64,000 bases of DNA. Source: a virus. The position numbers and the translations under genes were made by a program. The DNA is taken from positions 44,308-108,307 of the IMG/VR virus record IMGVR_UViG_3300016469_000277; one strand, written 5' to 3'. The notes below the pieces were generated by a model that was not told the origin of the DNA, did not search any database, and saw only the letters and a list, made by a program, of their open reading frames with translations. Below, one piece after another: positions 1 through 64,000 of the stretch (positions within the stretch are counted from its first letter, which is position 1; each line of letters begins with the position of its first letter).

Positions 1-1841
1 TCATCATGAACAACATTAACTAGTTTAACTACTCCAAATAAGTTATTAGGTAATATATAATCTTGCCAAAAGTAAATACCAGCAAGTTTAGTTATTTCAG
101 CTGATTCGCCTTGTACACAATAGTTTTGGGAAATTCTTTCAATTTCTCCTTTTTTGCTAAAGTACTTTGAAACTTTCTCTCTCATTCCTAGAAAAGTTGG
201 AGAGTCACTTGCTTTTTCTTTTAGAGTTCTATACCTAGCCCAATAAGATTTATCAAAAGTCTTTTCTAGTTCCTTAAATTCATCAAAGTAATCAATGTAG
301 CATTTTTTACCTGTAATTTTTGATAGTGTGACATAGCCTTTTTCAAGAGCTTCTTTCTTTCCTGTCTCAAAATAATCTTTAAGTTGTGAAAAAGCCTCAA
401 AGTACTTACCATAAATATCTTCTGCTTCTTCTTGGGTAAGATTTAATTGGTCAGCTAAAGCTTGTGCACTACCTCCATAAGCTAAACAAAAAGAAACAAT
501 TTTACTTTGCTGCCTTCTGTTCTTGTGATTCTTTTTAATTTCGTCTAGTTCTAAATGATTAAGTTCCTTAAACATTTTCTTTGCCACAAAACTATGCATG
601 TCAGAAAACCCTCTGTCATAGAATTCAAGCAGATTAGGCTCTAACGACTGGTTGGTTAAAACCACGGATTCCTGGGAACTGTAGTCGCAACTAATAAGCA
701 AGTTACCTTTCTCAGCTACAAAACAACTTCTTGTCTCTTCGTCTGAGGGGATATTTTGCATATTAGGTAGTTCTACTTTCATTACTTTGTCTTTACCGCC
801 AGAAGATAATCTGCCAGTATTCATTAACTGTTTATACTGGGTATGTATTCTTCCGCTTACAGGATTGATTAGTTTAAACCAGTTCTCACCGTAGGTACTT
901 AAGTCTTTTTGGCACTCCTTATATTTACAGTAAGTTTCGATAATAGGAAACTTCTTTGCAAACTTACTAAGGTGTCCTTGTTCTACGGTATCCTTGTATT
1001 CGCCTTTGTCCTTGACTTTAGTATTTACTCCAATTAAATTAAAGAATTGAATAACCTGCTTAGGAGAATTCCAATTAATAACTACTGAGAGTTCTCGATT
1101 AAAGAGGTCTCCTTGAAAGTTAATAAATTCTGTCATATTGTTCTCACGAATGAATTGATCCAGTTGGTTTTTGTACCCAATCATTTCTTTGCGAGTAGAC
1201 TCGATTTTAACTTTCCACTTTTCTACGTCTAGTTTAATTCCGCAATACTCTATATAAGCTAGAACTTTTACAAACCTATTATCTAGTTCGATAGAAACTT
1301 CAAGTTCTTTTTCTTTAATAAGTCTTTCTTGGATTCTTTTAATCTCCAAAAGATACTCTACGTCTTTACAGCCGTAAACAATAAGAGACTCAGTAAGTCT
1401 AGCAGAAATGTTTTTGCGTTCTTCTTTGCTTAATTCAATTCCTAAATACTCTTTACAAAGAGAGTCTAAACCTGCTCTATGAGAGTCGATACCTAGATAA
1501 AGAGTTCTTTCTGCGAGGAAAGTGTCAAAAATACGTGTCGGAACGATACGATGATGATAAAGAAATCTAAGGTCAAACTTGCCATTCTGCATAACAAGTA
1601 GTTTAGATTCAAGTAATTTTTTATAATTCTGGATGTCAATAGTAGCTGTGTCAATAAAATACTGATTAGTCCCATCACCTATTTGAAGACTTATGAGTGC
1701 ACAAGTATAAGGGTCAAAACCTAGGGTTTCGCTATCTACCGCAATCTCGTCTAGATTGTTAAGATAAGCTAGGCTTTCTTCTACTGTGCAAGTCTGGTAA
1801 TTAGGTGAAGGTAGTTTTTGTTTTGAAATTAAATACCTCAT
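1..1841 (-). CDS. polA: DNA polymerase family A with N-terminal 3'-5' exonuclease; runs off the window start (absent from ORF track)
   Basis: Translated by hand from the ATG at 1841: ExoI AVDSETLG, ExoII QNGKFDL, ExoIII YGCKDV, motif A ISCDYSSQE, motif B RRQQSKIVSFCLAYG, motif C VNVVHD(E) at the window edge. ATGA overlap with the upstream gene. Confidence 0.95.
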   Translation of the reverse strand, partial: MRYLISKQKLPSPNYQTCTVEESLAYLNNLDEIAVDSETLGFDPYTCALISLQIGDGTNQYFIDTATIDIQNYKKLLESKLLVMQNGKFDLRFLYHHRIVPTRIFDTFLAERTLYLGIDSHRAGLDSLCKEYLGIELSKEERKNISARLTESLIVYGCKDVEYLLEIKRIQERLIKEKELEVSIELDNRFVKVLAYIEYCGIKLDVEKWKVKIESTRKEMIGYKNQLDQFIRENNMTEFINFQGDLFNRELSVVINWNSPKQVIQFFNLIGVNTKVKDKGEYKDTVEQGHLSKFAKKFPIIETYCKYKECQKDLSTYGENWFKLINPVSGRIHTQYKQLMNTGRLSSGGKDKVMKVELPNMQNIPSDEETRSCFVAEKGNLLISCDYSSQESVVLTNQSLEPNLLEFYDRGFSDMHSFVAKKMFKELNHLELDEIKKNHKNRRQQSKIVSFCLAYGGSAQALADQLNLTQEEAEDIYGKYFEAFSQLKDYFETGKKEALEKGYVTLSKITGKKCYIDYFDEFKELEKTFDKSYWARYRTLKEKASDSPTFLGMREKVSKYFSKKGEIERISQNYCVQGESAEITKLAGIYFWQDYILPNNLFGVVKLVNVVHD

Positions 1842-2482
1842 GAAATAAGTGAGTTGACAACTCTTTCATACTTAGCTTGAGCTTCTAGTATAAGCTCGTA
1901 CTTTTCTTCTTGGGAATAGTTTCCTTCTTGAATTAAGTTTAAGTAATGTTTAAAAATGTCGTAGATTTGTTTTCTGTCGTTGTTACTTAGCTTTAAGTGC
2001 TTAGCGGAAAGGGCTAACATTTTTTCTGTAGTTCCTTCTCCCCACAATTTATTTAAAGTTTTTCCTAAGTTCCAAACGTGGTGTGGAGTGTACATATTAC
2101 ACACCTTACACAAAGGAGCAAGATTTAAAAGACTAAATCTTGTAGGACCTTTTGTTCTTCCTACAAAGTGTCCACATTGACTTTGTTTAGGATCTAAAGG
2201 AATTTCGCAAGCGTGACACTTATATTGGTGGGCTGCTCTAACTAACCAAGAAGTTACTTGGTCTAGTTTAGTCTGAGTAATAGTTTCTTGCTTTACTCGT
2301 TTCTTGTATTCTTTGCGAGCCTTTTGTTTTTCTTTTCGTTCTTTAACAAGACAAGTAGCGCATAATCTCTTGGTCTTGTTAGCCAGAGGTTTCATCTTTC
2401 CACAATCAGAACAAGGCTTTTGTTCTTTGTGTCTTACGGCTTCTCCTTTAACAGGAACTTTTTTTGGTTTAATGATTCTCAT
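1838..2482 (-). CDS. NinG/Rap-like His-Cys nuclease with N-terminal CxxC zinc finger
   Basis: CHAC...QCGHF...RFSLLNL..LCKVCN pattern typical of NinG/HNH-like proteins. Confidence 0.7.
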   Translation of the reverse strand: MRIIKPKKVPVKGEAVRHKEQKPCSDCGKMKPLANKTKRLCATCLVKERKEKQKARKEYKKRVKQETITQTKLDQVTSWLVRAAHQYKCHACEIPLDPKQSQCGHFVGRTKGPTRFSLLNLAPLCKVCNMYTPHHVWNLGKTLNKLWGEGTTEKMLALSAKHLKLSNNDRKQIYDIFKHYLNLIQEGNYSQEEKYELILEAQAKYERVVNSLIS

Positions 2483-2498
2483 ACCGATCTGATTAGTG

Positions 2499-2506
2499 CA
2501 AATATA
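2499..2506 (-). promoter_or_regulatory. Bacteroidota sigma70 -7 box (TATATTTG) upstream of the NinG-like/polA genes
   Basis: Matches TAnnTTTG and lies just downstream of a terminator. Confidence 0.7.
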
Positions 2507-2523
2507 GGGAAAGTCATAAAAGC

Positions 2524-2550
2524 AAAAAAGGAGAGAATTTCTTCTCTCCT
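2524..2550 (-). terminator. Intrinsic terminator
   Basis: AGGAGAGAA/TTCTCTCCT hairpin followed by a T tract on the minus strand. Confidence 0.7.
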
Positions 2551-2609
2551 CTTTTACTCAGATGGCGGCATGCAAAAGGCGTGCTGCAAATATAACTTAA
2601 AAGTTTAAA

Positions 2610-3080
2610 TTACCAAGAAGCTTGATAATAAAAATCTGCTCTACTAGTTCCTTTGTTAATACTTTTAACGTAAGGTTTAAGTACTTCAATAGTTTGCTCT
2701 ACTTCTTGAAAATAATAATCATCATACTCAGTAGAACCAAAGAAAAATCCTTCTGTGGTGGGAAGGAGTTCTTCTGCTTTACTATGATCCATGTTAACTT
2801 GTTTTAAAGTGTCATAGAGTTCAACTAGTGCTTCATCATAAATATTAATTTTTTGACATTCATCCCTTCCATAAGCACAGTTATTTACTATCCAGTTGTG
2901 AAGTGCATTGAATTTACGCCAATAAGCTACATTCTCCGAAACAGTAGAAATGTTTTCAGGATTTATATCCTTATAGATTTCTCCGCCTTTCTTAACAGTT
3001 ACATCAAACTGTTCTTCAGGAGATTGGTGAGGCCATTTTTTAACGTAGGTCTCCCGGTACATATACATATCTAATCCCAT
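2610..3080 (-). CDS. Conserved phage hypothetical protein (MGLDMY...YWRK.N..H.W...YQASW family)
   Basis: ORF track; recognisable motif of a widespread phage family of unknown function. Confidence 0.7.
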   Translation of the reverse strand: MGLDMYMYRETYVKKWPHQSPEEQFDVTVKKGGEIYKDINPENISTVSENVAYWRKFNALHNWIVNNCAYGRDECQKINIYDEALVELYDTLKQVNMDHSKAEELLPTTEGFFFGSTEYDDYYFQEVEQTIEVLKPYVKSINKGTSRADFYYQASW

Positions 3081-3940
3081 TATAGTGAATTTGAAAAGCT
3101 TGACATACTAGGAATAAGTTCTAAAGCACGATTGTTAATCTTGAAGCCTGAACCTTCCATTACGCTTCTAGCACGATCTCTTACATTGTCGTGGTGTGTA
3201 GTAAACCTAGTTACTCCGTTAAAGAGAGCCCATTGAGTACTGCCGTGAATATTTACGTCAGCTGCAATAGATTCTTTTAAAGTAACAAGACGGTTATCGC
3301 TGCGAGTATTTTCGCTAACTCCTAAGATTTCTCTTAAGAAATCATCATCAACTCTTGAAGGAATGTAAACACCACTCATTTCTTTAAACTTCTCAACTAA
3401 GAGAGTTTCCTGAAGGATAGCGTCTGACATTGTTTGTACAATAATAGAAAGTCTGTCGTGACTATTAGGAGTGTGTCTTACTCTGGTTACGTCGCTTAAA
3501 GACTTAAAGAAAGTGTTCTGACAAACAACTACTACATTGGTAGTACCAAATCCTAAAGGAGTTTGTCCGTCATGTGAATTTAAAGCAGTCAGCCAACGCT
3601 TTAATACGCTACCTCCGATAGTGTCTTCTCCTAAGTTAAGTTGATAGAATACTCTTTTTCCTTGAGAGATAGTTCCCCCACGAGAAATAGTAATGTTAGC
3701 GTGTTCTGCTGCTTGGTGTAAAAGGGCTAATAAGTCTCTATTTTGTGTAGGAGTGTACCTACTACCTACAGTAGCAAGATAATGCCCTGTGTCTTCTCTA
3801 AAGATACCGTGAGAGTCTGTTGTCCAACCTTCTTCTGTTACGAGAGGTTTTTTAACTACGTTCCAGTTAGTTCCTGATCTGTCGAGCATTTCATCAATTG
3901 AAATGGTTCCGTTTACTTGTGTGAAATTTGCAAGTGCCAT
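3080..3940 (-). CDS. DUF932/DUF945 (TIGR03299-like) phage/plasmid protein
   Basis: W.V.K.PL, VG.RY.P.QN, NSHDG, VVCQNT, T.WALFNGVT motifs. Confidence 0.85.
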   Translation of the reverse strand: MALANFTQVNGTISIDEMLDRSGTNWNVVKKPLVTEEGWTTDSHGIFREDTGHYLATVGSRYTPTQNRDLLALLHQAAEHANITISRGGTISQGKRVFYQLNLGEDTIGGSVLKRWLTALNSHDGQTPLGFGTTNVVVVCQNTFFKSLSDVTRVRHTPNSHDRLSIIVQTMSDAILQETLLVEKFKEMSGVYIPSRVDDDFLREILGVSENTRSDNRLVTLKESIAADVNIHGSTQWALFNGVTRFTTHHDNVRDRARSVMEGSGFKINNRALELIPSMSSFSNSL

Positions 3941-3981
3941 TGGTTTTTAATTTTATTTGTTTTTAGTTTTACTTTTCAAAG

Positions 3982-4185
3982 TTAAGTTTTATTTTCTTCA
4001 TTTCCAAAATTAGTATCGTCTTTTTTTAAATTAATTTTATCTGAGCCACATCTAGGGCATTCCTTAAATGAAAAAGAGGCAAGCTTAATTACTTGCCCCA
4101 TATTATCCTTAAGTTCTTTCTCGTCAAACTCTTGGGTTTCTCCTAAGAGCTTACCGCAATCGTGACAGATTGCTAAGTATTTCAT
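3982..4185 (-). CDS. Small zinc-ribbon protein
   Basis: CHDC...CPRC. Confidence 0.6.
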   Translation of the reverse strand: MKYLAICHDCGKLLGETQEFDEKELKDNMGQVIKLASFSFKECPRCGSDKINLKKDDTNFGNEENKT

Positions 4186-4194
4186 AAAATTCTA

Positions 4195-4410
4195 TTAAGC
4201 TTTATTTCTTATATCATTTTCTATTAATTCTAGAAGTTGAGGATCATCTGTTGGAGGACCTTCTAGCCATGTAATACTAAGTACATATCCTTCATCGTCT
4301 GTTGAAACAGTGAAATCATGTTCTTCTCCGAATAGTTCTAAAGTTCCTACATACCAGTAAGTAGCTGCAAAAGCTTCTGAGTCTATGCTTATGTTAAAGG
4401 TTTCAGCCAT
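4195..4410 (-). CDS. Hypothetical protein
   Basis: ORF tiling in operon. Confidence 0.55.
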   Translation of the reverse strand: MAETFNISIDSEAFAATYWYVGTLELFGEEHDFTVSTDDEGYVLSITWLEGPPTDDPQLLELIENDIRNKA

Positions 4411-5072
4411 TGTATTGTTTCTGCGTTTAAATCTTTTGTAATTTTGTTAATTTCAGACCACAGGTTATCATGTTTCCATTTTGTTCCTGAGTAGACTTCT
4501 GTTATAGGATGAGGTCTTTCTATAATATAATTCCAGAAGTCGTTAATAGCAGGTTTGAACTTTTGTGCATCTTTACCTAAAAGTACAAAAATAATTCCTG
4601 TGTTGTACTCTTGGATACCTTTGATTACTGAAAGAGTAAAGTTCTCCCAAATTTTCATGTGAGAGCCTGGAGACTTTTCCTCAACAGTTAAAGCTGCGTT
4701 AAGTAATAATACTCCTTCACCCGGTAAAGCGTGCCAATTAAGTATACCTTCTCCTAAGTCTTCTTGGATACATCTTGAGATGATTCTAAGTGAAGGAGGA
4801 ACATAATCAGGGTGTCGAGGTGCAAATGAAAGTCCACAAGCTACAGGCTCATTTTTGTAGACATTTGGGTACGGATCCTGACCAATCCAAACAAGTTTAA
4901 GTTTTTCTAAAGGAGTCATCCAAAAAGCCTTAAAGACTTCTTCAGACTTGGGAAAGACATTTACCTTCGATCTTCTCTCCGCTACGTACTTTCCTATCTT
5001 CAGTAGTTCCGTTTCCTGATTCTTCAAGAGTTTCGCCCAATCCTCCGGTAGGATATTGTTCAATATAGACAT
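4389..5072 (-). CDS. ung: Uracil-DNA glycosylase, family 1
   Basis: GQDPYP, ACGLSF, PPSL, GVLLLN, GSH and HP motifs. Confidence 0.95.
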   Translation of the reverse strand: MSILNNILPEDWAKLLKNQETELLKIGKYVAERRSKVNVFPKSEEVFKAFWMTPLEKLKLVWIGQDPYPNVYKNEPVACGLSFAPRHPDYVPPSLRIISRCIQEDLGEGILNWHALPGEGVLLLNAALTVEEKSPGSHMKIWENFTLSVIKGIQEYNTGIIFVLLGKDAQKFKPAINDFWNYIIERPHPITEVYSGTKWKHDNLWSEINKITKDLNAETIQWLKPLT

Positions 5073-5583
5073 TTAAAAATTGATTTAAGTTTTTTGTTAA
5101 GTTAAGAAGCATTCTGTCCACACTAATCTGATCTTCAATAGTTTGTACTGAATGAATAACAGTGCTGTGGTCTTGTCCTCCTATAAATCTAGCTATTGTG
5201 TTTAAAGTCCAACTGGTGTTGTGTTTTAACCAATGGGTTATTAACTGTCTAGCTAGGACTAATTCTCTTTTGCGAGAAGAGGACATTATTATTTCCCACT
5301 TAAGTTTAAAGAAGAAAGCAACTAACTTTCTTAAATTTTCTAATTGTTCTTCTTCTTGAATTTGAAGCTTAGATAAATCTAAACTAATGTTCTCGTCTAG
5401 CTCAAACTCAAGATAGTTCTCTGGTTGAAAATAAATAAAAGCAGAATGATCTGAAAAACAATTCGATATAAGAGAGTCGACTACTTCTTTTACTTCTGTG
5501 TAAGATTCCTTAATAGTAAGTTCGTTAAAGAGTTTTTGACTAATACTTCTGATTAGTTTTTTTCTTTGGTGGTATGTTGACAT
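4942..5583 (-). CDS. Protein with DnaA domain IV-like helix-turn-helix (no AAA+ domain)
   Basis: SSSRKRELVLARQ...L..IARFIGGQDHSTVIHS matches the DnaA C-terminal signature (R...ARQ, GGRDHTTV.H). Confidence 0.8.
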   Translation of the reverse strand: MSTYHQRKKLIRSISQKLFNELTIKESYTEVKEVVDSLISNCFSDHSAFIYFQPENYLEFELDENISLDLSKLQIQEEEQLENLRKLVAFFFKLKWEIIMSSSRKRELVLARQLITHWLKHNTSWTLNTIARFIGGQDHSTVIHSVQTIEDQISVDRMLLNLTKNLNQFLNVYIEQYPTGGLGETLEESGNGTTEDRKVRSGEKIEGKCLSQV

Positions 5584-5584
5584 A

Positions 5585-6541
5585 TTATTTAATAATATCT
5601 AGTATTGCTTGTTTGCCCATTTCTTTGTAAATATCTGAAGGATCCTTGGGTAAGTCCTTTGAATGAATAATACATTCTAATCCGTACATTTCTGCCATTT
5701 TCTTGCAGCCTATTTGTCCTGCTTCGTCGTTATCATACCAAAGTCTGATTCTTTTAAATCTGTCTTTGAGTAGATTAAAAGCATTCTGGCTAATAGGAGT
5801 GTTTTCGCTTCTTACAGCTACAGCATTTACTCCACAGCCATATAAAGTCATACAGTCCTTACGGCCTTTTGTAACAATTAGTTCATCTCCGGTAGGAGGA
5901 AGTTGATTCCAGCCTTCTAGTATTCCTCCAAAGAAGTTAGATCTAAATTTATTCTTTTTAGAGGCTAGAGGCCGATAAAGTTTAGTTTTACCTTTCTCGG
6001 TGTAACGGTAACAAGGGTCTATATCGTTTTTAATATACCAGAGTTTACCGTTTATCCAGGCTTTGTCTACTTTTCTAACTTCGTAAAAATCTAATATCTC
6101 AGGAGTAACTCCAAATTGTCCCCAGTAGTTAAAGTCAGTTGTCTTAAAATAAGTGACAGTTGTTTTAATATCACTAGGAGTAACTTCAACAGGAGGCTTT
6201 TCCGCTAGTCTAAGAGTACGAAGTTCATCCATAGTCAAAGAGTTAAGCTGAAAGTCTGATTCAATTTTATAAAGGATATCAGGAAATCCATAACCAGTTT
6301 TCAGCTGAGCTATATCTAAAGCACTAAAATAAACTTGTTCTGTAGCGTAGTCTACGAAATATAAATTTCCTTTGCTGGTCCACTTATAAAAACAAGAAGC
6401 ATTCCTATCATCTCTGAAAGGATTTACATAACGCTTACCTATTACTACTGGATAGCAATAAGTACTCATTATGGCTTCTTGTCCTACTAAGTCGTAGATA
6501 CGCTGAACAGTAGTAAAGGTTTCTATTTCGTGAATGTTCAT
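5585..6541 (-). CDS. DNA primase (Toprim, crAss-type)
   Basis: NPFRDD..S N-terminus, TKG.KD, WYDNDEAG and KDPSD motifs. Confidence 0.85.
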   Translation of the reverse strand: MNIHEIETFTTVQRIYDLVGQEAIMSTYCYPVVIGKRYVNPFRDDRNASCFYKWTSKGNLYFVDYATEQVYFSALDIAQLKTGYGFPDILYKIESDFQLNSLTMDELRTLRLAEKPPVEVTPSDIKTTVTYFKTTDFNYWGQFGVTPEILDFYEVRKVDKAWINGKLWYIKNDIDPCYRYTEKGKTKLYRPLASKKNKFRSNFFGGILEGWNQLPPTGDELIVTKGRKDCMTLYGCGVNAVAVRSENTPISQNAFNLLKDRFKRIRLWYDNDEAGQIGCKKMAEMYGLECIIHSKDLPKDPSDIYKEMGKQAILDIIK

Positions 6542-6547
6542 TTTTAA

Positions 6548-6760
6548 TTAAATATTCTCTAGTACAAAATTAATATCGTAATCTTCTTTTGTTTCGTCAG
6601 TTATTATACTGTCTATTTCAAAACTATCGCATACGTAATTATCGTCTGGTTCTGAAAGAAACTGTTTTAACGCAAGAATAATTGCAGAGTTTAAATCATC
6701 TGCTTCAACATTTATTCTTTTGTATGATTGCCATACTATAGGAATACTGTATTTTTTCAT
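6548..6760 (-). CDS. Hypothetical protein
   Basis: ORF tiling; VEA...A motif shared with 8414-8665. Confidence 0.55.
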   Translation of the reverse strand: MKKYSIPIVWQSYKRINVEADDLNSAIILALKQFLSEPDDNYVCDSFEIDSIITDETKEDYDINFVLENI

Positions 6761-6761
6761 T

Positions 6762-7022
6762 TTACACTTTTTCGTAAGTCATTTCAAAGATGTCTGGTTT
6801 GCAAGGATAAAATTCTCCCTTAACTCCTTTGATAATATAATCACCTTCGGTTGCAATGTGTTGACCTTCTAAGGTTGGAATTATGCAAGTAGCAATTCCA
6901 TTAATACGCTTTTCGATAGTTAGCGTATGTGCATTATCATTCGTAAACGACTTTACTTCATCCCAATTATTACGGGTAAATTTTACTGCTTCAATTTCTA
7001 CTGGTTTTTTTCTGTATTTCAT
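6762..7022 (-). CDS. Conserved phage protein (KYRKKPV.IEA...GDYIIKG..GEFYPCKPDIF family)
   Basis: Highly recognisable phage family motif. Confidence 0.8.
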   Translation of the reverse strand: MKYRKKPVEIEAVKFTRNNWDEVKSFTNDNAHTLTIEKRINGIATCIIPTLEGQHIATEGDYIIKGVKGEFYPCKPDIFEMTYEKV

Positions 7023-7204
7023 TTTCCGTATTCTTCGTTGTAGTATTGTTCAAATTCATGTATAGCTCCATCTTCATCACCTGCATACCAAGCATCTTCA
7101 ATTTGTTGCTTCTCCATTTCTTTGGCTTGTTCTTCTCTTTGAATGCCTATATACCCATCTTTTTTATATTGCTCAACCAACCATTCTACTGCTGTTTGTT
7201 TCAT
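7019..7204 (-). CDS. KQTAVEWL-family small protein (likely start MKQTAVEWL)
   Basis: Paralogous motif; start trimmed from ORF-track 7399. Confidence 0.65.
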   Translation of the reverse strand: MKQTAVEWLVEQYKKDGYIGIQREEQAKEMEKQQIEDAWYAGDEDGAIHEFEQYYNEEYGK

Positions 7205-7205
7205 C

Positions 7206-7511
7206 TTATTCTGATTTAAAGGTTTCGTTGTAGTATTCTTCTGGATTGGGGGATATTGATGTAGTTCTAAAATTAAATCCATCAATAGTACCTGAGTGGT
7301 AACTATTTTTGATTTGCTCCTTCTCCATTGCTTTGGCTTCATCAACCACATTCCAAAGTGTGCTTTGAGGTAGGGTATATGGAAAAGCAATAAATCCACG
7401 ATTGATTAATATTTGAATCAGTCTATCTACTGCTGTTTGTTTTTTATATAGTCCGTCTTTTGCATCATCGTTCATAATGTCTATAATTAGTTTCTTTTGT
7501 TGGTCTTTCAT
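7206..7511 (-). CDS. KQTAV-family small protein (likely start MKDQQ)
   Basis: Paralogous motif; ATG 4 nt after the TATATTTG box at 7516-7523. Confidence 0.65.
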   Translation of the reverse strand: MKDQQKKLIIDIMNDDAKDGLYKKQTAVDRLIQILINRGFIAFPYTLPQSTLWNVVDEAKAMEKEQIKNSYHSGTIDGFNFRTTSISPNPEEYYNETFKSE

Positions 7512-7522
7512 TTTACAAATAT

Positions 7523-7555
7523 AAAAGAAAGAGGGGGATTTCTCCCCCACTCTCT
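7523..7555 (-). terminator. Intrinsic terminator
   Basis: GGGGGA/TCCCCC hairpin with T-rich tail on the minus strand. Confidence 0.65.
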
Positions 7556-7573
7556 ACACTATGAAAATACACC

Positions 7574-8389
7574 TTAAAACAATCCGCCAGTAGAACTGGA
7601 GCTGCTTGAAGGTGTATAATCTGGTTCATCATCAATAAAAGGATTTCCGTCATCAACAAATTCCTTCAACAGGAAAGAGTCTCCATAGAAATCTTTACAA
7701 CCATATTCTCCTGTGAATTTCTTCTTTACATAATCAGTAATAGGAGAGTTCAAGTGGAGAATCCCTTTAGTAAATACAGATTGGAATTTACCATCTCTGA
7801 TAGTTAAAGGAATTTTAATACCGGAACCTTTAGAATTAAAAGCCTCAAAGAATTCACGAAGTTCGCTTACATTACCTTTAGTAATTGCTTTCCAATTATC
7901 TAGTACAAAAGGTTTTTCTTTTGGTCTAGCGTTGGCATAAGCTTTCAAAAGTTCATAAACATCCTCTTCGCCTGTTTTTGCTTCACGAATAGACTTAGTA
8001 TCTAAACGATAACTAGGATCTTTAGATTGTTGGTCTTGACTCAAAGTAGCCAAGTCAACAGCCCAAGCTGTTTTAGTAAAATTATCAATATACTGAGTTT
8101 TACCGCTATTTTTACCTACTACGGTTTCATCGTTTACCCAAAGACTAAACTTACCGAGAAGTTCAGTTTCACAGCTTGGGTGATTTTTGTACCAAAAGTC
8201 CAGACGCATTTTTCCTTCGGTCTTATCATACTCAGGATTTTTAATCTTTTCAATGTCTGTGTTAAAAAGACTAGCCAATCCTTTTTCGTTAGGATTTACT
8301 GATACGATTTGTACAGGAGCATAACCTGTGTAGAGTTTCTTTTCAAAGCCTTGTGCGCTTTCTTCTACTTCATTTACATTAATTGCCAT
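7574..8389 (-). CDS. Putative single-stranded DNA-binding or recombination protein
   Basis: Replication-module position near the AAA ATPase; acidic, flexible C-terminal tail ending in GLF. Confidence 0.5.
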   Translation of the reverse strand: MAINVNEVEESAQGFEKKLYTGYAPVQIVSVNPNEKGLASLFNTDIEKIKNPEYDKTEGKMRLDFWYKNHPSCETELLGKFSLWVNDETVVGKNSGKTQYIDNFTKTAWAVDLATLSQDQQSKDPSYRLDTKSIREAKTGEEDVYELLKAYANARPKEKPFVLDNWKAITKGNVSELREFFEAFNSKGSGIKIPLTIRDGKFQSVFTKGILHLNSPITDYVKKKFTGEYGCKDFYGDSFLLKEFVDDGNPFIDDEPDYTPSSSSSSTGGLF

Positions 8390-8413
8390 GATTTTTTGTT
8401 TTTAATTTGTTTG

Positions 8414-8665
8414 TTAATTTTGATAAATTGTTTGATAGTCTTTACTTGAATAAAGTTCTTCTGTTGGTTGTCCGTCGTTTTCTTCCTTACTCATAAGTTC
8501 AGTAGTCTCAAAAATAGGTTCCCAAGAGTACTCACTTACTTTTCCGTTTTCTACTAATTCTATAGCTAGTTTTTTAGCTTCTTCGTAATTTTCTGCTTCT
8601 ACTTCAAAGTTAGTTCTGTTCCAACTTGTTACTTTTTGGTCAAAAAAGAATTGAAATTGTTCCAT
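8414..8665 (-). CDS. Hypothetical protein
   Basis: ORF tiling. Confidence 0.6.
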   Translation of the reverse strand: MEQFQFFFDQKVTSWNRTNFEVEAENYEEAKKLAIELVENGKVSEYSWEPIFETTELMSKEENDGQPTEELYSSKDYQTIYQN

Positions 8666-9330
8666 TAAGAATAGTATTCGTCGATTTTTTCTGAGACATA
8701 TTTTAAGTCATTGGGAATTTGTGTCTCTTCAAACATTCCCATTGGAGATTTAGCAGGACGCTTTTTAAAACGATTAGTCAAAAGAAAATACTCTGAACCG
8801 CTTTTGCCTTCATCTACATAAGTATAAAGACAAATAGTAAAGAGTCCTTCAAGATTAATGTTATTATCTAACATCTTGCCGATGGTTTTCATTTTATAGC
8901 TTACAATCTCTCCTCCATCTTCTACAGGCTCAGAGTGGCCAAGACAAAATACTTTTAAGTCTTTTCTTAGTCCTCTAGCGTTAGATAGAATACTAAACAT
9001 ATTTTGGCCTATCTGAGAGAATTTAGTATAACCTATCTCAGAAGCTCTCTTCATAAATTCAAAGCCCATTACATACTGAATATCGTCGATTACGATATTT
9101 TTAATGTGGGTTCCTTTCTCGCTGATATTCTTAAGAGTCTCAACGATTTCTTTTGAAGTAGAGATTTCTACATAGTTCTTGTTCTCTAGATTGTACATCT
9201 TAGAAGCTCCTTTGAAAGGAAGTTCTTTTCCTGCTACACCAATGATTAGAGTTTCTTTAGGATCTAATGTCCTAATGCTTGTTGATTTACCTTCGCCTGA
9301 AGGTCCAATGATACCTACTAGTAGTGCCAT
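8665..9330 (-). CDS. AAA_24/Sak4-like ATPase
   Basis: Walker A GPSGEGKST, Walker B IVIDD, AKSP.GMF; likely start MALLV at 9330. Confidence 0.85.
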   Translation of the reverse strand: MALLVGIIGPSGEGKSTSIRTLDPKETLIIGVAGKELPFKGASKMYNLENKNYVEISTSKEIVETLKNISEKGTHIKNIVIDDIQYVMGFEFMKRASEIGYTKFSQIGQNMFSILSNARGLRKDLKVFCLGHSEPVEDGGEIVSYKMKTIGKMLDNNINLEGLFTICLYTYVDEGKSGSEYFLLTNRFKKRPAKSPMGMFEETQIPNDLKYVSEKIDEYYS

Positions 9331-9341
9331 ATCTGATTTAT

Positions 9342-9644
9342 TTAGTTTAGTTGTTTTCTTTCTATGGTAGTCCAGCCAAAAAATGTAGCAAACTGTTGAG
9401 CTGCTCTTTTGCAAGCTTCTTTGTTTTTAGAAGTTATTTGCATTAGTTCTTTTCTAGCCGGTAAGCTGTTATAAAGATAATTAGTTAACCAATCTACAAA
9501 CTCTTGTTCTTGTTTTTCAGTCCAAGTATAATTAAGATACCAATCGTCTTGTTTAACATATTCGTCTGAGTAAGCTATACCAGTTTCCTCAAACATTTTC
9601 TCTAAAATGATCCGTAAATGTTCCTTAATTGGCGTTTTTCTCAT
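9342..9644 (-). CDS. Hypothetical protein
   Basis: ORF with TATCTTTG box (9649-9656) 4 nt upstream of the ATG. Confidence 0.65.
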   Translation of the reverse strand: MRKTPIKEHLRIILEKMFEETGIAYSDEYVKQDDWYLNYTWTEKQEQEFVDWLTNYLYNSLPARKELMQITSKNKEACKRAAQQFATFFGWTTIERKQLN

Positions 9645-9667
9645 AACACAAAGATAAAGAAAGTGTA

Positions 9668-10798
9668 TTAACTTTCCAAGTTATATTGTTCATTTTTACT
9701 CTTGTTTACATAATATTCATAGTTATTCTTTGTTCCTCCCATACTTTGTGCTTTAGGCAATTCTTCAAAATAAGGAACCCCTCTAGCAAAGTATAAGCCT
9801 AGTCTACCTGATAACCCCGATAGACGATCTTTTAAAAATCTAATACTGCGATAATTGTCTTGTAAGTAATTAATGTCGTAACCCTGATGTATTTCTATGT
9901 CGTATCTAAATGGTGCAAAAATTCCTATCACAACATCTGCTGAACGCTGAGTAGTCTTACAGTCTGCTAAGTCTGCTAGACTAGGTTCTAGTTTAGCTTC
10001 TACCAGTTCACCTTTATTAGTGAACATTTGAGATTCACCACTAGCAGCTTGCTGTTGAATAGGCACAAAAATTAATCCGTATCTTTTACAAAATATTTCC
10101 AGTCCGTAATGATCCACAAAAAACGCAAGAGTCTCTCTTAAGTCATGATAAACTCCTTGAATGGTTTCGGTATGAAGAAGAGAGATATGATCCACTACTA
10201 CAAAGTAATAAGTATCGTCTGCGTGCTTATAGTAAAGAGGATACTTCTTTTCATCTCTTTCCTCATAAACCATTTGGCCTTTGGTTGAATTATCGAAATA
10301 TCTTTCTACGTATTTTTTTATCCCGGTTGGATTAGAGATATGGTCAACGATTTCTACATGGTTCTCAAAGAACTTTAAGAACTCTGATTGACTTGCTTCT
10401 CTAATCCAACCTAAGATTTTGTCAGGGACTGTATAGTTACCAAAACTTAGCATCATTTCTGGTGTTACTATTTTTCCGTGAGTGTAATAAATACAGATAG
10501 ATATTGCTTCTAAGTAAAGTTTTTCTTTAGATTCCTCTAGAGCAAACCAAAATATCTTAATGTTAAAAGGATTCTTCCTCCACTTAATATAATTGGAGAC
10601 TATGATAAGCCATTTAGTAAATTTTGACTTTGCTATACCAGAGGAAGCAGTTATAAGATACATTTTACCTTTAACCCAACCTGGGTAATTATATTCGGTT
10701 GAAAGTCTATCTAGGTTCCAAGGAATAGAGTTATACTTGCCTTGTAAGCGATTATCTCTATTCTCTTCTATCTTTTTGTAGACTTCTTCAAACTGCAT
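9668..10798 (-). CDS. Replicative DnaB-like (SF4) helicase, crAss-type
   Basis: Walker A-like ASSGIAKS, FALEE, VVDHISLL, IQQQ, SADVV.G; likely start MQFEEV. Confidence 0.8.
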   Translation of the reverse strand: MQFEEVYKKIEENRDNRLQGKYNSIPWNLDRLSTEYNYPGWVKGKMYLITASSGIAKSKFTKWLIIVSNYIKWRKNPFNIKIFWFALEESKEKLYLEAISICIYYTHGKIVTPEMMLSFGNYTVPDKILGWIREASQSEFLKFFENHVEIVDHISNPTGIKKYVERYFDNSTKGQMVYEERDEKKYPLYYKHADDTYYFVVVDHISLLHTETIQGVYHDLRETLAFFVDHYGLEIFCKRYGLIFVPIQQQAASGESQMFTNKGELVEAKLEPSLADLADCKTTQRSADVVIGIFAPFRYDIEIHQGYDINYLQDNYRSIRFLKDRLSGLSGRLGLYFARGVPYFEELPKAQSMGGTKNNYEYYVNKSKNEQYNLES

Positions 10799-11295
10799 TA
10801 TAATTCTCCTCCAAAGCGGTTTTCTTGGCGGTCTTTTCCTTCTTTTAAATAAGCTTCGCACCAAGTAGCAAGATCAGAGGTATCAAATCCTCTTTCAGTT
10901 CTCTTGTAAACAAAATAGTGCGCTTGACGAATATACTGAGGAGTGCCTTGTTTCTTCCAATGTGCAATATACATATTGGTAGCCCCCATTATAGTGTCTT
11001 TGTCAAAGTTGTATTCCTTAATAAATTTCTCCATTTTCTCGCTGACTTGTTTTACAGAACTTGTCTTGCCAACAATTCCTATACTTTTGCGAGAAAACTT
11101 TTCAATAAACTCTTCAAGCCAATCTAACTCTGTGATTAGACTTAAAGCTTTATCTACGTTAACAAGTTCTAGGGCTTCAGGAGTCCAATACCACTCGTTA
11201 CTTTTTTTCACTAGAAGCCCTAGAGCTACCCACTCTTGAATCTTTTGTTCCTTCAAGAGTATCTTCCATAGTACTTCGTAGAATGTTAGTTTCAT
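10798..11295 (-). CDS. Hypothetical protein coupled to the helicase
   Basis: TAATG overlap with the helicase start. Confidence 0.6.
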   Translation of the reverse strand: MKLTFYEVLWKILLKEQKIQEWVALGLLVKKSNEWYWTPEALELVNVDKALSLITELDWLEEFIEKFSRKSIGIVGKTSSVKQVSEKMEKFIKEYNFDKDTIMGATNMYIAHWKKQGTPQYIRQAHYFVYKRTERGFDTSDLATWCEAYLKEGKDRQENRFGGEL

Positions 11296-11393
11296 CTGTC
11301 TTTAATTTTTTGGGGGCATCAAAATTACGTATATAAGTTATACGTGTCAAGTAGTCTTGGGGATTTTCTTCTCTCCTTAATATTTCTTCATAA

Positions 11394-12011
11394 TCATTCA
11401 TAAATATAAGTTCCTATCCATTCTCTATGTCCTTCTGGAGTGGTGGTTGTTTTTATTTTGTTAGTATTTGCATTTAAAAAACCTTTACCTTGTTCTCTAA
11501 TCTCATCAATATTCATTGGGATGGTTACACATTCAAACCCAATAGGCATCTTTGGTTGTGATAGGGATTGTAAAATTTTATCAAACTTCTGCATATCAAC
11601 ATAGCCTTTGCCATCCACAATAGAAAATGCTTCGGAAGTTACTCTTATGCCAAAAGTTATCATATCTTCTTCTGTGTATTTGTACTTTCCTTTTGCTGCC
11701 TTGTAGCCAATAACTATTCCTGGGTAAATATCATCTTGAGCAGTCTGATATACAGAGTATGCTTTAGATAGTTGGTTTGCTATATTCGCAACATCATCCT
11801 CTAACGGCGGCAGCAAATCCACACCTTCAAGAATAGGTGAGCCGTTAAGTGGTAGGTGGCTGATGATGTTTTTTGTTATGCTGTTTTCGCCATATTCAGC
11901 ACCGCCACTATGTTTTACTTTGTTTATATAGGCATCATAGTACCAACCTTTAATATCACTTTCATCTACTACAAGTAGATAGTCGTCTGTTTTAATTATT
12001 TCGTATTTCAT
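11394..12011 (-). CDS. Hypothetical protein
   Basis: ORF; N-terminus similar to 12008-12331. Confidence 0.65.
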   Translation of the reverse strand: MKYEIIKTDDYLLVVDESDIKGWYYDAYINKVKHSGGAEYGENSITKNIISHLPLNGSPILEGVDLLPPLEDDVANIANQLSKAYSVYQTAQDDIYPGIVIGYKAAKGKYKYTEEDMITFGIRVTSEAFSIVDGKGYVDMQKFDKILQSLSQPKMPIGFECVTIPMNIDEIREQGKGFLNANTNKIKTTTTPEGHREWIGTYIYE

Positions 12012-12331
12012 TTTATTTTAAGTTTACCTTCAACAAACTCTACTTCCCATTCTGTACCACCAATATAACCTTTCCAACTTTTCTCACCAATTAGTTCTTT
12101 TACTTCTGATAAGAAAATAATTTCTCCACCAAACCATTCAAGTGATTGTGTTGAGTGGGTGATTTTTGCATAACCTCTTCCATTCAACGATTTAGAATTG
12201 ATTATATCGGCTAAACTTCTATTAGCTTGTACAATTATTCCATTGTCAAAACTGTATAACCAATTCCCTTCTTTAATCTCTGAATCATCCACTATAATAT
12301 AGTAGTCTGTGTTAATTTTAATTAATTTCAT
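12008..12331 (-). CDS. Hypothetical protein
   Basis: ORF; paralogous N-terminus (IK.D.Y..VD.S.IK.W). Confidence 0.65.
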   Translation of the reverse strand: MKLIKINTDYYIIVDDSEIKEGNWLYSFDNGIIVQANRSLADIINSKSLNGRGYAKITHSTQSLEWFGGEIIFLSEVKELIGEKSWKGYIGGTEWEVEFVEGKLKIK

Positions 12332-12349
12332 TTTATTTTAAGTTTAATT

Positions 12350-13243
12350 CTAGAAGCAATAACGAATAGTATTCCATCCGATAATTTCATCGTGTAGTCT
12401 TGTCCACTCTTTAATGTATTGAGCTTTCAATCCTGCTTTGTAGCGGATATTCTTTCCGCCAAACTGAGAGATTTTACTTTCTTGGATTTCAGGTTTCCAA
12501 ATTAAGTGTTCTCCGGGTGTTCCGTAAATTAAGTTTCTTTTGTGCTTCTCCTCATTATGGGTAAGGAAGATAACTTCTGCTTTGACTAATTCCTTATAAC
12601 TAACGTATTCGTTTACTTGTTTAAACAAATATTCATAATGCTCTAACCATCTATCATGGACTATAACAGGACTAAAGTTTATGTGAACATCGTATCCAGC
12701 TTCTATGAATCTATTAATTGCTTTGATTCTAGCATCTATAGAACTTGTGTTAGGTTCTAATAAGTCCGAATAGTGCTGAGGCATAAGACTAAACCTTATA
12801 CGTATCTTTCCTTCAGGATTGTACGTACAAAGTTTATCGTTTACATACTTAGTTGCTAAGGATCCCATAGCCCTAGGATGATTCTTAAAGAAGTCAAAGA
12901 TGTATTCCCACTCAATATGTTTTGCGTGTAGTGGTAAATCGAAATTGCATCCGATGTCGTAGCTTATAAACTCAGGATGTGTTTGATTCGGTTTATCCAC
13001 TACCGCAAACATAGCGTGATTATTAATTTCCGTTAAGATTTGATTTACATTTGTAGAGATTGTTATTCCTTCAGTAACATGTCTTTTACAAGTACAATAA
13101 CTACAGTTATAACCACAGCCAAAAGCAAAACTTGGACTAATAAAATCTGTTGATCTTCCCGAAGGTCTAATAATCATAGACTTTCGAGTTACTTTTTCAA
13201 CTAAATGGTTTTGGTTGAATCCAAGTGATGTTTTCTTTGCCAT
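12350..13243 (-). CDS. Spore photoproduct lyase-like radical SAM protein
   Basis: CGYNCSYC radical SAM motif, DIGCN, ATKYVN, RIRFSLMP, GYDVHINFSP, S.FGG.NIRY. Confidence 0.85.
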   Translation of the reverse strand: MAKKTSLGFNQNHLVEKVTRKSMIIRPSGRSTDFISPSFAFGCGYNCSYCTCKRHVTEGITISTNVNQILTEINNHAMFAVVDKPNQTHPEFISYDIGCNFDLPLHAKHIEWEYIFDFFKNHPRAMGSLATKYVNDKLCTYNPEGKIRIRFSLMPQHYSDLLEPNTSSIDARIKAINRFIEAGYDVHINFSPVIVHDRWLEHYEYLFKQVNEYVSYKELVKAEVIFLTHNEEKHKRNLIYGTPGEHLIWKPEIQESKISQFGGKNIRYKAGLKAQYIKEWTRLHDEIIGWNTIRYCF

Positions 13244-14255
13244 AATATTCTAGTCCTTTACGAGTCCAAACAATATCTCTGGTATTGTTCATGCAGATAA
13301 TGTGAAGTTCTGCTTTTTCTCCTTCTAAGAAATTAAGAGTTCTTGCGATTCTTTGCGCTGCTTTAGAACTAGAAGCATAAGTATGAAGAATGATTGCTTT
13401 GTTTAAGTTGGGAAAAGTCACACCTGCGTTTAACTGATTTACAGTAGCCAGAAAGTTAATTTCTCCTTCGTTGAACATTCTTAGATTCTCTTTATTTACT
13501 TCGTCAGAGTTTTTAGAATGATACCCATAACGACAAATCTCTCCGCATTGTTGGATAGTTTCCACAAAAACTAAGCATCTGTTGAAAGTACTCAACAATT
13601 CTCTTAATTTATTCCACTTAGTTTGGCTTCCTGCAATACTTTGGATTAGTCTAAGCATCATGTGAAAATTCTCATCTGACTTAGATTCATAAAAGTTAAT
13701 CTGAGCCTTTTCACTCCACATACCTCCAGACTTTCTAGGAATGTTTCTAATCTCTGAAGGATTAACCAAGTGTACGTAAATATGATAAGGTTTATTTAAA
13801 ATACCTGTGGTTTCGTCAATAGTTCTTTCGTATCTGACAGGAGTTAAGGTTTCGATAAAAAGCCTTTTTCTAGTACCCTTACGAGGAATAGTACCTGTTA
13901 GACCGTTTAGAATCTTAGGACGATCTTGAGCAATAAATTGCCATTTAGCTTCAGATAGTTGGTCAATCTCATCAATGATAACAGCGTCATATTTTCTTAA
14001 ATCTTGTTTGTCTAGACTAGCAAAAGTTGTAAAAGTGATATGGTCTACATTAAATCCGAACTTTTCTGCGTCAGATTTCCAAGCTTCTGCAATAGATTTA
14101 TTAGGATAAGCTACTAGTACCTCATCATAATAATCTGCTAGCTTCAATCCTACGACGGTTTTACCGCTACGCATAGGCATAACAGCTGTTCCGCTTCTTG
14201 CTTTTAAAGCCTCGAAAGCTTCTTCTTGGTATTCTGCTCTTACATCATTACTCAT
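13197..14255 (-). CDS. Superfamily 2 helicase (UvsW/ResIII-like)
   Basis: EYQ, PMRSGKT, IIDEID, GLTGT, L.AGV.FPNL and QRIAR motifs; likely start MSNDV. Confidence 0.85.
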   Translation of the reverse strand: MSNDVRAEYQEEAFEALKARSGTAVMPMRSGKTVVGLKLADYYDEVLVAYPNKSIAEAWKSDAEKFGFNVDHITFTTFASLDKQDLRKYDAVIIDEIDQLSEAKWQFIAQDRPKILNGLTGTIPRKGTRKRLFIETLTPVRYERTIDETTGILNKPYHIYVHLVNPSEIRNIPRKSGGMWSEKAQINFYESKSDENFHMMLRLIQSIAGSQTKWNKLRELLSTFNRCLVFVETIQQCGEICRYGYHSKNSDEVNKENLRMFNEGEINFLATVNQLNAGVTFPNLNKAIILHTYASSSKAAQRIARTLNFLEGEKAELHIICMNNTRDIVWTRKGLEYYGKENITWIQPKPFS

Positions 14256-14496
14256 TGTTGTTAAATGTTTCGTTGTAGTATTGTTCTGCCGATTTGTATT
14301 TTTGTTCCCAAGTTCCATCTGGTAGGTCAATACAATAATCTCCTTTGTCCCAAGCATCTTCAATCTCCTCCTTGTGCATTGCTTTGGCTTTTTCAAAAAT
14401 TTCAACTTCTGTTTTAAATTCTGTTGAATTACCTGATACCATTGCATGTAAATTTTTGCGATAAAATTCTAAGCTACTTAACTTTTTATTTTCCAT
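14248..14496 (-). CDS. KQTAV-like family small protein
   Basis: AKAM.KE.IEDAW...EQYYNETF shared with paralogs. Confidence 0.6.
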   Translation of the reverse strand: MENKKLSSLEFYRKNLHAMVSGNSTEFKTEVEIFEKAKAMHKEEIEDAWDKGDYCIDLPDGTWEQKYKSAEQYYNETFNNNE

Positions 14497-14501
14497 CTTG
14501 T

Positions 14502-14693
14502 TTATTCTTCAATTTCTATTAAACATTCGTTATAGCCTTTTTCGTAATATTCTTGGTTTTGATTTTCCTCTATTGCTTTGGCTTGTTTTTTTACATTATT
14601 AAGATGTTCTAATTCTGACCAAGAAAGTTTACTACTAAAAGCAGTAAATACTTCATTGTAGAAAAATTCTACGCTACTTTGTTTGTCAGTCAT
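14502..14693 (-). CDS. KQTAV-like family small protein
   Basis: KQSSVE...QAKA.E. Confidence 0.55.
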   Translation of the reverse strand: MTDKQSSVEFFYNEVFTAFSSKLSWSELEHLNNVKKQAKAIEENQNQEYYEKGYNECLIEIEE

Positions 14694-15268
14694 TTTGTTA
14701 AATGTTTGTACTTAGCTTGAATGTTAAGTTGAAAGCTCTTTTCTTCTTGAACAAATTCATCAAGTGTAAAGTACTTTTGATGAATTGGTTCATTTCGACG
14801 AATCCAGCTTCTTTTTGTCCAAGAAAGACTTGTAATCTTATATAAACGAATTGTTTCTGAACTAGTCTCAATAGATACTGGAGCTGTGTTAAAAAGTACA
14901 TAAAGTTGCCCATTGTTGCTTGAGTTATCTCCTTCAAAAAATAAAGATATTTCCGTATTGTTTGGGTTTTTTAAATAATACTCATCTTCAAACATTTTAG
15001 TAACACAATTTGTCCCGTATGTAAGATTCACTGGGTCAAATTCTTTGTTAAATTCGTCAATCTGTTTGTGGAATTTTTCTTTTAATTCTCTAGCCATAGC
15101 TTTATTAAAACTATAAATAGACTTTCTGAATGCTTCTATACTATCTATGTTTTGTTTAAGAGTAGCCATTGAAAATCTACCTGGAGTTTCAGCAGGAGGA
15201 TTTAAACGAGTAAATTCTTTTTGTAAATCTAAGATTAGGTTATTTTGAAATTCTGTTAAGTTTGTCAT
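14690..15268 (-). CDS. Hypothetical protein
   Basis: ORF tiling. Confidence 0.6.
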   Translation of the reverse strand: MTNLTEFQNNLILDLQKEFTRLNPPAETPGRFSMATLKQNIDSIEAFRKSIYSFNKAMARELKEKFHKQIDEFNKEFDPVNLTYGTNCVTKMFEDEYYLKNPNNTEISLFFEGDNSSNNGQLYVLFNTAPVSIETSSETIRLYKITSLSWTKRSWIRRNEPIHQKYFTLDEFVQEEKSFQLNIQAKYKHLTK

Positions 15269-15269
15269 T

Positions 15270-15503
15270 TTAAATAGATGATTTATTTGCGTTCATTTTT
15301 TGTTTAAAATAATTAAATACTTCAGGAATATGTTTTTTATAGTAAGGTTGATTATCTTTACACCAAGTTTTTAACTCTGAGTCTGTCTTAAAAGGCTTTA
15401 TATGTGATCTATTTGACATAATCATGTTAAATATTGGTTCTAAGTCTTCAATAAAATCTTGAACAGTCCAGCCTTCCCAGATATGTTTGTCTAAGTTTGT
15501 CAT
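15270..15503 (-). CDS. Hypothetical protein (HIWEGWTV..FI...QPYYKK.IP family)
   Basis: ORF tiling. Confidence 0.65.
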   Translation of the reverse strand: MTNLDKHIWEGWTVQDFIEDLEPIFNMIMSNRSHIKPFKTDSELKTWCKDNQPYYKKHIPEVFNYFKQKMNANKSSI

Positions 15504-15730
15504 TTGTATTTTCTAATTAAGTTAAAAGTTTCTTTGAGATTTGTCATTTCTAATTCTCCGTTAAAAAAAGCAATAGTAAATCCATGGTTAGCTGTCCAAT
15601 CTTCTTTCTTTACTCTTTTGCCGTTCACATGAGTTAAATAAATCCAAGGAAAGTTTCCCATTAAGTCTAAACGGATTCCTATTTTTTGTAATCTTTCGAC
15701 TAATTTGTTTAAAGTATTTAAAGGTGACAT
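15500..15730 (-). CDS. Hypothetical protein
   Basis: ORF tiling. Confidence 0.6.
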   Translation of the reverse strand: MSPLNTLNKLVERLQKIGIRLDLMGNFPWIYLTHVNGKRVKKEDWTANHGFTIAFFNGELEMTNLKETFNLIRKYK

Positions 15731-16176
15731 TAGTATTCTCTTTTAGGGGTAAATTTTTCTACATTTGTAATGTATTCATCAACAATAGAAGTACGAGTTC
15801 CTGTATAGTATCTCTCGCCTATTTTAAAAGCTCTGTGTATCTCAGTTTTTCCTTCATAATTAACCTCTACCATATATTGATTGTCTGGATTAAACCTAGA
15901 GTGAAATACTAAGGTATCGGCTTCTTTTTCTAAACTATTTGGATACAATGGATTTTTGTTTAACCACTCAAACAAATGAATTCTCTGTCCTTCTGTCATT
16001 TGATGCCAATACTTATCTGTTAGGTTGTGCCAAAACATAGTTCTTGCTATAGGTCGAGGAGGAATACAGGCTTCAGCTAAAAAAGCCAATTCAAAGAAAT
16101 CTATTACAAATCTTGTTTCTTGTTTTGGATCAGAAGTTACTTGTTCTTGTTTTAGCTTTTTCATCTTTTGCAGCAT
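15730..16176 (-). CDS. Hypothetical protein
   Basis: ORF tiling. Confidence 0.6.
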   Translation of the reverse strand: MLQKMKKLKQEQVTSDPKQETRFVIDFFELAFLAEACIPPRPIARTMFWHNLTDKYWHQMTEGQRIHLFEWLNKNPLYPNSLEKEADTLVFHSRFNPDNQYMVEVNYEGKTEIHRAFKIGERYYTGTRTSIVDEYITNVEKFTPKREY

Positions 16177-16302
16177 TCTTTAAATCGTTATAAAGTTGTT
16201 CTATTCTCTTGTACATTATTCTTAAATAAAAAAATCTAAGCTCTTTGTTTTGTTTGTAAGTTTTTCTTTTGCGGAACTTAGACTTTCTTTTTCTTTGAAT
16301 TT

Positions 16303-16518
16303 TCATATCTTTTCCAACTGCTTTTTTACTTCTTGCCAATATTTAAATTCCAAAGTATAATATGTATAATGTATTGCATATAAATCTAATATCTCATCCA
16401 CTGCTATCAAAGCACATTGTTTGGCTGTTTTATGTTCTAATTGTCCTTCGTCAGTAAACGATGGTATTGAATAAAAAAATGCTTCGTATAACTCATCAGC
16501 TTTTTCTTTTGGTGTCAT
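16303..16518 (-). CDS. TPKEKA-family small protein
   Basis: PKEKA.EL...AKQCALIAVDEIL...YWQEVK. Confidence 0.65.
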   Translation of the reverse strand: MTPKEKADELYEAFFYSIPSFTDEGQLEHKTAKQCALIAVDEILDLYAIHYTYYTLEFKYWQEVKKQLEKI

Positions 16519-16718
16519 AACTTTTCTAATTCAATTTTAACTTCTAAATAATGATTATAAATATCGTCATGAGCAAAGAATGCTACTTTTAAAATCTTGT
16601 CTACTGCGATTAAAGCACATTGTTTAGCAAAATATAAAGTTATTAGACTAGATGCGTCTGAATGTACTTTATACATTTCTTTTACTAGCTCCACTGCTTC
16701 TTCTTTTGGGCTAATCAT
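16515..16718 (-). CDS. TPKEKA-family small protein (likely start MISPKEE)
   Basis: Tandem paralog of 16303-16518. Confidence 0.65.
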   Translation of the reverse strand: MISPKEEAVELVKEMYKVHSDASSLITLYFAKQCALIAVDKILKVAFFAHDDIYNHYLEVKIELEKL

Positions 16719-16969
16719 TCTTCTTGGTTCTTTTGTATTTTGCTTTTTAGTTCTTCTGCGTAAAACTGTTCTACTAAAGTACAATAATTATCGTAGTCAA
16801 ATTTAATTACATCTGAATCTATAAGTACCCCAAAATCAATTGCTTTTTCTACCAATTGGTGTTCTTTGGTTTTGGCCTGGTGAATTACTTCTTTAGGAAT
16901 GGAGACTTTAATAAATCCCCATCCTTGTCCTTGTATTTCGTTTAAAAGCCAATCTACTGCTGATTCCAT
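16715..16969 (-). CDS. SAVDWL (KQTAV-like) family small protein
   Basis: Paralogous motif. Confidence 0.6.
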   Translation of the reverse strand: MESAVDWLLNEIQGQGWGFIKVSIPKEVIHQAKTKEHQLVEKAIDFGVLIDSDVIKFDYDNYCTLVEQFYAEELKSKIQKNQEE

Positions 16970-17181
16970 TACATTCTTTTTATTAGTCCTTCGTCTATGT
17001 CAAAGTCTGAACCTAGTTTTTCGTTAACGCGATTAGCTGAAAATCCAGCAGCCAGCATAAGAGATTTAAACATCTCTACTATTTCTGTAGAAGTTAAATC
17101 TGAGTTAGGTTTTTCTATTGTGATTTTTTCTCCGTAATGTTCTAGAGTAAGTCTGAACGGAAATTCTAAATTATTCTTCAT
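16969..17181 (-). CDS. Hypothetical protein
   Basis: ORF tiling. Confidence 0.55.
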   Translation of the reverse strand: MKNNLEFPFRLTLEHYGEKITIEKPNSDLTSTEIVEMFKSLMLAAGFSANRVNEKLGSDFDIDEGLIKRM

Positions 17182-17389
17182 ATTTGTCTATTTCGATTAA
17201 TACTTGTTCCCAAAAGTCTCTACCTCTATCTGCTGTTGTAAAGTCTAAGACTTCATGAGCTAGTTTACGAGCAAAAGCTTGAGCAGTTGGAAGATAAATT
17301 AAACTATAGTCTGATAGTTTAACTCTTGGGTGATTTAAAAAGAACTCTATTAGTTCTTTAGCTTTCTTTCTTGGGTTCAGTTGTTCCAT
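17171..17389 (-). CDS. TPKEKA-like small protein
   Basis: PRKKAKEL...FWEQV..EI. Confidence 0.55.
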   Translation of the reverse strand: MEQLNPRKKAKELIEFFLNHPRVKLSDYSLIYLPTAQAFARKLAHEVLDFTTADRGRDFWEQVLIEIDKYEE

Positions 17390-17570
17390 TTACAATTTCA
17401 TTTAATTGGTTAAGGATAGCTTGCTGTGTTTGCCCCCAATACATATCACACTTAGTTCCTTTTCTTGGAGATTCAACAAAATAAGATTGTAAAATATCAG
17501 CAGGAGCTGTGAACCTGTAACAAGCTTCTTTCATAGGGCATTCTTGGTCTTTACATTTAGTTATGTCCAT
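17358..17570 (-). CDS. Small Cys-rich protein (DITKC...CP...CYR...C)
   Basis: Four Cys; follows a hairpin and a TAAATTTG box. Confidence 0.6.
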   Translation of the reverse strand: MDITKCKDQECPMKEACYRFTAPADILQSYFVESPRKGTKCDMYWGQTQQAILNQLNEIVNGTTEPKKES

Positions 17571-17629
17571 TTTAGTTTAAATTAAGTAAGGGAGCCGAAG
17601 CCCCCTTACTAGTTACAAATTTACAAAAT

Positions 17630-19894
17630 TCAGTCAAATAATCTTTCAATATTATTTTCGGCTTCAAAATAAGATTCTGGTACAAAAAAGTAAGAACCAC
17701 AGTGATCGCAAGATAATATATCTGTGCAATCGTCGTGTTTTACTATTGAGTCACTAAAACAACAAGGACAATAACCTAGTTCTAACTCTGCAATAACTTC
17801 ATCATCTGTTATTTCTTCGTATTCTAGAACATGACGATACTTGTAAGTTGGAATTTTAAGTTTAGGCTTTTTTTGTTCAAAAGAAGAATTCCAATCGTCT
17901 ACTTCGTAGTCCTCACTCCATCTTTCTCCATAATTAACTGTAGTAGGCTTAAGTGGATAATCAGAAGTAGCTTTGTGTTCCCACTTAGTCTTTCCTAGAG
18001 TAGTTAAACACTCGTAACCAAAATTAATAGAATTTTCCAAAGCTTGTATAGAGGTAATTTCTTGTTCGGAATGCTCGTCAAAATAACCGGCTGATATGTT
18101 GCACCCAATGCAATTTACCCCAGGCAACTTAACAATCTCTCCAACATCAGTATAAACTCCATTGCTTTCAAAAAACTCATATTTTTCCATAATAGGTTTA
18201 GCTGCGTCAACAAACTCCTTACTGCAAGTTTTTACACCATTAGTATGAGTTATTAACTCCAATCCTTTATATGCATTCCTATCCATTTGAAATATCATGG
18301 AACAGTCATGAAAAAAGGCTACATCAGCTTGTTTACTTCCCACACCTTATTGTTACCATGTAAGCTCTTTATCTTACATTTCTGCACTTTCTTTTGTTAT
18401 ATGTGCAGTTCAGACTATATCATCACCATATAGGTGTTCCGCGCTCGTGGTGTTTTACCGTCCTTAACTTAATAGTAGGACTCCATACACTAGTCGTTGA
18501 ACCTTCAATGCGTTTCTGCAAAGCTTGGCTGCTGATTGTCCTCTTCAGGATTTTCCAGCAATTCACGGAATTTTAATTGGTCATGTGGGTATTTTCTATC
18601 TAAATAACAAGTTGCGTCTTTATAAATATAATTTAAAAATAAATTTTTTTCTTCAGTAAATTGCCAAACAAAAACATTTCTTTTAGTGTATCGAATGTTT
18701 CCAAAAGGTTTTTTAAATTTATTTTTAAAATAATTTTTAAAGTCTTCTAAAATTGAAGAAGTTTTACTAGTAAAAAGAATATTATTTCCAGAAAAACATC
18801 CATCTCCGTCAAAATAACCTCTTATAAAATGTCTAATCAAGTTTTCTAGAATATTAGGAATTTTTAAATCCATATAGGTTTTTCTATTTCCTAATCCAAG
18901 TTTTATCAAATGATCTACAAATTTTGTAGAACTAATTGATAAAGCATATTGATTTTTTCTCTTATACTTTTGATTATTCATAGGAGAGATAAACTCTTTT
19001 CCTTCTCTAAAATGTAAAGGTCCTTTATGACCTAACTCTTTTTTAAAAAATTCAAGAATGTGTTTATCTTTTTCTGCTAAATTAATAGTAAATGATTTTT
19101 CAATCCAAAAATCACTTCTTTTTCTAATGTAAATTCCTCCATCGGCAAACACAAATCCTAAAAAATATGCTTTAGCTTCTGTATCAATATTTTCAAAATA
19201 ATCTTCATTATACTGATACTTTTTACTAAATTTTTTTAAAGGATATTCAAAATCATAGTGTTTAAAAAACTTTTTTAAGTATTTTGAACACTTATTAAAA
19301 TGTTTACCAGTTTTAGTTATTGACCCGTTACTTAAATAGTAGGTATAGTATTGTTGTACGTTTTCTAAAGATTCCATATTACAAATATAATACAAAATTT
19401 AAAAAACCCAACACTCCTATACACATTTATTTTTAACCAATTTCTTCGTCTTTAAAAAATGCAATCTTAATCTCGTCGATAAGATCAAACATCATCAAAG
19501 CAAAAAGACAACCATTCTTGTCATCAAAGCCTACACCGCATTGCAAACCTGTTTCGTTGTCTATACCGTAAACAAATTTGTCTGTTCTTTCTATGCGGAG
19601 TTCTTTTTTGAAATCTTGGTTAATGTCGGTATGCGCTATAACACAAGGATACAAATCAGTATCTCCTTTGACTGCATAGAGATTTCCAAATTTATCTTGA
19701 GAGACTCTTACTCCAGGAGTTTTTTCTAATCTTTCTTTAAGCCAATTAATAAATCTATCTTGATGAGCAGATCCGCTAGGAGTTTGCTTATAAAGTAAAG
19801 TAAAAAATAAAGACCAATCTATTTTGATTGGATTGTCAAGTTTGGGAAAAGAGGGTTTAGCCTCTGAATACCCGTAGTTATAGTAAGAACGCAT
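17630..19894 (-). CDS. M28/M20-like zinc peptidase, spliced: join(19894..19435,18345..17630), about 391 aa, with C-terminal zinc ribbon
   Basis: Exon 1 has AHTD, GFDDKNG and EEIG; exon 2 has (C)VGS, QMDR, YTD, NISAGY..EH. Splicing restores EEIGCVGS in frame. Confidence 0.85.
18346..19434 (-). mobile_element. Group I self-splicing intron (1089 nt) with a homing endonuclease in the P1 loop
   Basis: P AATTGCTGGAAA, Q AATCAGCAG, R GTTCAACGACTA, S ATGATATAGTCT; P3 TTCCGTG/CGCGGAA. IGS GACCAATT pairs with the 5' exon AATTGGTT with a terminal U-G; P10 CCCACAT pairs with the 3' exon GTGTGGG; terminal G at 18346. Confidence 0.92.
18505..19377 (-). CDS. Intron-encoded double-motif LAGLIDADG homing endonuclease
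   Basis: AYFLGFVFADGGI and HFIRGYFDGDGCF motifs; likely start MESLE 4 nt after TATATTTG (19382-19389); the 3' end reads into the intron core. Confidence 0.9.
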   Translation of the reverse strand: MESLENVQQYYTYYLSNGSITKTGKHFNKCSKYLKKFFKHYDFEYPLKKFSKKYQYNEDYFENIDTEAKAYFLGFVFADGGIYIRKRSDFWIEKSFTINLAEKDKHILEFFKKELGHKGPLHFREGKEFISPMNNQKYKRKNQYALSISSTKFVDHLIKLGLGNRKTYMDLKIPNILENLIRHFIRGYFDGDGCFSGNNILFTSKTSSILEDFKNYFKNKFKKPFGNIRYTKRNVFVWQFTEEKNLFLNYIYKDATCYLDRKYPHDQLKFRELLENPEEDNQQPSFAETH

Positions 19895-21560
19895 TGCTTT
19901 CTTCGGTTTTAATTGTTGTTTGTGTGATTTCGTTTTCTTTGATTTTGTTTTCTTCTTCTTGCGCTTCCTCATTTTCCTTAAGTTCCTTATCTTCCAAATA
20001 ATTTTGATACTTGTCGCTGTCTACATGATAATACTCACCTAGTTCGTTTACATAAACTATATCATCATGGTCTTCTTTGTTGTACCATTTTCCTCTAAAT
20101 TCGATACAATCTTCTTCAATTTTGTCATCTAGATACCAGTTACCTTGTACATCTTCAATACAATCGTCTACTAGGGCGTATTCTCCGTCATAAAGTTCTA
20201 CACAATCGTCAGCATAATAATACCCATGTACATAACGGCAATACTGTGCATCATCATTGTGAACATACTCGTCGCTTTCTAACCAAGTACAACAATCATT
20301 ACAAAGACTTTCTCCACGGGATCTACCTCTGTCAATATAGTGAAGATCATCGTCATCTCTACGGTCTCCGCAACAATCACATTCTGATCCTTCGTGCATT
20401 GGGCCACCTTCTGCGTTTGTTAGTTCGTAATCATAACTACAAGAACCGTAATTACCTAAACCACTACCTAATACAAGATATTGAAAAGTATCCATATAAG
20501 GATAATATCTAAAATCAGTTTGGGCTAAGTTAATAAAATAACTAACATCCTTATAATCTCCGTCATAGACATTTTTATATCCTAGACTTTCTAACTTAGC
20601 TTGAAGAGTGATTCTTGTTGCCTCGTCTATGTAATAAACTCTGTCAAATAGTACATCGTCTTCGTGGTTCCAAACTAAAGCTCTAGCTGCAATTTGTCCT
20701 TCTTTCTTAAGAACTGCTAAAGAGATTTTATCTGGATTTTCTACATAAATATCTAGATACTCTTGACAATTAGAATAACGCATACAGCTTCCGTGAAGTG
20801 TGCCTCCACAACCATAATAATTACGATCATAATAAGCCCAGCGAATATCTTCTCCTTTAAGTTCTTCGTAAAGTAAATCACCTAAATCGCCACATTCTTT
20901 AAAGCTTTCTAGTTTGTAAAGTCCTACAAATTCATCTATTTGTTTGTCCGTAAAAGATTCTCCAAAAGCATTTAGAACTCTTCTGATTGCTTTACCTGCA
21001 GAACTATGATACCTTTTATTAGGGTCATAAAGTGCATTCTCTAAATTAGGAGTGTGTAATTCTTTAGTAATAGAATAATCGAGATACTTAAGAGCTTTAC
21101 TTACACGTATAAAAGAAGTAGTTCCAAACATACTTTGTGTTTGAAGATGAAATATTGTGTCAGTTTTTAGTAACGCATCTTCAAAACAATCGTATTCATC
21201 TAAATAAATAGGATCATCTGATATTTCTAAATCGCTGAAAATAAAATCCTTTTGAGAATAATTTGGATCATATTCAGTAGGAATATCACTATCTACGCTA
21301 TTTAGATGAGGAAATCCTTTTGGACTAAAGTTAAACTTAATAGAAGTAAGAACAGGTCTTGGTGCGTTTTGTTCTGAAATCCTTTTTATTCTTGAGTTAT
21401 CTAAATAACTAATAAAGATAGGATTACTCATACTAATGCTAAGATAGTTAATGTCTAGATTTTCGCTTTCTTGGTTTTCTAGTTCAAGAATTTTTCTAGC
21501 TATATCAGAATTGATTCTACCTAGTTTGTCCTTAAATAATTGGTTGAATGTCAGTATCAT
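19878..21560 (-). CDS. Conserved phage protein (GSCM, ARALVW, DRVY, YPYMDT) with Cys/acidic repeats
   Basis: Long ORF coupled to the peptidase; function unknown. Confidence 0.7.
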   Translation of the reverse strand: MILTFNQLFKDKLGRINSDIARKILELENQESENLDINYLSISMSNPIFISYLDNSRIKRISEQNAPRPVLTSIKFNFSPKGFPHLNSVDSDIPTEYDPNYSQKDFIFSDLEISDDPIYLDEYDCFEDALLKTDTIFHLQTQSMFGTTSFIRVSKALKYLDYSITKELHTPNLENALYDPNKRYHSSAGKAIRRVLNAFGESFTDKQIDEFVGLYKLESFKECGDLGDLLYEELKGEDIRWAYYDRNYYGCGGTLHGSCMRYSNCQEYLDIYVENPDKISLAVLKKEGQIAARALVWNHEDDVLFDRVYYIDEATRITLQAKLESLGYKNVYDGDYKDVSYFINLAQTDFRYYPYMDTFQYLVLGSGLGNYGSCSYDYELTNAEGGPMHEGSECDCCGDRRDDDDLHYIDRGRSRGESLCNDCCTWLESDEYVHNDDAQYCRYVHGYYYADDCVELYDGEYALVDDCIEDVQGNWYLDDKIEEDCIEFRGKWYNKEDHDDIVYVNELGEYYHVDSDKYQNYLEDKELKENEEAQEEENKIKENEITQTTIKTEESNAFLL

Positions 21561-22101
21561 GGTTTTCTTCGGTTGTAGTTTCTGTAATTACTTCTTCGAT
21601 TGGGGTTTCTTCTGAATACGGATTAATACCTATAACATCGCTTAAATCTGTTAATGGTATATATTCTACCTTTGGTGGTAAAGAATTTATCATAAAAGAG
21701 CCATCCGTAATAATAGAAAAATCAAGTTGTTTATCAAATAAGCCGTCAAACTTACCAAATCTTAAAGATTCTTCTGTTATTGCTTCTGAATTTGAATCTG
21801 CATTATCTAGACAGAATCTGTGAAGCTTTATAGCTCTATAAATTCTAGCAGCAGTTTGAACCTTTTCATCTACTTCAGAACTTGCTATGCCTATGTGGGT
21901 GTTTTCAGAATATCCCCAGAATTCTTTGTTGGCTTTTAGCGATTCTTTAAAATTCTCTCTAGATTCTTCCGGGATTAAATTCTGAAGAGGCTCGAAATCA
22001 TTCAAAACTTCTAACTCTACAAGTCCTAGTTTGTAATAAAGTTTAAGTGCATCCATGATTATTTCTTGGATATACTTGTCGCAAGTTATTTTACTGTTCA
22101 T
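21532..22101 (-). CDS. Hypothetical protein
   Basis: ORF tiling. Confidence 0.55.
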   Translation of the reverse strand: MNSKITCDKYIQEIIMDALKLYYKLGLVELEVLNDFEPLQNLIPEESRENFKESLKANKEFWGYSENTHIGIASSEVDEKVQTAARIYRAIKLHRFCLDNADSNSEAITEESLRFGKFDGLFDKQLDFSIITDGSFMINSLPPKVEYIPLTDLSDVIGINPYSEETPIEEVITETTTEENHDTDIQPII

Positions 22102-22498
22102 TTTTCTTGGTTTTTAATTCTTTAACTATTTTAATTAATCTATCAATAGCTGTTGTTTGTGCTTCTTCGTAATTATTATAATACCTTCGATTGTTATCAT
22201 CTAAAATATGAGGAAAGCCATCTATTTCACCTATTCTAAAAAAGAATTGTCCTTTACCACAAGCTATCTCGCAGTGTAAGTTATAGTTTTGTCTAAACCA
22301 GCGAAAAGCAGCTGAATAAGTAGGTGCATCAACAGCTTCTTGGACTAAACCAGGTTCACTGTTCTTAAAACAGGCTCCTAAATAAAACTTAACTTCTTGA
22401 TAGTCGTGGTATTTTCCGTAATAACCCAAGGATACTTCGTGGTATCCTAAATCCTTAAACTCTAAAGACTGGCTGTGAGATAAAAAATCTTTTAACAT
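22091..22498 (-). CDS. Hypothetical protein (APT.S.AFRWFR...YEEA family)
   Basis: ORF tiling. Confidence 0.6.
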   Translation of the reverse strand: MLKDFLSHSQSLEFKDLGYHEVSLGYYGKYHDYQEVKFYLGACFKNSEPGLVQEAVDAPTYSAAFRWFRQNYNLHCEIACGKGQFFFRIGEIDGFPHILDDNNRRYYNNYEEAQTTAIDRLIKIVKELKTKKNEQ

Positions 22499-22501
22499 AG
22501 T

Positions 22502-22726
22502 TTAAATCCAAGGATCTCTTTGTATTGTATAATCAGGATTAGCTCTTCTAATTATCATAAAGTGAAGATACCCATAAGGGCCTTCATACAAATCTCCTAT
22601 AAACTTTTCGTTTACAGTATACCATCTGTCTTCTGTGTAATCGTAGTACTCGTCTTGTTTGCGGATCATGTCTCCGTCTGTAAGCATAAAGTACTTAGGA
22701 TTAGGATTGTGAATATCTTTAATCAT
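22502..22726 (-). CDS. Hypothetical protein
   Basis: ORF tiling. Confidence 0.55.
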   Translation of the reverse strand: MIKDIHNPNPKYFMLTDGDMIRKQDEYYDYTEDRWYTVNEKFIGDLYEGPYGYLHFMIIRRANPDYTIQRDPWI

Positions 22727-22958
22727 TTTTCGTGAGATTATCTTTGCTCATTAAATCCCCTAATTGAATCATGTCTTCTTCGCTTAAAACTTGTTGGTTT
22801 TCAAGCAAAAGGTCTTCAGCTTCTTTTAGTTCGTCTTCTTGAGCTTTATCAATAATACTTTTAGGCAGTGGCCCCATAATCGTTTCGAATATGGGGTTTT
22901 GCCACTGCTCTATTTCCATATGTAGCTCTTCAGCCATTTGTTCCCAAGTTTGTTTCAT
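22719..22958 (-). CDS. Hypothetical acidic protein
   Basis: ORF tiling. Confidence 0.55.
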   Translation of the reverse strand: MKQTWEQMAEELHMEIEQWQNPIFETIMGPLPKSIIDKAQEDELKEAEDLLLENQQVLSEEDMIQLGDLMSKDNLTKND

Positions 22959-23533
22959 TTGTATTTTTGTCTTAGTTTTAATTCAATGTACCTTACTCCT
23001 TGTTCGTAAGCTTGTCTGTCTGCTCCGTGATAAGATTGAGGAATCCAACTGTAATAGTTTAATCCAGACTTAAGTTTATTTCTAGCTTGATAGGAGTTTA
23101 CCATAAAATCTACTGAATAAGTCCAATGTCTAAAAGAGATGTAACCTTCGTGGTCTTTAAATCCAAATAAATTGTTAACCTTAGCAGAACTATTAGGAGA
23201 GAAGTAACCAGACTCATAAAGTCCTTGTGCTGTAGTTTCGTAAGGATGCGTACAACCAATTAATTTAGTGTACTCGAAAAGATTTCTTTCGGTTAATTGA
23301 GAGTCACGAAACCCTACAACTTTAAGCTTTAAAGCCATAGTATCGTACATTTTAAGCATAAGGCTGTCTTCTGCTACATCTCTACACACTACAGGGTTAA
23401 TTGCCCTATAAGTAGTATGAACAGATAAAGCGAAGACAACCCCGCTTAAAAACCAAATCAATCTATTTTTCCACTTCCAGCTAGAGGTTACATCTTTAAT
23501 TTCTAAATTCTTTGATACTTTCTGTATTACCAT
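22955..23533 (-). CDS. GH73 glucosaminidase-like (lysozyme-fold) protein with N-terminal membrane segment
   Basis: AQGLYESG...NNLFGFK...F..W..SV; hydrophobic LIWFLSGVVFALSV. Confidence 0.7.
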   Translation of the reverse strand: MVIQKVSKNLEIKDVTSSWKWKNRLIWFLSGVVFALSVHTTYRAINPVVCRDVAEDSLMLKMYDTMALKLKVVGFRDSQLTERNLFEYTKLIGCTHPYETTAQGLYESGYFSPNSSAKVNNLFGFKDHEGYISFRHWTYSVDFMVNSYQARNKLKSGLNYYSWIPQSYHGADRQAYEQGVRYIELKLRQKYK

Positions 23534-23700
23534 AATTTTCTTTGATAGATTTTCTTAAATTAGAATGAAACTCGTTAAACTCGTCTGCTGGTATTTCTGT
23601 TGTAGGATTGATTCTTGCAAACCAATCTTCAAACCTTTCAGCTTCTTTAACTTCCGGCTCTTGAAACCAAGAGTTAATTCTGTTCATTAATGTTTTCATA

Positions 23701-23997
23701 TTATTGTGTAGGATCGTCCAAATCTCCATAACCATCATCTCCTGATTCGTAGTGAGGACCTTCTGAATCTTTGTTTACAGTAACCTCTTTACTGTAACTT
23801 TCAGGAAAGTACTCTTGGTACCAATCATCGAAACATCCATAAAGAAATCCTGTATTAGGGTGCGCTAAACGGCTAGACTCAAAGCAACTATCTAAGACTC
23901 TTTTTTCTTGATCTACTAAGACCGATTCTAAAAGAGGAAGAGTTTCTGCTTCTCCTTTTCTAATTACTTCCATTATTATTTGAACTGGTGTTTTCAT
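23701..23997 (-). CDS. Hypothetical protein (distant KTAV/KTPV family)
   Basis: ORF tiling. Confidence 0.55.
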   Translation of the reverse strand: MKTPVQIIMEVIRKGEAETLPLLESVLVDQEKRVLDSCFESSRLAHPNTGFLYGCFDDWYQEYFPESYSKEVTVNKDSEGPHYESGDDGYGDLDDPTQ

Positions 23998-23998
23998 G

Positions 23999-24220
23999 TT
24001 ATTCAGTTTGTGTTGTTAATACCCATTTAAGAATGTTTACTTGACTTGTTAGTTTTTTTAATTCACTATGTGCAGCATCTACTTCTCCGTAATCAGCTTG
24101 TCCCCAAAGTTTTTTGTCTTCACGATACCTCTCACAAGCAGATTTAGCCCAGTCTTTTACTCCTTCGAGTTCAAGTTCTAATTCTTCTAGTCTGTGTTCA
24201 ATTTCTTCTTGAGATTTCAT
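23999..24220 (-). CDS. Coiled-coil hypothetical protein
   Basis: ORF tiling. Confidence 0.55.
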   Translation of the reverse strand: MKSQEEIEHRLEELELELEGVKDWAKSACERYREDKKLWGQADYGEVDAAHSELKKLTSQVNILKWVLTTQTE

Positions 24221-24438
24221 TAGTTAATACAAATTGCGTTAGGTTTAAGTATCTCTGAATTAACAGGTTCTGGATAATTACTTTCTGGATCATCTACTGT
24301 GATTATTCCTGGAGTAAAGTTTACTTGATGATAGTGATTACCTTCATCGTCTGCTGAGTAAATTACAGGAAATTCTGCATATTCAGGATGTTTTTCTAAA
24401 AGTGTATTTAAGCACTTTGCGTAATGTTTTAGTGTCAT
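24220..24438 (-). CDS. Hypothetical protein (V.Y..DDEGN family)
   Basis: ORF tiling. Confidence 0.6.
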   Translation of the reverse strand: MTLKHYAKCLNTLLEKHPEYAEFPVIYSADDEGNHYHQVNFTPGIITVDDPESNYPEPVNSEILKPNAICIN

Positions 24439-24668
24439 TGTTTTGAATTTAGAAATTTTTGTAATAGTTCTTTTGTTGAGTAAATACCTGATTTATATAA
24501 CCAATCTCCATCATTTTTAAAATGAGCATTTTCTGCCACAAACTGAGCAAAGTCAATCATATCTTTTTCCGTAAAGTTTTTTTCTAAACAATCAGGATAA
24601 GTACAGTTATTGTTTAAACTGCAGCTTTCTCCTTCTTTTTTTATCCCGTTTTTAGAACAGGTTGTCAT
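24435..24668 (-). CDS. Hypothetical protein with Cys-rich N-terminus
   Basis: ORF tiling. Confidence 0.55.
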   Translation of the reverse strand: MTTCSKNGIKKEGESCSLNNNCTYPDCLEKNFTEKDMIDFAQFVAENAHFKNDGDWLYKSGIYSTKELLQKFLNSKQ

Positions 24669-24669
24669 T

Positions 24670-25023
24670 TTAATCTATCTTAAAGTGTAAACTTGCTTGT
24701 CTTATTCTGTCATCTTCTTCTTCCATTTCTATTATATCGACTAAAGAGATTGTATGTCCGTTTATAGTCATTGGGAAGAGTTTAGAGACAGTTTCGTAAC
24801 AATAATTATCAAATCCTCCATGTCTAAAGTAAAGATGCTCTAATCCGCTAGAAATGCCTGTATTGATATAGGGCATATCTGTATACTTTAGTTGTCTGTG
24901 TTCCTTAAAATAATTGTGGTCAGCTTCCATTTCGATACTTATGCCTTTATCTAGTAAGATTTTGGCTAATTCTTTAACAGTATCTAGTAGAGGGTCTGCG
25001 AGTATTTGTTCTTTGAATGTCAT
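24670..25023 (-). CDS. Hypothetical protein
   Basis: ORF tiling. Confidence 0.55.
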   Translation of the reverse strand: MTFKEQILADPLLDTVKELAKILLDKGISIEMEADHNYFKEHRQLKYTDMPYINTGISSGLEHLYFRHGGFDNYCYETVSKLFPMTINGHTISLVDIIEMEEEDDRIRQASLHFKID

Positions 25024-25472
25024 TTTGATTTTGATTTTCTTAATACGATTGAGACACGGGGCTGTTCTGCCTCAAAATAATGTTCCCATGTATATCTGAG
25101 ATCTTCAGACATAATCGCTAAAGAGTAACGAGGAACAAGAAACTCTTTTATTTCTCCGTCTTTTCTAAATTTAAGAACTCCGTCACTTAAAAGACTAATA
25201 ATATAAATAGCATTACCTCCGTCAGGTGCGTCTTTATGCCAGTCTATTCTTTGTCCTTCTTTATACTCATTGATTGTTACAGAGTCAAAAGTTAAATCAA
25301 ACTTAAATATTTCTGGAATATGATAAGATACATGATGAGTTCCATAAGGTCTTCTAGCTCCATACCTTATTATTTGATTTCTATCTTTACCTTTAGCTCT
25401 TTTAGAGGGAATTAAAGCCAAGACTTTTTCTTCAAAGTCCTGGTCTACATAATTTTCAATTACTTCTAACAT
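25020..25472 (-). CDS. AlkB-family 2OG-Fe(II) dioxygenase
   Basis: INEY..GQ.I.WHKD (HxD), ISL, SL..M...RY.WEH, R.SIVLR. Confidence 0.85.
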   Translation of the reverse strand: MLEVIENYVDQDFEEKVLALIPSKRAKGKDRNQIIRYGARRPYGTHHVSYHIPEIFKFDLTFDSVTINEYKEGQRIDWHKDAPDGGNAIYIISLLSDGVLKFRKDGEIKEFLVPRYSLAIMSEDLRYTWEHYFEAEQPRVSIVLRKSKSK

Positions 25473-25483
25473 AATATTTTAAT

Positions 25484-25557
25484 TTTTAACAAAGTGCAAG
25501 CGCAATTTTAAAATCAAACAATGGTAACAACTGCGCCTGCACGACTGTTAGCGGCAA
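25484..25557 (-). repeat. attC-like imperfect palindrome A
   Basis: Minus strand CGCTAAC...GTGCAGGCGCAGTT/AATTGCGCTTGCAC...GTTAAAA; 12 of 14 arm positions complementary. Confidence 0.6.
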
Positions 25558-25580
25558 TAAATTAAAATTGCCTACGCACA

Positions 25581-25733
25581 TCAACTACCTGCATCTCCAA
25601 GAAATTCATCCCCATAATCTCTTTGTGCCATAAATCGCTCAATTGCTTCATCGGTATTATCGAAAATATACCAAGCATCTTCACCGCAATCTCTTGCCCA
25701 ATCAATAAATTCTTCTAATAATTCTTTTTCCAT
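25581..25733 (-). CDS. 50-aa acidic cassette ORF (MEKELLEEFIDWARDCGEDAWY...DAGS), below the ORF-track cutoff
   Basis: Translated by hand; fills the space between two attC-like sites. Confidence 0.6.
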   Translation of the reverse strand: MEKELLEEFIDWARDCGEDAWYIFDNTDEAIERFMAQRDYGDEFLGDAGS

Positions 25734-25755
25734 CGCTCTAAATTTTAATTTACGT

Positions 25756-25853
25756 GCCTATAACAGCGGTTTAGCGCAATGCCGCTGGACAGGCACAGGT
25801 TTAATTTAAAGTTTATCAATGCGGCACTGCACCAAGCCGCAAAACGTTATGTA
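25756..25853 (-). repeat. attC-like imperfect palindrome B
   Basis: Minus strand ACATAAC...GCGGCTTGGTGCAGTGCCGC/GCGGCATTGCGCTAAACCGC...GTTATAG; 16 of 20 arm positions complementary. Confidence 0.65.
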
Positions 25854-25922
25854 AACCTACCCATTTACAATTTGTCAAAATTTGACAATTCATAAGTTGA
25901 CAATTTCTTTTTTTCATAGTTA

Positions 25923-25960
25923 AAATAAAAAGTTAGGAGGAGATTTCTCTCCCCCTAACT
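25923..25960 (-). terminator. Intrinsic terminator
   Basis: AGTTAGG..GAGA/TCTC..CCTAACT hairpin plus T tract. Confidence 0.65.
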
Positions 25961-25984
25961 AAAACCCTAAACAATAGTCCTTAA

Positions 25985-26512
25985 TTAGAATACTGAGTTA
26001 GCTGCAACAGGTGTAGCGGATTCTTTCAAATCTGCTGTCATATCCTTAAGAGGAATATGAGCTACTAGAATATCATCGCTGGTGCCGTCATTTGTTACTT
26101 GAACAAATTCTTGCTTGCGATAAATATTCTCTCCATCAGCAGTAACTAGTTCTACTCCGTCTTTTCCAGACTTCTTAATAGAAGCATAGTTTTCTTTAGC
26201 CCAAGCTTCGTCAGTAGATTCTACGATACGAATTCTAACAGGGAAAGGAAGAATTTCGCTAAGATTAATGTTAATCGGAGTTACATTCTCATAACCTTCT
26301 TTCAAGTTAGCAGTATCAATACCAATTGACTTAGCTACATCTTCTGTAAAAGATACAGTTACTACACGACGATTCTTTTGGCCCATCATAAAGCCAATAA
26401 GATTAGCTGCTTCGCCTTTTTGCTCCATCATTACACTGATAGGACGAGTGGTTGCATTAGGATTGATCCAAGCTGCAATAGCGATTACCGGATTTTCGTT
26501 TTTGATGTTCAT
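25985..26512 (-). CDS. Hypothetical protein (possibly nucleic-acid binding)
   Basis: ORF with its own terminator. Confidence 0.6.
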   Translation of the reverse strand: MNIKNENPVIAIAAWINPNATTRPISVMMEQKGEAANLIGFMMGQKNRRVVTVSFTEDVAKSIGIDTANLKEGYENVTPININLSEILPFPVRIRIVESTDEAWAKENYASIKKSGKDGVELVTADGENIYRKQEFVQVTNDGTSDDILVAHIPLKDMTADLKESATPVAANSVF

Positions 26513-26548
26513 TTTCTTTTTAATTTAATTTTGTTTAGTTTGATTAGT

Positions 26549-26776
26549 TTATATTATGTTTTGAATTGTAACAGGTTTGTTGTAATCCGTAAATATGTAA
26601 CCAGTCTTTGAAAAATCAGCAAAGTTTTCTGCTTCAAAATTCCATTGATTTTCTGTTAGAGGTAAACCATAGTTTTCTCTTACCATGTAAAAAATGTGAC
26701 CATTATCACTTTGCATTAATTTAGGGTAATCAACAGTTAGATTTACCCCTTCTTCTTTTTTAATTATTATTGCCAT
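26549..26776 (-). CDS. Hypothetical protein
   Basis: ORF tiling. Confidence 0.55.
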   Translation of the reverse strand: MAIIIKKEEGVNLTVDYPKLMQSDNGHIFYMVRENYGLPLTENQWNFEAENFADFSKTGYIFTDYNKPVTIQNII

Positions 26777-27135
26777 TACTTTCTTTTGATTGGTTTTCTT
26801 CTTTTTGAGTTAGTTGTTTTGGGTTTTTTCCGTAAAGTTGCTGTTGATTTCTTTTTAGGTAACTCTGGTCTTGTCTCTGGTGCATAATTAGGTTCTTCTT
26901 TAGGACAATCTCTAAAAATAGTAGATTTACCTGCTTTAATTCTGCACATCAAAGGGGCTACAATACAAATGTCAAAAATAAAAATAACTAAAGCTAAGCA
27001 AATAGCCGAAGTACAGATAAATTGCCAAACTCCTGTATTATCAAGAGAGGTGTTAAGAACATACCCTACACCTAGTAGAGTAGCGATTGTTGCGAGGATT
27101 CTAATTCCCCACATTAAGATGTTATTTGGTATCAT
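26776..27135 (-). CDS. Two-TM membrane protein with basic C-terminal tail
   Basis: Two hydrophobic segments and a Lys/Arg-rich tail. Confidence 0.6.
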   Translation of the reverse strand: MIPNNILMWGIRILATIATLLGVGYVLNTSLDNTGVWQFICTSAICLALVIFIFDICIVAPLMCRIKAGKSTIFRDCPKEEPNYAPETRPELPKKKSTATLRKKPKTTNSKRRKPIKRK

Positions 27136-27203
27136 TGTTTTTAATTAGGTTAAAGTTAAAGTTCCCCCTCAGCACTACCTGGTCGGGGGAACTATGAAAC
27201 GCA

Positions 27204-27599
27204 TTAGTAAGGAAGCCTCCCTGCAATTTGTTTAGTTAAATCATTATACTTTAGAAGTATACGATTCATCCACAACAGTTTTGCATCAGATTTAAACTCT
27301 TTGATGAAGTTTTCAATCTGTTTAGCTTCTTCGAATTTAGCTTCAAAGCCATCTTTGTCTCCTTTCATTATAAGCTCAAAAGCTTCTTTTTTAAGTTGAC
27401 TAATCTGACTTTCCAGCTTAGAGAATGTCTCCCGAAGATTAAGTTCAATTGTTTCTTCAAGAGTCTTTACGAACAAAGAGGTATGTTTTGGAAGAACATA
27501 CTCATCTTGTACTCTTACAGGCTTCTCTTTAGGAGGTGTGTAAGAGCCTACTTTTTCTGCTGAATACAGCTTTCCGTTTTGTCTGAATGTCTTTTTCAT
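27204..27599 (-). CDS. Coiled-coil hypothetical protein (likely start MKKTFRQ)
   Basis: The ORF-track 5' extension overlaps a tRNA-like element and is probably spurious. Confidence 0.6.
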   Translation of the reverse strand: MKKTFRQNGKLYSAEKVGSYTPPKEKPVRVQDEYVLPKHTSLFVKTLEETIELNLRETFSKLESQISQLKKEAFELIMKGDKDGFEAKFEEAKQIENFIKEFKSDAKLLWMNRILLKYNDLTKQIAGRLPY

Positions 27600-27618
27600 A
27601 GTGTTTTTAATTAGTTTG

Positions 27619-27725
27619 TGCGAGTGACAGGATTCGAACCTGTACGTAGGACCTACAATTAGATGATCGGCTATCCTACAGTAGTGATGATAATACTTGC
27701 GTCTAACCAATTCCGCCACACTCGC
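27619..27725 (-). ncRNA. tRNA-Leu-like RNA with non-canonical anticodon arm and enlarged variable arm (107 nt)
   Basis: Acceptor GCGAGTG/CACTCGC+A; D arm TGGCGGAATTGGTTAGACGC; T arm ACAGGTTCGAATCCTGT; anticodon stem AGTA/TACT with a 10-nt loop; variable stem GTAGGA/TCCTAC. Confidence 0.75.
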
Positions 27726-27807
27726 ATTTTTCTCCTTATAAACCCTTCCGGTGCACCGAACAAGAAACTGGGGAGAAGTTGTTTCTACTTTTAATTTTAA
27801 CTTAAGT

Positions 27808-28104
27808 TTAATCTGATTCTCTTCCTGAATAGATAATAGTATCTGAATAAATATCTAGCCAGTAGTCAATAAATCCGTCATGCTTTAGATAATAAACTCT
27901 GTCAAATTTAGGTTTCTTAAGACATAAAAGAATGTGAGAGTCTAATTTGAACACACAATGATTGATACAAGTATCGTGATCTAGAATGTGCGCTACAAAA
28001 GAAGAATCAAACTTTGTTAAAGGAGGAAAGTCCGAATGCACATTTAACTGTACATCCGGACTCTTACAAGCAAAAAATAGAGGGATAAGGATTAAAAGTC
28101 TCAT
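27808..28104 (-). CDS. Putative lipoprotein
   Basis: Short signal peptide with lipobox-like FFAC. Confidence 0.55.
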   Translation of the reverse strand: MRLLILIPLFFACKSPDVQLNVHSDFPPLTKFDSSFVAHILDHDTCINHCVFKLDSHILLCLKKPKFDRVYYLKHDGFIDYWLDIYSDTIIYSGRESD

Positions 28105-28451
28105 AATCCTAGCATTACTTCAACAACTTTTTTCTTTTCGTTACGATTAAGCTTTTTAATCATAGCCAAAATGATGTCTAGTTGTTGTTCTACTGACAAT
28201 TCTTGTTTAAGGTCTCTTCTTGCGTTCTTTTGATTTCCTAAAGTGGAAATTCCGCTAGAAGAAACTACAGTCATAACAGTTCCCTCATGTCTTAACTTAG
28301 AATAATAATAAGCTGAAATAGCCCCTACGGTTCTTTCAGGCATACTAACAGCTGCTTTCTCAAAAGCTGCTCTTAAATTGTTAGGATACTGCTTCACAGC
28401 AGACAAAACGATGTTCTGGTCTTCTCTAGACCAACTTAATCTAGTACTCAT
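28101..28451 (-). CDS. Myb/SANT-like HTH protein
   Basis: WS.ED...L......N...AF..AA....RT..A....Y pattern. Confidence 0.5.
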   Translation of the reverse strand: MSTRLSWSREDQNIVLSAVKQYPNNLRAAFEKAAVSMPERTVGAISAYYYSKLRHEGTVMTVVSSSGISTLGNQKNARRDLKQELSVEQQLDIILAMIKKLNRNEKKKVVEVMLGL

Positions 28452-28493
28452 AGTATTTTTTTCTTGGGTTTATTTTTTCTTGGTTTGTTTTAA

Positions 28494-28531
28494 TTAAAAA
28501 AATAAGGTAGTGAACTTAATCACTACCTTAT
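28494..28531 (-). terminator. Intrinsic terminator
   Basis: ATAAGGTAGTGA/TCACTACCTTAT hairpin plus T tract. Confidence 0.75.
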
Positions 28532-28680
28532 CATTGAAAATCACAGTACAATGTGATTTTTGTTGCTCTTTATTCTATTACCCTTTTATTTCAGAGCAAA
28601 CCTGCTTATCTATAGCGTCTCGCGTCCAAACGGTTATGGACCGTGGTGCCTTTATAAGATTTCAAGGGTACAGGTTTTTG

Positions 28681-28812
28681 TAGTCAGGACAGGATTCGAA
28701 CCTGTATGATGTACTGCTTCACTTCCAAAACGGTTGATTCCCTTGTATGGACGCATCGACACATCTCCTATTTAATCTTATAGTAGCGTCTAACCAATTC
28801 CGCCACCTGACT
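28681..28812 (-). ncRNA. tRNA-Leu-like RNA with non-canonical anticodon arm and very large variable arm (132 nt)
   Basis: Acceptor AGTCAGG/CCTGACT+A; D and T arms identical to the 27619 element; anticodon stem CTAT/ATAG with an 8-nt loop; variable stem GATGT/ACATC enclosing about 45 nt. Confidence 0.75.
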
Positions 28813-28985
28813 ATGTTTGCCTTTTAAAGTAGTTTAAACGACGTCAAAGTATTTGCAAAGGCTAACTAATACTTCTATCTCCTATACGATGAGAACGGAC
28901 TTAATCCGTGTTTTACGATCCTCTGGCCTAGAGGCTAGTTTCTTCTCTAAAGCAGCCTTTGCAAAGATAATAAAGTTTAGAAAAT

Positions 28986-29384
28986 TTACCAAATAAGATG
29001 CTTAACTATTTCTAGTACTTCTTCGTTAGGGATAGTTTGACAACCTACTTGAATTTTTCCTTTTTTGAAGGTTACTGTATAATCTCCTACGTTAACAATT
29101 GGAGGGGCTTTAAAAGAAGGATCTAACTCAAGAGAAATAATCTCTACTTTATTTTCTGTTAAGTTTACTGAGTTTCCCTTTCTAATACTCCAAGAATAAT
29201 CAAATCCTAATTTGTCATAACAGAGAGCTCCATTTTTTACGTTTTGACAAAGATAAATGTCTCCATCTTCTTTTTGGATTCTTCCTTCACACTCAACTTC
29301 TTCAATCTTAGCTTTGAATTTAGTACCTACTGGTACATTATCCCAATCAGGGATTAATACGGTTTTAAATAAGTTATTTTCCAT
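28986..29384 (-). CDS. Hypothetical protein
   Basis: ORF. Confidence 0.65.
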   Translation of the reverse strand: MENNLFKTVLIPDWDNVPVGTKFKAKIEEVECEGRIQKEDGDIYLCQNVKNGALCYDKLGFDYSWSIRKGNSVNLTENKVEIISLELDPSFKAPPIVNVGDYTVTFKKGKIQVGCQTIPNEEVLEIVKHLIW

Positions 29385-29406
29385 GGTTTTTTAGTTTAAT
29401 TTTTAG

Positions 29407-29482
29407 TAGCCGGAAGGGGAATCGAACCACCTATCTCCAAGATGAAATCTTGTTGTCCTAAAATCCATTAGACGATCCGGCC
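29407..29482 (-). tRNA. tRNA-Glu(UUC), CCA not encoded
   Basis: Acceptor GGCCGGA/TCCGGCT, D arm GTCTAATGG..AGGAC, anticodon loop ATTTCAT, T loop TTCGATT; one mismatch each in the anticodon and T stems. Confidence 0.8.
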
Positions 29483-29743
29483 ATTTTACCAAATTAGAAA
29501 CAGCGAAAACCGCCCAAAGTAAAAGAGTCAGTAAGTTTCTTTACAGAAGCTTTAGCTTTGTTAGCAATTACTCCTTCGCTTTCTCTTTTCTCTACTGTAG
29601 TAGTAGATTTCTGTGTTTGATACGTTGTCTTTTTCATAGTTTTTATAGTTTAGTTTTTCTTTTTCTTGATTTACGAACATCAACAGGTTTAGCCTCAAGA
29701 CAAAACCCTAAAATAAAAGCAGAAAGAATTAGGATTACGTAAG

Positions 29744-29974
29744 TCATAATCCTAATTCCTCGTACTCGTTAAATTCAATGTCTCTAATATCTGCTTCTAG
29801 GAAACATTTTTCAATATTTCCCATTACAGAATTAGATGGACTTGGTTTACCCTCGTTAAGTAACGATTCGTAGTGACTAATAATTTTAGAAACACTAACC
29901 CCATTGCGAACTGTGCCGTCAATGAGATTAGTGAATCTAATTTTAGTTTTTTCAAGAGCTTCAGTCTTTGTCAT
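29744..29974 (-). CDS. Hypothetical protein (likely start MTKTEAL)
   Basis: ORF tiling. Confidence 0.5.
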   Translation of the reverse strand: MTKTEALEKTKIRFTNLIDGTVRNGVSVSKIISHYESLLNEGKPSPSNSVMGNIEKCFLEADIRDIEFNEYEELGL

Positions 29975-30773
29975 TTGGTTCCTCCTCGCAAAGATTATCT
30001 TTAGCAAACTCATATTCTTCCATAACAGATTTAAAGCGATAATTTCTGCCAAATCTTTCTTTACGGTCATTATCCCAGTAATAATCAATAGCAAGAATCT
30101 TATCAAGCAAACTCAAATGATAAATTTGTGATCCTTCTAACTTTTTTATTTCTATAAAAGGAGGACCATAAGTAAACATACCTGTTTGTGCTTGGTCAAT
30201 ACGAACTTCATAACCTTGCGACAAAGACTCTATTATTTCGTCTTTAAGCAATAGAAAGTATTTACGATATTCATCTTCATAACTTTCTTTTAGTTCATAA
30301 AACATACTTTCTATTGCTTCTTCTTGTAATTTATAAAGAATGTTACGATCTTTAGAAAGTAAATCAGCAACAGAAGTGTAAACTTTAGGATTACTACTGA
30401 ATTGACTATCCACTAAAAAGTATATTTTAGCACTGATTGGATAACTTTCTTCTGTAGAGTAATCATATTCACTTCCTTCATAAGTATAGATACCAAGCTC
30501 AAAACTTTTATCAATTGAGCTATTAAATGTACTGTCAGTTAGTTCAATAGTATCAATATACTTAATGTCGTGATCGGGATAAGCAAGTATTTTTGCTTTT
30601 TCTTGTTCAATCTCTTCATACCTAGGACTACCTGGTTTGTAGTCATTTGAAAAAAGACGATGAACTTGTTTTTTTTGATGATACTCTGTTACAATTTCTG
30701 CAAAAGAGTCAGAAGCTTGTGTAGTTAGGATATTATCCAACACAAAAATGTTTTTTAGTTTTATTTTTCTCAT
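29961..30773 (-). CDS. Hypothetical protein
   Basis: Long ORF. Confidence 0.65.
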   Translation of the reverse strand: MRKIKLKNIFVLDNILTTQASDSFAEIVTEYHQKKQVHRLFSNDYKPGSPRYEEIEQEKAKILAYPDHDIKYIDTIELTDSTFNSSIDKSFELGIYTYEGSEYDYSTEESYPISAKIYFLVDSQFSSNPKVYTSVADLLSKDRNILYKLQEEAIESMFYELKESYEDEYRKYFLLLKDEIIESLSQGYEVRIDQAQTGMFTYGPPFIEIKKLEGSQIYHLSLLDKILAIDYYWDNDRKERFGRNYRFKSVMEEYEFAKDNLCEEEPNDKD

Positions 30774-30812
30774 AGTTTTAGTTTAGTTTAAGTTTAAGAA
30801 AAGAGAGCCCTA

Positions 30813-31118
30813 TTACAGGCTCTCATTTACGTCTTCCGCTGTATAATAGTGTTTACCAGAACGCCATTGATACCATTCGTATTCTTCGTAATTATAAAAT
30901 TGTTCATAATCACAAGTAATATCTTCAGGATCTTGAGAATAAAATTCTTCTTTTGTCATACTAGGAACAAAGACTTTATTTTTTTCATTCTCTTGTTCTA
31001 CGTAGACTTTAGCATCTTCTTCCCTAGCGAATACTTTGTAGAGATAAACACGATACTCTTCGTAAGGCAGTTCGTTATCATACCATACGAGGTAGACTTT
31101 TTTAACAGTATTTTCCAT
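30813..31118 (-). CDS. Hypothetical protein (KVYLV...VF..EE.AK.Y family)
   Basis: ORF immediately downstream of a twister ribozyme. Confidence 0.65.
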   Translation of the reverse strand: MENTVKKVYLVWYDNELPYEEYRVYLYKVFAREEDAKVYVEQENEKNKVFVPSMTKEEFYSQDPEDITCDYEQFYNYEEYEWYQWRSGKHYYTAEDVNESL

Positions 31119-31143
31119 AGTTTATACTTTTTAGTTTAGTTTA

Positions 31144-31290
31144 AAATTTACCCCTCTGCACTCAGTTGTAACTCCAGGTTTATACCCTGAGATTCAGACA
31201 TTACTACGCTGCAGTCTTTCTCTGCAGATGCTCGTATTCTTATTACAACTGTCAGCCCTTGGGAAGCTGAAGTGGTGCGTTAAAAAATTT
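31144..31290 (-). ncRNA. Twister ribozyme (type P1) with extended P5; predicted cleavage at 31282/31281
   Basis: UAA-CGCA-CC...UCAGC-UUCCCAAGG-GCUGA; P5 CAGUUGUAA/UUACAACUG; AGUGCA-GAGGG; T1 CCC/GGG and T2 CC/GG; one C-A mismatch in P2. Confidence 0.75.
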
Positions 31291-31533
31291 GAACCTGTAA
31301 ATAATAAACAGCAAGGTGTGGACTTTTACCACAGTTAAGGAAGTTTGCAATTCCTTTCACAACCTCATGTTAGGCTTGTACTTCTTGTACACCCTCGCCA
31401 TTTATTTTTATTATCCCTCTGCACTCAGTTGTAATAGATAGCCAGTAGTACTACAGTATGGGTTACATACTGTCCATTGCTGATTCCAACGCAGCATTAC
31501 CTGAAGTTGGCGGTCACTATCTGTTACAACTGC

Positions 31534-32067
31534 TCACCCTTGGTGAGTGTGCTGAGGAGTGTAGTACCACTTATATCCATAAGCGGTTTTACTACTATCT
31601 TTAGCTGCTTTTGACAAGCAGGTAGTTTTATAATTTAATTCTCTTTCTATGTCTTTCATACAAGACCACTCTTTGATAAATAACCCATCAAGAGTGTATT
31701 GGTATAGTTTTTTAGCTTTACCATGTTTAGCTCCAGAAAACATTTGAGAAAGTTTTTTCTTAGTTTCTTCAGTATGCTTAGGTCTATTTCCTCCTTTATT
31801 GAGATTAAGACCTTTGTTTTCATCTTTCCAATAGCATTTATAAAAAGCAATCCAATATTGCTCTCTTTCATCCGCTAAAGTGTCAGAAACCTCTTCTATT
31901 ATCTCACACACATGATTCGCAAAACCATATTTTTTCAAAGAGTTATGTAATCTATATTGAGTTCTACAATGTAGAATTTTATATAAATTCATTCTCTTTT
32001 TATAATCCTTTGTTTGCCCAATATATACCTTTCCTGTTGGACTTGTGATTTTGTATATTGTTATCAT
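31534..32067 (-). CDS. GIY-YIG homing endonuclease with NUMOD3 and NUMOD1-like DNA-binding modules
   Basis: TIYKIT...VYIGQT...R...E...N; KHTEETKKKLS; YQYTLDG.FIKEW...TAYGYKW; ATG 4 nt after TATATTTG (32072-32079). Confidence 0.9.
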   Translation of the reverse strand: MITIYKITSPTGKVYIGQTKDYKKRMNLYKILHCRTQYRLHNSLKKYGFANHVCEIIEEVSDTLADEREQYWIAFYKCYWKDENKGLNLNKGGNRPKHTEETKKKLSQMFSGAKHGKAKKLYQYTLDGLFIKEWSCMKDIERELNYKTTCLSKAAKDSSKTAYGYKWYYTPQHTHQG

Positions 32068-32137
32068 AATACAAATATACAAAATAATGCACCATTTCCC
32101 AAGGGCTTAGGAAAATAAATTTCTTTATCACCCTTGG
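31534..32137 (-). mobile_element. Free-standing endonuclease insertion bounded by a 10-bp direct repeat CCAAGGGTGA
   Basis: tcacccttgg at 31534-31543 and 32128-32137; removing 594 bp restores a continuous twister. Confidence 0.75.
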
Positions 32138-32322
32138 GAAACTGATTAACTAACAATATACAACAGAGGATTTTACAACTGCTGTTATTATTCTTCATTA
32201 ATCAGTGTGGTTTCACATCTTGACCCATCAAGCAGGGCAGCGACAAGAAGTCTTTATATCCACGTGAGTTATGGTGCATTAATAAATTGCTATTTAACGG
32301 ATAGCTCCGACAGAATCAGCTT

Positions 32323-32538
32323 TTATGTATAAGCATTAATAAAAGCGTATTGAATAAGTTTAAAGCCTTCAGTTTCTTTCATTTCATCACAAGGATGAAT
32401 GTAAGCATAACTTACGTTACTAAAAGCCCCGTGCCACACTGCTTTAACAAAGGCATCTCTACCAAATTCAGCAATGAAAACATTCATGGAGTTGATTTCT
32501 TCAACTGAAACCATTTCTCCTATACCTACTGTAAACAT
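32323..32538 (-). CDS. Hypothetical protein
   Basis: ORF. Confidence 0.55.
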   Translation of the reverse strand: MFTVGIGEMVSVEEINSMNVFIAEFGRDAFVKAVWHGAFSNVSYAYIHPCDEMKETEGFKLIQYAFINAYT

Positions 32539-32615
32539 AGTTTTTGATTGAAATTTCGTTTTTTCGCAAAGAAGGTTGTTCTCTCCCTACTAAGAGAGAG
32601 AGAAACAACCAATCT

Positions 32616-32849
32616 TCAACCTTCGTAACTTTGACTTTCAAATGAATTGAGTTCTGACTCATTTTGTAAATCAATTAGCTGTTGTAGTTTATTAGCAGGA
32701 AAACTAATATAATAATACTCAGCTTCAATTTCTTTTTTTGTTAATGCAACAGCGTATCTTTCAATAACTGTTGTACCTGTAGAGTAATTGATAAACTCTA
32801 CTGTAAAAGGATTATATCCTATTACGTTGTGTGAAATATTATTGCTCAT
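32616..32849 (-). CDS. Hypothetical protein
   Basis: ORF followed by a hairpin at about 32572-32612. Confidence 0.55.
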   Translation of the reverse strand: MSNNISHNVIGYNPFTVEFINYSTGTTVIERYAVALTKKEIEAEYYYISFPANKLQQLIDLQNESELNSFESQSYEG

Positions 32850-33079
32850 AGTTTATGTTGATTTTTAGTCGTTTTTGTTTGATAGCCAGTTTGTTCGGAA
32901 ATTTTTCACTTTTTTCAAAGGCAATTTTTTGAGAATTTTTGTAAGATGAGGAGGTAAAAACCGCCTTTTTTCTACAAATTTACCTATATTTTAGTAGATA
33001 AATCTCGAGTTGTCTCCGAAATTCCCGGGAAAACACCAACTCATCTCATACTTTTACTACAAATAAGAGAAAAAAGCAC

Positions 33080-33106
33080 AAAAAAGGGGGAAATTAATCC
33101 CCCTTT
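33080..33106 (-). terminator. Intrinsic terminator
   Basis: AAAGGGGGA/TCCCCCTTT hairpin plus T tract. Confidence 0.75.
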
Positions 33107-33109
33107 AAG

Positions 33110-33379
33110 TTAAAAGTTGATACTTTCTAGGACAAAACGCCTGTAAGTTATCTCATTTACTGTTCTTGGTTCTATTTCTCTAATAGTAATTGTCTCTGCT
33201 TGTTTAAGTTGAAACATATCACTAATGGGAAACTGTGCTTTACTGCCAATAATAATCTTTTCGGATTTACCGTCAAAGTCTACTGTGATAGCAGCGTAGT
33301 CACGAACATAGGTGAAACCTTTTACAGGCTTTGTGAAGGTGGCGTTAGCCACGATAGCGGATTTAGTTGTAGTGCTCAT
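33110..33379 (-). CDS. Small beta-rich hypothetical protein (likely start MSTTTK)
   Basis: ORF between a conserved upstream motif and a terminator. Confidence 0.65.
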   Translation of the reverse strand: MSTTTKSAIVANATFTKPVKGFTYVRDYAAITVDFDGKSEKIIIGSKAQFPISDMFQLKQAETITIREIEPRTVNEITYRRFVLESINF

Positions 33380-33410
33380 TGTATTTAGTTTTAATGCCAC
33401 ATTAGGCACT

Positions 33411-33427
33411 ACCAACAAAGGGGCATT
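33411..33427 (-). promoter_or_regulatory. Conserved 17-bp upstream motif, copy 1 (AATGCCCCTTTGTTGGT)
   Basis: 16 of 17 positions identical to 34792-34808; both precede small minus-strand genes. Confidence 0.5.
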
Positions 33428-33484
33428 CCTAAAAAAATACCCTACTACAACCTAATCTCTATCTAAGATAGACTTAACTTAAAG

Positions 33485-33543
33485 TTCTGTTTCGACCCTC
33501 AATTAGGTCATCATCAGCAGAGAGAATAACTCTCTGGACAGAA
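33485..33543 (-). ncRNA. Type III hammerhead ribozyme; cleavage after GUC at 33537/33536
   Basis: UUCUG-UC|CAGAGAG-UUAUU-CUCUCUG-CUGAUGA-U-GACC-UAAUUGAG-GGUC-GAAA-CAGAA. Confidence 0.9.
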
Positions 33544-33936
33544 ATTAAAACAAGCAGTAGATAAACTCTCGAAATATAGTGGCCACTATAAACGATACAA
33601 AGATATTTACAGATTTCTCAGGTCTGCTTTCTCTTTAACACAATTGAGAATGTGTTCGTACTTCTCTACTACTTGTTTTAATAGTATATATCAGGAATAT
33701 ACCAGCACCGCTGTTTTTGCTCGTAGTCTACAGCTTAACCACAAGCCCCTATCCTTTCCCCTATTTACTACATTCGGGAATACTTTCAGGTAATTTTTAA
33801 AGATTGCATGTTTTTGAATAACGCTTTTGTATTTGGTTAACTCATAAGCGTCGGATAGAAAGCAAAAGAGTTTGGTATGCAGTAATATACCATTCTCTCT
33901 CTTTACTACAAGGAATGCCTTCCATAGTAGTGCTTT

Positions 33937-33996
33937 TTTCTGTTTCGGGACTCGATTATCCCATCATCAGGTAGAACAAAAGTCCTACGACAGAAA
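33937..33996 (-). ncRNA. Type III hammerhead ribozyme; cleavage after GUC at 33989/33988
   Basis: UUUCUG-UC|GUAGGAC-UUUU-GUUCUAC-CUGAUGA-U-GGGA-UAAUCGAG-UCCC-GAAA-CAGAAA. Confidence 0.9.
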
Positions 33997-34002
33997 GGGA
34001 GA

Positions 34003-34332
34003 CTAAGCTCCCTGACTTTTAAGTTGGTAGAACGAATGACTTCTATACCTTTCTTCAAGATAGTTAAGTATTCTTTCTAGTATGGGTGCTTCTTCAGCCC
34101 ACATATCTGACTTGAGATAGTGGTCACGAAGTTCTTGCGAACCCAAGTCTTTACCACTGGCTATCTGAAAGCCAATAGTATCGAACCAATTAAATGCACC
34201 TTCTACATAGCCACCACCATATTTGGTTTCGTGAACAGGTACATTAAGCACTTCATTGCAGATATCTTCATCTAATTTGTTGAGAGATACTGCTTCGTTT
34301 GTTTCTTTACTGTATAGTTTAAAGCAAATCAT
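34003..34332 (-). CDS. Hypothetical protein
   Basis: ORF ending just upstream of a hammerhead. Confidence 0.65.
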   Translation of the reverse strand: MICFKLYSKETNEAVSLNKLDEDICNEVLNVPVHETKYGGGYVEGAFNWFDTIGFQIASGKDLGSQELRDHYLKSDMWAEEAPILERILNYLEERYRSHSFYQLKSQGA

Positions 34333-34411
34333 AGTTAAGTTAGTCTTTCAGATTATCCTGCTAACGGACAAGAGCAGTTTTGTTTTGAGAACCCAACAGA
34401 AACGAAACGAC

Positions 34412-34436
34412 GAAAAAGGGGGGTTGCCCCCCCTTG
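34412..34436 (-). terminator. Intrinsic terminator with GCAA tetraloop
   Basis: G-run/C-run hairpin plus T tract. Confidence 0.75.
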
Positions 34437-34439
34437 TCG

Positions 34440-34751
34440 TTAGAACATTGTGCTGAAGCGTGGGTAATCGCCCTTGGTTGTGGAGTTGATACCACGGAAG
34501 ATAAGGGTGATTTCCGAATTCTTGAACGAGAGAACTTCAGCAAGTGTGCCGTCAAGTAACGCATTGAAGCGAGTCTTGAATTTGGGACAATCGACATAGA
34601 TGCGACAGATTGGCTTACCATTGATAGGTGCCATAGGCTGCACATTGGTGATTGTGCCGTGGATGCACTCTTCGATGTTGATTTTTGCCAAGTCTTTGGC
34701 TTCAGTTGGTGCTTGCGTAGCAAGGCTTGCGATGTTGAATGTATTTGACAT
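34440..34751 (-). CDS. First gene of the left arm; small beta-rich protein (likely start MSNTFN)
   Basis: ORF with visibly higher GC than the genome and its own terminator. Confidence 0.65.
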   Translation of the reverse strand: MSNTFNIASLATQAPTEAKDLAKINIEECIHGTITNVQPMAPINGKPICRIYVDCPKFKTRFNALLDGTLAEVLSFKNSEITLIFRGINSTTKGDYPRFSTMF

Positions 34752-34791
34752 ATCTGTATTGTTTAAGGTACGGGGTACTGTCACCCGCGAA

Positions 34792-34808
34792 ACCAACAAG
34801 GGGGCATT
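34792..34808 (-). promoter_or_regulatory. Conserved 17-bp upstream motif, copy 2 (AATGCCCCCTTGTTGGT)
   Basis: Near-identical to 33411-33427. Confidence 0.5.
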
Positions 34809-34954
34809 GAAATAATAAACCCCTATTCCCCTATACATACCGGGGGTTTTAAAATTTGAAAAAATTTTAGACTTTAAAACTAGGAGGGGGGGGGTTCTAA
34901 AAAATTAAAAAATTGGGTGGGGGTGTTTTCTCAAGTACCCGTAGTAGAAAAGAC

Positions 34955-34984
34955 TTGTATAAATTTCAAAAAAATCTATCTTTG
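34955..34984 (+). promoter_or_regulatory. Bacteroidota sigma70 promoter TTG-N19-TATCTTTG
   Basis: Consensus -33/-7 boxes at the start of the right arm. Confidence 0.75.
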
Positions 34985-35000
34985 TGTAAATTGAGTCAAG

Positions 35001-35633
35001 GTGCAGTTAAATCACAATCTTAAAGGGTATAAGTGTTTAGTAAGGTTAAGTCACTTTACTAAAAGGGAAGAGGATAGGAATACTTTTCATCAGGGATATA
35101 TGTTTGCGCTACAGTCTGTCTCTATGAAGATACTTACCTTTCATGTTATGACTGACTACGGCATGCTAAGAAGTAGGGTTCCTTTAAGTGAGATCTTTTT
35201 CAAAGAACCTCTAGCGGATATTCCTTATTACTTTAAACAGTTGTGGGACTGCTTCTCAGAGAATGTCTCAGTAATCGAGTACGAATTTTTAAAAGAAAAA
35301 AGATGTCAGGTAATTTTAAGAGACGGAAGTAAGGTGTGGGCTACTTACCTTTTTACAGTAGACTGGTACAATAACGGATACTCAGATGAACCTTCGGATT
35401 ATAAGTGTGGCCATGTCCTAGTAGCAGATGAAGGTTATTTACTTTGCCAACCAAATAATAGGATATATTGGAGAGACTCTAATTGGGTAACTAAGCCTTT
35501 TCCTATCAATCCAAGAGAATTTAAAGTAGACGAAGAAATTCCTTCTGTTGAAACCGTAGCAGATAGGTGGATAGCTGAAGATACAGATTCTTTTTACTAT
35601 AATATAAATGACATAGAAAATACACCAACTTAA
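35001..35633 (+). CDS. Conserved phage hypothetical protein (QLWDCFS...YLFTVDW...QPNNRI family)
   Basis: ORF behind a promoter; recognisable family motifs. Confidence 0.75.
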   Translation: MQLNHNLKGYKCLVRLSHFTKREEDRNTFHQGYMFALQSVSMKILTFHVMTDYGMLRSRVPLSEIFFKEPLADIPYYFKQLWDCFSENVSVIEYEFLKEKRCQVILRDGSKVWATYLFTVDWYNNGYSDEPSDYKCGHVLVADEGYLLCQPNNRIYWRDSNWVTKPFPINPREFKVDEEIPSVETVADRWIAEDTDSFYYNINDIENTPT

Positions 35634-35643
35634 ATATATAATT

Positions 35644-36018
35644 ATGTTCACTATAAAAACATACCTTAAAGAATCTCCAGGGAAAGGGCTGGGAATCTTT
35701 GCTAAAAAGTTTATACCAAAGGGCACAGTTATTTGGGAATTTCTAGAAGACTTTGATATTAAAGTTCACAAGGATAAAATCAAAGAACTTAATTTAGTTC
35801 AGAAAGATTTTATCTTTAAGTACTTTTGGCAAGAGGGGGATTATTATTATTCTTCTTGCGATCATTCTATTTTTCAAAATCACAGCTATGACCCTAACTC
35901 TGTTCCTCAAGGAGACTATATGATAGCTTCTAGAGATATTGAAGCAGACGAAGAAATAACAACTAACTATCAGCACTTTGACGACGGATTCGATGCCTAT
36001 AAAGATATTTTGTTTTAA
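35644..36018 (+). CDS. SET-domain protein (lysine methyltransferase fold)
   Basis: G.GIFA...I.KG, NHS.DPN, A.RDI...EEIT..Y. Confidence 0.9.
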   Translation: MFTIKTYLKESPGKGLGIFAKKFIPKGTVIWEFLEDFDIKVHKDKIKELNLVQKDFIFKYFWQEGDYYYSSCDHSIFQNHSYDPNSVPQGDYMIASRDIEADEEITTNYQHFDDGFDAYKDILF

Positions 36019-36072
36019 AAATTGACTTCCATTTGAGATTAGTTTATATTTGAATTTATATTTGAACTTATA

Positions 36073-36351
36073 ATGACATTTGAAGAATTCCTCATAGAAA
36101 AAAATATTCCCTTTAAAAAAGAAGGCGACGATATTTGGGTAGAAGATTCAGACCTTATGGGGCATCTTCAAGAAATTACCGAGAAGTTTCCCTTTGTAGC
36201 TTTTGATTTTATAGGAGAAGACGGAGAACTTGACCCTGACTTAGAAATAATCTTCAAAGAAGAATTCACAGAAGAAGATTGGGACGAGTACTGGGAAGAC
36301 GATCTTGAAGATTGGGAAGGTAATCTAGATATAGAAAAAGACGAAGAATAA
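36073..36351 (+). CDS. Highly acidic hypothetical protein
   Basis: ORF behind tandem TATATTTG boxes (36045-36052, 36057-36064). Confidence 0.6.
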   Translation: MTFEEFLIEKNIPFKKEGDDIWVEDSDLMGHLQEITEKFPFVAFDFIGEDGELDPDLEIIFKEEFTEEDWDEYWEDDLEDWEGNLDIEKDEE

Positions 36352-36563
36352 TGCATACCATTACAATTGACCTAGAAAAGAAAGAAGTAATCCTTGACGA
36401 CATGAATGCTCAAGAGATTAAAGAAATCTTAAACCTATTTTCTAACCTAAAAGAAGTTAAGCTAAGTGTTCGTTCTAAAAAGAAAGAACCCTACGTTACA
36501 ATAGAGTGTTCAGGAACTCAATACTCTAAGAATAGAGATTTAGAAAACAGGGTGCAAATTTAA
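36351..36563 (+). CDS. Hypothetical protein
   Basis: TAATG coupling. Confidence 0.55.
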   Translation: MHTITIDLEKKEVILDDMNAQEIKEILNLFSNLKEVKLSVRSKKKEPYVTIECSGTQYSKNRDLENRVQI

Positions 36564-36650
36564 AGTTAAGTTTAAAGGTAATAAATCCTAAAGTTTTCTA
36601 CAAAGCTTGAAAATGTCAAGATTTTTTCGTAGCTTTGCGGGACTTTATCT

Positions 36651-37172
36651 ATGAGATGTGTTTATAAATTATCCTTTACAGGATGTGATAAAGTTTATAT
36701 AGGGTCAACATTTAATTTAGAACGTAGAAAAACTTTTCACTTAAGAGATTTAAGGGTCAATAAACACAGTAATCAGTATCTTCAAGAGTGTTACAATACT
36801 TATGGAGAGGACTGTATAACTTTTGAAGTTCTTGAGGTTATAGACAATCTATCTACAGGTAAAACGTATCTCTTAACAAGAGAGAAACATTATTTAGACT
36901 CTTTTAACAAAGAATGTCTTTTAAACATTGATTTATTTATTATAAATCCTAAAAGATTTAATTTATCTCATAAAAACAATAAGTATAAACCTAAGCATAG
37001 TTTATCTTTTTTACTTTTAAAGAGAAGATTAAAATACAAAGAAGACTATTTAAAAGATATTTGTGTTTTAACAAAAGTTCCTTTAAGTGTTATACTGTCT
37101 ACAGTTAAAAAGCTAATTAACTCTAGACATCTTGAATATAATAACGGTGAATATACTGTGGTTCGGCAGTAA
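36651..37172 (+). CDS. GIY-YIG endonuclease
   Basis: CVYKL...VYIGST....R...H..L....H.N..LQ...E...N; promoter box TAGCTTTG at 36630-36637. Confidence 0.85.
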   Translation: MRCVYKLSFTGCDKVYIGSTFNLERRKTFHLRDLRVNKHSNQYLQECYNTYGEDCITFEVLEVIDNLSTGKTYLLTREKHYLDSFNKECLLNIDLFIINPKRFNLSHKNNKYKPKHSLSFLLLKRRLKYKEDYLKDICVLTKVPLSVILSTVKKLINSRHLEYNNGEYTVVRQ

Positions 37173-37592
37173 TTGTCAACAAATTACCCACAATTTAATG
37201 TTTTATAACTTTTAATGTTAGTTATTTACTATATTTGTTTTATGAAAACCATAAAACCAAAAAGAGTAACTGACTCAAACGAATTCTTACTACAGGGTAG
37301 TACAAAGTTGAAGGTAGGTTCTTGGAACTTAGCAGCTAAGGATTCTTTTTTGAGAAAAGAGTTTATGAAGGTTTTTAAAAAGAACCAAGACAACCAGGTA
37401 ATCTATCCATTGTTTGACTAATGTTGTCCAAGGAAGAAATTAATTTAAGGTTTAGTGAAGGCAATGTCTCTATCCAGGAAGGATTAGAAATCCTCAGAAG
37501 CTACATCTTCCTGCGCAAGAACCAAGACATTTCAGTTATACCTCCTAGAAATTCTATGGAGATGGGAATGTTTCAGTGGTTTCTTGAAATCA

Positions 37593-37835
37593 TTAAGAGG
37601 TGGAGTTCATAGGCCGAGAGTTGTCAATGGATCTCATAGGAGTTTTGCCCATGGTGTCCATGTACTCTTCAGCAAATTCTTCCACTGTTAAAGGCCACTT
37701 CTCATACTCTTCCATGAACCCTTTATATACCTTTTGTTTGAACTCGTCAGTGGCATCTATAAAGAGAAAACCATTTGCTTCAACGGCTTTTTGAAACTTC
37801 TTCCAAACTTGCCTCAAGGTAATCTTTCTGTTCAT
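37593..37835 (-). CDS. Hypothetical protein, counter-oriented within the right arm
   Basis: Plausible protein with a TATATTTG box on the minus strand at 37862-37869. Confidence 0.5.
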   Translation of the reverse strand: MNRKITLRQVWKKFQKAVEANGFLFIDATDEFKQKVYKGFMEEYEKWPLTVEEFAEEYMDTMGKTPMRSIDNSRPMNSTS

Positions 37836-37906
37836 GGCTATAGACTTAAAATGGAATACACCAAATATAATCAGAAATCAAAAATAATCAAGTAAAATAA
37901 TCATTT

Positions 37907-38293
37907 ATGGCAAAATTCACATACTTCAGAGCAGTTGATATTCCTATCTATAGAACTTACCTTTTTATAGCTGTAGGGCTAACAGACACTCAATTGGAAG
38001 AAAAACTAAACGACTATGTAGCAGACAAAGATTATATTGCTAATCTTGTTAAAGATTCTCACGTAGACTCAAGCTACCAAGCTATGACTGCTTTCTGTGA
38101 AGGCTACAATATAGTAAGATTTAACACCCTACCAGACGTTCAAGACATAAACATGATAGCCCATGAATCTTTTCATGTAACTTGTAGTATAATGAATCAT
38201 GTAGATGTTACCCTTTCAGACGACTCTGAAGAGGCATTTGCTTACTTATTAGGATTTATCGTAGAGCAGTTTGAACCCTTACTGGATAAGTAA
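37907..38293 (+). CDS. Putative HExxH zinc metallopeptidase-like protein
   Basis: IAHESFH...EEAFAY. Confidence 0.65.
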   Translation: MAKFTYFRAVDIPIYRTYLFIAVGLTDTQLEEKLNDYVADKDYIANLVKDSHVDSSYQAMTAFCEGYNIVRFNTLPDVQDINMIAHESFHVTCSIMNHVDVTLSDDSEEAFAYLLGFIVEQFEPLLDK

Positions 38294-38325
38294 CTAACTC
38301 TTTAAATTAATATCATTCTAAAAAT

Positions 38326-38358
38326 TAAAGCAAGTGTAAAAAATACTTGCTTTTTTTT
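38326..38358 (+). terminator. Intrinsic terminator overlapping the next promoter (TTG-N19-TATATTTG, 38347-38376)
   Basis: AAAGCAAGT/ACTTGCTTT hairpin plus T tract. Confidence 0.6.
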
Positions 38359-38411
38359 ATTTTAAGATTATATTTGTACTAAAACCAACTTAAAACCAAT
38401 TAAAAACCAAT

Positions 38412-38768
38412 ATGAAGAACTTAAGAATTGTAAGAAATTACACAGACGATATAAGCTATTACGAAGGTTATATTGCTGTAATTCTAGCATTTGCAAGTAT
38501 TAAAATGACTCAACTTCATATTAGCATACTTGCACATGCAGCGTTATTTGACAGACTAGACAAAGAAGTAAAACTAAAGATAGCTGAAAGAAACAACACT
38601 AATGAACAAGTCGTAGCTAATGGAATTTCTAAACTAAGAAAGCTCAAACATCTTGAAGGCAGTAAGGTTACTCCTAAACTTACCCCTCCTAAAGACCTTC
38701 CTATAGCTTTAACTCTAATCATGAATGTTAATCAAGAAGCAAACAGAACCAGATCGCAGGAAGCCTGA
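38412..38768 (+). CDS. Putative winged-HTH protein
   Basis: IA.......VV.N.ISKLRK pattern. Confidence 0.5.
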   Translation: MKNLRIVRNYTDDISYYEGYIAVILAFASIKMTQLHISILAHAALFDRLDKEVKLKIAERNNTNEQVVANGISKLRKLKHLEGSKVTPKLTPPKDLPIALTLIMNVNQEANRTRSQEA

Positions 38769-39444
38769 GTTAAAAGTATTTAGTTTTTACTCTAAAGTCG
38801 CCAAGGAGCTAGGAATTAATATAGCAGACGTAGACAAAATCTACTCTGACTATATAGACCAACTGATAGAAATACTTCCTTCTTCCAACAAGATAGTTGT
38901 TACTAACTTAGGCGAATTTAAAGTAAATCCTAGAAAACTTAGGGTAACGTTCTTTAAAAGAATTATCTATATGTGTGACTTACTTTTGGATCCAGATTAT
39001 CCTAAAAGGCAAGAAAGAACAGAAAACACTCTTGAGATATTAAAAGTCACCCTAGAAAAAATGATAAAAGACTTTGAAGCTTGCGTAATCTGCAATAAAA
39101 AAGAACACGTAAGTTATATGTGCGTAAGAAACGTAGTAGGCAACATCTATTTTAATATAGACAGAATAGCCCATCTAACCGACGAAACAGCGCAACTTGC
39201 TATCTCCACACTCAAAGAAATGTATGAAACCTACGCACCTAGAATTATAAAAAAAGCAGACGAACTAGGTTCTGTAGAGTTTGGCCAAAAATACAAAGAG
39301 TTTATTTTAAAAATAAGACCAGACCTAGAAGAAAGGTGGGGTAAAGGAAGTGACTCTAAGATTAAATTAACTAGCAAATATCTTTCAATAGATGAACTAG
39401 AACAAATCTACATTCCTCAATACGACATAAGATACTATCTATAA
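38725..39444 (+). CDS. Protein with HU/IHF-like N-terminus
   Basis: VAKELGI...DV..I...I.V.NLGEFKV. Confidence 0.45.
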   Translation: MLIKKQTEPDRRKPELKVFSFYSKVAKELGINIADVDKIYSDYIDQLIEILPSSNKIVVTNLGEFKVNPRKLRVTFFKRIIYMCDLLLDPDYPKRQERTENTLEILKVTLEKMIKDFEACVICNKKEHVSYMCVRNVVGNIYFNIDRIAHLTDETAQLAISTLKEMYETYAPRIIKKADELGSVEFGQKYKEFILKIRPDLEERWGKGSDSKIKLTSKYLSIDELEQIYIPQYDIRYYL

Positions 39445-39455
39445 AAACCAAATAT

Positions 39456-39824
39456 ATGAACTACAAAGAATTTTTCTCACTGGCCGGTAAAGGAATTCAA
39501 AACTTTGACAAGATTGCCGAAGGTGTTTGGAACGAAATAGCTCACAAGACTCTAAGTTCTAAACAAAAAGAAGAAATAACAAAACGTACAGAAATATGTG
39601 CAAATTGTCCTTTCAATTCGGAAAATTCCCGATTATCTGATGAATATTTTACATTATATGGGGAAAATTACAAAACATCTAGAAAGGATCCTCACTGTGC
39701 TCTTTGCGGTTGTGTTCTTAAATTTAAAGTTGCTTCTCTTTCGTCTAATTGTGGCATTGAGATACATAACCAAAGACACCCAGATAAAAAACAAATTCTT
39801 AAATGGACAGCATTTAAGGGCTAA
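39456..39824 (+). CDS. Cys-rich zinc-binding protein
   Basis: R..IC..CP...C..CGC.L..K.....S.C. Confidence 0.65.
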   Translation: MNYKEFFSLAGKGIQNFDKIAEGVWNEIAHKTLSSKQKEEITKRTEICANCPFNSENSRLSDEYFTLYGENYKTSRKDPHCALCGCVLKFKVASLSSNCGIEIHNQRHPDKKQILKWTAFKG

Positions 39825-40206
39825 AACAAATAAAGAAATGAAATATACAAGTTCTCACAAAACAAAATACACCATAACAAATGGTTGTGGTGGTAAAAAA
39901 GGAACCAAGTGTGGAGTAGAAGTCTACATTATGCCTTACGCAGTTGCTAAACCTGTAGCTCCAGGTAGAGTAGCTGACAACAATCTGGAACCTAAAGGAA
40001 AGTAATATGAACAAAAAACCAAATCCTAATACTTTCCAAGATGACCTATTTGAAATCTTTCAATTGTTGTGGAAAGGCGGATACGCTTACAGACACAACA
40101 AAGAAAAGAACGGACATCTGTTTTACACAAACATGATAGAAGATTTGATGGTTCTTCCTAAAGAAGAATTTATTGCCAAGTATAAATTTTACGAGAACTA
40201 ATAACC

Positions 40207-40521
40207 ATGGCAAAGAAAGAAATATACACCTCCGCAGAACTTGAGTGGTGCGAACAAAAACTTCTTGAATGGAAAGAATACATTGACCAAAATCCTATAT
40301 CTGGACTTCAAGACCGTATTTCCTATAAGACTACTGCAAATGGGGGATCTATTCCTATGGTTGTTTCTTCGGTTGAAGCTCAAATCAAATCTCTAAGAGA
40401 TACTATGAAAGAGTATCTTGTAATGCTCCAGCAAGTAGAGGCTATGAGAGAAAAAGAAGCTCAAAGGGCTCAAGCTCGTGGTAGCGCAGAGATTAACGGA
40501 ATGATGACTGATTATCAATAA
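40207..40521 (+). CDS. Protein coupled to TerL (terminase small subunit candidate)
   Basis: TAATG overlap with TerL; helical. Confidence 0.5.
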   Translation: MAKKEIYTSAELEWCEQKLLEWKEYIDQNPISGLQDRISYKTTANGGSIPMVVSSVEAQIKSLRDTMKEYLVMLQQVEAMREKEAQRAQARGSAEINGMMTDYQ

Positions 40522-42533
40522 TGAACTTACAATCGCCAGAATTACTAATTAACATGAAGTCTCTGCCTGATAAAGATTCAGCAGAGTATAAGTCTTTTTG
40601 GCAAAATGAAGTTAAAAAAATAAGAGAAGGAATAACAATCAATGGGTTCGAATTTTCCCCTTTTTTGTATTGGCATCTTAATCTATGGAGCATTTATGTT
40701 GATATTCTGGTTAATGGCCGAGTACTACGAAGATTAGATCGCCCTCAGTTTTGGGATAGTTTTATCTTAATTGACGAAACTATTAACAAGGCTGAAAATC
40801 ATCCAGACGGAAAAAAGGGAGTAGCTATTGTAGGCTCTCGTCGTCTTTCTAAGTCGGTAATCATTACTTCGAGAGTAGCACACCAAGCAGTAGCTTACCA
40901 GAATACCGAATGCTTAGTTTCAGGAGGTAATCAACCTGACATCAAGAACTTAACTGATTATCTAGACTTAGGACTTAGGAATCTTCCTGAGTACTTAAGA
41001 TTTTCTCGTGTAGAAGATGACTGGAAAAAGTGTGTTACTTTTGGATTTAAAGAAAAATCCACCAATAAACGCCACGAGTGGTCTAAGATTCATATAAGAA
41101 ACTTTGACGACGGAAATAATACAGAAGCAGCAGCAGGTCTTACTCTTTCAGGATTTCTTCTAGACGAAGGAGGTAAGTTTCCTTTTCTTTCGGCTTTAGC
41201 AGCGACTACTCCCTGTTTTGATTCACCTTACGGTTGGAGATGTTCTCCAATTATTACCGCTACCGGAGGTGATATGAAAAAAGCAGGAGATATGCAGGAA
41301 CTATTTAATAATCCAGAAGCTTATAACTTTCTCTCCGTTTCTGCTAAAGAGGATGGCACCTCTATTTCCTTATTTATACCGGGTACACAGTCGTTAAAGA
41401 TTCCTCGTGAACCCAAACTACTCTCACACTATTTAGACGTTTCAGAAGGCTCCGAATTAGACAATATGACTATTTGGGTAGCTGATGAGGAAAAAGGAAA
41501 AGAACTTATCTTAAAAGGCAGAGAACAAACTAGAAAATCTTCTGGTATGGAAGCTTACCTTAAAGAGGTAATGTACTATCCTTTGACTCCTGAAGAATGC
41601 TTTCTAGACGCTTCTGAGAATATTTTCCCTGTAGACTTACTTCAAGAACAACTTAATTTTCTTGAGTCAGGAGGTTATATCAAGGATGTAGATTACGTAG
41701 AACTTTACCGAGATATAAACGGAGTAGTTAAACACAAACCTACCGATCATAAACCAGTAAACAGTTACCCAGCTAAACCTTCAGAAGATAACTCAGGGGT
41801 AGTTCAGATATTTGAGTTTCCTATGGCAGATGCTCCTTATGGACTTTATACAGCAGGAACGGACCCATATAAACAATCACAAGCTCACTATTCTACTTCT
41901 TTGGGGGCTACTTACATATTTAAAAGAATCCACAACCTAACAGGGGAAAGATTTCAAAATATGCCAGTAGCTTGTTATGTAGGAAGACCAAAGAAAATCC
42001 AAACCTGGTACGAGGAGACTCGCAAACTTTTAGATTTTTACAACGCTAAAACTCTTTGCGAAAACATGGATATGGGGTTCATTGACCATTGTATTGAAAA
42101 GAAAGACCCTGACAAATACTTAGAAAGAACCCCTTCTATCTTAAGAGAAGAAATCCACGCAAACACTAGGGTAAATCGTACTTACGGAATCCATACCTCT
42201 ACAGGAATTAAAGATTATATCAATTCTTTAATTATAGAATACCTCCAAGAGACTATTGAAGTTAAAACTGACGAGGAAGGAAACCACAAACAAGTTCTAG
42301 GAGTATCTCGTATTTTAGACCCAATGCTAATTAAAGAACTACTCAAGTATACTCCAAGATCCAACGCTGACCGAAAAGATGCATTTGGTTACTCACTCTT
42401 AATGGCTAAGAATCTTAACCGGAGTGTAATTGTCTCCGATAGAGTAGACAACCGCTACGAATCTTATAAAAACATTGCAAAGAAAAGAAAAACTTTATTT
42501 TCCTCTTCAGGAAATCCCTTTAGATCTTATTAA
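40521..42533 (+). CDS. terL: Terminase large subunit
   Basis: SRRLSKS Walker A-like, LLDEGGK Walker B, TATGG, nuclease AGTDPY, N.DR.DA; directly upstream of the portal. Confidence 0.9.
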   Translation: MNLQSPELLINMKSLPDKDSAEYKSFWQNEVKKIREGITINGFEFSPFLYWHLNLWSIYVDILVNGRVLRRLDRPQFWDSFILIDETINKAENHPDGKKGVAIVGSRRLSKSVIITSRVAHQAVAYQNTECLVSGGNQPDIKNLTDYLDLGLRNLPEYLRFSRVEDDWKKCVTFGFKEKSTNKRHEWSKIHIRNFDDGNNTEAAAGLTLSGFLLDEGGKFPFLSALAATTPCFDSPYGWRCSPIITATGGDMKKAGDMQELFNNPEAYNFLSVSAKEDGTSISLFIPGTQSLKIPREPKLLSHYLDVSEGSELDNMTIWVADEEKGKELILKGREQTRKSSGMEAYLKEVMYYPLTPEECFLDASENIFPVDLLQEQLNFLESGGYIKDVDYVELYRDINGVVKHKPTDHKPVNSYPAKPSEDNSGVVQIFEFPMADAPYGLYTAGTDPYKQSQAHYSTSLGATYIFKRIHNLTGERFQNMPVACYVGRPKKIQTWYEETRKLLDFYNAKTLCENMDMGFIDHCIEKKDPDKYLERTPSILREEIHANTRVNRTYGIHTSTGIKDYINSLIIEYLQETIEVKTDEEGNHKQVLGVSRILDPMLIKELLKYTPRSNADRKDAFGYSLLMAKNLNRSVIVSDRVDNRYESYKNIAKKRKTLFSSSGNPFRSY

Positions 42534-42544
42534 AATAAAATAAA

Positions 42545-44998
42545 ATGATAATAGAAGCATACCTCAATCTACAAAAGAATACAACTGACCTTTATGGTTA
42601 TCCAGACCAGTTCACTACCATGAAGGAAAAGGAGACAGGAGATTGGATTAAAAAGAACCTAGACTATTTTGCTGGTGTAGCGTATTCTAAGTATCGTCAA
42701 AATGAGGCATTCCGCAAAAACTATAAATTGTTAAACGGAGAGTTTGACTTTGCGGATTATTTTGTTATTCCTGAAACTAAGATGATTTTAGATTATCTTA
42801 AAGATGTTCCAGACCAAGAACAAGATATTCCCAAACATCTCAAACATTATCCTATTCTTAATCCTCCGATTAATACTCTTTTGGGCGAACTTACAAAGAG
42901 GCCTCATAAGTACGCAGCTAAAGCTGTAGATGATATATCTATGGAGGAAAATATTGATTTCAGAACTAACTTGATTAAAGAGTTTGTAATTAATCAACTT
43001 AGAATGAAAACTCAAGGTATGCCCCCCGAACAACAAGAAGAAGTAATAGCTAAAGAAATCCAAAGCAAAGTTATGAATTACACAACTATTGCTGAGGAAT
43101 GGGCCAATAAAGTACTAGGGGCTTTAAAGCATCATTTTGATTTTCGTCATAAGTCGTTCATGGCGTTTCGGGATTTACTAGTTACAGGAAGAGAATACCA
43201 TCACTTTTACCCTGATAACTCTCGTTTAGGTTTTACTTATCGTGTAGAAAACCCAGCTAATGTATGGACTCTCAATTACAGAAACGCAATTACTACTAAA
43301 GATTGTTGGGCTGGAGGTACTCTTGAAGTGCTTACTTTTGCTGAGATTATCAATCGTTATAAGTTAACCGACGAAGAAATGGAACACTTGAAGACTTACT
43401 CTCTTCAAGGTCTTCGTAATAACGAATACTCTGCTTTTTCCCCTGCTATGCCAAATCCTAACTACGATCCTATTTGGCAGTTAACTTTTGAATCAGCAGA
43501 TCTTTCTATTGACGGAATTACTCCTAATGCTTATGCTTTCTCAAATCAGTTTAGTTATACAGTAGTAACTGCTTACTGGGAAAGCCAAAGACCTGTTTAT
43601 AAAAGAACTTATGTAGACCAGTCAGGTTACGAGCAAACTGATTTTGTAAACGAACAATACAAACTATGTAAAGACTGTGGAGATGTTTCTCTTGAAAAGA
43701 CTTGGGAGAATATCTGGATGAAAGGAATTAAAATAGGAGCTAACATTTATTTCTGTGAACCACTAGAGTATGTAAGCTGTATGCCTATTGTGGGAATTGT
43801 GAATACTTTCAGAAATACCCAGGGTAAATCACTTCTTTCTATGATGAAGCCCTACCAAGTTCTTTATAATATCTGTTTGAATCAGTTGTGGGAGGCACTT
43901 GAAAAAGATTTAGGGGTACAGGCAATCATTGATATGAAAGTAATCCCCAACAATGATGATGCAGATGCTATTGACCAATTTAAAACTGTAGCAAAAGAAA
44001 CTGGTTTCCTAGTAATTGACACTTCTGTTGAGAATACAGGAGGCCCTGTTCAGTTTAACCAAATGACTAGAACAGACCTAAGCCAACAGACTTATATTAG
44101 TTCTCGTATTCAATTAGCTGAATGGGCTAGAAACCAAGCTTGGGAACTTGTAGGTATAACACGTCAACGTACTGGGTCTGTACTTGCTACAGAAACCGCA
44201 ACAGGGACTCAAACAGCTATGGCGCAGTCTTTTGCTCAAACAGAACCATGGTTTCATTTTCATGATGTAATTCTTAAAGATGTGTATCAAATGATTCTAG
44301 ATATAACTCAGTATATAGAATTACAAAAACCAGATTCTACTCTAAATTATCTTAACAACGAACTTGAGTCTGTTTTTTTAAGAGTCACTAGAGATGAGTT
44401 ACTTAGAGATCTTCAAGTTTATGTAACTTCTTACGCAGAAGATAGAGATACAATTGAAAAGCTTCGTTCTCTTATGCAACCTGCTATGCAGAATGGTGCA
44501 GACTTAGCTGATATAGCAGATATGTTAACTGCTGAATCTGAAAGGGGTCTTCGTGAAATTTTACAAAAAGTTCAACAAAGAAACCAACAAGCCAGAGAAC
44601 AACAACAACAACTTGAACAACAAAAGCTTCAACAAGCTCAAGAGCAATTCCAAGCCAATCTACAAGCACAACAAGAAAAAGAGGTGAGAGAGATGCAGAA
44701 TGAAAACATGAACAAACAGCTTGATAGGGAAAATCGTCTCCAAATAGAAGAACTAAGAGGTATAGCAGCAGAAGGAAGTTACTCTCCTACTACGGATACT
44801 ACAGAGCTTTTAACTGAACAAACTAAGGCTGCAATGGAACGATCTAAGCTTGAATTTGAAAAACTTGTTAAACAAAGAGAACTTGCTCAAAACGACAGAA
44901 AACTAAACATAGAAGAAAAGAAAGCGCAAGATGCTTTGGATATAGCCAAACTTAGAGATAAAGGCACTTTGAACCCAAAGCCAAAAAATAAGAAGTAA
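42545..44998 (+). CDS. Portal protein (crAss-type)
   Basis: 817 aa, follows TerL; HYPI..P.I..L.GE, ELVGITRQR.G, C-terminal Q-rich coiled coil. Confidence 0.85.
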   Translation: MIIEAYLNLQKNTTDLYGYPDQFTTMKEKETGDWIKKNLDYFAGVAYSKYRQNEAFRKNYKLLNGEFDFADYFVIPETKMILDYLKDVPDQEQDIPKHLKHYPILNPPINTLLGELTKRPHKYAAKAVDDISMEENIDFRTNLIKEFVINQLRMKTQGMPPEQQEEVIAKEIQSKVMNYTTIAEEWANKVLGALKHHFDFRHKSFMAFRDLLVTGREYHHFYPDNSRLGFTYRVENPANVWTLNYRNAITTKDCWAGGTLEVLTFAEIINRYKLTDEEMEHLKTYSLQGLRNNEYSAFSPAMPNPNYDPIWQLTFESADLSIDGITPNAYAFSNQFSYTVVTAYWESQRPVYKRTYVDQSGYEQTDFVNEQYKLCKDCGDVSLEKTWENIWMKGIKIGANIYFCEPLEYVSCMPIVGIVNTFRNTQGKSLLSMMKPYQVLYNICLNQLWEALEKDLGVQAIIDMKVIPNNDDADAIDQFKTVAKETGFLVIDTSVENTGGPVQFNQMTRTDLSQQTYISSRIQLAEWARNQAWELVGITRQRTGSVLATETATGTQTAMAQSFAQTEPWFHFHDVILKDVYQMILDITQYIELQKPDSTLNYLNNELESVFLRVTRDELLRDLQVYVTSYAEDRDTIEKLRSLMQPAMQNGADLADIADMLTAESERGLREILQKVQQRNQQAREQQQQLEQQKLQQAQEQFQANLQAQQEKEVREMQNENMNKQLDRENRLQIEELRGIAAEGSYSPTTDTTELLTEQTKAAMERSKLEFEKLVKQRELAQNDRKLNIEEKKAQDALDIAKLRDKGTLNPKPKNKK

Positions 44999-45034
44999 TT
45001 TTTAGCCACGTAAGAGGGGGTACATTATAACTTC

Positions 45035-45064
45035 TTGTGTTATTTTTTTAAAAATATATCTTTG
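45035..45064 (+). promoter_or_regulatory. Bacteroidota sigma70 promoter TTG-N19-TATCTTTG for the capsid genes
   Basis: Consensus match. Confidence 0.75.
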
Positions 45065-45103
45065 ACGTAATCTTAAGTTAGATTAAAACCAAACAAAACC
45101 AAT

Positions 45104-46327
45104 ATGCCAGATAATAACTTAGATTTCCTCGATTATCTTAACGATGATGGGGAGGTAAACTTAGATCAAATTAACGGATTTCTCGATAAAGTCCAAAAAG
45201 TAGACGAAGTTGAGGATACCGAAGATCCCAATCAGGGTTCTGATTACGAAGAAACCGAGGAAGAAGATGACAACTTTGAACTCGAAGAAAACGAAGACGA
45301 GGAACCTTATATTGATGGGTTAGAGTTCTTAAACCAGAAAAGAAAACCAGCAGAGCCTGTAGACGAAGAAGAAGAGGAAGACGACAACGAAGAATCTGAT
45401 GAGGATGAAGATGATGAAGACTCAGAAGAAACCGATGAAGAAAACCCCTTTGCAATCTTTGCTAAAGGCTTAGCTCAAGTTGGAAGACTTGTTCTGGATG
45501 ACGACGAAGACCCTGAAAAAATAAATTGGGACGAAGAAACGTTCATTGAAAAGTTTGACGAAACAGTAGACAACTCTGCTTGGAGTCGCTTGGAAGAACT
45601 AGCTACAGAAGCTATGGGAGAAGAAGGTGTTCGAGTAATTGAAGACCTTTTCATTAACAAAGTCCCCGTACACGAGTACTTAGCTAGTTTCCAACAACAA
45701 CAAAGTTTTGAGAATGTAGACCTTTCTAACGAGAGAAACCAAGCACAGCTTGTAAGCTATTACTTAAGAACTGTAGTTGGAGAGACTGATGAAGAAGAAA
45801 TCATGGATCAGATTCAGTACATGAAAAACAACGACACTCTTGAAAAGAAAGCAAATAACTTCCAACAGAAACTTATAGCCCATGAGTCTCGTGCAAGAGA
45901 AGCAATGGCTGCAGAGGCTCAAGCTCGTCAACAACAAATGGAAGCATTTGAACAGGAAAGAATCCAAATGTACTCTGAAATTGCTGAAGAAGCAGTAAAA
46001 GCAGGAGAACTTAATGGGCTTCCTTTCAATAACAAAGATTACGAAAAAGTTTTAAATGCAGCTTTAAGTAAAGAATACGTTCTTCCAAATGGACAAAAGA
46101 TTACTCCATTTGAATATAAGTTAGCAACTCTTCGCAAAGATGACCCTGCTAAATATCTTCAAATAGTAAAACTTGTCGAAGATGGTGTAGATCTTACCCC
46201 GGTAATGAATAGAGGAGTAACCAAGAAGACTAATGAGATTTTCAAAGGACTTCAAAATAAAACTAAAACTCCTACTAAACCTCGTAAGAATCAAAACGTC
46301 TTCTCTAAATACATGAAACAAGGGTAA
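45104..46327 (+). CDS. Acidic scaffold-like protein upstream of the MCP
   Basis: D/E-rich N-terminus, coiled coil, crAss synteny. Confidence 0.65.
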   Translation: MPDNNLDFLDYLNDDGEVNLDQINGFLDKVQKVDEVEDTEDPNQGSDYEETEEEDDNFELEENEDEEPYIDGLEFLNQKRKPAEPVDEEEEEDDNEESDEDEDDEDSEETDEENPFAIFAKGLAQVGRLVLDDDEDPEKINWDEETFIEKFDETVDNSAWSRLEELATEAMGEEGVRVIEDLFINKVPVHEYLASFQQQQSFENVDLSNERNQAQLVSYYLRTVVGETDEEEIMDQIQYMKNNDTLEKKANNFQQKLIAHESRAREAMAAEAQARQQQMEAFEQERIQMYSEIAEEAVKAGELNGLPFNNKDYEKVLNAALSKEYVLPNGQKITPFEYKLATLRKDDPAKYLQIVKLVEDGVDLTPVMNRGVTKKTNEIFKGLQNKTKTPTKPRKNQNVFSKYMKQG

Positions 46328-46375
46328 CACCTAACTATAAATAAAACAGTCTAACCACAATTATAATCTAGAATT

Positions 46376-47941
46376 ATGCCAAACATGAACATCCCACGCG
46401 TCAATGGCCGAATAGTCGCTAACGCTGGAACTGCTAGTTCTTACTATCAGAAGAATAAACTTGGAAAGTTTACTGATAAGAACTTTATTGAAACAATGCT
46501 TCGTACTTCCCCCGATCAGTACGACAAAGCTATGATTCGTCTTTTCACTGACACCCGTCTTTACTCAAACGACTTTGTTGATTTGGTGATGAACTCAGGT
46601 GCTCCTTTCGTTTCTAACGATCCTAACGGTGTTTTTACCTACAAGATTAAGAAAAGGGCTGAGCTTCCTAAAATCATGATTAACTTGGCTGACACCACTC
46701 CTAAGCCTGGTGTTGACGGTCAAACTTTTGAGTTGGTATTTGACAAAGAAATGTTCGCTGTTAATGATGTGATCTCTGCTCATCGTCGTGAACAGGAAGT
46801 TTTGATTCAGATTGTTTCTGATTTCGAACCTTATCAGAACTTCTTCAAATACACTTGTAAAGCTGTAGGTGAATCTACTGACTACGTTCACCAGCGTTTC
46901 TTGAGTGTTGGTACCGAATACTTCAAAATCGGTATGTTGTCAGGCGAATACACTACCAGCTGGTCTAGCCTTGGTGCTATTGACGGTAGCTTGGAAGTTG
47001 TAAACGACGTATTGCAACAGTACGGTATCGAACATACTATCACCGATTGGGCTGACGCTACCAAAATTGGTGTTAAGTATGACGCTGCTGGTAAGCCTAT
47101 CAACGACATCACTTACTACTCTATCGCTGAAATTGACATCAATGGCCAACCTATCAACGTAACAGTTGGTTGGGAACCTACCGTATCTAAATTGATGCGT
47201 ATGGAAATGATTCGCATGAAAGCTAACACTTTGATGTGGGGTCGTAAAGGTAACGGTGTAGATGAAAAAGGTCGTCCTGTACGTGCTAAAGCTGGTTTGT
47301 GGCAGCAATTGCACCTTGGTAACGTAATTTATTACGACAAAGGTCAATTCTCAATCAACTTGCTTCGTTCTGCAGTAGGTGACTTGTTCTACAACCGTGT
47401 ACGTATCGAAGATCGTCACGTTAAAATCTACACAAACCGTTCTGGTATGGAATTGGCTGCTACCGCTATGAAGAAAGACTTCAATGCTTCTGGCTTCACA
47501 GTGTTGGCTTCTGATTTCTTGGATAGCAAAGCTAACGGAGCAAACGGTAAAGACCGTCGCTTGAACCAGGGTTATGCTTTCCAATTCGACCACTTTATGA
47601 CAGTTGAAACTGGCTTGGTTGAATTCAAAGAACTCGAACAGTTGAACGAACATGCTACTTTCTTGGAACTTGGTCCTAACAAGAAAACTCCTCCGATCTA
47701 TATTATCCTTGATATTTCTGGCGAAGGTGGATCAAACATCCGCGAATGTAAGCTTGGCACTCGTCCTAACATGATGTACAAATACATTCCTGGTGCTACA
47801 GATTCTAGCATTGCTAAAATGTTTGGAAACTTGGCTACCTCGAAAGATCCGTATGATACTATCTTGATGAAAGACTGGGCTGGTATCTTCTTGGAAGATC
47901 CTACCAGGACTATCCTCATCAAAGAATATCCTCAGATCTAA
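46376..47941 (+). CDS. Major capsid protein (crAss-type)
   Basis: 521 aa, strong high-expression codon bias, synteny, C-terminal GIFLEDPTR. Confidence 0.85.
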   Translation: MPNMNIPRVNGRIVANAGTASSYYQKNKLGKFTDKNFIETMLRTSPDQYDKAMIRLFTDTRLYSNDFVDLVMNSGAPFVSNDPNGVFTYKIKKRAELPKIMINLADTTPKPGVDGQTFELVFDKEMFAVNDVISAHRREQEVLIQIVSDFEPYQNFFKYTCKAVGESTDYVHQRFLSVGTEYFKIGMLSGEYTTSWSSLGAIDGSLEVVNDVLQQYGIEHTITDWADATKIGVKYDAAGKPINDITYYSIAEIDINGQPINVTVGWEPTVSKLMRMEMIRMKANTLMWGRKGNGVDEKGRPVRAKAGLWQQLHLGNVIYYDKGQFSINLLRSAVGDLFYNRVRIEDRHVKIYTNRSGMELAATAMKKDFNASGFTVLASDFLDSKANGANGKDRRLNQGYAFQFDHFMTVETGLVEFKELEQLNEHATFLELGPNKKTPPIYIILDISGEGGSNIRECKLGTRPNMMYKYIPGATDSSIAKMFGNLATSKDPYDTILMKDWAGIFLEDPTRTILIKEYPQI

Positions 47942-47952
47942 TCAACCCTATA

Positions 47953-47985
47953 TTAGTGGGAGAGCTTAATTGACTCTCCCACTAA
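47953..47985 (+). terminator. Stable hairpin after the MCP
   Basis: TTAGTGGGAGAG/CTCTCCCACTAA; no U tract. Confidence 0.55.
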
Positions 47986-48016
47986 CTAATTAAACCAAAA
48001 ACAAAACCAAAAACCA

Positions 48017-48973
48017 ATGCCACGTTCTAGAAAACAAGAAAAAAGTCCTGTAGAAGGTTTGAAAATTATCAGACCCTACATGAAAAAACCTGCAAATGAC
48101 AGGACAATTGAATCAAGTCTGTATAAAAACGGACACGCTTTCATCCCTAATACTTTGAGAACATTTCTTCCCAAAGTAGACGCAAGAGGAGCTGTACGTA
48201 CAGGCTTAGACCCCGATGCAATTAAGATTAAAGCAATCTTTGATCCTGAGTTGCGTCAACAGGAGAAGGAAAGAATTGAATCCTTAAAGGCTTATTACGA
48301 GTCTATTTTAGGTGAAAGTTTGGACCCAACTGCAGAGTTCTTTAAAGAAGTAAAAGATCAAGGCTACGCTTTAGAAGACGGAGACAACGTATTCGATTTA
48401 GCTAATGCTCGTCAAGCAATCACTTACTACTGGTTGATGGAAACCGGAATGATTGCAAATAGTATTGACGAAATTGAGTCAGGTAAACTTGACCCAAGTA
48501 TCGTTAAATTTTATGTACATGACGAAGACATGGATGCTAAGTTGAAGTTTGAGAAGAAACGTAAGACCAACGAAGCTAGAGTACGTCTTGACCAAATGAG
48601 CCCAGTTGAGAGATCAAGAGTTGCTAAACTTTTAGGATTAGGTGTAAGCTTTAACACTAAGTCTGAAGATGTTTATAACATTCTTGACGACTACTTGAGT
48701 AAACCTGCAAGTCAACTTGGTCTAGATCCTATTGAGACATTTAACAAAACGGCCTCAATGTCTAGCGAACTCATTGAAATTAAGTCCTTTGTGATTGACT
48801 TAACCAGAGCAAATATCATCCGTCTAAAGGGTAGTATTGTAATGGAAGGTAATCAAGTTTGGGCTAAAACAGTAGAGGAATTTGAACTCTTCCTCTCAGA
48901 CAAAGCAAACAAGGAAGTCTACGACGCGTTCAAAGACAAACTTAAAAACAAAATAGCGATAGATAATATCTGA
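48017..48973 (+). CDS. Conserved crAss-like protein following the MCP
   Basis: Synteny; TGLD motif. Confidence 0.6.
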   Translation: MPRSRKQEKSPVEGLKIIRPYMKKPANDRTIESSLYKNGHAFIPNTLRTFLPKVDARGAVRTGLDPDAIKIKAIFDPELRQQEKERIESLKAYYESILGESLDPTAEFFKEVKDQGYALEDGDNVFDLANARQAITYYWLMETGMIANSIDEIESGKLDPSIVKFYVHDEDMDAKLKFEKKRKTNEARVRLDQMSPVERSRVAKLLGLGVSFNTKSEDVYNILDDYLSKPASQLGLDPIETFNKTASMSSELIEIKSFVIDLTRANIIRLKGSIVMEGNQVWAKTVEEFELFLSDKANKEVYDAFKDKLKNKIAIDNI

Positions 48974-49686
48974 TGATTCCGGTAAATGAGCTTTTTAATG
49001 AATTTAAATTATCTCTGAATAAAGTAGCTAGGGAGGATAACTTCTCCCTACCTACTCCAGACATAATTACTTTTCTTAACAAAGCTCAAATAAGTTGGGT
49101 TAAAGTAAGAATGAACCCAAATAATACCTTAAAAGTTGGATACGAATCTATCAGAAAAAGAATAGACGACCTGCAAATACTTAAAGTCAATGACTATAAG
49201 TTAAACGTAGTAAAGTCTGTTGAGCCCACATACCAATCGTATGTATGTTCTTTGAAAGACGCACCTGACTATATGTTTTATGTAGCCTCACACTCAATCG
49301 CCAAGAAAGGCAACTGTGAAGACGCAATATTTAACAACTTAGTTAGAGAAGGTGATTTAAGAACTCACTACTTTGACGTCAATTACAACCCTAACTTCGA
49401 ATGGAGAGAAACATTAGCAACTTTGGGTTCTGATAATTTGTACATCTATGTAACTGACTTTGAGATTACTGGCGTTCATTTAACCTACTTGAGATACCCC
49501 CAATATATTGACATTGAAGGGTATACTAGGTTAGACGGCACTTCTTCAGTGAATCAGGATTGCGAACTCCCTGAGTATGCAAAACAAGACATTGTAGATT
49601 TAGCTGTAAAATTTGCTGCACAAGCAACCGATAACGCATTCCAGTCTCAAGCTGCGGATAACCGTATCACCTTAAACGACGAATAA
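48973..49686 (+). CDS. Tail ring/adaptor protein
   Basis: I..FLNKAQ, YLRYP, CELP....DIVDLAV; synteny. Confidence 0.7.
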   Translation: MIPVNELFNEFKLSLNKVAREDNFSLPTPDIITFLNKAQISWVKVRMNPNNTLKVGYESIRKRIDDLQILKVNDYKLNVVKSVEPTYQSYVCSLKDAPDYMFYVASHSIAKKGNCEDAIFNNLVREGDLRTHYFDVNYNPNFEWRETLATLGSDNLYIYVTDFEITGVHLTYLRYPQYIDIEGYTRLDGTSSVNQDCELPEYAKQDIVDLAVKFAAQATDNAFQSQAADNRITLNDE

Positions 49687-49716
49687 AATAAACATTAACC
49701 CTAATTAATCTAAATC

Positions 49717-51009
49717 ATGGATTACACTATTAATCGAATATTTGTCCCCCTTGGTAACTTGATTACCACTGGCGACACTTCTGCTTTGACTCTTCAAGAG
49801 ATCGGCTTCTACAACCCTAACACTTTCCAAGCTCTTGCTGCCTACAACGTAGATCAGCTTTTGGTTGCTTTTGGTAGCGGTGTTTCTCAGTGGGGTAGCT
49901 TCAAAAGCTCAACCCTTAAGAAATCTAATGTTATCGACTTTACCAAAAGTGTAGCTAACACTACCTCTAAGCAACAAATCACTTGGATTGGTTGGGATGG
50001 CGTTAGCGATTCTACTGCTCCTACCTTCAAGTGTGACGAAGAGTACATTATCACTTTCTTGATTCGTGAATACTACTCTCGTGGTATTTTCCAACCTTTG
50101 ATTCGTGAGTCTGTACGTATCAAAACTTCTTGCTGCGACGAATGTTCTAGCAACTGTGATGCTCTTGATTGCAAAGACTTCATGCAGTCTGCTGTTGACC
50201 AAATCAACAACAACCCCTTGTTGAGCAAATACCTCGTAGCTGAAGCTGTAACTGATTGTACCGGAGGTACTGAAGGTTACACCACTTTCACTTTGACAGT
50301 TCCTACTCCCGATGACGAAGGAGATTTTGAATTGGCTCTTCTTGACTTCTATGGTGACTGTATCGCTGAAGGCGGTATCAGCTATGAAACTGGTGATGAA
50401 AACACTACTTTCACCATCATTCCTCTTCCTGGTTGTGGTCGTGAGACTTTCGACGTATACGAAGGTGTTGAGTGGGAAGAAGTTTACGTTCCTGGTAGCC
50501 AAACTTGTAAGTGTGGTATCAAAGTAACAGGAAATGCTCTTGATGACTTCGGTACTCCTTGTATCCCTGATGCTGTTCCTTATGTTGCTAACTTGGTTCG
50601 TTTCCATGCTGTAGTACACGAAGGCCCTTACAACACTCAGGATTTTGACATCGAACAAGAGTGCGGTGCTTGGAGTGTTATCACTACCCAAAACGTACAA
50701 TACTCTATCGGTGATAGCTCTGCTATGGCTGAACGTGAACGTCACTACTTCCGTTACAACCTCCCTGGAAATGTTTATCAGGCTGGTTACTACTGGAATC
50801 CTGTGTACAATAACGACACCAAGTTGTATGCAGATCCTACTGCTGAGTACATTGTGTATCGTGTTAACTACTACATCAACGAGCCTAAAGGCTTTGAGAA
50901 GAAGTTCCCTTACACTGAGGCTGTAGAAATTTGGGTAGACTCAACTAACGCAGTTCTTGCTGCTGCTATTGAGACTGCTCTTGAAACCTTCACTGGTATC
51001 CTCGTATAA
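49717..51009 (+). CDS. Auxiliary capsid or abundant structural protein
   Basis: MCP-like codon bias, synteny, followed by a terminator. Confidence 0.6.
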   Translation: MDYTINRIFVPLGNLITTGDTSALTLQEIGFYNPNTFQALAAYNVDQLLVAFGSGVSQWGSFKSSTLKKSNVIDFTKSVANTTSKQQITWIGWDGVSDSTAPTFKCDEEYIITFLIREYYSRGIFQPLIRESVRIKTSCCDECSSNCDALDCKDFMQSAVDQINNNPLLSKYLVAEAVTDCTGGTEGYTTFTLTVPTPDDEGDFELALLDFYGDCIAEGGISYETGDENTTFTIIPLPGCGRETFDVYEGVEWEEVYVPGSQTCKCGIKVTGNALDDFGTPCIPDAVPYVANLVRFHAVVHEGPYNTQDFDIEQECGAWSVITTQNVQYSIGDSSAMAERERHYFRYNLPGNVYQAGYYWNPVYNNDTKLYADPTAEYIVYRVNYYINEPKGFEKKFPYTEAVEIWVDSTNAVLAAAIETALETFTGILV

Positions 51010-51017
51010 TGAATAAA

Positions 51018-51056
51018 GGGAGGGGGAGTAAAATCCTCCTCCCATTTTTCTTTTTT
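51018..51056 (+). terminator. Intrinsic terminator
   Basis: GGGAGGGGGA/TCCTCCTCCC hairpin plus T tract. Confidence 0.75.
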
Positions 51057-51082
51057 GAAAACAACTTTAAACTAAAAATAAA

Positions 51083-51610
51083 ATGAGTGAAATAATTTTA
51101 ACCAGTGGATCCTATCACAAGTATGTAAGTGGCAGTTCTATTGCAAAGACTGTTGTAAAACATGGTGGTTATTCTTTGACTACTGCTGTTTTGGATATTC
51201 TTGCTGCTAACACTTGCTGCACCAAAAACATTGTAGCTGATAGTTTGACTGTAGAAGGTCCTATTACTTTTACAGTGGGTTCTAGTACTCTCCATGCAGC
51301 TTTTGTACCTAGTGCTGCTCCTCAAAACATTACTGCAGGAACAGGTGGCGCAATTAACGTAACTAGCTTTTTTACTACTTTGAATACTGATGCAGGCGGA
51401 GATACTTATACTCTTGCTAACGGAACAGTAGTAGGCCAACTTAAAAAGATTTATCTTTTGGTTGATGGAGGCGGAAACGCTGTAATTACTCCTGTTAATC
51501 TTGCTGCCGGAACTACCATTACTATGAACGACGCAGGTGACTACGTAGTTCTTCTTTGGAATGGTACCGATTGGGTAGTAATTGAAAACATCGGATCTAC
51601 TATTGCTTAA
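51083..51610 (+). CDS. Structural protein (head/tail fibre-like beta domain)
   Basis: TLA.GT..GQ.K...GD.V.L.W.GT.W motif. Confidence 0.6.
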   Translation: MSEIILTSGSYHKYVSGSSIAKTVVKHGGYSLTTAVLDILAANTCCTKNIVADSLTVEGPITFTVGSSTLHAAFVPSAAPQNITAGTGGAINVTSFFTTLNTDAGGDTYTLANGTVVGQLKKIYLLVDGGGNAVITPVNLAAGTTITMNDAGDYVVLLWNGTDWVVIENIGSTIA

Positions 51611-51613
51611 TAA

Positions 51614-52135
51614 ATGAAACTTCAACTTAACGTAGAACCATTAGAAACTTGTGATTGTAAAACTCTTGCAATCCTAGATACTAGTTATTACCCTGTAACT
51701 CCTACAAATCCTACGTTAGTGATTGAGATGCCTGGATTTGTTCCGGTACAATTTAACTTTGTGACTGGTCAAGTGAATACGTATAATTCGTATTCACTTG
51801 GCTTGTCTTCTACTAATACAGTAGATACTTTAATTGATTTACCTGATGGGTTGTACATGCTTACCTACTCAGTTAGTCCTAACGATCAGTTGTTTGAAAC
51901 TAAACACTATTTAAGGACTTGTCAAATAGAATATAAGTTTGCTCAAAAGTTTGCCAAAACTGTAAACTATTGTGAAACAGATTCTTCTTTTATGAGAAAA
52001 CTCCAACAAATCGAAGTACTTATAGAAGGAGCAAAAGCAAACGCAAAAGTATGTAACCCAACCAAAGCCGTAGAATTGTATAGAAAAGCAAATGAATTAC
52101 TCGACAGACTCGATGCTAAATGCTGCAATTGCTAA
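51614..52135 (+). CDS. Structural protein (tail hub-like)
   Basis: D.S.Y, PG, LPDG.Y...YSV; synteny. Confidence 0.55.
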   Translation: MKLQLNVEPLETCDCKTLAILDTSYYPVTPTNPTLVIEMPGFVPVQFNFVTGQVNTYNSYSLGLSSTNTVDTLIDLPDGLYMLTYSVSPNDQLFETKHYLRTCQIEYKFAQKFAKTVNYCETDSSFMRKLQQIEVLIEGAKANAKVCNPTKAVELYRKANELLDRLDAKCCNC

Positions 52136-52266
52136 AGCAGGAATCCAACAACTGAATGCTATTAGGTATTTATTTGAGCCTCCTAGCCACCAGCGATTTA
52201 CTTTTTTAAACAGACTACGCAAATACAAAAACTTTATTGACCCCACAACTTATAACGCACTAATAC

Positions 52267-52860
52267 ATGATTTGTAATCCACTTGATAAATGTTGTGAGA
52301 TTATCTCTAGTAACTGTGTAGTGTTTGTAGGCAAACTAGCTACAAATTCTACTTTATGTTTAGCAGATAACTCTTTGACTACTTTCCTTACGGAAGTAGA
52401 TTCATCCCTTGTTGATGTAGCAAGAGCTAGCCACATCTTAAAAGGAGATCTTGACAATGTAAATATTTGCGTTCCTAAGAAAATTATTGATACAACAGAC
52501 TTAGCTCTTAAAAAGAAAGTTTGTAATAATCAAGTTATTTCTGAATACTACTATACCAGCGATGTAGTACTTCAACTTATAGGAAGTAACTGCACACTAC
52601 AGAATCGCATAAACTTAATTTATACCGAAACATTTAATCCTCTTAAGCCTCAGACTAAAGGTAAGCTTACTGAGGACTTTATGAATTTTGAGTTGCCTGA
52701 TTCTTATAAAGATAAGTTTAGGTGTTTAGTTTGCGAAGAAGTTTGTGACCAACAAACTGTTACTACCATTGGGGATTTGCTTGAAGTTATGGCTAAAAAA
52801 ATTCTTGCCCTTCAAGCTGCTACTGAAATTAGTGCTGGAGCTTGTAAAGAATGTCTGTAA
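52267..52860 (+). CDS. Cys-rich structural protein
   Basis: ORF in the tail module. Confidence 0.55.
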   Translation: MICNPLDKCCEIISSNCVVFVGKLATNSTLCLADNSLTTFLTEVDSSLVDVARASHILKGDLDNVNICVPKKIIDTTDLALKKKVCNNQVISEYYYTSDVVLQLIGSNCTLQNRINLIYTETFNPLKPQTKGKLTEDFMNFELPDSYKDKFRCLVCEEVCDQQTVTTIGDLLEVMAKKILALQAATEISAGACKECL

Positions 52861-52883
52861 ACTAAGAATTAAAAAATAAAATA

Positions 52884-54650
52884 ATGTGTAACTCATATTG
52901 TAACTCTTGTAACTACTGCGTAAGTCAATGCACTTGCACTAATCCTACGTTGGTAAATCCTGCAACTATTCCGGCTACAGGATGTATCTCAACCAACTAT
53001 GCAAGGTGTATTTACTACTCAGGAAATAATATTACTTGCGGAATTACCGCAAACAACGGAGAGAATCTTGATACCATAATTGGTAAGATTGCTACTGCAA
53101 TTTGTAATGTAACTCCTGCAGATTTAAACTGGCCAGCTTTTGATTATCAATGTCTTCGTCTAGATGGGAGTTTGACTTCTTCTGGACCTTCTGATATTAC
53201 TACAGGTCAAGAATTTGCTGAAGCTGTAAGTATTGCTCTTTGTACTTTAGCAACTGCTACTGATGTTACTCCTAATATTACTATCTCTGGGCCTTGTTCA
53301 GCTTACTTCTCAGGATTAACTCCTGGAACTTCTACTTTGGTAGATATTCTTGATGACTTTATAGTTAAACTTTGCGATCTTAATGCTCTTAACTCTACTG
53401 CAGGTGTAACTACCGCTTGTTCAGCTGGAGTTTGGACTTCTGTTCCTGCAGGAGGAAGCACTCTTGGAACTTGGGTTAACTGGATTAAAACTAACGTATG
53501 TTCGTTAGTAAGCGGAGTTCAAGCTGATATAACTAATCTTCAGACTTTCCAAACTAATGTAGAGACTTTTGTAGGTGATCCTTCATTCTCTCTTATTGAT
53601 AATTCTACTTCTTGTATATCAGGAAGCGGAGCAGATGATTTGCTTACCACAATTAACTTAATTAAAAACAAACTCTGCTCAATCAATACTACTGTATCTG
53701 GACTTCCTAATCTTTCAGCTTTAACTCTTCCATGGTCTACTTGCCCAGGTTTATTCCCTAGTTATGGAAACACTGCTAGTTTGACTACTCAACTTACTAG
53801 AATAGTAAACGAGATTGCTGCTAGAAGCTTTAGCTTTAGTGGAGATTTTACAACTACTGCAACTGCTTGTGGAGTATCTGTTAGTCTTGCTTCTGCTGGA
53901 ACACCATTTACTTGTTCAGATCTTGCTAGCTGTGCTCTCTTTAACATTGGAGATGTAAATGCTTATGGACTTGGAACAGGAGCTACCTTTAACTCTACTG
54001 GACTTTTCTGGAATAGTACTGCTACAGGTTGGAGTGCAAAGAAATTTGCAATGACTTCTAGCAACGGAACTTGTGCAATTAGCTATGTAGATAATGACGT
54101 AGCAAATACATTGACTTATAACATTGAGTCTAATATTTCTGTTACTACTAGTTCTAACACAGGTCTTCTCACTCCCGTATCTTTGGTTTTAGGAACTCCC
54201 TCAGCAGGTACTACTCCTTTGACTCTTGAGTATAACCCTAACTTAATGGGTGGAACAGGAGTACCCACAACTTTTGCTTTTGCTCCTGTTATCCCTGGAA
54301 CATTAACTGTACAAGCTTCTACTACTGGGCCCCCTTCTACGTTAAACACTCTTCAAGCTATTATCAGAAATAGTCAGATTTTTATAGAGGGGCAACTTGA
54401 TCTTGTAGTTGCAGGAGCTGGATTAGCTGCTGGAACTCAATATACTCTAGGAACATTTTTTGCCCCTTCAGCTCCTATCGTTACTTTTACTTCTTGGAAT
54501 TCTGGGTATAGCATAGTAGATACTGCAACAGGAGCAGCTATTCCTGTATTTGTTGGTTATAATGCTAACACCTTAAGTATATTTACTACAGTTGTTGTGC
54601 CAGTTGCTACTTATACTTTGTCTTTAGCTGGGCAAGTATTTAGTTACTAA
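52884..54650 (+). CDS. Cys/Thr-rich tail fibre-like protein
   Basis: Repeated L..I...IC coiled-coil units and a beta-rich C-terminal domain; followed by a hairpin at 54690-54720. Confidence 0.6.
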   Translation: MCNSYCNSCNYCVSQCTCTNPTLVNPATIPATGCISTNYARCIYYSGNNITCGITANNGENLDTIIGKIATAICNVTPADLNWPAFDYQCLRLDGSLTSSGPSDITTGQEFAEAVSIALCTLATATDVTPNITISGPCSAYFSGLTPGTSTLVDILDDFIVKLCDLNALNSTAGVTTACSAGVWTSVPAGGSTLGTWVNWIKTNVCSLVSGVQADITNLQTFQTNVETFVGDPSFSLIDNSTSCISGSGADDLLTTINLIKNKLCSINTTVSGLPNLSALTLPWSTCPGLFPSYGNTASLTTQLTRIVNEIAARSFSFSGDFTTTATACGVSVSLASAGTPFTCSDLASCALFNIGDVNAYGLGTGATFNSTGLFWNSTATGWSAKKFAMTSSNGTCAISYVDNDVANTLTYNIESNISVTTSSNTGLLTPVSLVLGTPSAGTTPLTLEYNPNLMGGTGVPTTFAFAPVIPGTLTVQASTTGPPSTLNTLQAIIRNSQIFIEGQLDLVVAGAGLAAGTQYTLGTFFAPSAPIVTFTSWNSGYSIVDTATGAAIPVFVGYNANTLSIFTTVVVPVATYTLSLAGQVFSY

Positions 54651-54777
54651 AAGATATAGTTCATGGGTTTATTGGTTTTCCTTTGAACGCTGAGTGAGCC
54701 CCGTAATAGGGGCTTCTCAGTTAAAATAAACTAATAGTTACTTGACTTAAGTTTTAAATTCGATTATATTTGTAAAA

Positions 54778-55404
54778 ATGACTAATGCGGAGATTATATC
54801 GCAAATCAGAACAAGTAATAAGTCTATTCAGGACGATTCAAATATAACTGATAGATTTGTTTATCGCATAGCAAAAACACAAGCCGCATTTCTTCTTCGT
54901 CAAGAACTAAATAAAAGAAGACTTCTTACTTCTGATAACGTATATCAAACTTACGAATGTCTTGATTTAGTTTTAGTTGATGGTACAGAATGCGACTGTA
55001 CTACTAAAGTAAGACGCAGTAGAGATCCTCTTCCTCAAATAGAAGAAGGGCTTTATTCTTATTTTATTCAAGGGGTATTTAATATCAATAACTCTGCTGA
55101 GATCTTCCCAACTAGTTTCCGAGAAAGCATTAATTATAATAAGTTAAGAGTAAAAGAAAAGAAAAACTTTTATCTTATTAAAAACAGATACCTTTATGTT
55201 CTTAACGAAGACATTGAGGCAGTAAACATTTATGCATACTTTACAGAAACAATAAATGTTTCTCCCTGTGTGTCTATGTACGACAGAGAGTTTAAGTTCC
55301 CCCCTTATCTTCTTTCTTCTTTGTTTGCTATGTGCAACAACGAACTTCTTAACTACCATAAGATACCAAAAGATGTTGAAGACAACAACAGGGAAGAGCC
55401 ATAA
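54778..55404 (+). CDS. Tail ring protein
   Basis: DD..I.DR, P.D..DN; promoter TTG-N20-TATATTTG (54742-54772). Confidence 0.6.
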   Translation: MTNAEIISQIRTSNKSIQDDSNITDRFVYRIAKTQAAFLLRQELNKRRLLTSDNVYQTYECLDLVLVDGTECDCTTKVRRSRDPLPQIEEGLYSYFIQGVFNINNSAEIFPTSFRESINYNKLRVKEKKNFYLIKNRYLYVLNEDIEAVNIYAYFTETINVSPCVSMYDREFKFPPYLLSSLFAMCNNELLNYHKIPKDVEDNNREEP

Positions 55405-55825
55405 TGAGCTGATTAAACTTTCCAGAAACCGCATTAAGGCAGATACAAGTCTTTTAGATAAAGCGAGTTACTCTAAGTTTAAAAAAAACACAGGTTGCGA
55501 TAATATCTCATCCCAAACAAGAAGCGCAGTTATCAAAAGGATAAATGAGCTTATTATGGATACAGTGATAGAGGGTAATTATAATATCCGAATACCTAAC
55601 TTAGGAATTATAGCTTTAATTAAGTTTAAAGCAGCAAACCTTAACTACCATGCTAAAACTAAGAATGGAGATCTTGTAGCTAAAGTGCATGTTTACTTTC
55701 AACTAAGTGGAGAAAACAACAGAACTTATATAACTGATTTTGATTTTAGCCCTAAAAGAGAACGTAGTAGGTACTTAAAAAAGATTTTTCCGCAAATTGC
55801 AGATACTTTAAAAGAGACTTATTAA
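55373..55825 (+). CDS. IHF-like protein of the crAss tail module (start uncertain)
   Basis: I...N..I...VIEG...RIPNLG.I; synteny. Confidence 0.45.
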   Translation: MLKTTTGKSHNELIKLSRNRIKADTSLLDKASYSKFKKNTGCDNISSQTRSAVIKRINELIMDTVIEGNYNIRIPNLGIIALIKFKAANLNYHAKTKNGDLVAKVHVYFQLSGENNRTYITDFDFSPKRERSRYLKKIFPQIADTLKETY

Positions 55826-55835
55826 TCTTACTTCT

Positions 55836-56699
55836 ATGAATTACAAAGAATACCCTTATATATCAATAGATACTTTAGTTGCGGAAGTCAAAGAAGAGAT
55901 GAAGTCTTACTTTGAGTCAGGAGCTGTAACAGAGATAATGCTCCCTACCTACGTAGAACAGTGTCTTCGCAAACTCAAAACTACAGTTTTAAAGCCAGAA
56001 CAAGCTCTTCTTTTTATCGAAGACTACAAAGGTACTCTTCCTCCAGACTTCCATCTTTTGAACTACGCAATCAGCTACGAGATGAGAGCAGACCGTCACC
56101 ACAATATAGGTGCTACTCTTCCTTCTACTGTGGGATATTACTCAAAAGATATTTCTTGCGAAGGAAATTGTGATTTAGACGGAGGTTGCGCACCTGGGTA
56201 TCAAGTCTTTGAAAAGATTACTTGTCAAAGATACCAAGACGTTAAATACACAATGACTCGTCCAGTTTGGATACGAGTTTATTACGGCTCTAGAGATCTT
56301 TGTATTGCTAACTGCCGTAACCTAAGTGTAAGGTCTGACGATATTATTACTATTCACGAACACAAGGGCGTGACTGCAACTTTTGAAAAGGCTTGTGTTT
56401 ATCTTTCTTATTTTTCTAAACCCGTAGACGAGATTACAGGACTTCCAATGATTCCTGAAGTATTAGAAGTTGAAGAATATGTAAAGAGTCACATTAAGTT
56501 TAAACTATTTGAACAGTTGTGGAACTCTGTAGTAGATGAAACTTTTAATCAGATTCAAAATAAAATGCAATACTACAAACAAGACAGCTTAAATAAACTT
56601 CAAGCTGCTATTGGAGTGTTGCGTCAAAGAACTCGTCAGCAAGTAAATGACGACATAGTACGCCAAAGATCTCGCCTAATTAAGTACAACATTAGTTAA
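55836..56699 (+). CDS. Tail tubular/ring protein (P22 gp4-like)
   Basis: Y.S.D, Y...LP.D, G.PMIP; directly upstream of the muzzle. Confidence 0.65.
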   Translation: MNYKEYPYISIDTLVAEVKEEMKSYFESGAVTEIMLPTYVEQCLRKLKTTVLKPEQALLFIEDYKGTLPPDFHLLNYAISYEMRADRHHNIGATLPSTVGYYSKDISCEGNCDLDGGCAPGYQVFEKITCQRYQDVKYTMTRPVWIRVYYGSRDLCIANCRNLSVRSDDIITIHEHKGVTATFEKACVYLSYFSKPVDEITGLPMIPEVLEVEEYVKSHIKFKLFEQLWNSVVDETFNQIQNKMQYYKQDSLNKLQAAIGVLRQRTRQQVNDDIVRQRSRLIKYNIS

Positions 56700-59600
56700 T
56701 GGAAAACAAACTAAACCAGAACGTCAAAGGTATGAACCTTGACTCCTTGACTAATCAAGTGGGTCAAGGAGAAGTTACATGGGCTTTAAACTCCAATATT
56801 CAATCTATTGATGGTTCTCGTTTTGCTTATACTAATGAGCTTTCTAACCAGTTGTGTACTGCTTTTAAACCTGGTTTTAAAGTAGTAGGTCAACCTTACT
56901 ATATTATAGAAAGCGATATAATCATTTTTGCTCTTTACAACCCTACTACTAAACAATCAGAAATAGGCAAAGTAACTGCTTTTAATAAAGACTGTCTTAA
57001 ACGTGTCTCAAAAGAAGAGGATTGTGGGTGTCAAAAAGGAGACGTACTAGAAGACGAAATAGTTGAGGTTTTAGAATCCCGTACTATAGAATGCGAAACT
57101 GTTGATTGTTATGACTTTCAAGTTTGGTTAAGTGATCCTACAGCTAGTGTTTTTGTAGAATATACTAACTGTCAAGGAGAAAGAGTAACCGAATGGACAG
57201 GAACTGGTTTTAGATCTGGTACTTTAGAAACTAACACAGTAACTCTCTATACACAAAGTGGGTTTCCTCCTGTTAAGTATCCTTATCCTGCAGATAAGTT
57301 TAATATTCTTTTTTCTGCTCAACCTATTAAAGTTAAACTAGATCCTAACTGTCAACCTATTGACATTCAGGAATGTTGTAAGTACGAAACAATTCTTAGT
57401 GCTCCTTGTTTAAACTTTTCTCAAGATTACCCTGTATGGTTCAAGCATAAAACAACAGCTTGCGACACGCTTCTTTATTTTGTCTCCAAGAATAATCCTC
57501 CTCGTAGATTATCTCTTTCTACTCCAAAAGGTGTAGATGCTTGCGGAAAACCTGTTCCAAAAGTAGATTGTAACGAACTAGACTTATTTCCTAAGACTTG
57601 TCATCCAGAAATCCTTCCAACCATAATTAATAGCGGAGGACAACTAAAAGCTGGAAGTTACAGATTTAGCTTAGCCTATACAGATAATCTAGGTAACGAG
57701 TTAACAGATTACTTTGATTTAACTTCTGAGGTTCCAATTTTTGAAAGAGCTATTACTTTTGATACAGACTACATTACCAATAAGTCTATTCAGGTTAATA
57801 TAAAACATCACACCGATGTTTTTGATTACTTTAATCTTGTAGTCCAACAAACTGCCAATACTGTTTCCACTTATTATCTTATAGGTACTTTTAGAGTTAC
57901 ACAAGACTCTAACTTTACTTATACCGGAAACTTCAAAGAGGAGTATAGCGCAACTCGTATTTTAAATAGAACTCCTCGTTACGAGTCTGCAACAATTATA
58001 GAAGACTCTGATGATATTCTTTTCTTGGCGGATTTAGAAGGAGACATAGATTACAATATTCAACCTCTAGCTAATAGGATTGGTCTTTACTGGGAAACAG
58101 TAGAGATGCCAGCTGACAAAAAAGATTTTAACTATCATAACGGAATTATTGTTTCTAACTTCCGTGGATACATGAGGGATGAGGTTTATGCTTTTGGTAT
58201 TAAGTTTAAACTTAAAAACGGAAAGTATACTAAAGTTTATCATATCCCAGGAAGAATAGCTAATGGAAACGATACCGCTTTTGCTCCTAAATTAATTAAC
58301 GGGGAAACAAACGAAGATCTTTTCTACGGCCCTTCTAATTGTCCTCCTCCTGTTACAGATATTCCTACTTGGAAAATTTATAACACCGCTACTGTATTTC
58401 CTCAAAGACTTCCTTGTACAACTCAAGATGACTTAAAGCAAAAAGAATTCTCTTGCGAGATTAATCCCTACGCACAAGGGGATTTTGCTTATTGGGAATC
58501 TACTCTTACTTATCCTTGTAATGAAGATATATGGGGGGATTTAGCAGGAAAACCTATTAGACTCCATAAGTTCCCTGAATGTGCTACAGGTGAAGGAACT
58601 CCTTTTTCTACTCACATACATAATAACCACAATATAGGAGGAGATGCTAAAATCTACCCTATAGGTGTTAGACCTAACTTACAAGCTCTTAATAACTTAA
58701 TTAACGAGTTTGGTATCTATAATCCTAAAACTGGCAAAAAAGATATTCTTCTTAAGGATATTATTTGTGGATTTGAACTCGTTAGAAGTTCTCGTGTTGG
58801 AAACAAAAGCGTAATCGCAAAAGGACTTACCTATGATGTAGGTATGGCTGAAGACAATGAGAATAACCGTACTTACTATTTTCCTAACTATCCTTATAAT
58901 GATGTAAGAAAAACAGTTCCTGATCCTTATTTAGGAGCCAGTTCCGAAATATATAAAAAAGGAGATAAAGGAAACTGGTGGGATGATGACCAGTTTAGCA
59001 AACTACTTCAGTACAATAGTCCTGAAACAAGACTTCGTTATACATTTCATTCGCCTGATACTCACTTTCAATTTCCTCAATTAGGCACTGAAATAAAAAT
59101 TGAATCTTGCGAAAAAGGGTATTGGAAAGGATCTTTTAGGGAAGTAAGAGAACACCCAAGATATAAATACTTAACTAAATTTGATTATGCTCTTTCAGCT
59201 TTAGTAGGCACTGCTCTTGCTTTAGAAATAACAAATAAAAGCCAAACCGATGTTACTGTTACTGGAGGAATAATTCAAGCTGGAGACGTTAAGTTTAACA
59301 TAGCCGATATTCTTGTTAATACAGAACTACTTTCTAATATTATAGAAAAACTTGTCCCTTGGACAAATTATGCATGGTCTTTTGTTTCTACAGGAAATTA
59401 CACCCAAGCTTCTTTTCCCGTAAGAGGAAACAAAAGAAGACAGTTAGATATTTCGGTTTATCTTTCTCCTTTAAATCAAACTGTAGGGGACAATCATCCT
59501 ATTTGGAATTACCAAAGAGAGTCTTCAGTTTATCTTAAATTAAATGGTACTTTAGCTAATGCCAATCAAAAAGCATTCAAAGTTATAGAACCTTTATATG

Positions 59601-62017
59601 AAGAAGTATCTAGAGTAACTATAGGTTCTTGGGACAGAGATCACCCAGTTGGAGACCCAGATAAAACTTGGTGCGCTAACCCAACTCAAGAAAGAAGCGA
59701 GAAAATCAAATCTAATTATGTCTCTATTAAAAGAACTATAGAAGATCAATACGGCCCAATAGAAAATATTACCTATGTAAACACAGGAGACTTCTATCAA
59801 ATGACTACTTTGCCTAATGGCAGAGGTCATTTTTACTGCAAGTATTATCCTACGTTTGGAGGTGATATTTTTATAAATCGTTTCTCTTTAAAGCGTAAGA
59901 TACCTTTCTTTACTCAGAATATGGTAGGAAGGCCAGATGGAATTAACTTTGATTATCAGTTGGTTCCTAATGTAATGTACCCTACTTATTTTGCAGGAAC
60001 ATCTCCTAGTGAAATAAGCCTCAATGCTGTTACTACTGCAGGAATTACTTCTATGCTTCTAGGGTATACAACTTTAGCTCTTGCTAGTTTAGCTCCGGAA
60101 GGAAACTCAGTAAAACTTGCAAATATAGCAGGATTAATAGCTGTTGGTTTAGGGGCAGTAACGACACTCCCAGCTATTTTAGGAAGTTTTATTCCAAAAA
60201 ATAATTTAGATTGCGACAATACTATAGGAGCAGGAGGAAATATTATTGATCCTGTTATAGAACTTCCTACACTTGGCGGTAATCCTTTAGGTTTTACTGG
60301 AGGAAGTATTGATTTAAATTTAAATCTTGGAGGGGTATTTTATCAACAAGGTAAATTCTATCTTTCTGCTTACGGTATTCCTACATTCTTTGTAGAAAGT
60401 GAAGTAAATGTAGATATGCGCCATGGAAGAAACGAGAACGAAGAAAACTTCTATCCTAACGTAGGAGAAAACTATGATGACTGGTTACAAGAAGTAAGAG
60501 TGCCTATTAAGTTCGATAACTATTATTCTTACAACGCAACTTACTCTAAACAGAACTTTGAAAATTATAATCAGCCTTATGATGATTTTAAGCCTGATGA
60601 AATTTGCAGAAGTTACTACCCTAATCGTATAATCTATTCGGATCCTAGCTTCCAAGAAGAAACAAGAGACTCTTGGAGAATATTCAGAACTAATAACTAT
60701 TACGACTTCCCCAAGACTAACGGAAAGCTAATAGCTATTAATACAGTAGAAAACGAAAAAGTACTAGCTAGGTTTGAAAACACTACCCAGGCTTATAACT
60801 CTCGTATAGTTTTAGATTCTTCCTATCCTGTACAGATTGAACTAGGTACCGGAAGTATGTTCTCTCAGCGTCCTGTTGAATACGTAAAAGCAGACTTAGG
60901 TTATGTAGGTTCTCAGCATAGAGCTTATGTATCTTGTAAGTATGGATCGTTCTGGACAGATGCTAAAAGAGGGTTTGTTTACCAACTTTCTGGAAGTTCT
61001 GGATTTGACGAAATTACCAAAAATAACTTTAACTGGTTTAAAAGAAATCTTCCTTTTAATATTTCTGAAGACTTCCCTGATTTCCCTACAGATAACTCGT
61101 TTAAAGATGTAGGTATTGCTATGGTATGGGATGAACGCTTTGAAAGAGTCTTTATAACTAAAAAAGACTATAAAATACTAGACCGCTACAAGCCTTTTGT
61201 AACTTATAAAAATGGTAAGTTTATTTATGTAGAGGACGACATAGCAGCAGAGATTCAAGTAGGTAATCCTGTATTTTTTGAAGATAAATCTTGGACTATT
61301 TCTTATTCTCCTTTGACTAAAGGTTGGTTGTCTTTCTACTCTTTCCTTCCTAATTACTATGTAGGATTATCTACTCATTTTCAATCAGGAAATAGTTCAG
61401 GATTGTGGAATCACTTATTGTCTCCGTTGACTTACCAGACTTATTACAATAAGTTAGAACCTTACGTAATTGAATACAGTGTAGATAGTCTTCCTGTAGT
61501 GTCTACTATTAATTCTGTAACTCTTTACCAGGATATTCAGAAGTTTTACAATAAAACTGATTTCTATTCTTTAGGCAGTTCTAACTCTACCAATAAAATA
61601 AACTTTAATAAAGCATTTCTTTACAATAAAGAACAATGTAGCGGAATGCTTTATTTGGTTCCTGAGAACCCTAAAGATCTTTCTCAAAGACTTAAATACC
61701 CTAAACTGCAATCTGACCATATTGAGATTCTTTATTCTCACAGAGAGCAGAAATTTACCTTTAATGGATTTTGGGATTTAATAAATTGGACTTCTAACAA
61801 CCAACCTACTTTTACAACAGATTGGCGGTTAACCCAAAATTCTTATTACGTAGACAAAGTATTTAACCCTAAAGCTTTTAATTATCAAATCCGCCAAGGT
61901 AAACAAATGCCTTTAAGAGCTACTCATTGTAGAGTAAGACTTATCCAGGATCTTCATTTTAGATTTAGGTTTATAAATACTCTTCAAAACACACAAACAA
62001 ACCCAAGTATAGTATAA
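56699..62017 (+). CDS. Tail stabilisation/muzzle protein (P22 gp10-like), 1772 aa
   Basis: GMNLD...ALN, G.L..G.Y, GYMRDEVYAFGI, GGDIFI.RF, WTISYS.....W.SFYS..P. Confidence 0.8.
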   Translation: MENKLNQNVKGMNLDSLTNQVGQGEVTWALNSNIQSIDGSRFAYTNELSNQLCTAFKPGFKVVGQPYYIIESDIIIFALYNPTTKQSEIGKVTAFNKDCLKRVSKEEDCGCQKGDVLEDEIVEVLESRTIECETVDCYDFQVWLSDPTASVFVEYTNCQGERVTEWTGTGFRSGTLETNTVTLYTQSGFPPVKYPYPADKFNILFSAQPIKVKLDPNCQPIDIQECCKYETILSAPCLNFSQDYPVWFKHKTTACDTLLYFVSKNNPPRRLSLSTPKGVDACGKPVPKVDCNELDLFPKTCHPEILPTIINSGGQLKAGSYRFSLAYTDNLGNELTDYFDLTSEVPIFERAITFDTDYITNKSIQVNIKHHTDVFDYFNLVVQQTANTVSTYYLIGTFRVTQDSNFTYTGNFKEEYSATRILNRTPRYESATIIEDSDDILFLADLEGDIDYNIQPLANRIGLYWETVEMPADKKDFNYHNGIIVSNFRGYMRDEVYAFGIKFKLKNGKYTKVYHIPGRIANGNDTAFAPKLINGETNEDLFYGPSNCPPPVTDIPTWKIYNTATVFPQRLPCTTQDDLKQKEFSCEINPYAQGDFAYWESTLTYPCNEDIWGDLAGKPIRLHKFPECATGEGTPFSTHIHNNHNIGGDAKIYPIGVRPNLQALNNLINEFGIYNPKTGKKDILLKDIICGFELVRSSRVGNKSVIAKGLTYDVGMAEDNENNRTYYFPNYPYNDVRKTVPDPYLGASSEIYKKGDKGNWWDDDQFSKLLQYNSPETRLRYTFHSPDTHFQFPQLGTEIKIESCEKGYWKGSFREVREHPRYKYLTKFDYALSALVGTALALEITNKSQTDVTVTGGIIQAGDVKFNIADILVNTELLSNIIEKLVPWTNYAWSFVSTGNYTQASFPVRGNKRRQLDISVYLSPLNQTVGDNHPIWNYQRESSVYLKLNGTLANANQKAFKVIEPLYEEVSRVTIGSWDRDHPVGDPDKTWCANPTQERSEKIKSNYVSIKRTIEDQYGPIENITYVNTGDFYQMTTLPNGRGHFYCKYYPTFGGDIFINRFSLKRKIPFFTQNMVGRPDGINFDYQLVPNVMYPTYFAGTSPSEISLNAVTTAGITSMLLGYTTLALASLAPEGNSVKLANIAGLIAVGLGAVTTLPAILGSFIPKNNLDCDNTIGAGGNIIDPVIELPTLGGNPLGFTGGSIDLNLNLGGVFYQQGKFYLSAYGIPTFFVESEVNVDMRHGRNENEENFYPNVGENYDDWLQEVRVPIKFDNYYSYNATYSKQNFENYNQPYDDFKPDEICRSYYPNRIIYSDPSFQEETRDSWRIFRTNNYYDFPKTNGKLIAINTVENEKVLARFENTTQAYNSRIVLDSSYPVQIELGTGSMFSQRPVEYVKADLGYVGSQHRAYVSCKYGSFWTDAKRGFVYQLSGSSGFDEITKNNFNWFKRNLPFNISEDFPDFPTDNSFKDVGIAMVWDERFERVFITKKDYKILDRYKPFVTYKNGKFIYVEDDIAAEIQVGNPVFFEDKSWTISYSPLTKGWLSFYSFLPNYYVGLSTHFQSGNSSGLWNHLLSPLTYQTYYNKLEPYVIEYSVDSLPVVSTINSVTLYQDIQKFYNKTDFYSLGSSNSTNKINFNKAFLYNKEQCSGMLYLVPENPKDLSQRLKYPKLQSDHIEILYSHREQKFTFNGFWDLINWTSNNQPTFTTDWRLTQNSYYVDKVFNPKAFNYQIRQGKQMPLRATHCRVRLIQDLHFRFRFINTLQNTQTNPSIV

Positions 62018-62018
62018 T

Positions 62019-62408
62019 ATGGAAAACCCATTATTTAAAAAGACAATGGCCAAATCATCTGTAAAACCCGAAATATTTTTTGGGGTACTCTTTCACTCAC
62101 GTGATTGTATGCACTTAACTCATTTACAAACAACTAGCTACGCAGAGCATGTGGCCTTGAATGGATATTACGATGGACTCCTAGACTTGACAGATAAGCT
62201 AATCGAAACTTACTTCGGTGTAATAGGCAAAAAAATCTCAATCAAGATTCCACAAAGCGAGTTTATCAATGCACAAGCTCATCTAAAACAACTTTGTTCC
62301 TATATAGAAAGCAACAGAGGTATTTTTGAAGAAAGTCAACTTCAAAACATCATTGATGAAATTTGTGCTTTAATTAACAAAACTCAGTATCTTTTAACTC
62401 TTTCTTAA
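62019..62408 (+). CDS. Ferritin/Dps-like four-helix protein (DUF5856-like)
   Basis: H..H..T.SYAEH.AL..YYD....D...E.Y.G; NIIDEI...N...YLLTL. Confidence 0.7.
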   Translation: MENPLFKKTMAKSSVKPEIFFGVLFHSRDCMHLTHLQTTSYAEHVALNGYYDGLLDLTDKLIETYFGVIGKKISIKIPQSEFINAQAHLKQLCSYIESNRGIFEESQLQNIIDEICALINKTQYLLTLS

Positions 62409-62409
62409 G

Positions 62410-62868
62410 ATGAATCTTAAGCCTACATATAAAACAGGCGGTACTACGTCTCGCAAGCCCTCTAAAAACGATAGAGCTATGGTTAGCGGGGTATCTAGTA
62501 TTTTAAGAAAAATTAAAGATAAGAAGAACCGCAAAGAAGTAGCTGGTAGCATGGTTAAACAATTTAACCGTGAAGGAGTAGTTTATAATAAATTAAAGTT
62601 TTTAAAAAATTCCAACAGTTATAAATCTGGAGGCAAACACGGAGGACTAGACAGATGGTTTGCTGAAAAATGGGTAGACGTAAAATCTGGAAAACCCTGT
62701 GGTCGCCAAGAGGGAGAAAGTAGAGCTTATCCAGCTTGTCGTCCTTCTAAACGAATAAGCAGTAAAACTCCTAAAACTAGTTCTGAATTATCTTCCAAAG
62801 AAAAAGCTAGATTTAAAGCAACTAAAACTTCATCTCAAAGAATACCTTATAATCATAAAAGAAGATAA
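62410..62868 (+). CDS. Basic protein with xxGG motifs and a GLDRWF.EKW..C..YP.CRP domain
   Basis: ORF. Confidence 0.65.
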   Translation: MNLKPTYKTGGTTSRKPSKNDRAMVSGVSSILRKIKDKKNRKEVAGSMVKQFNREGVVYNKLKFLKNSNSYKSGGKHGGLDRWFAEKWVDVKSGKPCGRQEGESRAYPACRPSKRISSKTPKTSSELSSKEKARFKATKTSSQRIPYNHKRR

Positions 62869-62870
62869 TT

Positions 62871-63179
62871 ATGGCAAACAAACCTAATAATCCTAGCCTT
62901 TGGTCTAAAGCTAAGTCATTGGCTAAGAGCAAGTTTGATGTGTACCCGAGTGCCTACAGCAATGCTTTTGCTGCCAAATGGTATAAGTCCAAAGGTGGTA
63001 CTTGGCGCAAAGGCGAAAAAGGCATGAAAATGGAAAATGGAGGAATGACCCCTGCAAATAAAGCTGCTATGAAACTTGCTAAAAACATGAAAGGCAAAGT
63101 AATAGGCAGTGACAGAATGTTAAAGCATGGAGGATTCCACTCAAAACTAAAACAAGCGTACTTAAACAAATATAAATAA
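62871..63179 (+). CDS. Basic protein with YPSAY domain and xxGG motifs
   Basis: ORF. Confidence 0.65.
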   Translation: MANKPNNPSLWSKAKSLAKSKFDVYPSAYSNAFAAKWYKSKGGTWRKGEKGMKMENGGMTPANKAAMKLAKNMKGKVIGSDRMLKHGGFHSKLKQAYLNKYK

Positions 63180-63208
63180 CTCAATAAAATGAAAAAGACA
63201 ACTAACAA

Positions 63209-63829
63209 ATGATGAAAAAGGCTATGGGCCTTAAAGGATTTTTAAGCTCAATGTCTAAACCCAAGATGCAAATGGGTGGTACTCCAGAAACTTTTGGCTC
63301 TAGAAAAATAAAAACAGTTTCAGTTTCTCCAGACAAAAAGTACAAAACTACTGTTAAGGAAAAAATGGGACCTGAAGGAGTTTCAACTACTATTACTAAT
63401 AGAAGAACTGTTAAAGGGCTTTTAACTGGAGCTCCTAAAGCTTCTATGATGAAAGATGGGGGAAGCTTTCCTGATTTGAATAAAGACGGAAAAATCACTA
63501 AAGCTGATATTCTTATGGGTCGTGGAGTAATTGAGAAACCTAAGATGAAAAAAGGTGGTATGGGTTTTAAAAGCCCCATGGCTAAAGAAGCTGCTAAGAA
63601 CACCAAGCCTACTATCCCACATTCTTACTATCAAATGGGAGGAATGGACAATATGAATCCTCTTTCTTCTATGCTTCCTAAGAAATCTATGAAAAGCATG
63701 AAGCCTAAAATGGCAATGGGTGGAGATTTCTTTCCTCAAAATCCTTTGACCGCTTCTAAATATAAAGGAGATACCTTAATGGGTCAATCCTTTAAAAAAG
63801 GCGGAATAACTAAAAAGAAAAAGAAATAA
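63209..63829 (+). CDS. Met/Lys-rich protein with six hydrophobic-x-x-GG motifs and an EF-hand-like DLNKDGKIT
   Basis: ORF. Confidence 0.65.
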   Translation: MMKKAMGLKGFLSSMSKPKMQMGGTPETFGSRKIKTVSVSPDKKYKTTVKEKMGPEGVSTTITNRRTVKGLLTGAPKASMMKDGGSFPDLNKDGKITKADILMGRGVIEKPKMKKGGMGFKSPMAKEAAKNTKPTIPHSYYQMGGMDNMNPLSSMLPKKSMKSMKPKMAMGGDFFPQNPLTASKYKGDTLMGQSFKKGGITKKKKK

Positions 63830-63831
63830 TT

Positions 63832-64000
63832 ATGGCATCTAGGCTAAAAACTGCCTACATGAAAGCCTGTGGTTGTGGCGGAATGAAATACTCCAAAGGA
63901 GGAACCATTCCCCACACAACCAAAGGAGCTGGGGCAAACTATCGTCCTACTAAATCTGGAGCAGGAATGACTGCTAAGGGAGTAGCTGCTTACCGTAGAG
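63832..64000 (+). CDS. Basic protein, truncated by the window end (MASRLK...YSKGG...GAGMTAKGVAAYRR)
   Basis: Translated by hand. Confidence 0.6.
   Translation, partial: MASRLKTAYMKACGCGGMKYSKGGTIPHTTKGAGANYRPTKSGAGMTAKGVAAYRR

Follow-up and report, generated by a model that had tools for sequence, protein, structure and literature searches.

The stretch of DNA analysed in this study (the window, 64,000 nucleotides long) is part of a 108-kb phage record of IMG/VR, in which the genes near the finding all lie on the minus strand; a blastn search against GenBank phages gave no match. The ORF at 31534-32067 (minus strand) was identified as a GIY-YIG homing endonuclease with additional NUMOD3 and NUMOD1 matches, the GIY-YIG domain scoring 29.1 bits (cut-off 22.6) and the NUMOD1 and NUMOD3 matches scoring below their own cut-offs. 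This selfish nuclease cassette splits a twister-like RNA gene between P4 and P5, and the features at the locus are the following:

32283-32128, minus strand: 5' half of the interrupted ribozyme.
32271-32281, minus strand: 5' core or cut-site strand, U followed by AAUGCACCAU, with the predicted cut directly after the U; 5' strand of helix H1.
32142-32270, minus strand: P4 5' strand CUCAC (32267-32263), then a two-hairpin insert domain, the 'type-b' variant.
32131-32141, minus strand: L4 (UUUCCCAAGGG) of the interrupted ribozyme, which provides the 5' strand of helix H2.
32106-32130, minus strand: loop of H2, where an inner stem closes on a GAAA loop; the cassette opens in this segment, its start lying after GGGUGA at 32128.
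32085-32105, minus strand: 21-nt antisense segment CCCUUGGGAAAUGGUGCAUUA; 3' strand of H2 (32105-32096) and of H1 (32095-32085).
32048-32084, minus strand: start-codon hairpin, whose arms are 32084-32074 and 32059-32049; the 5' arm carries the -7 box TATATTTG (32079-32072) and the loop carries the ATG (32067-32065).
31411-31533, minus strand: 3' half of the interrupted ribozyme, consisting of P5 (CAGUUGUAA ... UUACAACUG) and then A-GUGCA-GAGGG.
31142-31292, minus strand: intact neighbouring copy of the ribozyme family, the reference for the uninterrupted form, scoring 91.7 bits with the family model.

The sequence CCAAGGGUGA stands on both sides of the cassette, at 32137-32128 and at 31543-31534, and its second copy makes up the final codons and the TGA stop of the nuclease. 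The end of the nuclease ORF lies within ribozyme sequence: the TGA of the window belongs to a P4 3' strand (31545-31534, minus strand), and the TAA stop of the related cassette L125 (2010-2030) forms the end of CAGUUGUAA. We also observed that the last codons spell a pseudo-5' half (GCAC ... CUCAC-CAAGG-GUGAG) without the U-AA step. The type-b insert domain of about 130 nt, comprising hairpin i1 (closed by 32263-32260/32210-32207) and hairpin i2 (closed by 32206-32197/32150-32141), was also found in about 20 other contigs. Within i2 of the window, positions 32175-32183 (minus strand) carry the exact P5 entry word CAGUUGUAA, which is absent from i2 of L125. Elsewhere in the window, two tRNA-like genes at 27619-27725 and 28681-28812 (both minus strand) matched the Rfam tRNA model with 40.4 and 34.3 bits and contain insertions of 46 and 68 nt, respectively, in the anticodon or variable region, and ARAGORN called only a tRNA-Glu at 29406-29482.

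The interrupted RNA belongs to a large phage family that has been missing from RNA catalogues and is brought to light here. Its 18-mer ACAACTGAGTGCAGAGGG was found in more than 120 IMG/VR contigs, and the family consensus runs UUAAUGCACCA - P4 - UUCCCAAGG - P4' - CAGUUGUAA - 60-130 variable nt - UUACAACUG - A - GUGCA - GAGGG, where the P4 loop UUCCCAAGG carries the twister-type UCCCAAG. Among 39 aligned members, all five pairs of P4 show compensatory changes, P4 being 97.9% paired, all five pairs of P1 likewise show compensatory changes, L4 is near-invariant and P2 is invariant, as are U-A-A before UGCAC and G-A-GGG after GUGCA, which appear in the twister feature list (PMC11662667). The candidate pseudoknots CCC:GGG and CC:GG are possible in every sequence and never vary, an invariance towards which the collection is biased by the exact 3'-core word used to assemble it. 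By analogy with twister (PMC11662667), the scissile bond is predicted to lie between U32281 and A32280. Our family model, R1, gave three matches in this genome, of which the one at 31405-31576 consists of the 3' half and the pseudo-5' half.

Though the preliminary description had called this RNA a twister, Rfam did not confirm that identity. The twister-P1, -P3, -P5 and twister-sister models gave no match at gathering score, or with E up to 10, in the window, its sub-regions, the intact copy, 10 related loci or L203, and the Rfam scans of the window, its sub-regions and 11 loci yielded only tRNAs and one sub-threshold hammerhead. We use the wording 'twister-like' because these models score no copy, not even the compact 80-nt copy of L203. 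The family is therefore described as twister-like rather than as a confirmed twister member, and its self-cleavage is a prediction from conserved sequence; it is a family with an obligatory P5, a conserved 9-bp P5 base (CAGUUGUAA / UUACAACUG) and a variable cargo of 60-130 nt, absent from Rfam 15. Copies often adjoin tRNA genes, as in L052. The hammerhead core, CUGAUGAG ... CGAAAC, lies directly after a downstream twister-like 3' core in L124 (2135-2160, equivalent to L084 2710-2795), and matched RAGATH-1-hammerhead with 35.5 bits, below the gathering score. Two variants in L015 (11830-11930 and 12540-12640) keep P5 and the 3' core, have UUUCCCUUUGCAC on the 5' side of P4 and possess no CCCAAGG loop. 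They may represent a non-catalytic derivative, because their CCCUUUGCAC and GUGCAGAGGG can form a simple helix over their full length.

A repeat search revealed that 32095-32105 is complementary to L4 (32131-32141) and that 32085-32095 is complementary to the cut-site strand (32271-32281), over 11 nt and at 100% in both cases. The preliminary description had reported that the minus-strand segment 32105-32085, lying just inside an insertion, is exactly complementary to L4 (32141-32131) and to the cut-site strand, joining in antisense form two core elements that are not contiguous. Both complements are indeed exact where they were placed, their joining is confirmed, and the insertion is the GIY-YIG cassette that splits the twister-like RNA. 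Its designation of the intervening sequence as a P3 insert has to be corrected, as the insert of about 130 nt follows the P4 5' strand on the 5' side of L4 and hence is not P3. Of 2000 shuffles, 2 produced a Watson-Crick helix of 11 bp joining the 143-nt upstream half to the 17 nt that follow the anti-L4, and the exact word CCCTTGGGAA has only three occurrences in the 64 kb, every one at this locus.

The predicted minimum free energy fold of 32300-32040 (minus strand) has -78.8 kcal/mol (z -6.68) and contains both antisense helices, H1 (32281-32271 with 32095-32085) and H2 (32140-32130 with 32106-32096). In this fold H1, H2 and the start-codon hairpin form one contiguous stack, the hairpin directly abutting H1 with flush helix boundaries. 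The result is a four-way junction in which three of the four strand joints have no unpaired bases, the sole single strand being AACUCAC (32270-32264), which leads from H1 to i1. The predicted fold of the 901-nt read-through RNA retains the pairings of H1, H2 and the start-codon hairpin. The predicted energies are -15.7 kcal/mol for H1 and -20.4 for H2, versus -7.9 for P2, -6.7 for T1 and -6.8 for P4, such that the antisense pairing would be thermodynamically dominant over the ribozyme pairings of the same strands.

Two other identities were considered for this structure. A plain intrinsic terminator was rejected, as an intrinsic-terminator consensus scan did not flag the structure; its loop has 25 nt or is multi-branched, and a U4 run directly follows H1. 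A ribozyme on the plus strand was also rejected, as the weak model match at 32075-32180 (20 bits) merely restates the two complements, with no P2', P4 or P5. Outside the window, no 9-nt anti-5'-core word was found within 2.5 kb upstream of any family 3' core; the word occurs at five places in 1.16 Mb, one of them, in L041, about 150 nt from the 5' core of a copy and another, in L057, within about 450 nt.

The antisense segment serves at the same time as promoter DNA. The nuclease promoter consists of a -33 element CTTG (32103-32100), a 20-nt spacer (32099-32080) and the -7 box TATATTTG (32079-32072), with the ATG at 32067 four bases on. As DNA, the 21-mer supplies the CTTG and 15 of the 20 spacer nucleotides, that is, the upstream half of the promoter, and the overlap with the promoter pointed out in the preliminary description is real and more extensive than was given there. 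A (C/T)TTG element 19-21 nt upstream accompanies 10 of the 21 TAnnTTTG boxes that precede ORFs, compared with 7 of the 92 other boxes, and the arrangement of box, four nucleotides and ATG is shared by five other genes. Occurrences of TAT(A/C)TTTG followed after 4-5 nt by ATG were noticed at 37230 (+), 54765 (+), 19389 (-), 9656 (-) and 7523 (-), the last of these with a G+C hairpin and a T-run directly before the box, forming a terminator-promoter-ATG module. The recurrent layout suggests leaderless transcripts, and transcription of the nuclease probably starts near its ATG. The arrangement (C/T)TTG-N19-21-TAnnTTTG has the form of Bacteroidota promoters.

Reading of the sequences showed the 20-nt spacing between (C/T)TTG and the box to be kept in all four cassette lineages, with different sources of the element: it falls in the anti-L4 in L125, in AUUUGGAA in L285 and in the inner TTTG of the hairpin arm in L124 and L203. 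An 8-nt block directly after the anti-L4 widens the distance between its CTTG and the -7 box from 12 to 20 nt. The conservation of the anti-L4 is accordingly due in part to its promoter role.

For comparison we had three related cassette lineages beside that of the window, namely L125, L124/L203 and L285. Nuclease cassettes occupy this site at five loci, four with nucleases related to that of the window and the fifth with a different GIY-YIG enzyme. A protein search returned 40 nucleases with 50-97% identity to that of the window, and scans of IMG/VR and JGI for cassette homologs gave only L125, L124/L084, L203 and L285. A DNA pattern for the junction of anti-L4 and promoter again found only L125, synteny through the downstream gene revealed no relatives, and no empty allele of the window locus was found.

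The nuclease of L125 is 91% identical and its architecture is as in the window, with 17 of the 21 positions of the 21-mer kept when counted from the alignment. The nucleases of L124/L084 and L203 are 82-83% identical, and their cassette completes the upstream ribozyme with a short P5 and a 3' core that it brings along; the short P5 (L124 1253-1430, L203 205-270) reads GAUCAGCAAUGAUC, and the invaded ribozyme is rebuilt there, not locked. In this lineage a separate copy of L4 and the anti-L4 form a hairpin with as many as 21 bp around a GAAA loop (15 bp in the minimum free energy fold of L203), whose inner stem, corresponding to 32106-32130 of the window, is fully paired with compensatory and G-U changes. 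The G-U pairs work only as minus-strand RNA, and together with the compensatory changes they point to RNA-level selection on the hairpin. The same cassette stands behind a minimal 5' half in L203 and behind an insert-bearing 5' half in L124, a placement consistent with movement of the cassette between ribozyme copies. L285, with a nuclease 56% identical, has a 7-bp miniature, UUCCCAA-GGGA-UUUGGAA. Counting this miniature, the anti-L4 hairpin is kept in all three related lineages, and the start-codon hairpin is conserved in L125, L124 and L203. The different GIY-YIG cassette of L008, at the same L4 site, showed no antisense and no anti-L4 hairpin, indicating that the lock is not required for occupying this site; its insertion (L008 4443-4591 and upstream) lies between UUUCCCAA and UUCAAAU..., and it has the same start module of TATATTTG-TATT-ATG.

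The part that varies is the 8-nt block, which reads ATGGTGCA in the window and TGTGGTTT in L125 and is missing in L124 and L203, the lineage that is also without an orphan 5' core. The block of the window is an exact inverted copy of TGCACCAT in the 5' core, and that of L125 is an exact inverted copy of AAACCACA in the insert domain (p about 0.004-0.005 for each); both targets are present in both genomes, and the joint p is about 2e-5. The predicted fold of L125 uses the alternative block helix, beside i2 and H2. For the second helix of L125 (11 bp, G-U pairs included) an equal match appeared in 342 of 2000 unconstrained shuffles; this helix is not significant, the exact 8-nt block test being the only significant one. 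The pairing of the 21-mer is not due to chance, because the related copy in L125 pairs with a different piece of the ribozyme half. What the relatives conserve, as read from their sequences, is complementarity to the ribozyme half and not to the cut-site strand. Of the conservation among homologous insertions that the preliminary description had looked to, the complementarity to the ribozyme half thus stands, and that to the cut-site strand does not, L125 pairing instead with a non-catalytic part of the insert. The promoter overlap layout and this pattern of conserved and variable halves are new in this analysis.

The best reading of these data, which we put forward tentatively and hold to be just short of evenly balanced, is that on the read-through RNA a border helix would close the orphan half into a four-way junction, which stacks on the hairpin hiding the start codon, and would keep this RNA silent. 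The 21-mer would be a dual-use border piece of the homing endonuclease cassette, present as RNA only on transcripts that read through from upstream. Its first half would pair with the resident L4 and its second half, in the window lineage, with the cut-site strand; the orphaned 5' half would be closed into a four-way junction abutting the U-run, and this junction would stack on the hairpin burying the start codon. On such RNA the ribozyme half could not reach its distant 3' half and the nuclease would remain untranslated, and promoter-started transcripts would begin near the ATG without any of these structures. We infer from sequence and predicted folds that this RNA forms in vivo and blocks cleavage or read-through expression, and likewise where transcription starts. 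What favours the border helix is that it accounts for the compensatory changes and G-U pairs, for helix ends that meet flush, for inverted copies of two different targets and for the missing block where there is no orphan half. Against it, the conservation of the anti-L4 is partly explained by its role as the -33 element alone, and templated repair could yield exact 8-nt inverted copies without selection. The weak second helix of L125, the L008 cassette without antisense and the terminator scan that did not flag the structure also count against it.

Among the rival explanations, we regard it as unlikely that the 21 bp act as a DNA operator, mimicking the homing site (5' core and L4 of the minimal ribozyme gene) with the 7-nt P4 strand deleted. 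On this reading the nuclease would bind there but not cut, and would repress its promoter in the manner of I-TevI; the RNA helix would be a by-product of an inverted target mimic lying beside the resident half-target. The domain layout of GIY-YIG, NUMOD3 and NUMOD1 is I-TevI-like. Once the P4 strand is left out of the family consensus TAATGCACCAT[6-7 nt]TTCCCAAGGG, the 21-mer agrees with it at 21 of 21 positions, and it takes in the -33 element and spacer sequence of the nuclease promoter. The I-TevI operator lies across the late promoter of I-TevI itself, shares 15/20 positions with the homing site and has no cut motif at the right distance (PMC2988022); the positions retained in L125 amount to a comparable similarity. 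However, the promoter overlap is weak evidence, as anything within 35 nt of the start site overlaps the promoter. There is no target similarity across L4 into P4' and P5, where an I-TevI-like binding domain is expected, and the homing and cleavage sites of the nuclease are only putative. The G-U and compensatory inner-stem changes of L124 and L203 point instead to selection on RNA, and the block of L125 inversely copies a non-target segment, which a target mimic does not predict. The second half could also be a mutational by-product, to which we assign a low probability: it would have arisen where breaks and gene conversion are frequent, through template switching or the templated, inverted repair of a patch, and would persist as an 8-nt filler restoring the 20-nt spacing, the cut-site pairing having no selected function. 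In L125 the Watson-Crick match coincides exactly with the 8-nt block, which is the mark of a copied patch; the block has just the length that restores the spacing, promoter spacer sequence is normally unconstrained, and L008 has no antisense. Such an origin is opposed by the joint improbability of two different exact inverted copies at the same position in two lineages, by the absence of the block precisely in the lineage without an orphan half, by helix ends flush with H2 and the start hairpin, and by the extension of the window match to 11 bp.

The preliminary description had favoured either a cis switch protecting or timing the nuclease transcript or an inverted remnant of a minimal target site. 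A dedicated anti-ribozyme switch, in which the antisense stops or times self-cleavage to protect or schedule the nuclease transcript, appears to us very improbable. It would sequester both L4, which the two pseudoknots need, and the scissile strand with a large predicted energy advantage, and natural inhibitory flanks are known, such as the 9-nt upstream inhibitor of the CPEB3 ribozyme (PMC11662667). Yet cleavage between 32281 and 32280 would fall upstream of the whole nuclease mRNA and be harmless to it, and protection of the transcript is unlikely, as transcripts from the own promoter would start near the ATG and contain neither the antisense nor the cut site. L125 spares the scissile strand, and L124 and L203 keep the anti-L4 hairpin beside an intact, unlocked ribozyme, with an L4 copy that belongs to no ribozyme, which rules out ribozyme inhibition as the only role of the hairpin. 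An inverted target remnant fits poorly and was rejected as the main reading: it is without P4, and it is the 5'-core end and not the L4 end that adjoins the cassette interior, the wrong orientation for a flank left by insertion into L4.

Returning to the border helix, we consider a wider proposal possible and still rather doubtful, namely that cassettes invading self-cleaving ribozyme genes carry an evolvable antisense 'lock', which re-targets whatever part of the orphan half is available (the cut-site strand here, the insert helix in L125) and is dropped once the orphan half is gone. If true, a mobile element would silence a catalytic RNA in cis by base pairing, with its own promoter DNA as the antisense. 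Homing endonucleases are known from introns, inteins and positions between genes, and in our literature search none was described as residing within a small self-cleaving ribozyme; a small ribozyme gene would be a new kind of homing site. The case can serve to examine how a mobile element copes with a catalytic RNA out of which it cannot splice itself, and two solutions can be observed, a replacement 3' half in L124 and L203 versus an orphan half that would be zipped up in the window and L125. With one 21-mer as both promoter and predicted antisense, the design is a compact natural one.

With reference to known systems, the first comparison is with phage T4, in which I-TevI, I-TevII, I-TevIII, segB and mobE have a hairpin with the promoter inside, formed only on read-through transcripts, and the 3' end of the I-TevI ORF runs into the RNA core (PMC2988022). 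The cassette resembles the I-TevI module in that a GIY-YIG nuclease gene lies within a conserved structured RNA gene, in having its own promoter within a hairpin that would, as predicted here, prevent translation of read-through RNA alone, and in a target-like sequence over the promoter and an ORF 3' end that reaches the RNA core. It differs in that the host RNA is a small ribozyme of self-cleaving type and not a self-splicing intron, such that the insertion stays in the RNA. Moreover, the hairpin hides a start codon without a Shine-Dalgarno sequence, the promoter is of the TTG / TAnnTTTG form, and the target-like sequence is inverted and predicted to form a long-range helix with the resident half-target.

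The RNA family is comparable with twister of type P1 with P5 (Roth et al. 2014; Rfam RF03160), with which it shares the order of the U-AA step, P2, P4 with the UCCCAAG loop, P2' and G-A-GGG; both candidate pseudoknots could form, and P4 and P1 covary. In the rice twister P4/L4 is CCGG-UCCCAAGC-CCGG, and its catalytic A1, A2 and G stand at places matching the family (PMC11662667). While P5 is optional in known twisters and present in about 1% of them (PMC6154101), it is obligatory in the phage family and has the conserved 9-bp base. The L4 of the phage family also ends in GG rather than GC, with CC as the proposed partner. These proposed T2 partners, CC with GG, would stand in place of the GC with GC of the rice structure.

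Inhibitory flanks of ribozymes offer the third comparison, exemplified by the CPEB3 inhibitor mentioned above and by the P0 effects in twister (PMC11662667). In these, as predicted here, pairing of core strands with a sequence close by shifts the RNA towards an inactive fold. The inhibitor in the window differs in that it comes from a mobile element, is bipartite, lies downstream of the strands it would bind and doubles as a promoter.

Follow-up and report, generated by a model that had tools for sequence, protein, structure and literature searches.

The window analysed here is a 64,000-nucleotide stretch of an IMG/VR virus record (CheckV completeness 94%). On its plus strand it encodes a large terminase, a portal, a major head protein and a very long virion protein (Table 1). 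Its terminase shares 42% identity with the one from Leptolyngbya phage Lbo-JY46 and 27–29% with the terminases of Cellulophaga, Flavobacterium, Bacteroides and crAss-like phages, and these similarities place the phage in that broad group. A scan of a genome-contig collection, meant to infer the host, returned four MAG contigs from mixed phyla and was uninformative. Diverging from the packaging module is a leftward arm, and near its start lies a cassette in which two hammerhead ribozymes, HH-A and HH-B, flank a structured RNA; the RNA has the same position relative to the packaging module in the related contigs L031, L020 and L032. The cassette is preceded and followed by small ORFs, and PHROGs and Pfam searches of these neighbouring ORFs gave nothing informative. 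The stop codon of the upstream ORF falls in the loop of the hairpin GGGAG-CUUAGU-CUCCC, which is kept with small changes in L031. Among cultured phages, blastn of a 3-kb stretch against 50,697 records found no match, and Lbo-JY46, the nearest cultured phage by terminase, had no match to our hammerhead and RNA models.

Table 1 Features of the locus and its surroundings, in window coordinates.
Feature	Position	Strand	Remarks
Large terminase	40521–42533	plus	
Portal	42545–44998	plus	
Major head protein	46376–47941	plus	
Virion protein, 1772 aa	56699–62017	plus	
Second GIY-YIG domain ORF, 173 aa	36651–37172	plus	rightward arm, 2.7 kb from the cassette
Motif copy 1	34808–34792	minus	~40 nt before an ATG; hairpin after the motif
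Upstream small ORF, 109 aa	34332–34003	minus	no family match
Hairpin GGGAG-CUUAGU-CUCCC	34012–33997	minus	directly before HH-A; inside the block 90% identical to L031
HH-A, type III hammerhead	33996–33937	minus	predicted cleavage after C33989; sequence, descriptor scan, covariance model
Predicted excised RNA, 452 nt	33988–33537	minus	predicted 5′-OH and 2′,3′-cyclic phosphate
Conserved structured non-coding RNA	33932–33545	minus	alignments A3, A5 and A6; RNAalifold
3′ domain of the non-coding RNA, multi-way junction	33686–33545	minus	covariance model R2, covariation
HH-B, type III hammerhead	33544–33485	minus	predicted cleavage after C33537; sequence, descriptor scan, covariance model
Motif copy 2	33427–33411	minus	~22 nt before an ATG; hairpin after the motif
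Downstream small ORF, 92 aa from ATG	33388–33110	minus	no family match; hairpins ahead
Second twister-like element, apparently split	31410–32285	minus	start ~32282, end ~31432–31411
GIY-YIG homing endonuclease ORF	31534–32082		between the halves of the split element
Twister-like ribozyme	31143–31290	minus	
tRNA-Glu	29406–29482		ARAGORN
tRNA-model match	28681–28812	minus	34 bits
tRNA-model match	27619–27725	minus	40 bits

The two hammerheads and their family

The sequence-only reading of this DNA had placed two co-oriented type III hammerheads at the locus, and both were confirmed on the minus strand by reading of the sequence and by a genome-wide descriptor scan. HH-A has UUUCUGUC before the predicted cut and GUAGGAC-UUUU-GUUCUAC-CUGAUGA-U-GGGAU-AAUCGA-GUCCC-GAAA-CAGAAA after it; HH-B has the same UUUCUGUC, followed by CAGAGAG-UUAUU-CUCUCUG-CUGAUGA-U-GACCU-AAUUGA-GGGUC-GAAA-CAGAA. 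The traits listed in that reading are all visible here: a stem III common to the two copies, one additional U behind CUGAUGA, UAAUYGAG as loop II, and stems I and II that differ between the copies. The cleavage sites it gave (33989/33988 and 33537/33536, releasing 452 nt) agree with the sequence as well. As the catalytic core we looked for C3-U4-G5-A6-N7-G8-A9, G12-A13-A14, an A15.1-U16.1 pair and the cleavage-site nucleotide H17. Both copies form a three-way junction with loop-capped stems I and II and an open stem III, with GUC as the cleavage triplet, and the core elements CUGAUGA, GAAA and GUC are invariant in them and in the family described below, with one extra U between A9 and stem II. 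The descriptor scan found no other candidate on either strand of the whole 108,307-bp genome, for which 100 first-order Markov simulations gave a mean chance expectation of 0.01 matches per genome. Folded in isolation, HH-B has the hammerhead shape as its minimum-energy structure; the hammerhead fold of HH-A lies 0.3 kcal/mol above the minimum, with a competing fold of about equal energy. Covariance model R1 scored HH-A at 80.0 bits (E = 4e-19) and HH-B at 76.4 bits. The Rfam hammerhead models reported neither copy at the gathering score in the window or at E ≤ 10 in the locus, and no hammerhead family was reported over six related loci at E ≤ 1, so membership of the class rests on our own descriptor and covariance model. 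We take HH-A and HH-B to be genuine hammerheads and not chance matches, and both look catalytically complete. The hammerhead core itself, 33 nt long, is the only repeat.

Two pattern scans of IMG/VR detected the same hammerhead variant in 31 contigs, and this whole hammerhead lineage escapes the Rfam models. Its marks are the extra U after CUGAUGA (A in L041), the loop II UAAUYGAG and a U-rich loop I of four nucleotides. The first pattern fixed the CAGAA of stem III and the second, relaxed pattern left stem III free; an apparently invariant inner 4 bp of stem III was rejected as an artefact of the fixed pattern, because the relaxed one shows stem III covarying (UAUUGU/ACAAUA, UAGAGU/ACUCUA and UAAUGU/ACAUUA; seen in L029, L030, L032 and L034). 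Across 21 distinct sequences, 95% of cells are paired in the family structure, compared with 36–51% in slid controls, and 11 of the 19 pairs have changed on both sides (stem I, 6/7; stem II, 3/5). Complete or near-complete relatives of 109–156 kb carry one or two family hammerheads per genome, so these ribozymes do not serve to punctuate genes in general. In the majority of the 31 contigs the hammerhead ends 15–35 nt ahead of the ATG of a small ORF, and the ORFs in this position have no homology among them.

Three further observations concern this family. The leaders between hammerhead and ATG (L001–L034, 60–95 nt after the hammerhead start) are A-rich and without a Shine–Dalgarno sequence, which fits hosts such as Bacteroidota or cyanobacteria. 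Contig L029 carries two family hammerheads 1047 nt apart (7376–7435 and 8423–8482, plus strand) with two or three small ORFs between them; the unusual stem III AUAGAGUC/GAAACUCUA is common to the pair, and stems I and II differ. In L039 (7891–7950, plus strand) and L040 (393–452, minus strand), the hammerhead behind the non-coding RNA has a CCGAUGA core (U4 to C) and is possibly a weakened or inactive copy.

A conserved structured RNA between the hammerheads

The excised RNA would consist of the 52-nt body of HH-A and ~400 nt of non-coding RNA. The earlier proposal that the hammerheads bracket a structured RNA with no ORF of 60 aa or more is supported: homologue alignments of this cargo contain neither a conserved ORF nor a 3-periodicity of mismatches, and folding and covariation both point to structure. 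The 452-nt RNA has a minimum free energy of −125.8 kcal/mol (z-score −5.3 versus shuffles). The non-coding RNA starts at its 5′ side with a hairpin whose loop is GGCAU; a middle part that varies comes next, then a central domain that is conserved, and last the 3′ domain, closed by a helix of 15–17 bp, which stops 1–3 nt short of the stem III strand of HH-B. With L035–L045, which were added by one metagenome scan, the homologue set holds 13 sequences. On these, RNAalifold predicts 73 pairs, of which 43 show compensatory changes, with far lower values in shuffled and slid controls. Compensatory changes occur in 24 of the 40 pairs of the 3′ domain, where 95% of cells are paired compared with 34–54% when the partners are slid, a result reached by none of 500 shuffles. 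Covariance model R2 scored the 3′ domain at 138.5 bits on the minus strand versus 33.5 bits on the plus strand, and the G-U pairs of the non-coding RNA lie on the hammerhead strand. This strand-specific signal, together with the G-U pairs, argues for a structure in RNA over one in duplex DNA.

Model R2 finds one copy per contig, and its search of the rest of the genome and of the other hammerhead loci revealed no paralogues. No Rfam family matched the non-coding RNA in the window at the gathering score, in the locus at E ≤ 10 or in six related loci at E ≤ 1. As candidate identities we considered RNase P RNA, tmRNA, a group I intron and the sarcin–ricin motif (AGUACGA in common), and dropped them with no model match or matching topology. 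We conclude from the alignments that the cargo is a conserved structured RNA and not a gene, and, on the absence of any Rfam match, that it is a new, uncatalogued phage RNA family.

The sequence-only reading had also singled out a 27-aa candidate. The ORF is indeed present at 33924, its ATG lying 72 nt after the start of HH-A, the spacing at which ORFs follow hammerheads in other loci. Its frame, however, is not conserved: L002 has ATA in place of the start codon, and in L009 and L020 the frame is interrupted. Substitutions in the segment are without codon periodicity, and the codons of the ORF form a covarying hairpin. We therefore give almost no credence to a micro-protein encoded in the segment.

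Other contigs can be aligned with the entire unit that begins with HH-A and finishes with HH-B, and similarity breaks off at the edges of the hammerheads or close to them. Identity to the window is 90% in L031 (34013–33486) and ~75% in L002/L016 and L009; over part of the unit it is 75% in L020 (3′ 340 nt) and 70% in L032/L033 (3′ 280 nt). The RNA is thus 70–90% identical in nucleotides, whereas the large terminases of the same phages are 25–29% identical in protein. Conservation so far above that of the terminase indicates that the non-coding RNA probably does something important for its phage group. The proteins neighbouring the cassette in L031, L020 and L032 are at most 35% identical or unrelated to those of the window, and since one locus and the next have no homology in their flanking genes, the RNA does not act as the cis-leader of any single gene. 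The match to L031, whose terminase is 29% identical to that of the window phage, takes in loops that vary in all other homologues, which suggests that, in addition to being under strong selection, the cassette was recently exchanged as a whole between distant phages.

That match, which spans hypervariable loops between phages with divergent terminases and non-homologous neighbours, would also suit a selfish mobile element, either retrozyme-like and moving through an RNA intermediate or a passenger of gene conversion driven by homing endonucleases; two genes for GIY-YIG endonucleases are found at distances of 1.5 and 2.7 kb. We regard a mobile element as highly improbable, however, because the cassette is present as a single copy per genome and occupies the same syntenic place in the phages compared (the window, L031, L020 and L032), the phage yielded no RVT_1 match to a reverse transcriptase, and the strong structural constraint across the 13 homologues implies a function for the phage.

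The structural data bear equally on whether the hammerheads serve only the flanking messages, trimming or stabilising the mRNAs of small genes, with the segment between them acting in cis or at the DNA level (for instance as a promoter region, as a signal for packaging or replication, or as the boundary of a cassette or of recombination). A strand-specific signal that includes G-U pairs, and compensatory changes in 43 of 73 pairs, would be hard to reconcile with such a role. The position of the hammerheads just ahead of small non-homologous ORFs in most of the 31 contigs is in line with it, as are the homology blocks that end at hammerhead edges and the adjoining packaging module; yet the predicted cuts would part the segment from both neighbour genes, these genes differ between loci, and each genome has just one or two family hammerheads. 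We consider this explanation quite improbable.

Ribozymes at the two edges in related phages

The 3′ edge of the non-coding RNA is marked by a hammerhead in the window, L031, L002/L016, L009/L043, L020/L038/L044, L032/L033/L042 and L036, by a hammerhead with the U4C core change in L039/L040, and by a twister-like ribozyme in L037, L041 and L045; L035 has only a long terminator-like hairpin that includes a run of U. The 5′ edge carries a hammerhead in the window, L031, L002/L016 and L036 (five contigs, four distinct loci) and additionally in L041. The front ribozyme of L045 is instead a match to twister-P1. All of these front ribozymes lie within ~10 nt of the first conserved hairpin. The front hammerhead of L009 is eroded, its core lost and remnants of stem II left, and no front ribozyme is present in L020/L038, L032, L039 or L035. 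About half of the distinct homologues have an eroded front ribozyme or none at all, with the RNA and the 3′ ribozyme intact.

The front element of L045 matches twister-P1 at 55.7 bits (E = 8e-11), which is below the Rfam gathering score of 67.2. The rear elements of L037, L041 and L045 start with UUAAUGCA and end with UGCAGAKGG, blocks that they have in common with this twister-P1 match, and their P2, P4 and P5 covary. They had no Rfam match, probably owing to a long insert in P5, and since Rfam does not recognise them we name them twister-like, on the shared core sequence and the covarying P2, P4 and P5 only.

The flanking ribozymes are thus interchangeable in class around a cargo that is kept, and L041 combines both classes, with a hammerhead in front and a twister-like ribozyme at the 3′ edge. 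In type III hammerheads, as in P1 twisters, the cut falls close to the 5′ edge of the ribozyme itself, so that the RNA upstream would receive a clean 3′ end and the ribozyme body would ride on the downstream product. Because the 3′ edge is kept across ribozyme classes and the front is optional, we conclude from the comparison of loci that the conserved requirement is a precise 3′ end of the RNA, most often one that a ribozyme would make.

Twister-like elements also occur at other positions. In L031, one lies within ~10 nt after HH-B (9828–9980, plus strand), placing two ribozyme classes back to back. The window itself contains another at 31143–31290, reading UUUUUUAACGCACC ... UUCCCAAGG ... 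a long P5 hairpin with an insert ... AGUGCAGAGGGGUAAA. It is homologous to the elements after the non-coding RNA in L037, L041 and L045 and after HH-B in L031, and its P2, P4 and P5 covary; a short-stretch scan gave no Rfam match to it. A second twister-like element nearby is apparently split, starting with UUAAUGCACCAUAAC and ending with ACAACUGAGUGCAGAGGGAUAA, and its halves are ~850 nt apart with the ORF of a GIY-YIG homing endonuclease between them.

Proposed transcript processing and possible fates of the excised RNA

We think it probable that the region is a ribozyme-cut processing cassette that yields a stable non-coding RNA of the phage, linear for the most part. The transcript, which runs leftward and is probably early, would pass through the 109-aa gene, HH-A, the ~400-nt structured RNA, HH-B and the 92-aa gene, and both hammerheads would cut at their own 5′ edges in vivo during transcription. 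The HH-B cut would create the precise 3′ end of the RNA, a 2′,3′-cyclic phosphate eight nucleotides past the long closing helix, and the HH-B body would stay on the downstream RNA. The HH-A cut would free the RNA from the upstream message, with the body of HH-A remaining as a folded, 5′-OH-bearing 5′ cap. The product would be a stable, mostly linear RNA, presumably acting in trans. For the neighbours, the first cut would leave the upstream mRNA with a terminal hairpin, and the second would part the RNA of the downstream gene from the non-coding RNA. On the minus strand, the motif AATGCCCC(C/T)TTGTTGGT with a hairpin after it stands before two ATGs (Table 1), one copy (AATGCCCCTTTGTTGGT) lying between HH-B and the 92-aa gene; a phage promoter and an RNA element are both conceivable roles for it. 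This promoter-like motif between HH-B and the next gene makes the role of HH-B for the downstream mRNA uncertain.

Hammerhead cleavage leaves a 5′-OH and a 2′,3′-cyclic phosphate. On the ends predicted here, circularisation through the shared stem III, which the sequence-only reading had put forward, is chemically possible; it is not a conserved feature of the relatives. After double cleavage, the 3′ tail UUUCUGUC>p would pair with ACAGAAA of HH-A, and the rebuilt nicked hammerhead would be sealed by self-ligation or by a host RtcB-type ligase, much as happens in engineered twister/RtcB systems and in the circles of retrozymes, giving a junction that reads ...UAAUUUCUGUC joined to GUAGGACUUUUG.... 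We judge it rather unlikely that such a covalently closed circle is the functional species. Stem III of HH-A and HH-B is identical over 7 bp in the window phage, and it is this very helix that closes the 452-nt RNA in its minimum-energy fold, but for the tails of L002, L036 and L031 the match is limited to the 4 bp CUGU/ACAG found across the family, the perfect 7-bp shared stem being specific to the window phage. The front and rear twisters of L045 likewise have near-identical P1 5′ strands (AAAUU and AAAAUU), yet L041 mixes a hammerhead with a twister-like element, from which no single ribozyme can be rebuilt. The two L029 hammerheads keep the unusual AUAGAGUC/GAAACUCUA stem III in common despite different stems I and II, but they bracket ordinary ORFs. 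The erosion or loss of the front ribozyme in about half of the distinct homologues, with the RNA and 3′ ribozyme intact, also speaks against a circle. Our search of the phage found no RtcB or RNA ligase gene; the RNA_lig_T4_1 search, which was blank in every control genome too, is uninformative by itself. A search for circular products of clustered phage hammerheads also came up empty (Perreault et al., PMC3088659). The fuller proposal, in which the 452-nt RNA is excised, its ends are held in a rebuilt hammerhead and closure by self-ligation or host RtcB turns it into an exonuclease-proof effector, we consider unlikely; if true, it would parallel in nature the twister/RtcB systems engineered to make circular RNA, and no earlier case would exist of a phage genome that encodes a circle of this kind.

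The same reading had likened the locus to retrozymes and viroid-like circles. Retrozymes are repetitive genomic elements with hammerhead-bearing direct repeats, a primer-binding site and a polypurine tract, and are mobilised by reverse transcriptase; viroid-like and satellite RNAs are RNA-only replicons, usually with ribozymes in both polarities and no DNA copy. The window hammerheads have the topology, core and GUC triplet of the type III hammerheads of viroids, satellites and plant retrozymes, and here too a pair of copies in the same sense could set free an RNA of unit length whose ends can be ligated. The analogy fails nonetheless, because the cassette is a DNA-encoded, single-copy element at a syntenic locus of a dsDNA phage contig, with ribozymes in one polarity, no long terminal repeats and no reverse transcriptase. 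The hammerheads themselves also differ, in the extra U or A after A9 and in not being reported by Rfam.

The proposed release of a mainly linear RNA by a processing cassette can be compared with other known systems. GOLLD and ROOL are large, ornate conserved RNAs carried by phages and prophages, often in RNA-rich regions near tRNA genes. The RNA described here is similarly ornate, conserved and phage-carried, but is smaller and matches no Rfam family; neither GOLLD nor ROOL is known to have ends defined by ribozymes. The cutting of phage polycistronic RNAs by clustered hammerheads was described in 2011, with all sites cleaved in vitro in the examples; circular products were raised as an idea and none were detected (Perreault et al. 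2011, PMC3088659). As in those clusters, at least two same-sense hammerheads in a phage polycistronic unit flank a short block, and L029, with ORFs between its two hammerheads, is a case of that kind. The earlier clusters enclose cargo genes of varying identity, whereas the cargo of the window cassette is a conserved, structured, ORF-less RNA family that stays in relatives while the edge ribozymes are swapped or lost. Theta ribozymes, a minimal HDV-like class, directly adjoin phage tRNAs at their 3′ ends (PMC10879173) and are, by analogy, the nearest functional counterpart, since in both systems the predicted cut would set the 3′ end of a phage structured RNA without host RNases. Theta ribozymes are HDV-like and act on tRNA, whereas here a hammerhead or twister-like ribozyme adjoins an uncatalogued RNA of ~400 nt, often with a second ribozyme at the 5′ side.

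New here are the uncatalogued conserved cargo RNA, the class-swapping ribozymes around it and a hammerhead lineage missed by Rfam. The roles that self-cleaving ribozymes play in bacteria and in phages continue to be described as largely elusive (PMC6765202). The cargo points to one such role, in which hammerhead and twister-type ribozymes would be used interchangeably to cut a conserved RNA from a phage transcript and, above all, to give it an exact 3′ end; the question of what these ribozymes do thereby becomes testable on a defined substrate.

Elsewhere in the window, the sole tRNA call by ARAGORN is a tRNA-Glu. Two matches to a tRNA model on the minus strand (Table 1) have identical D and T arms and carry insertions of 46 and 68 nt in the middle of the molecule.
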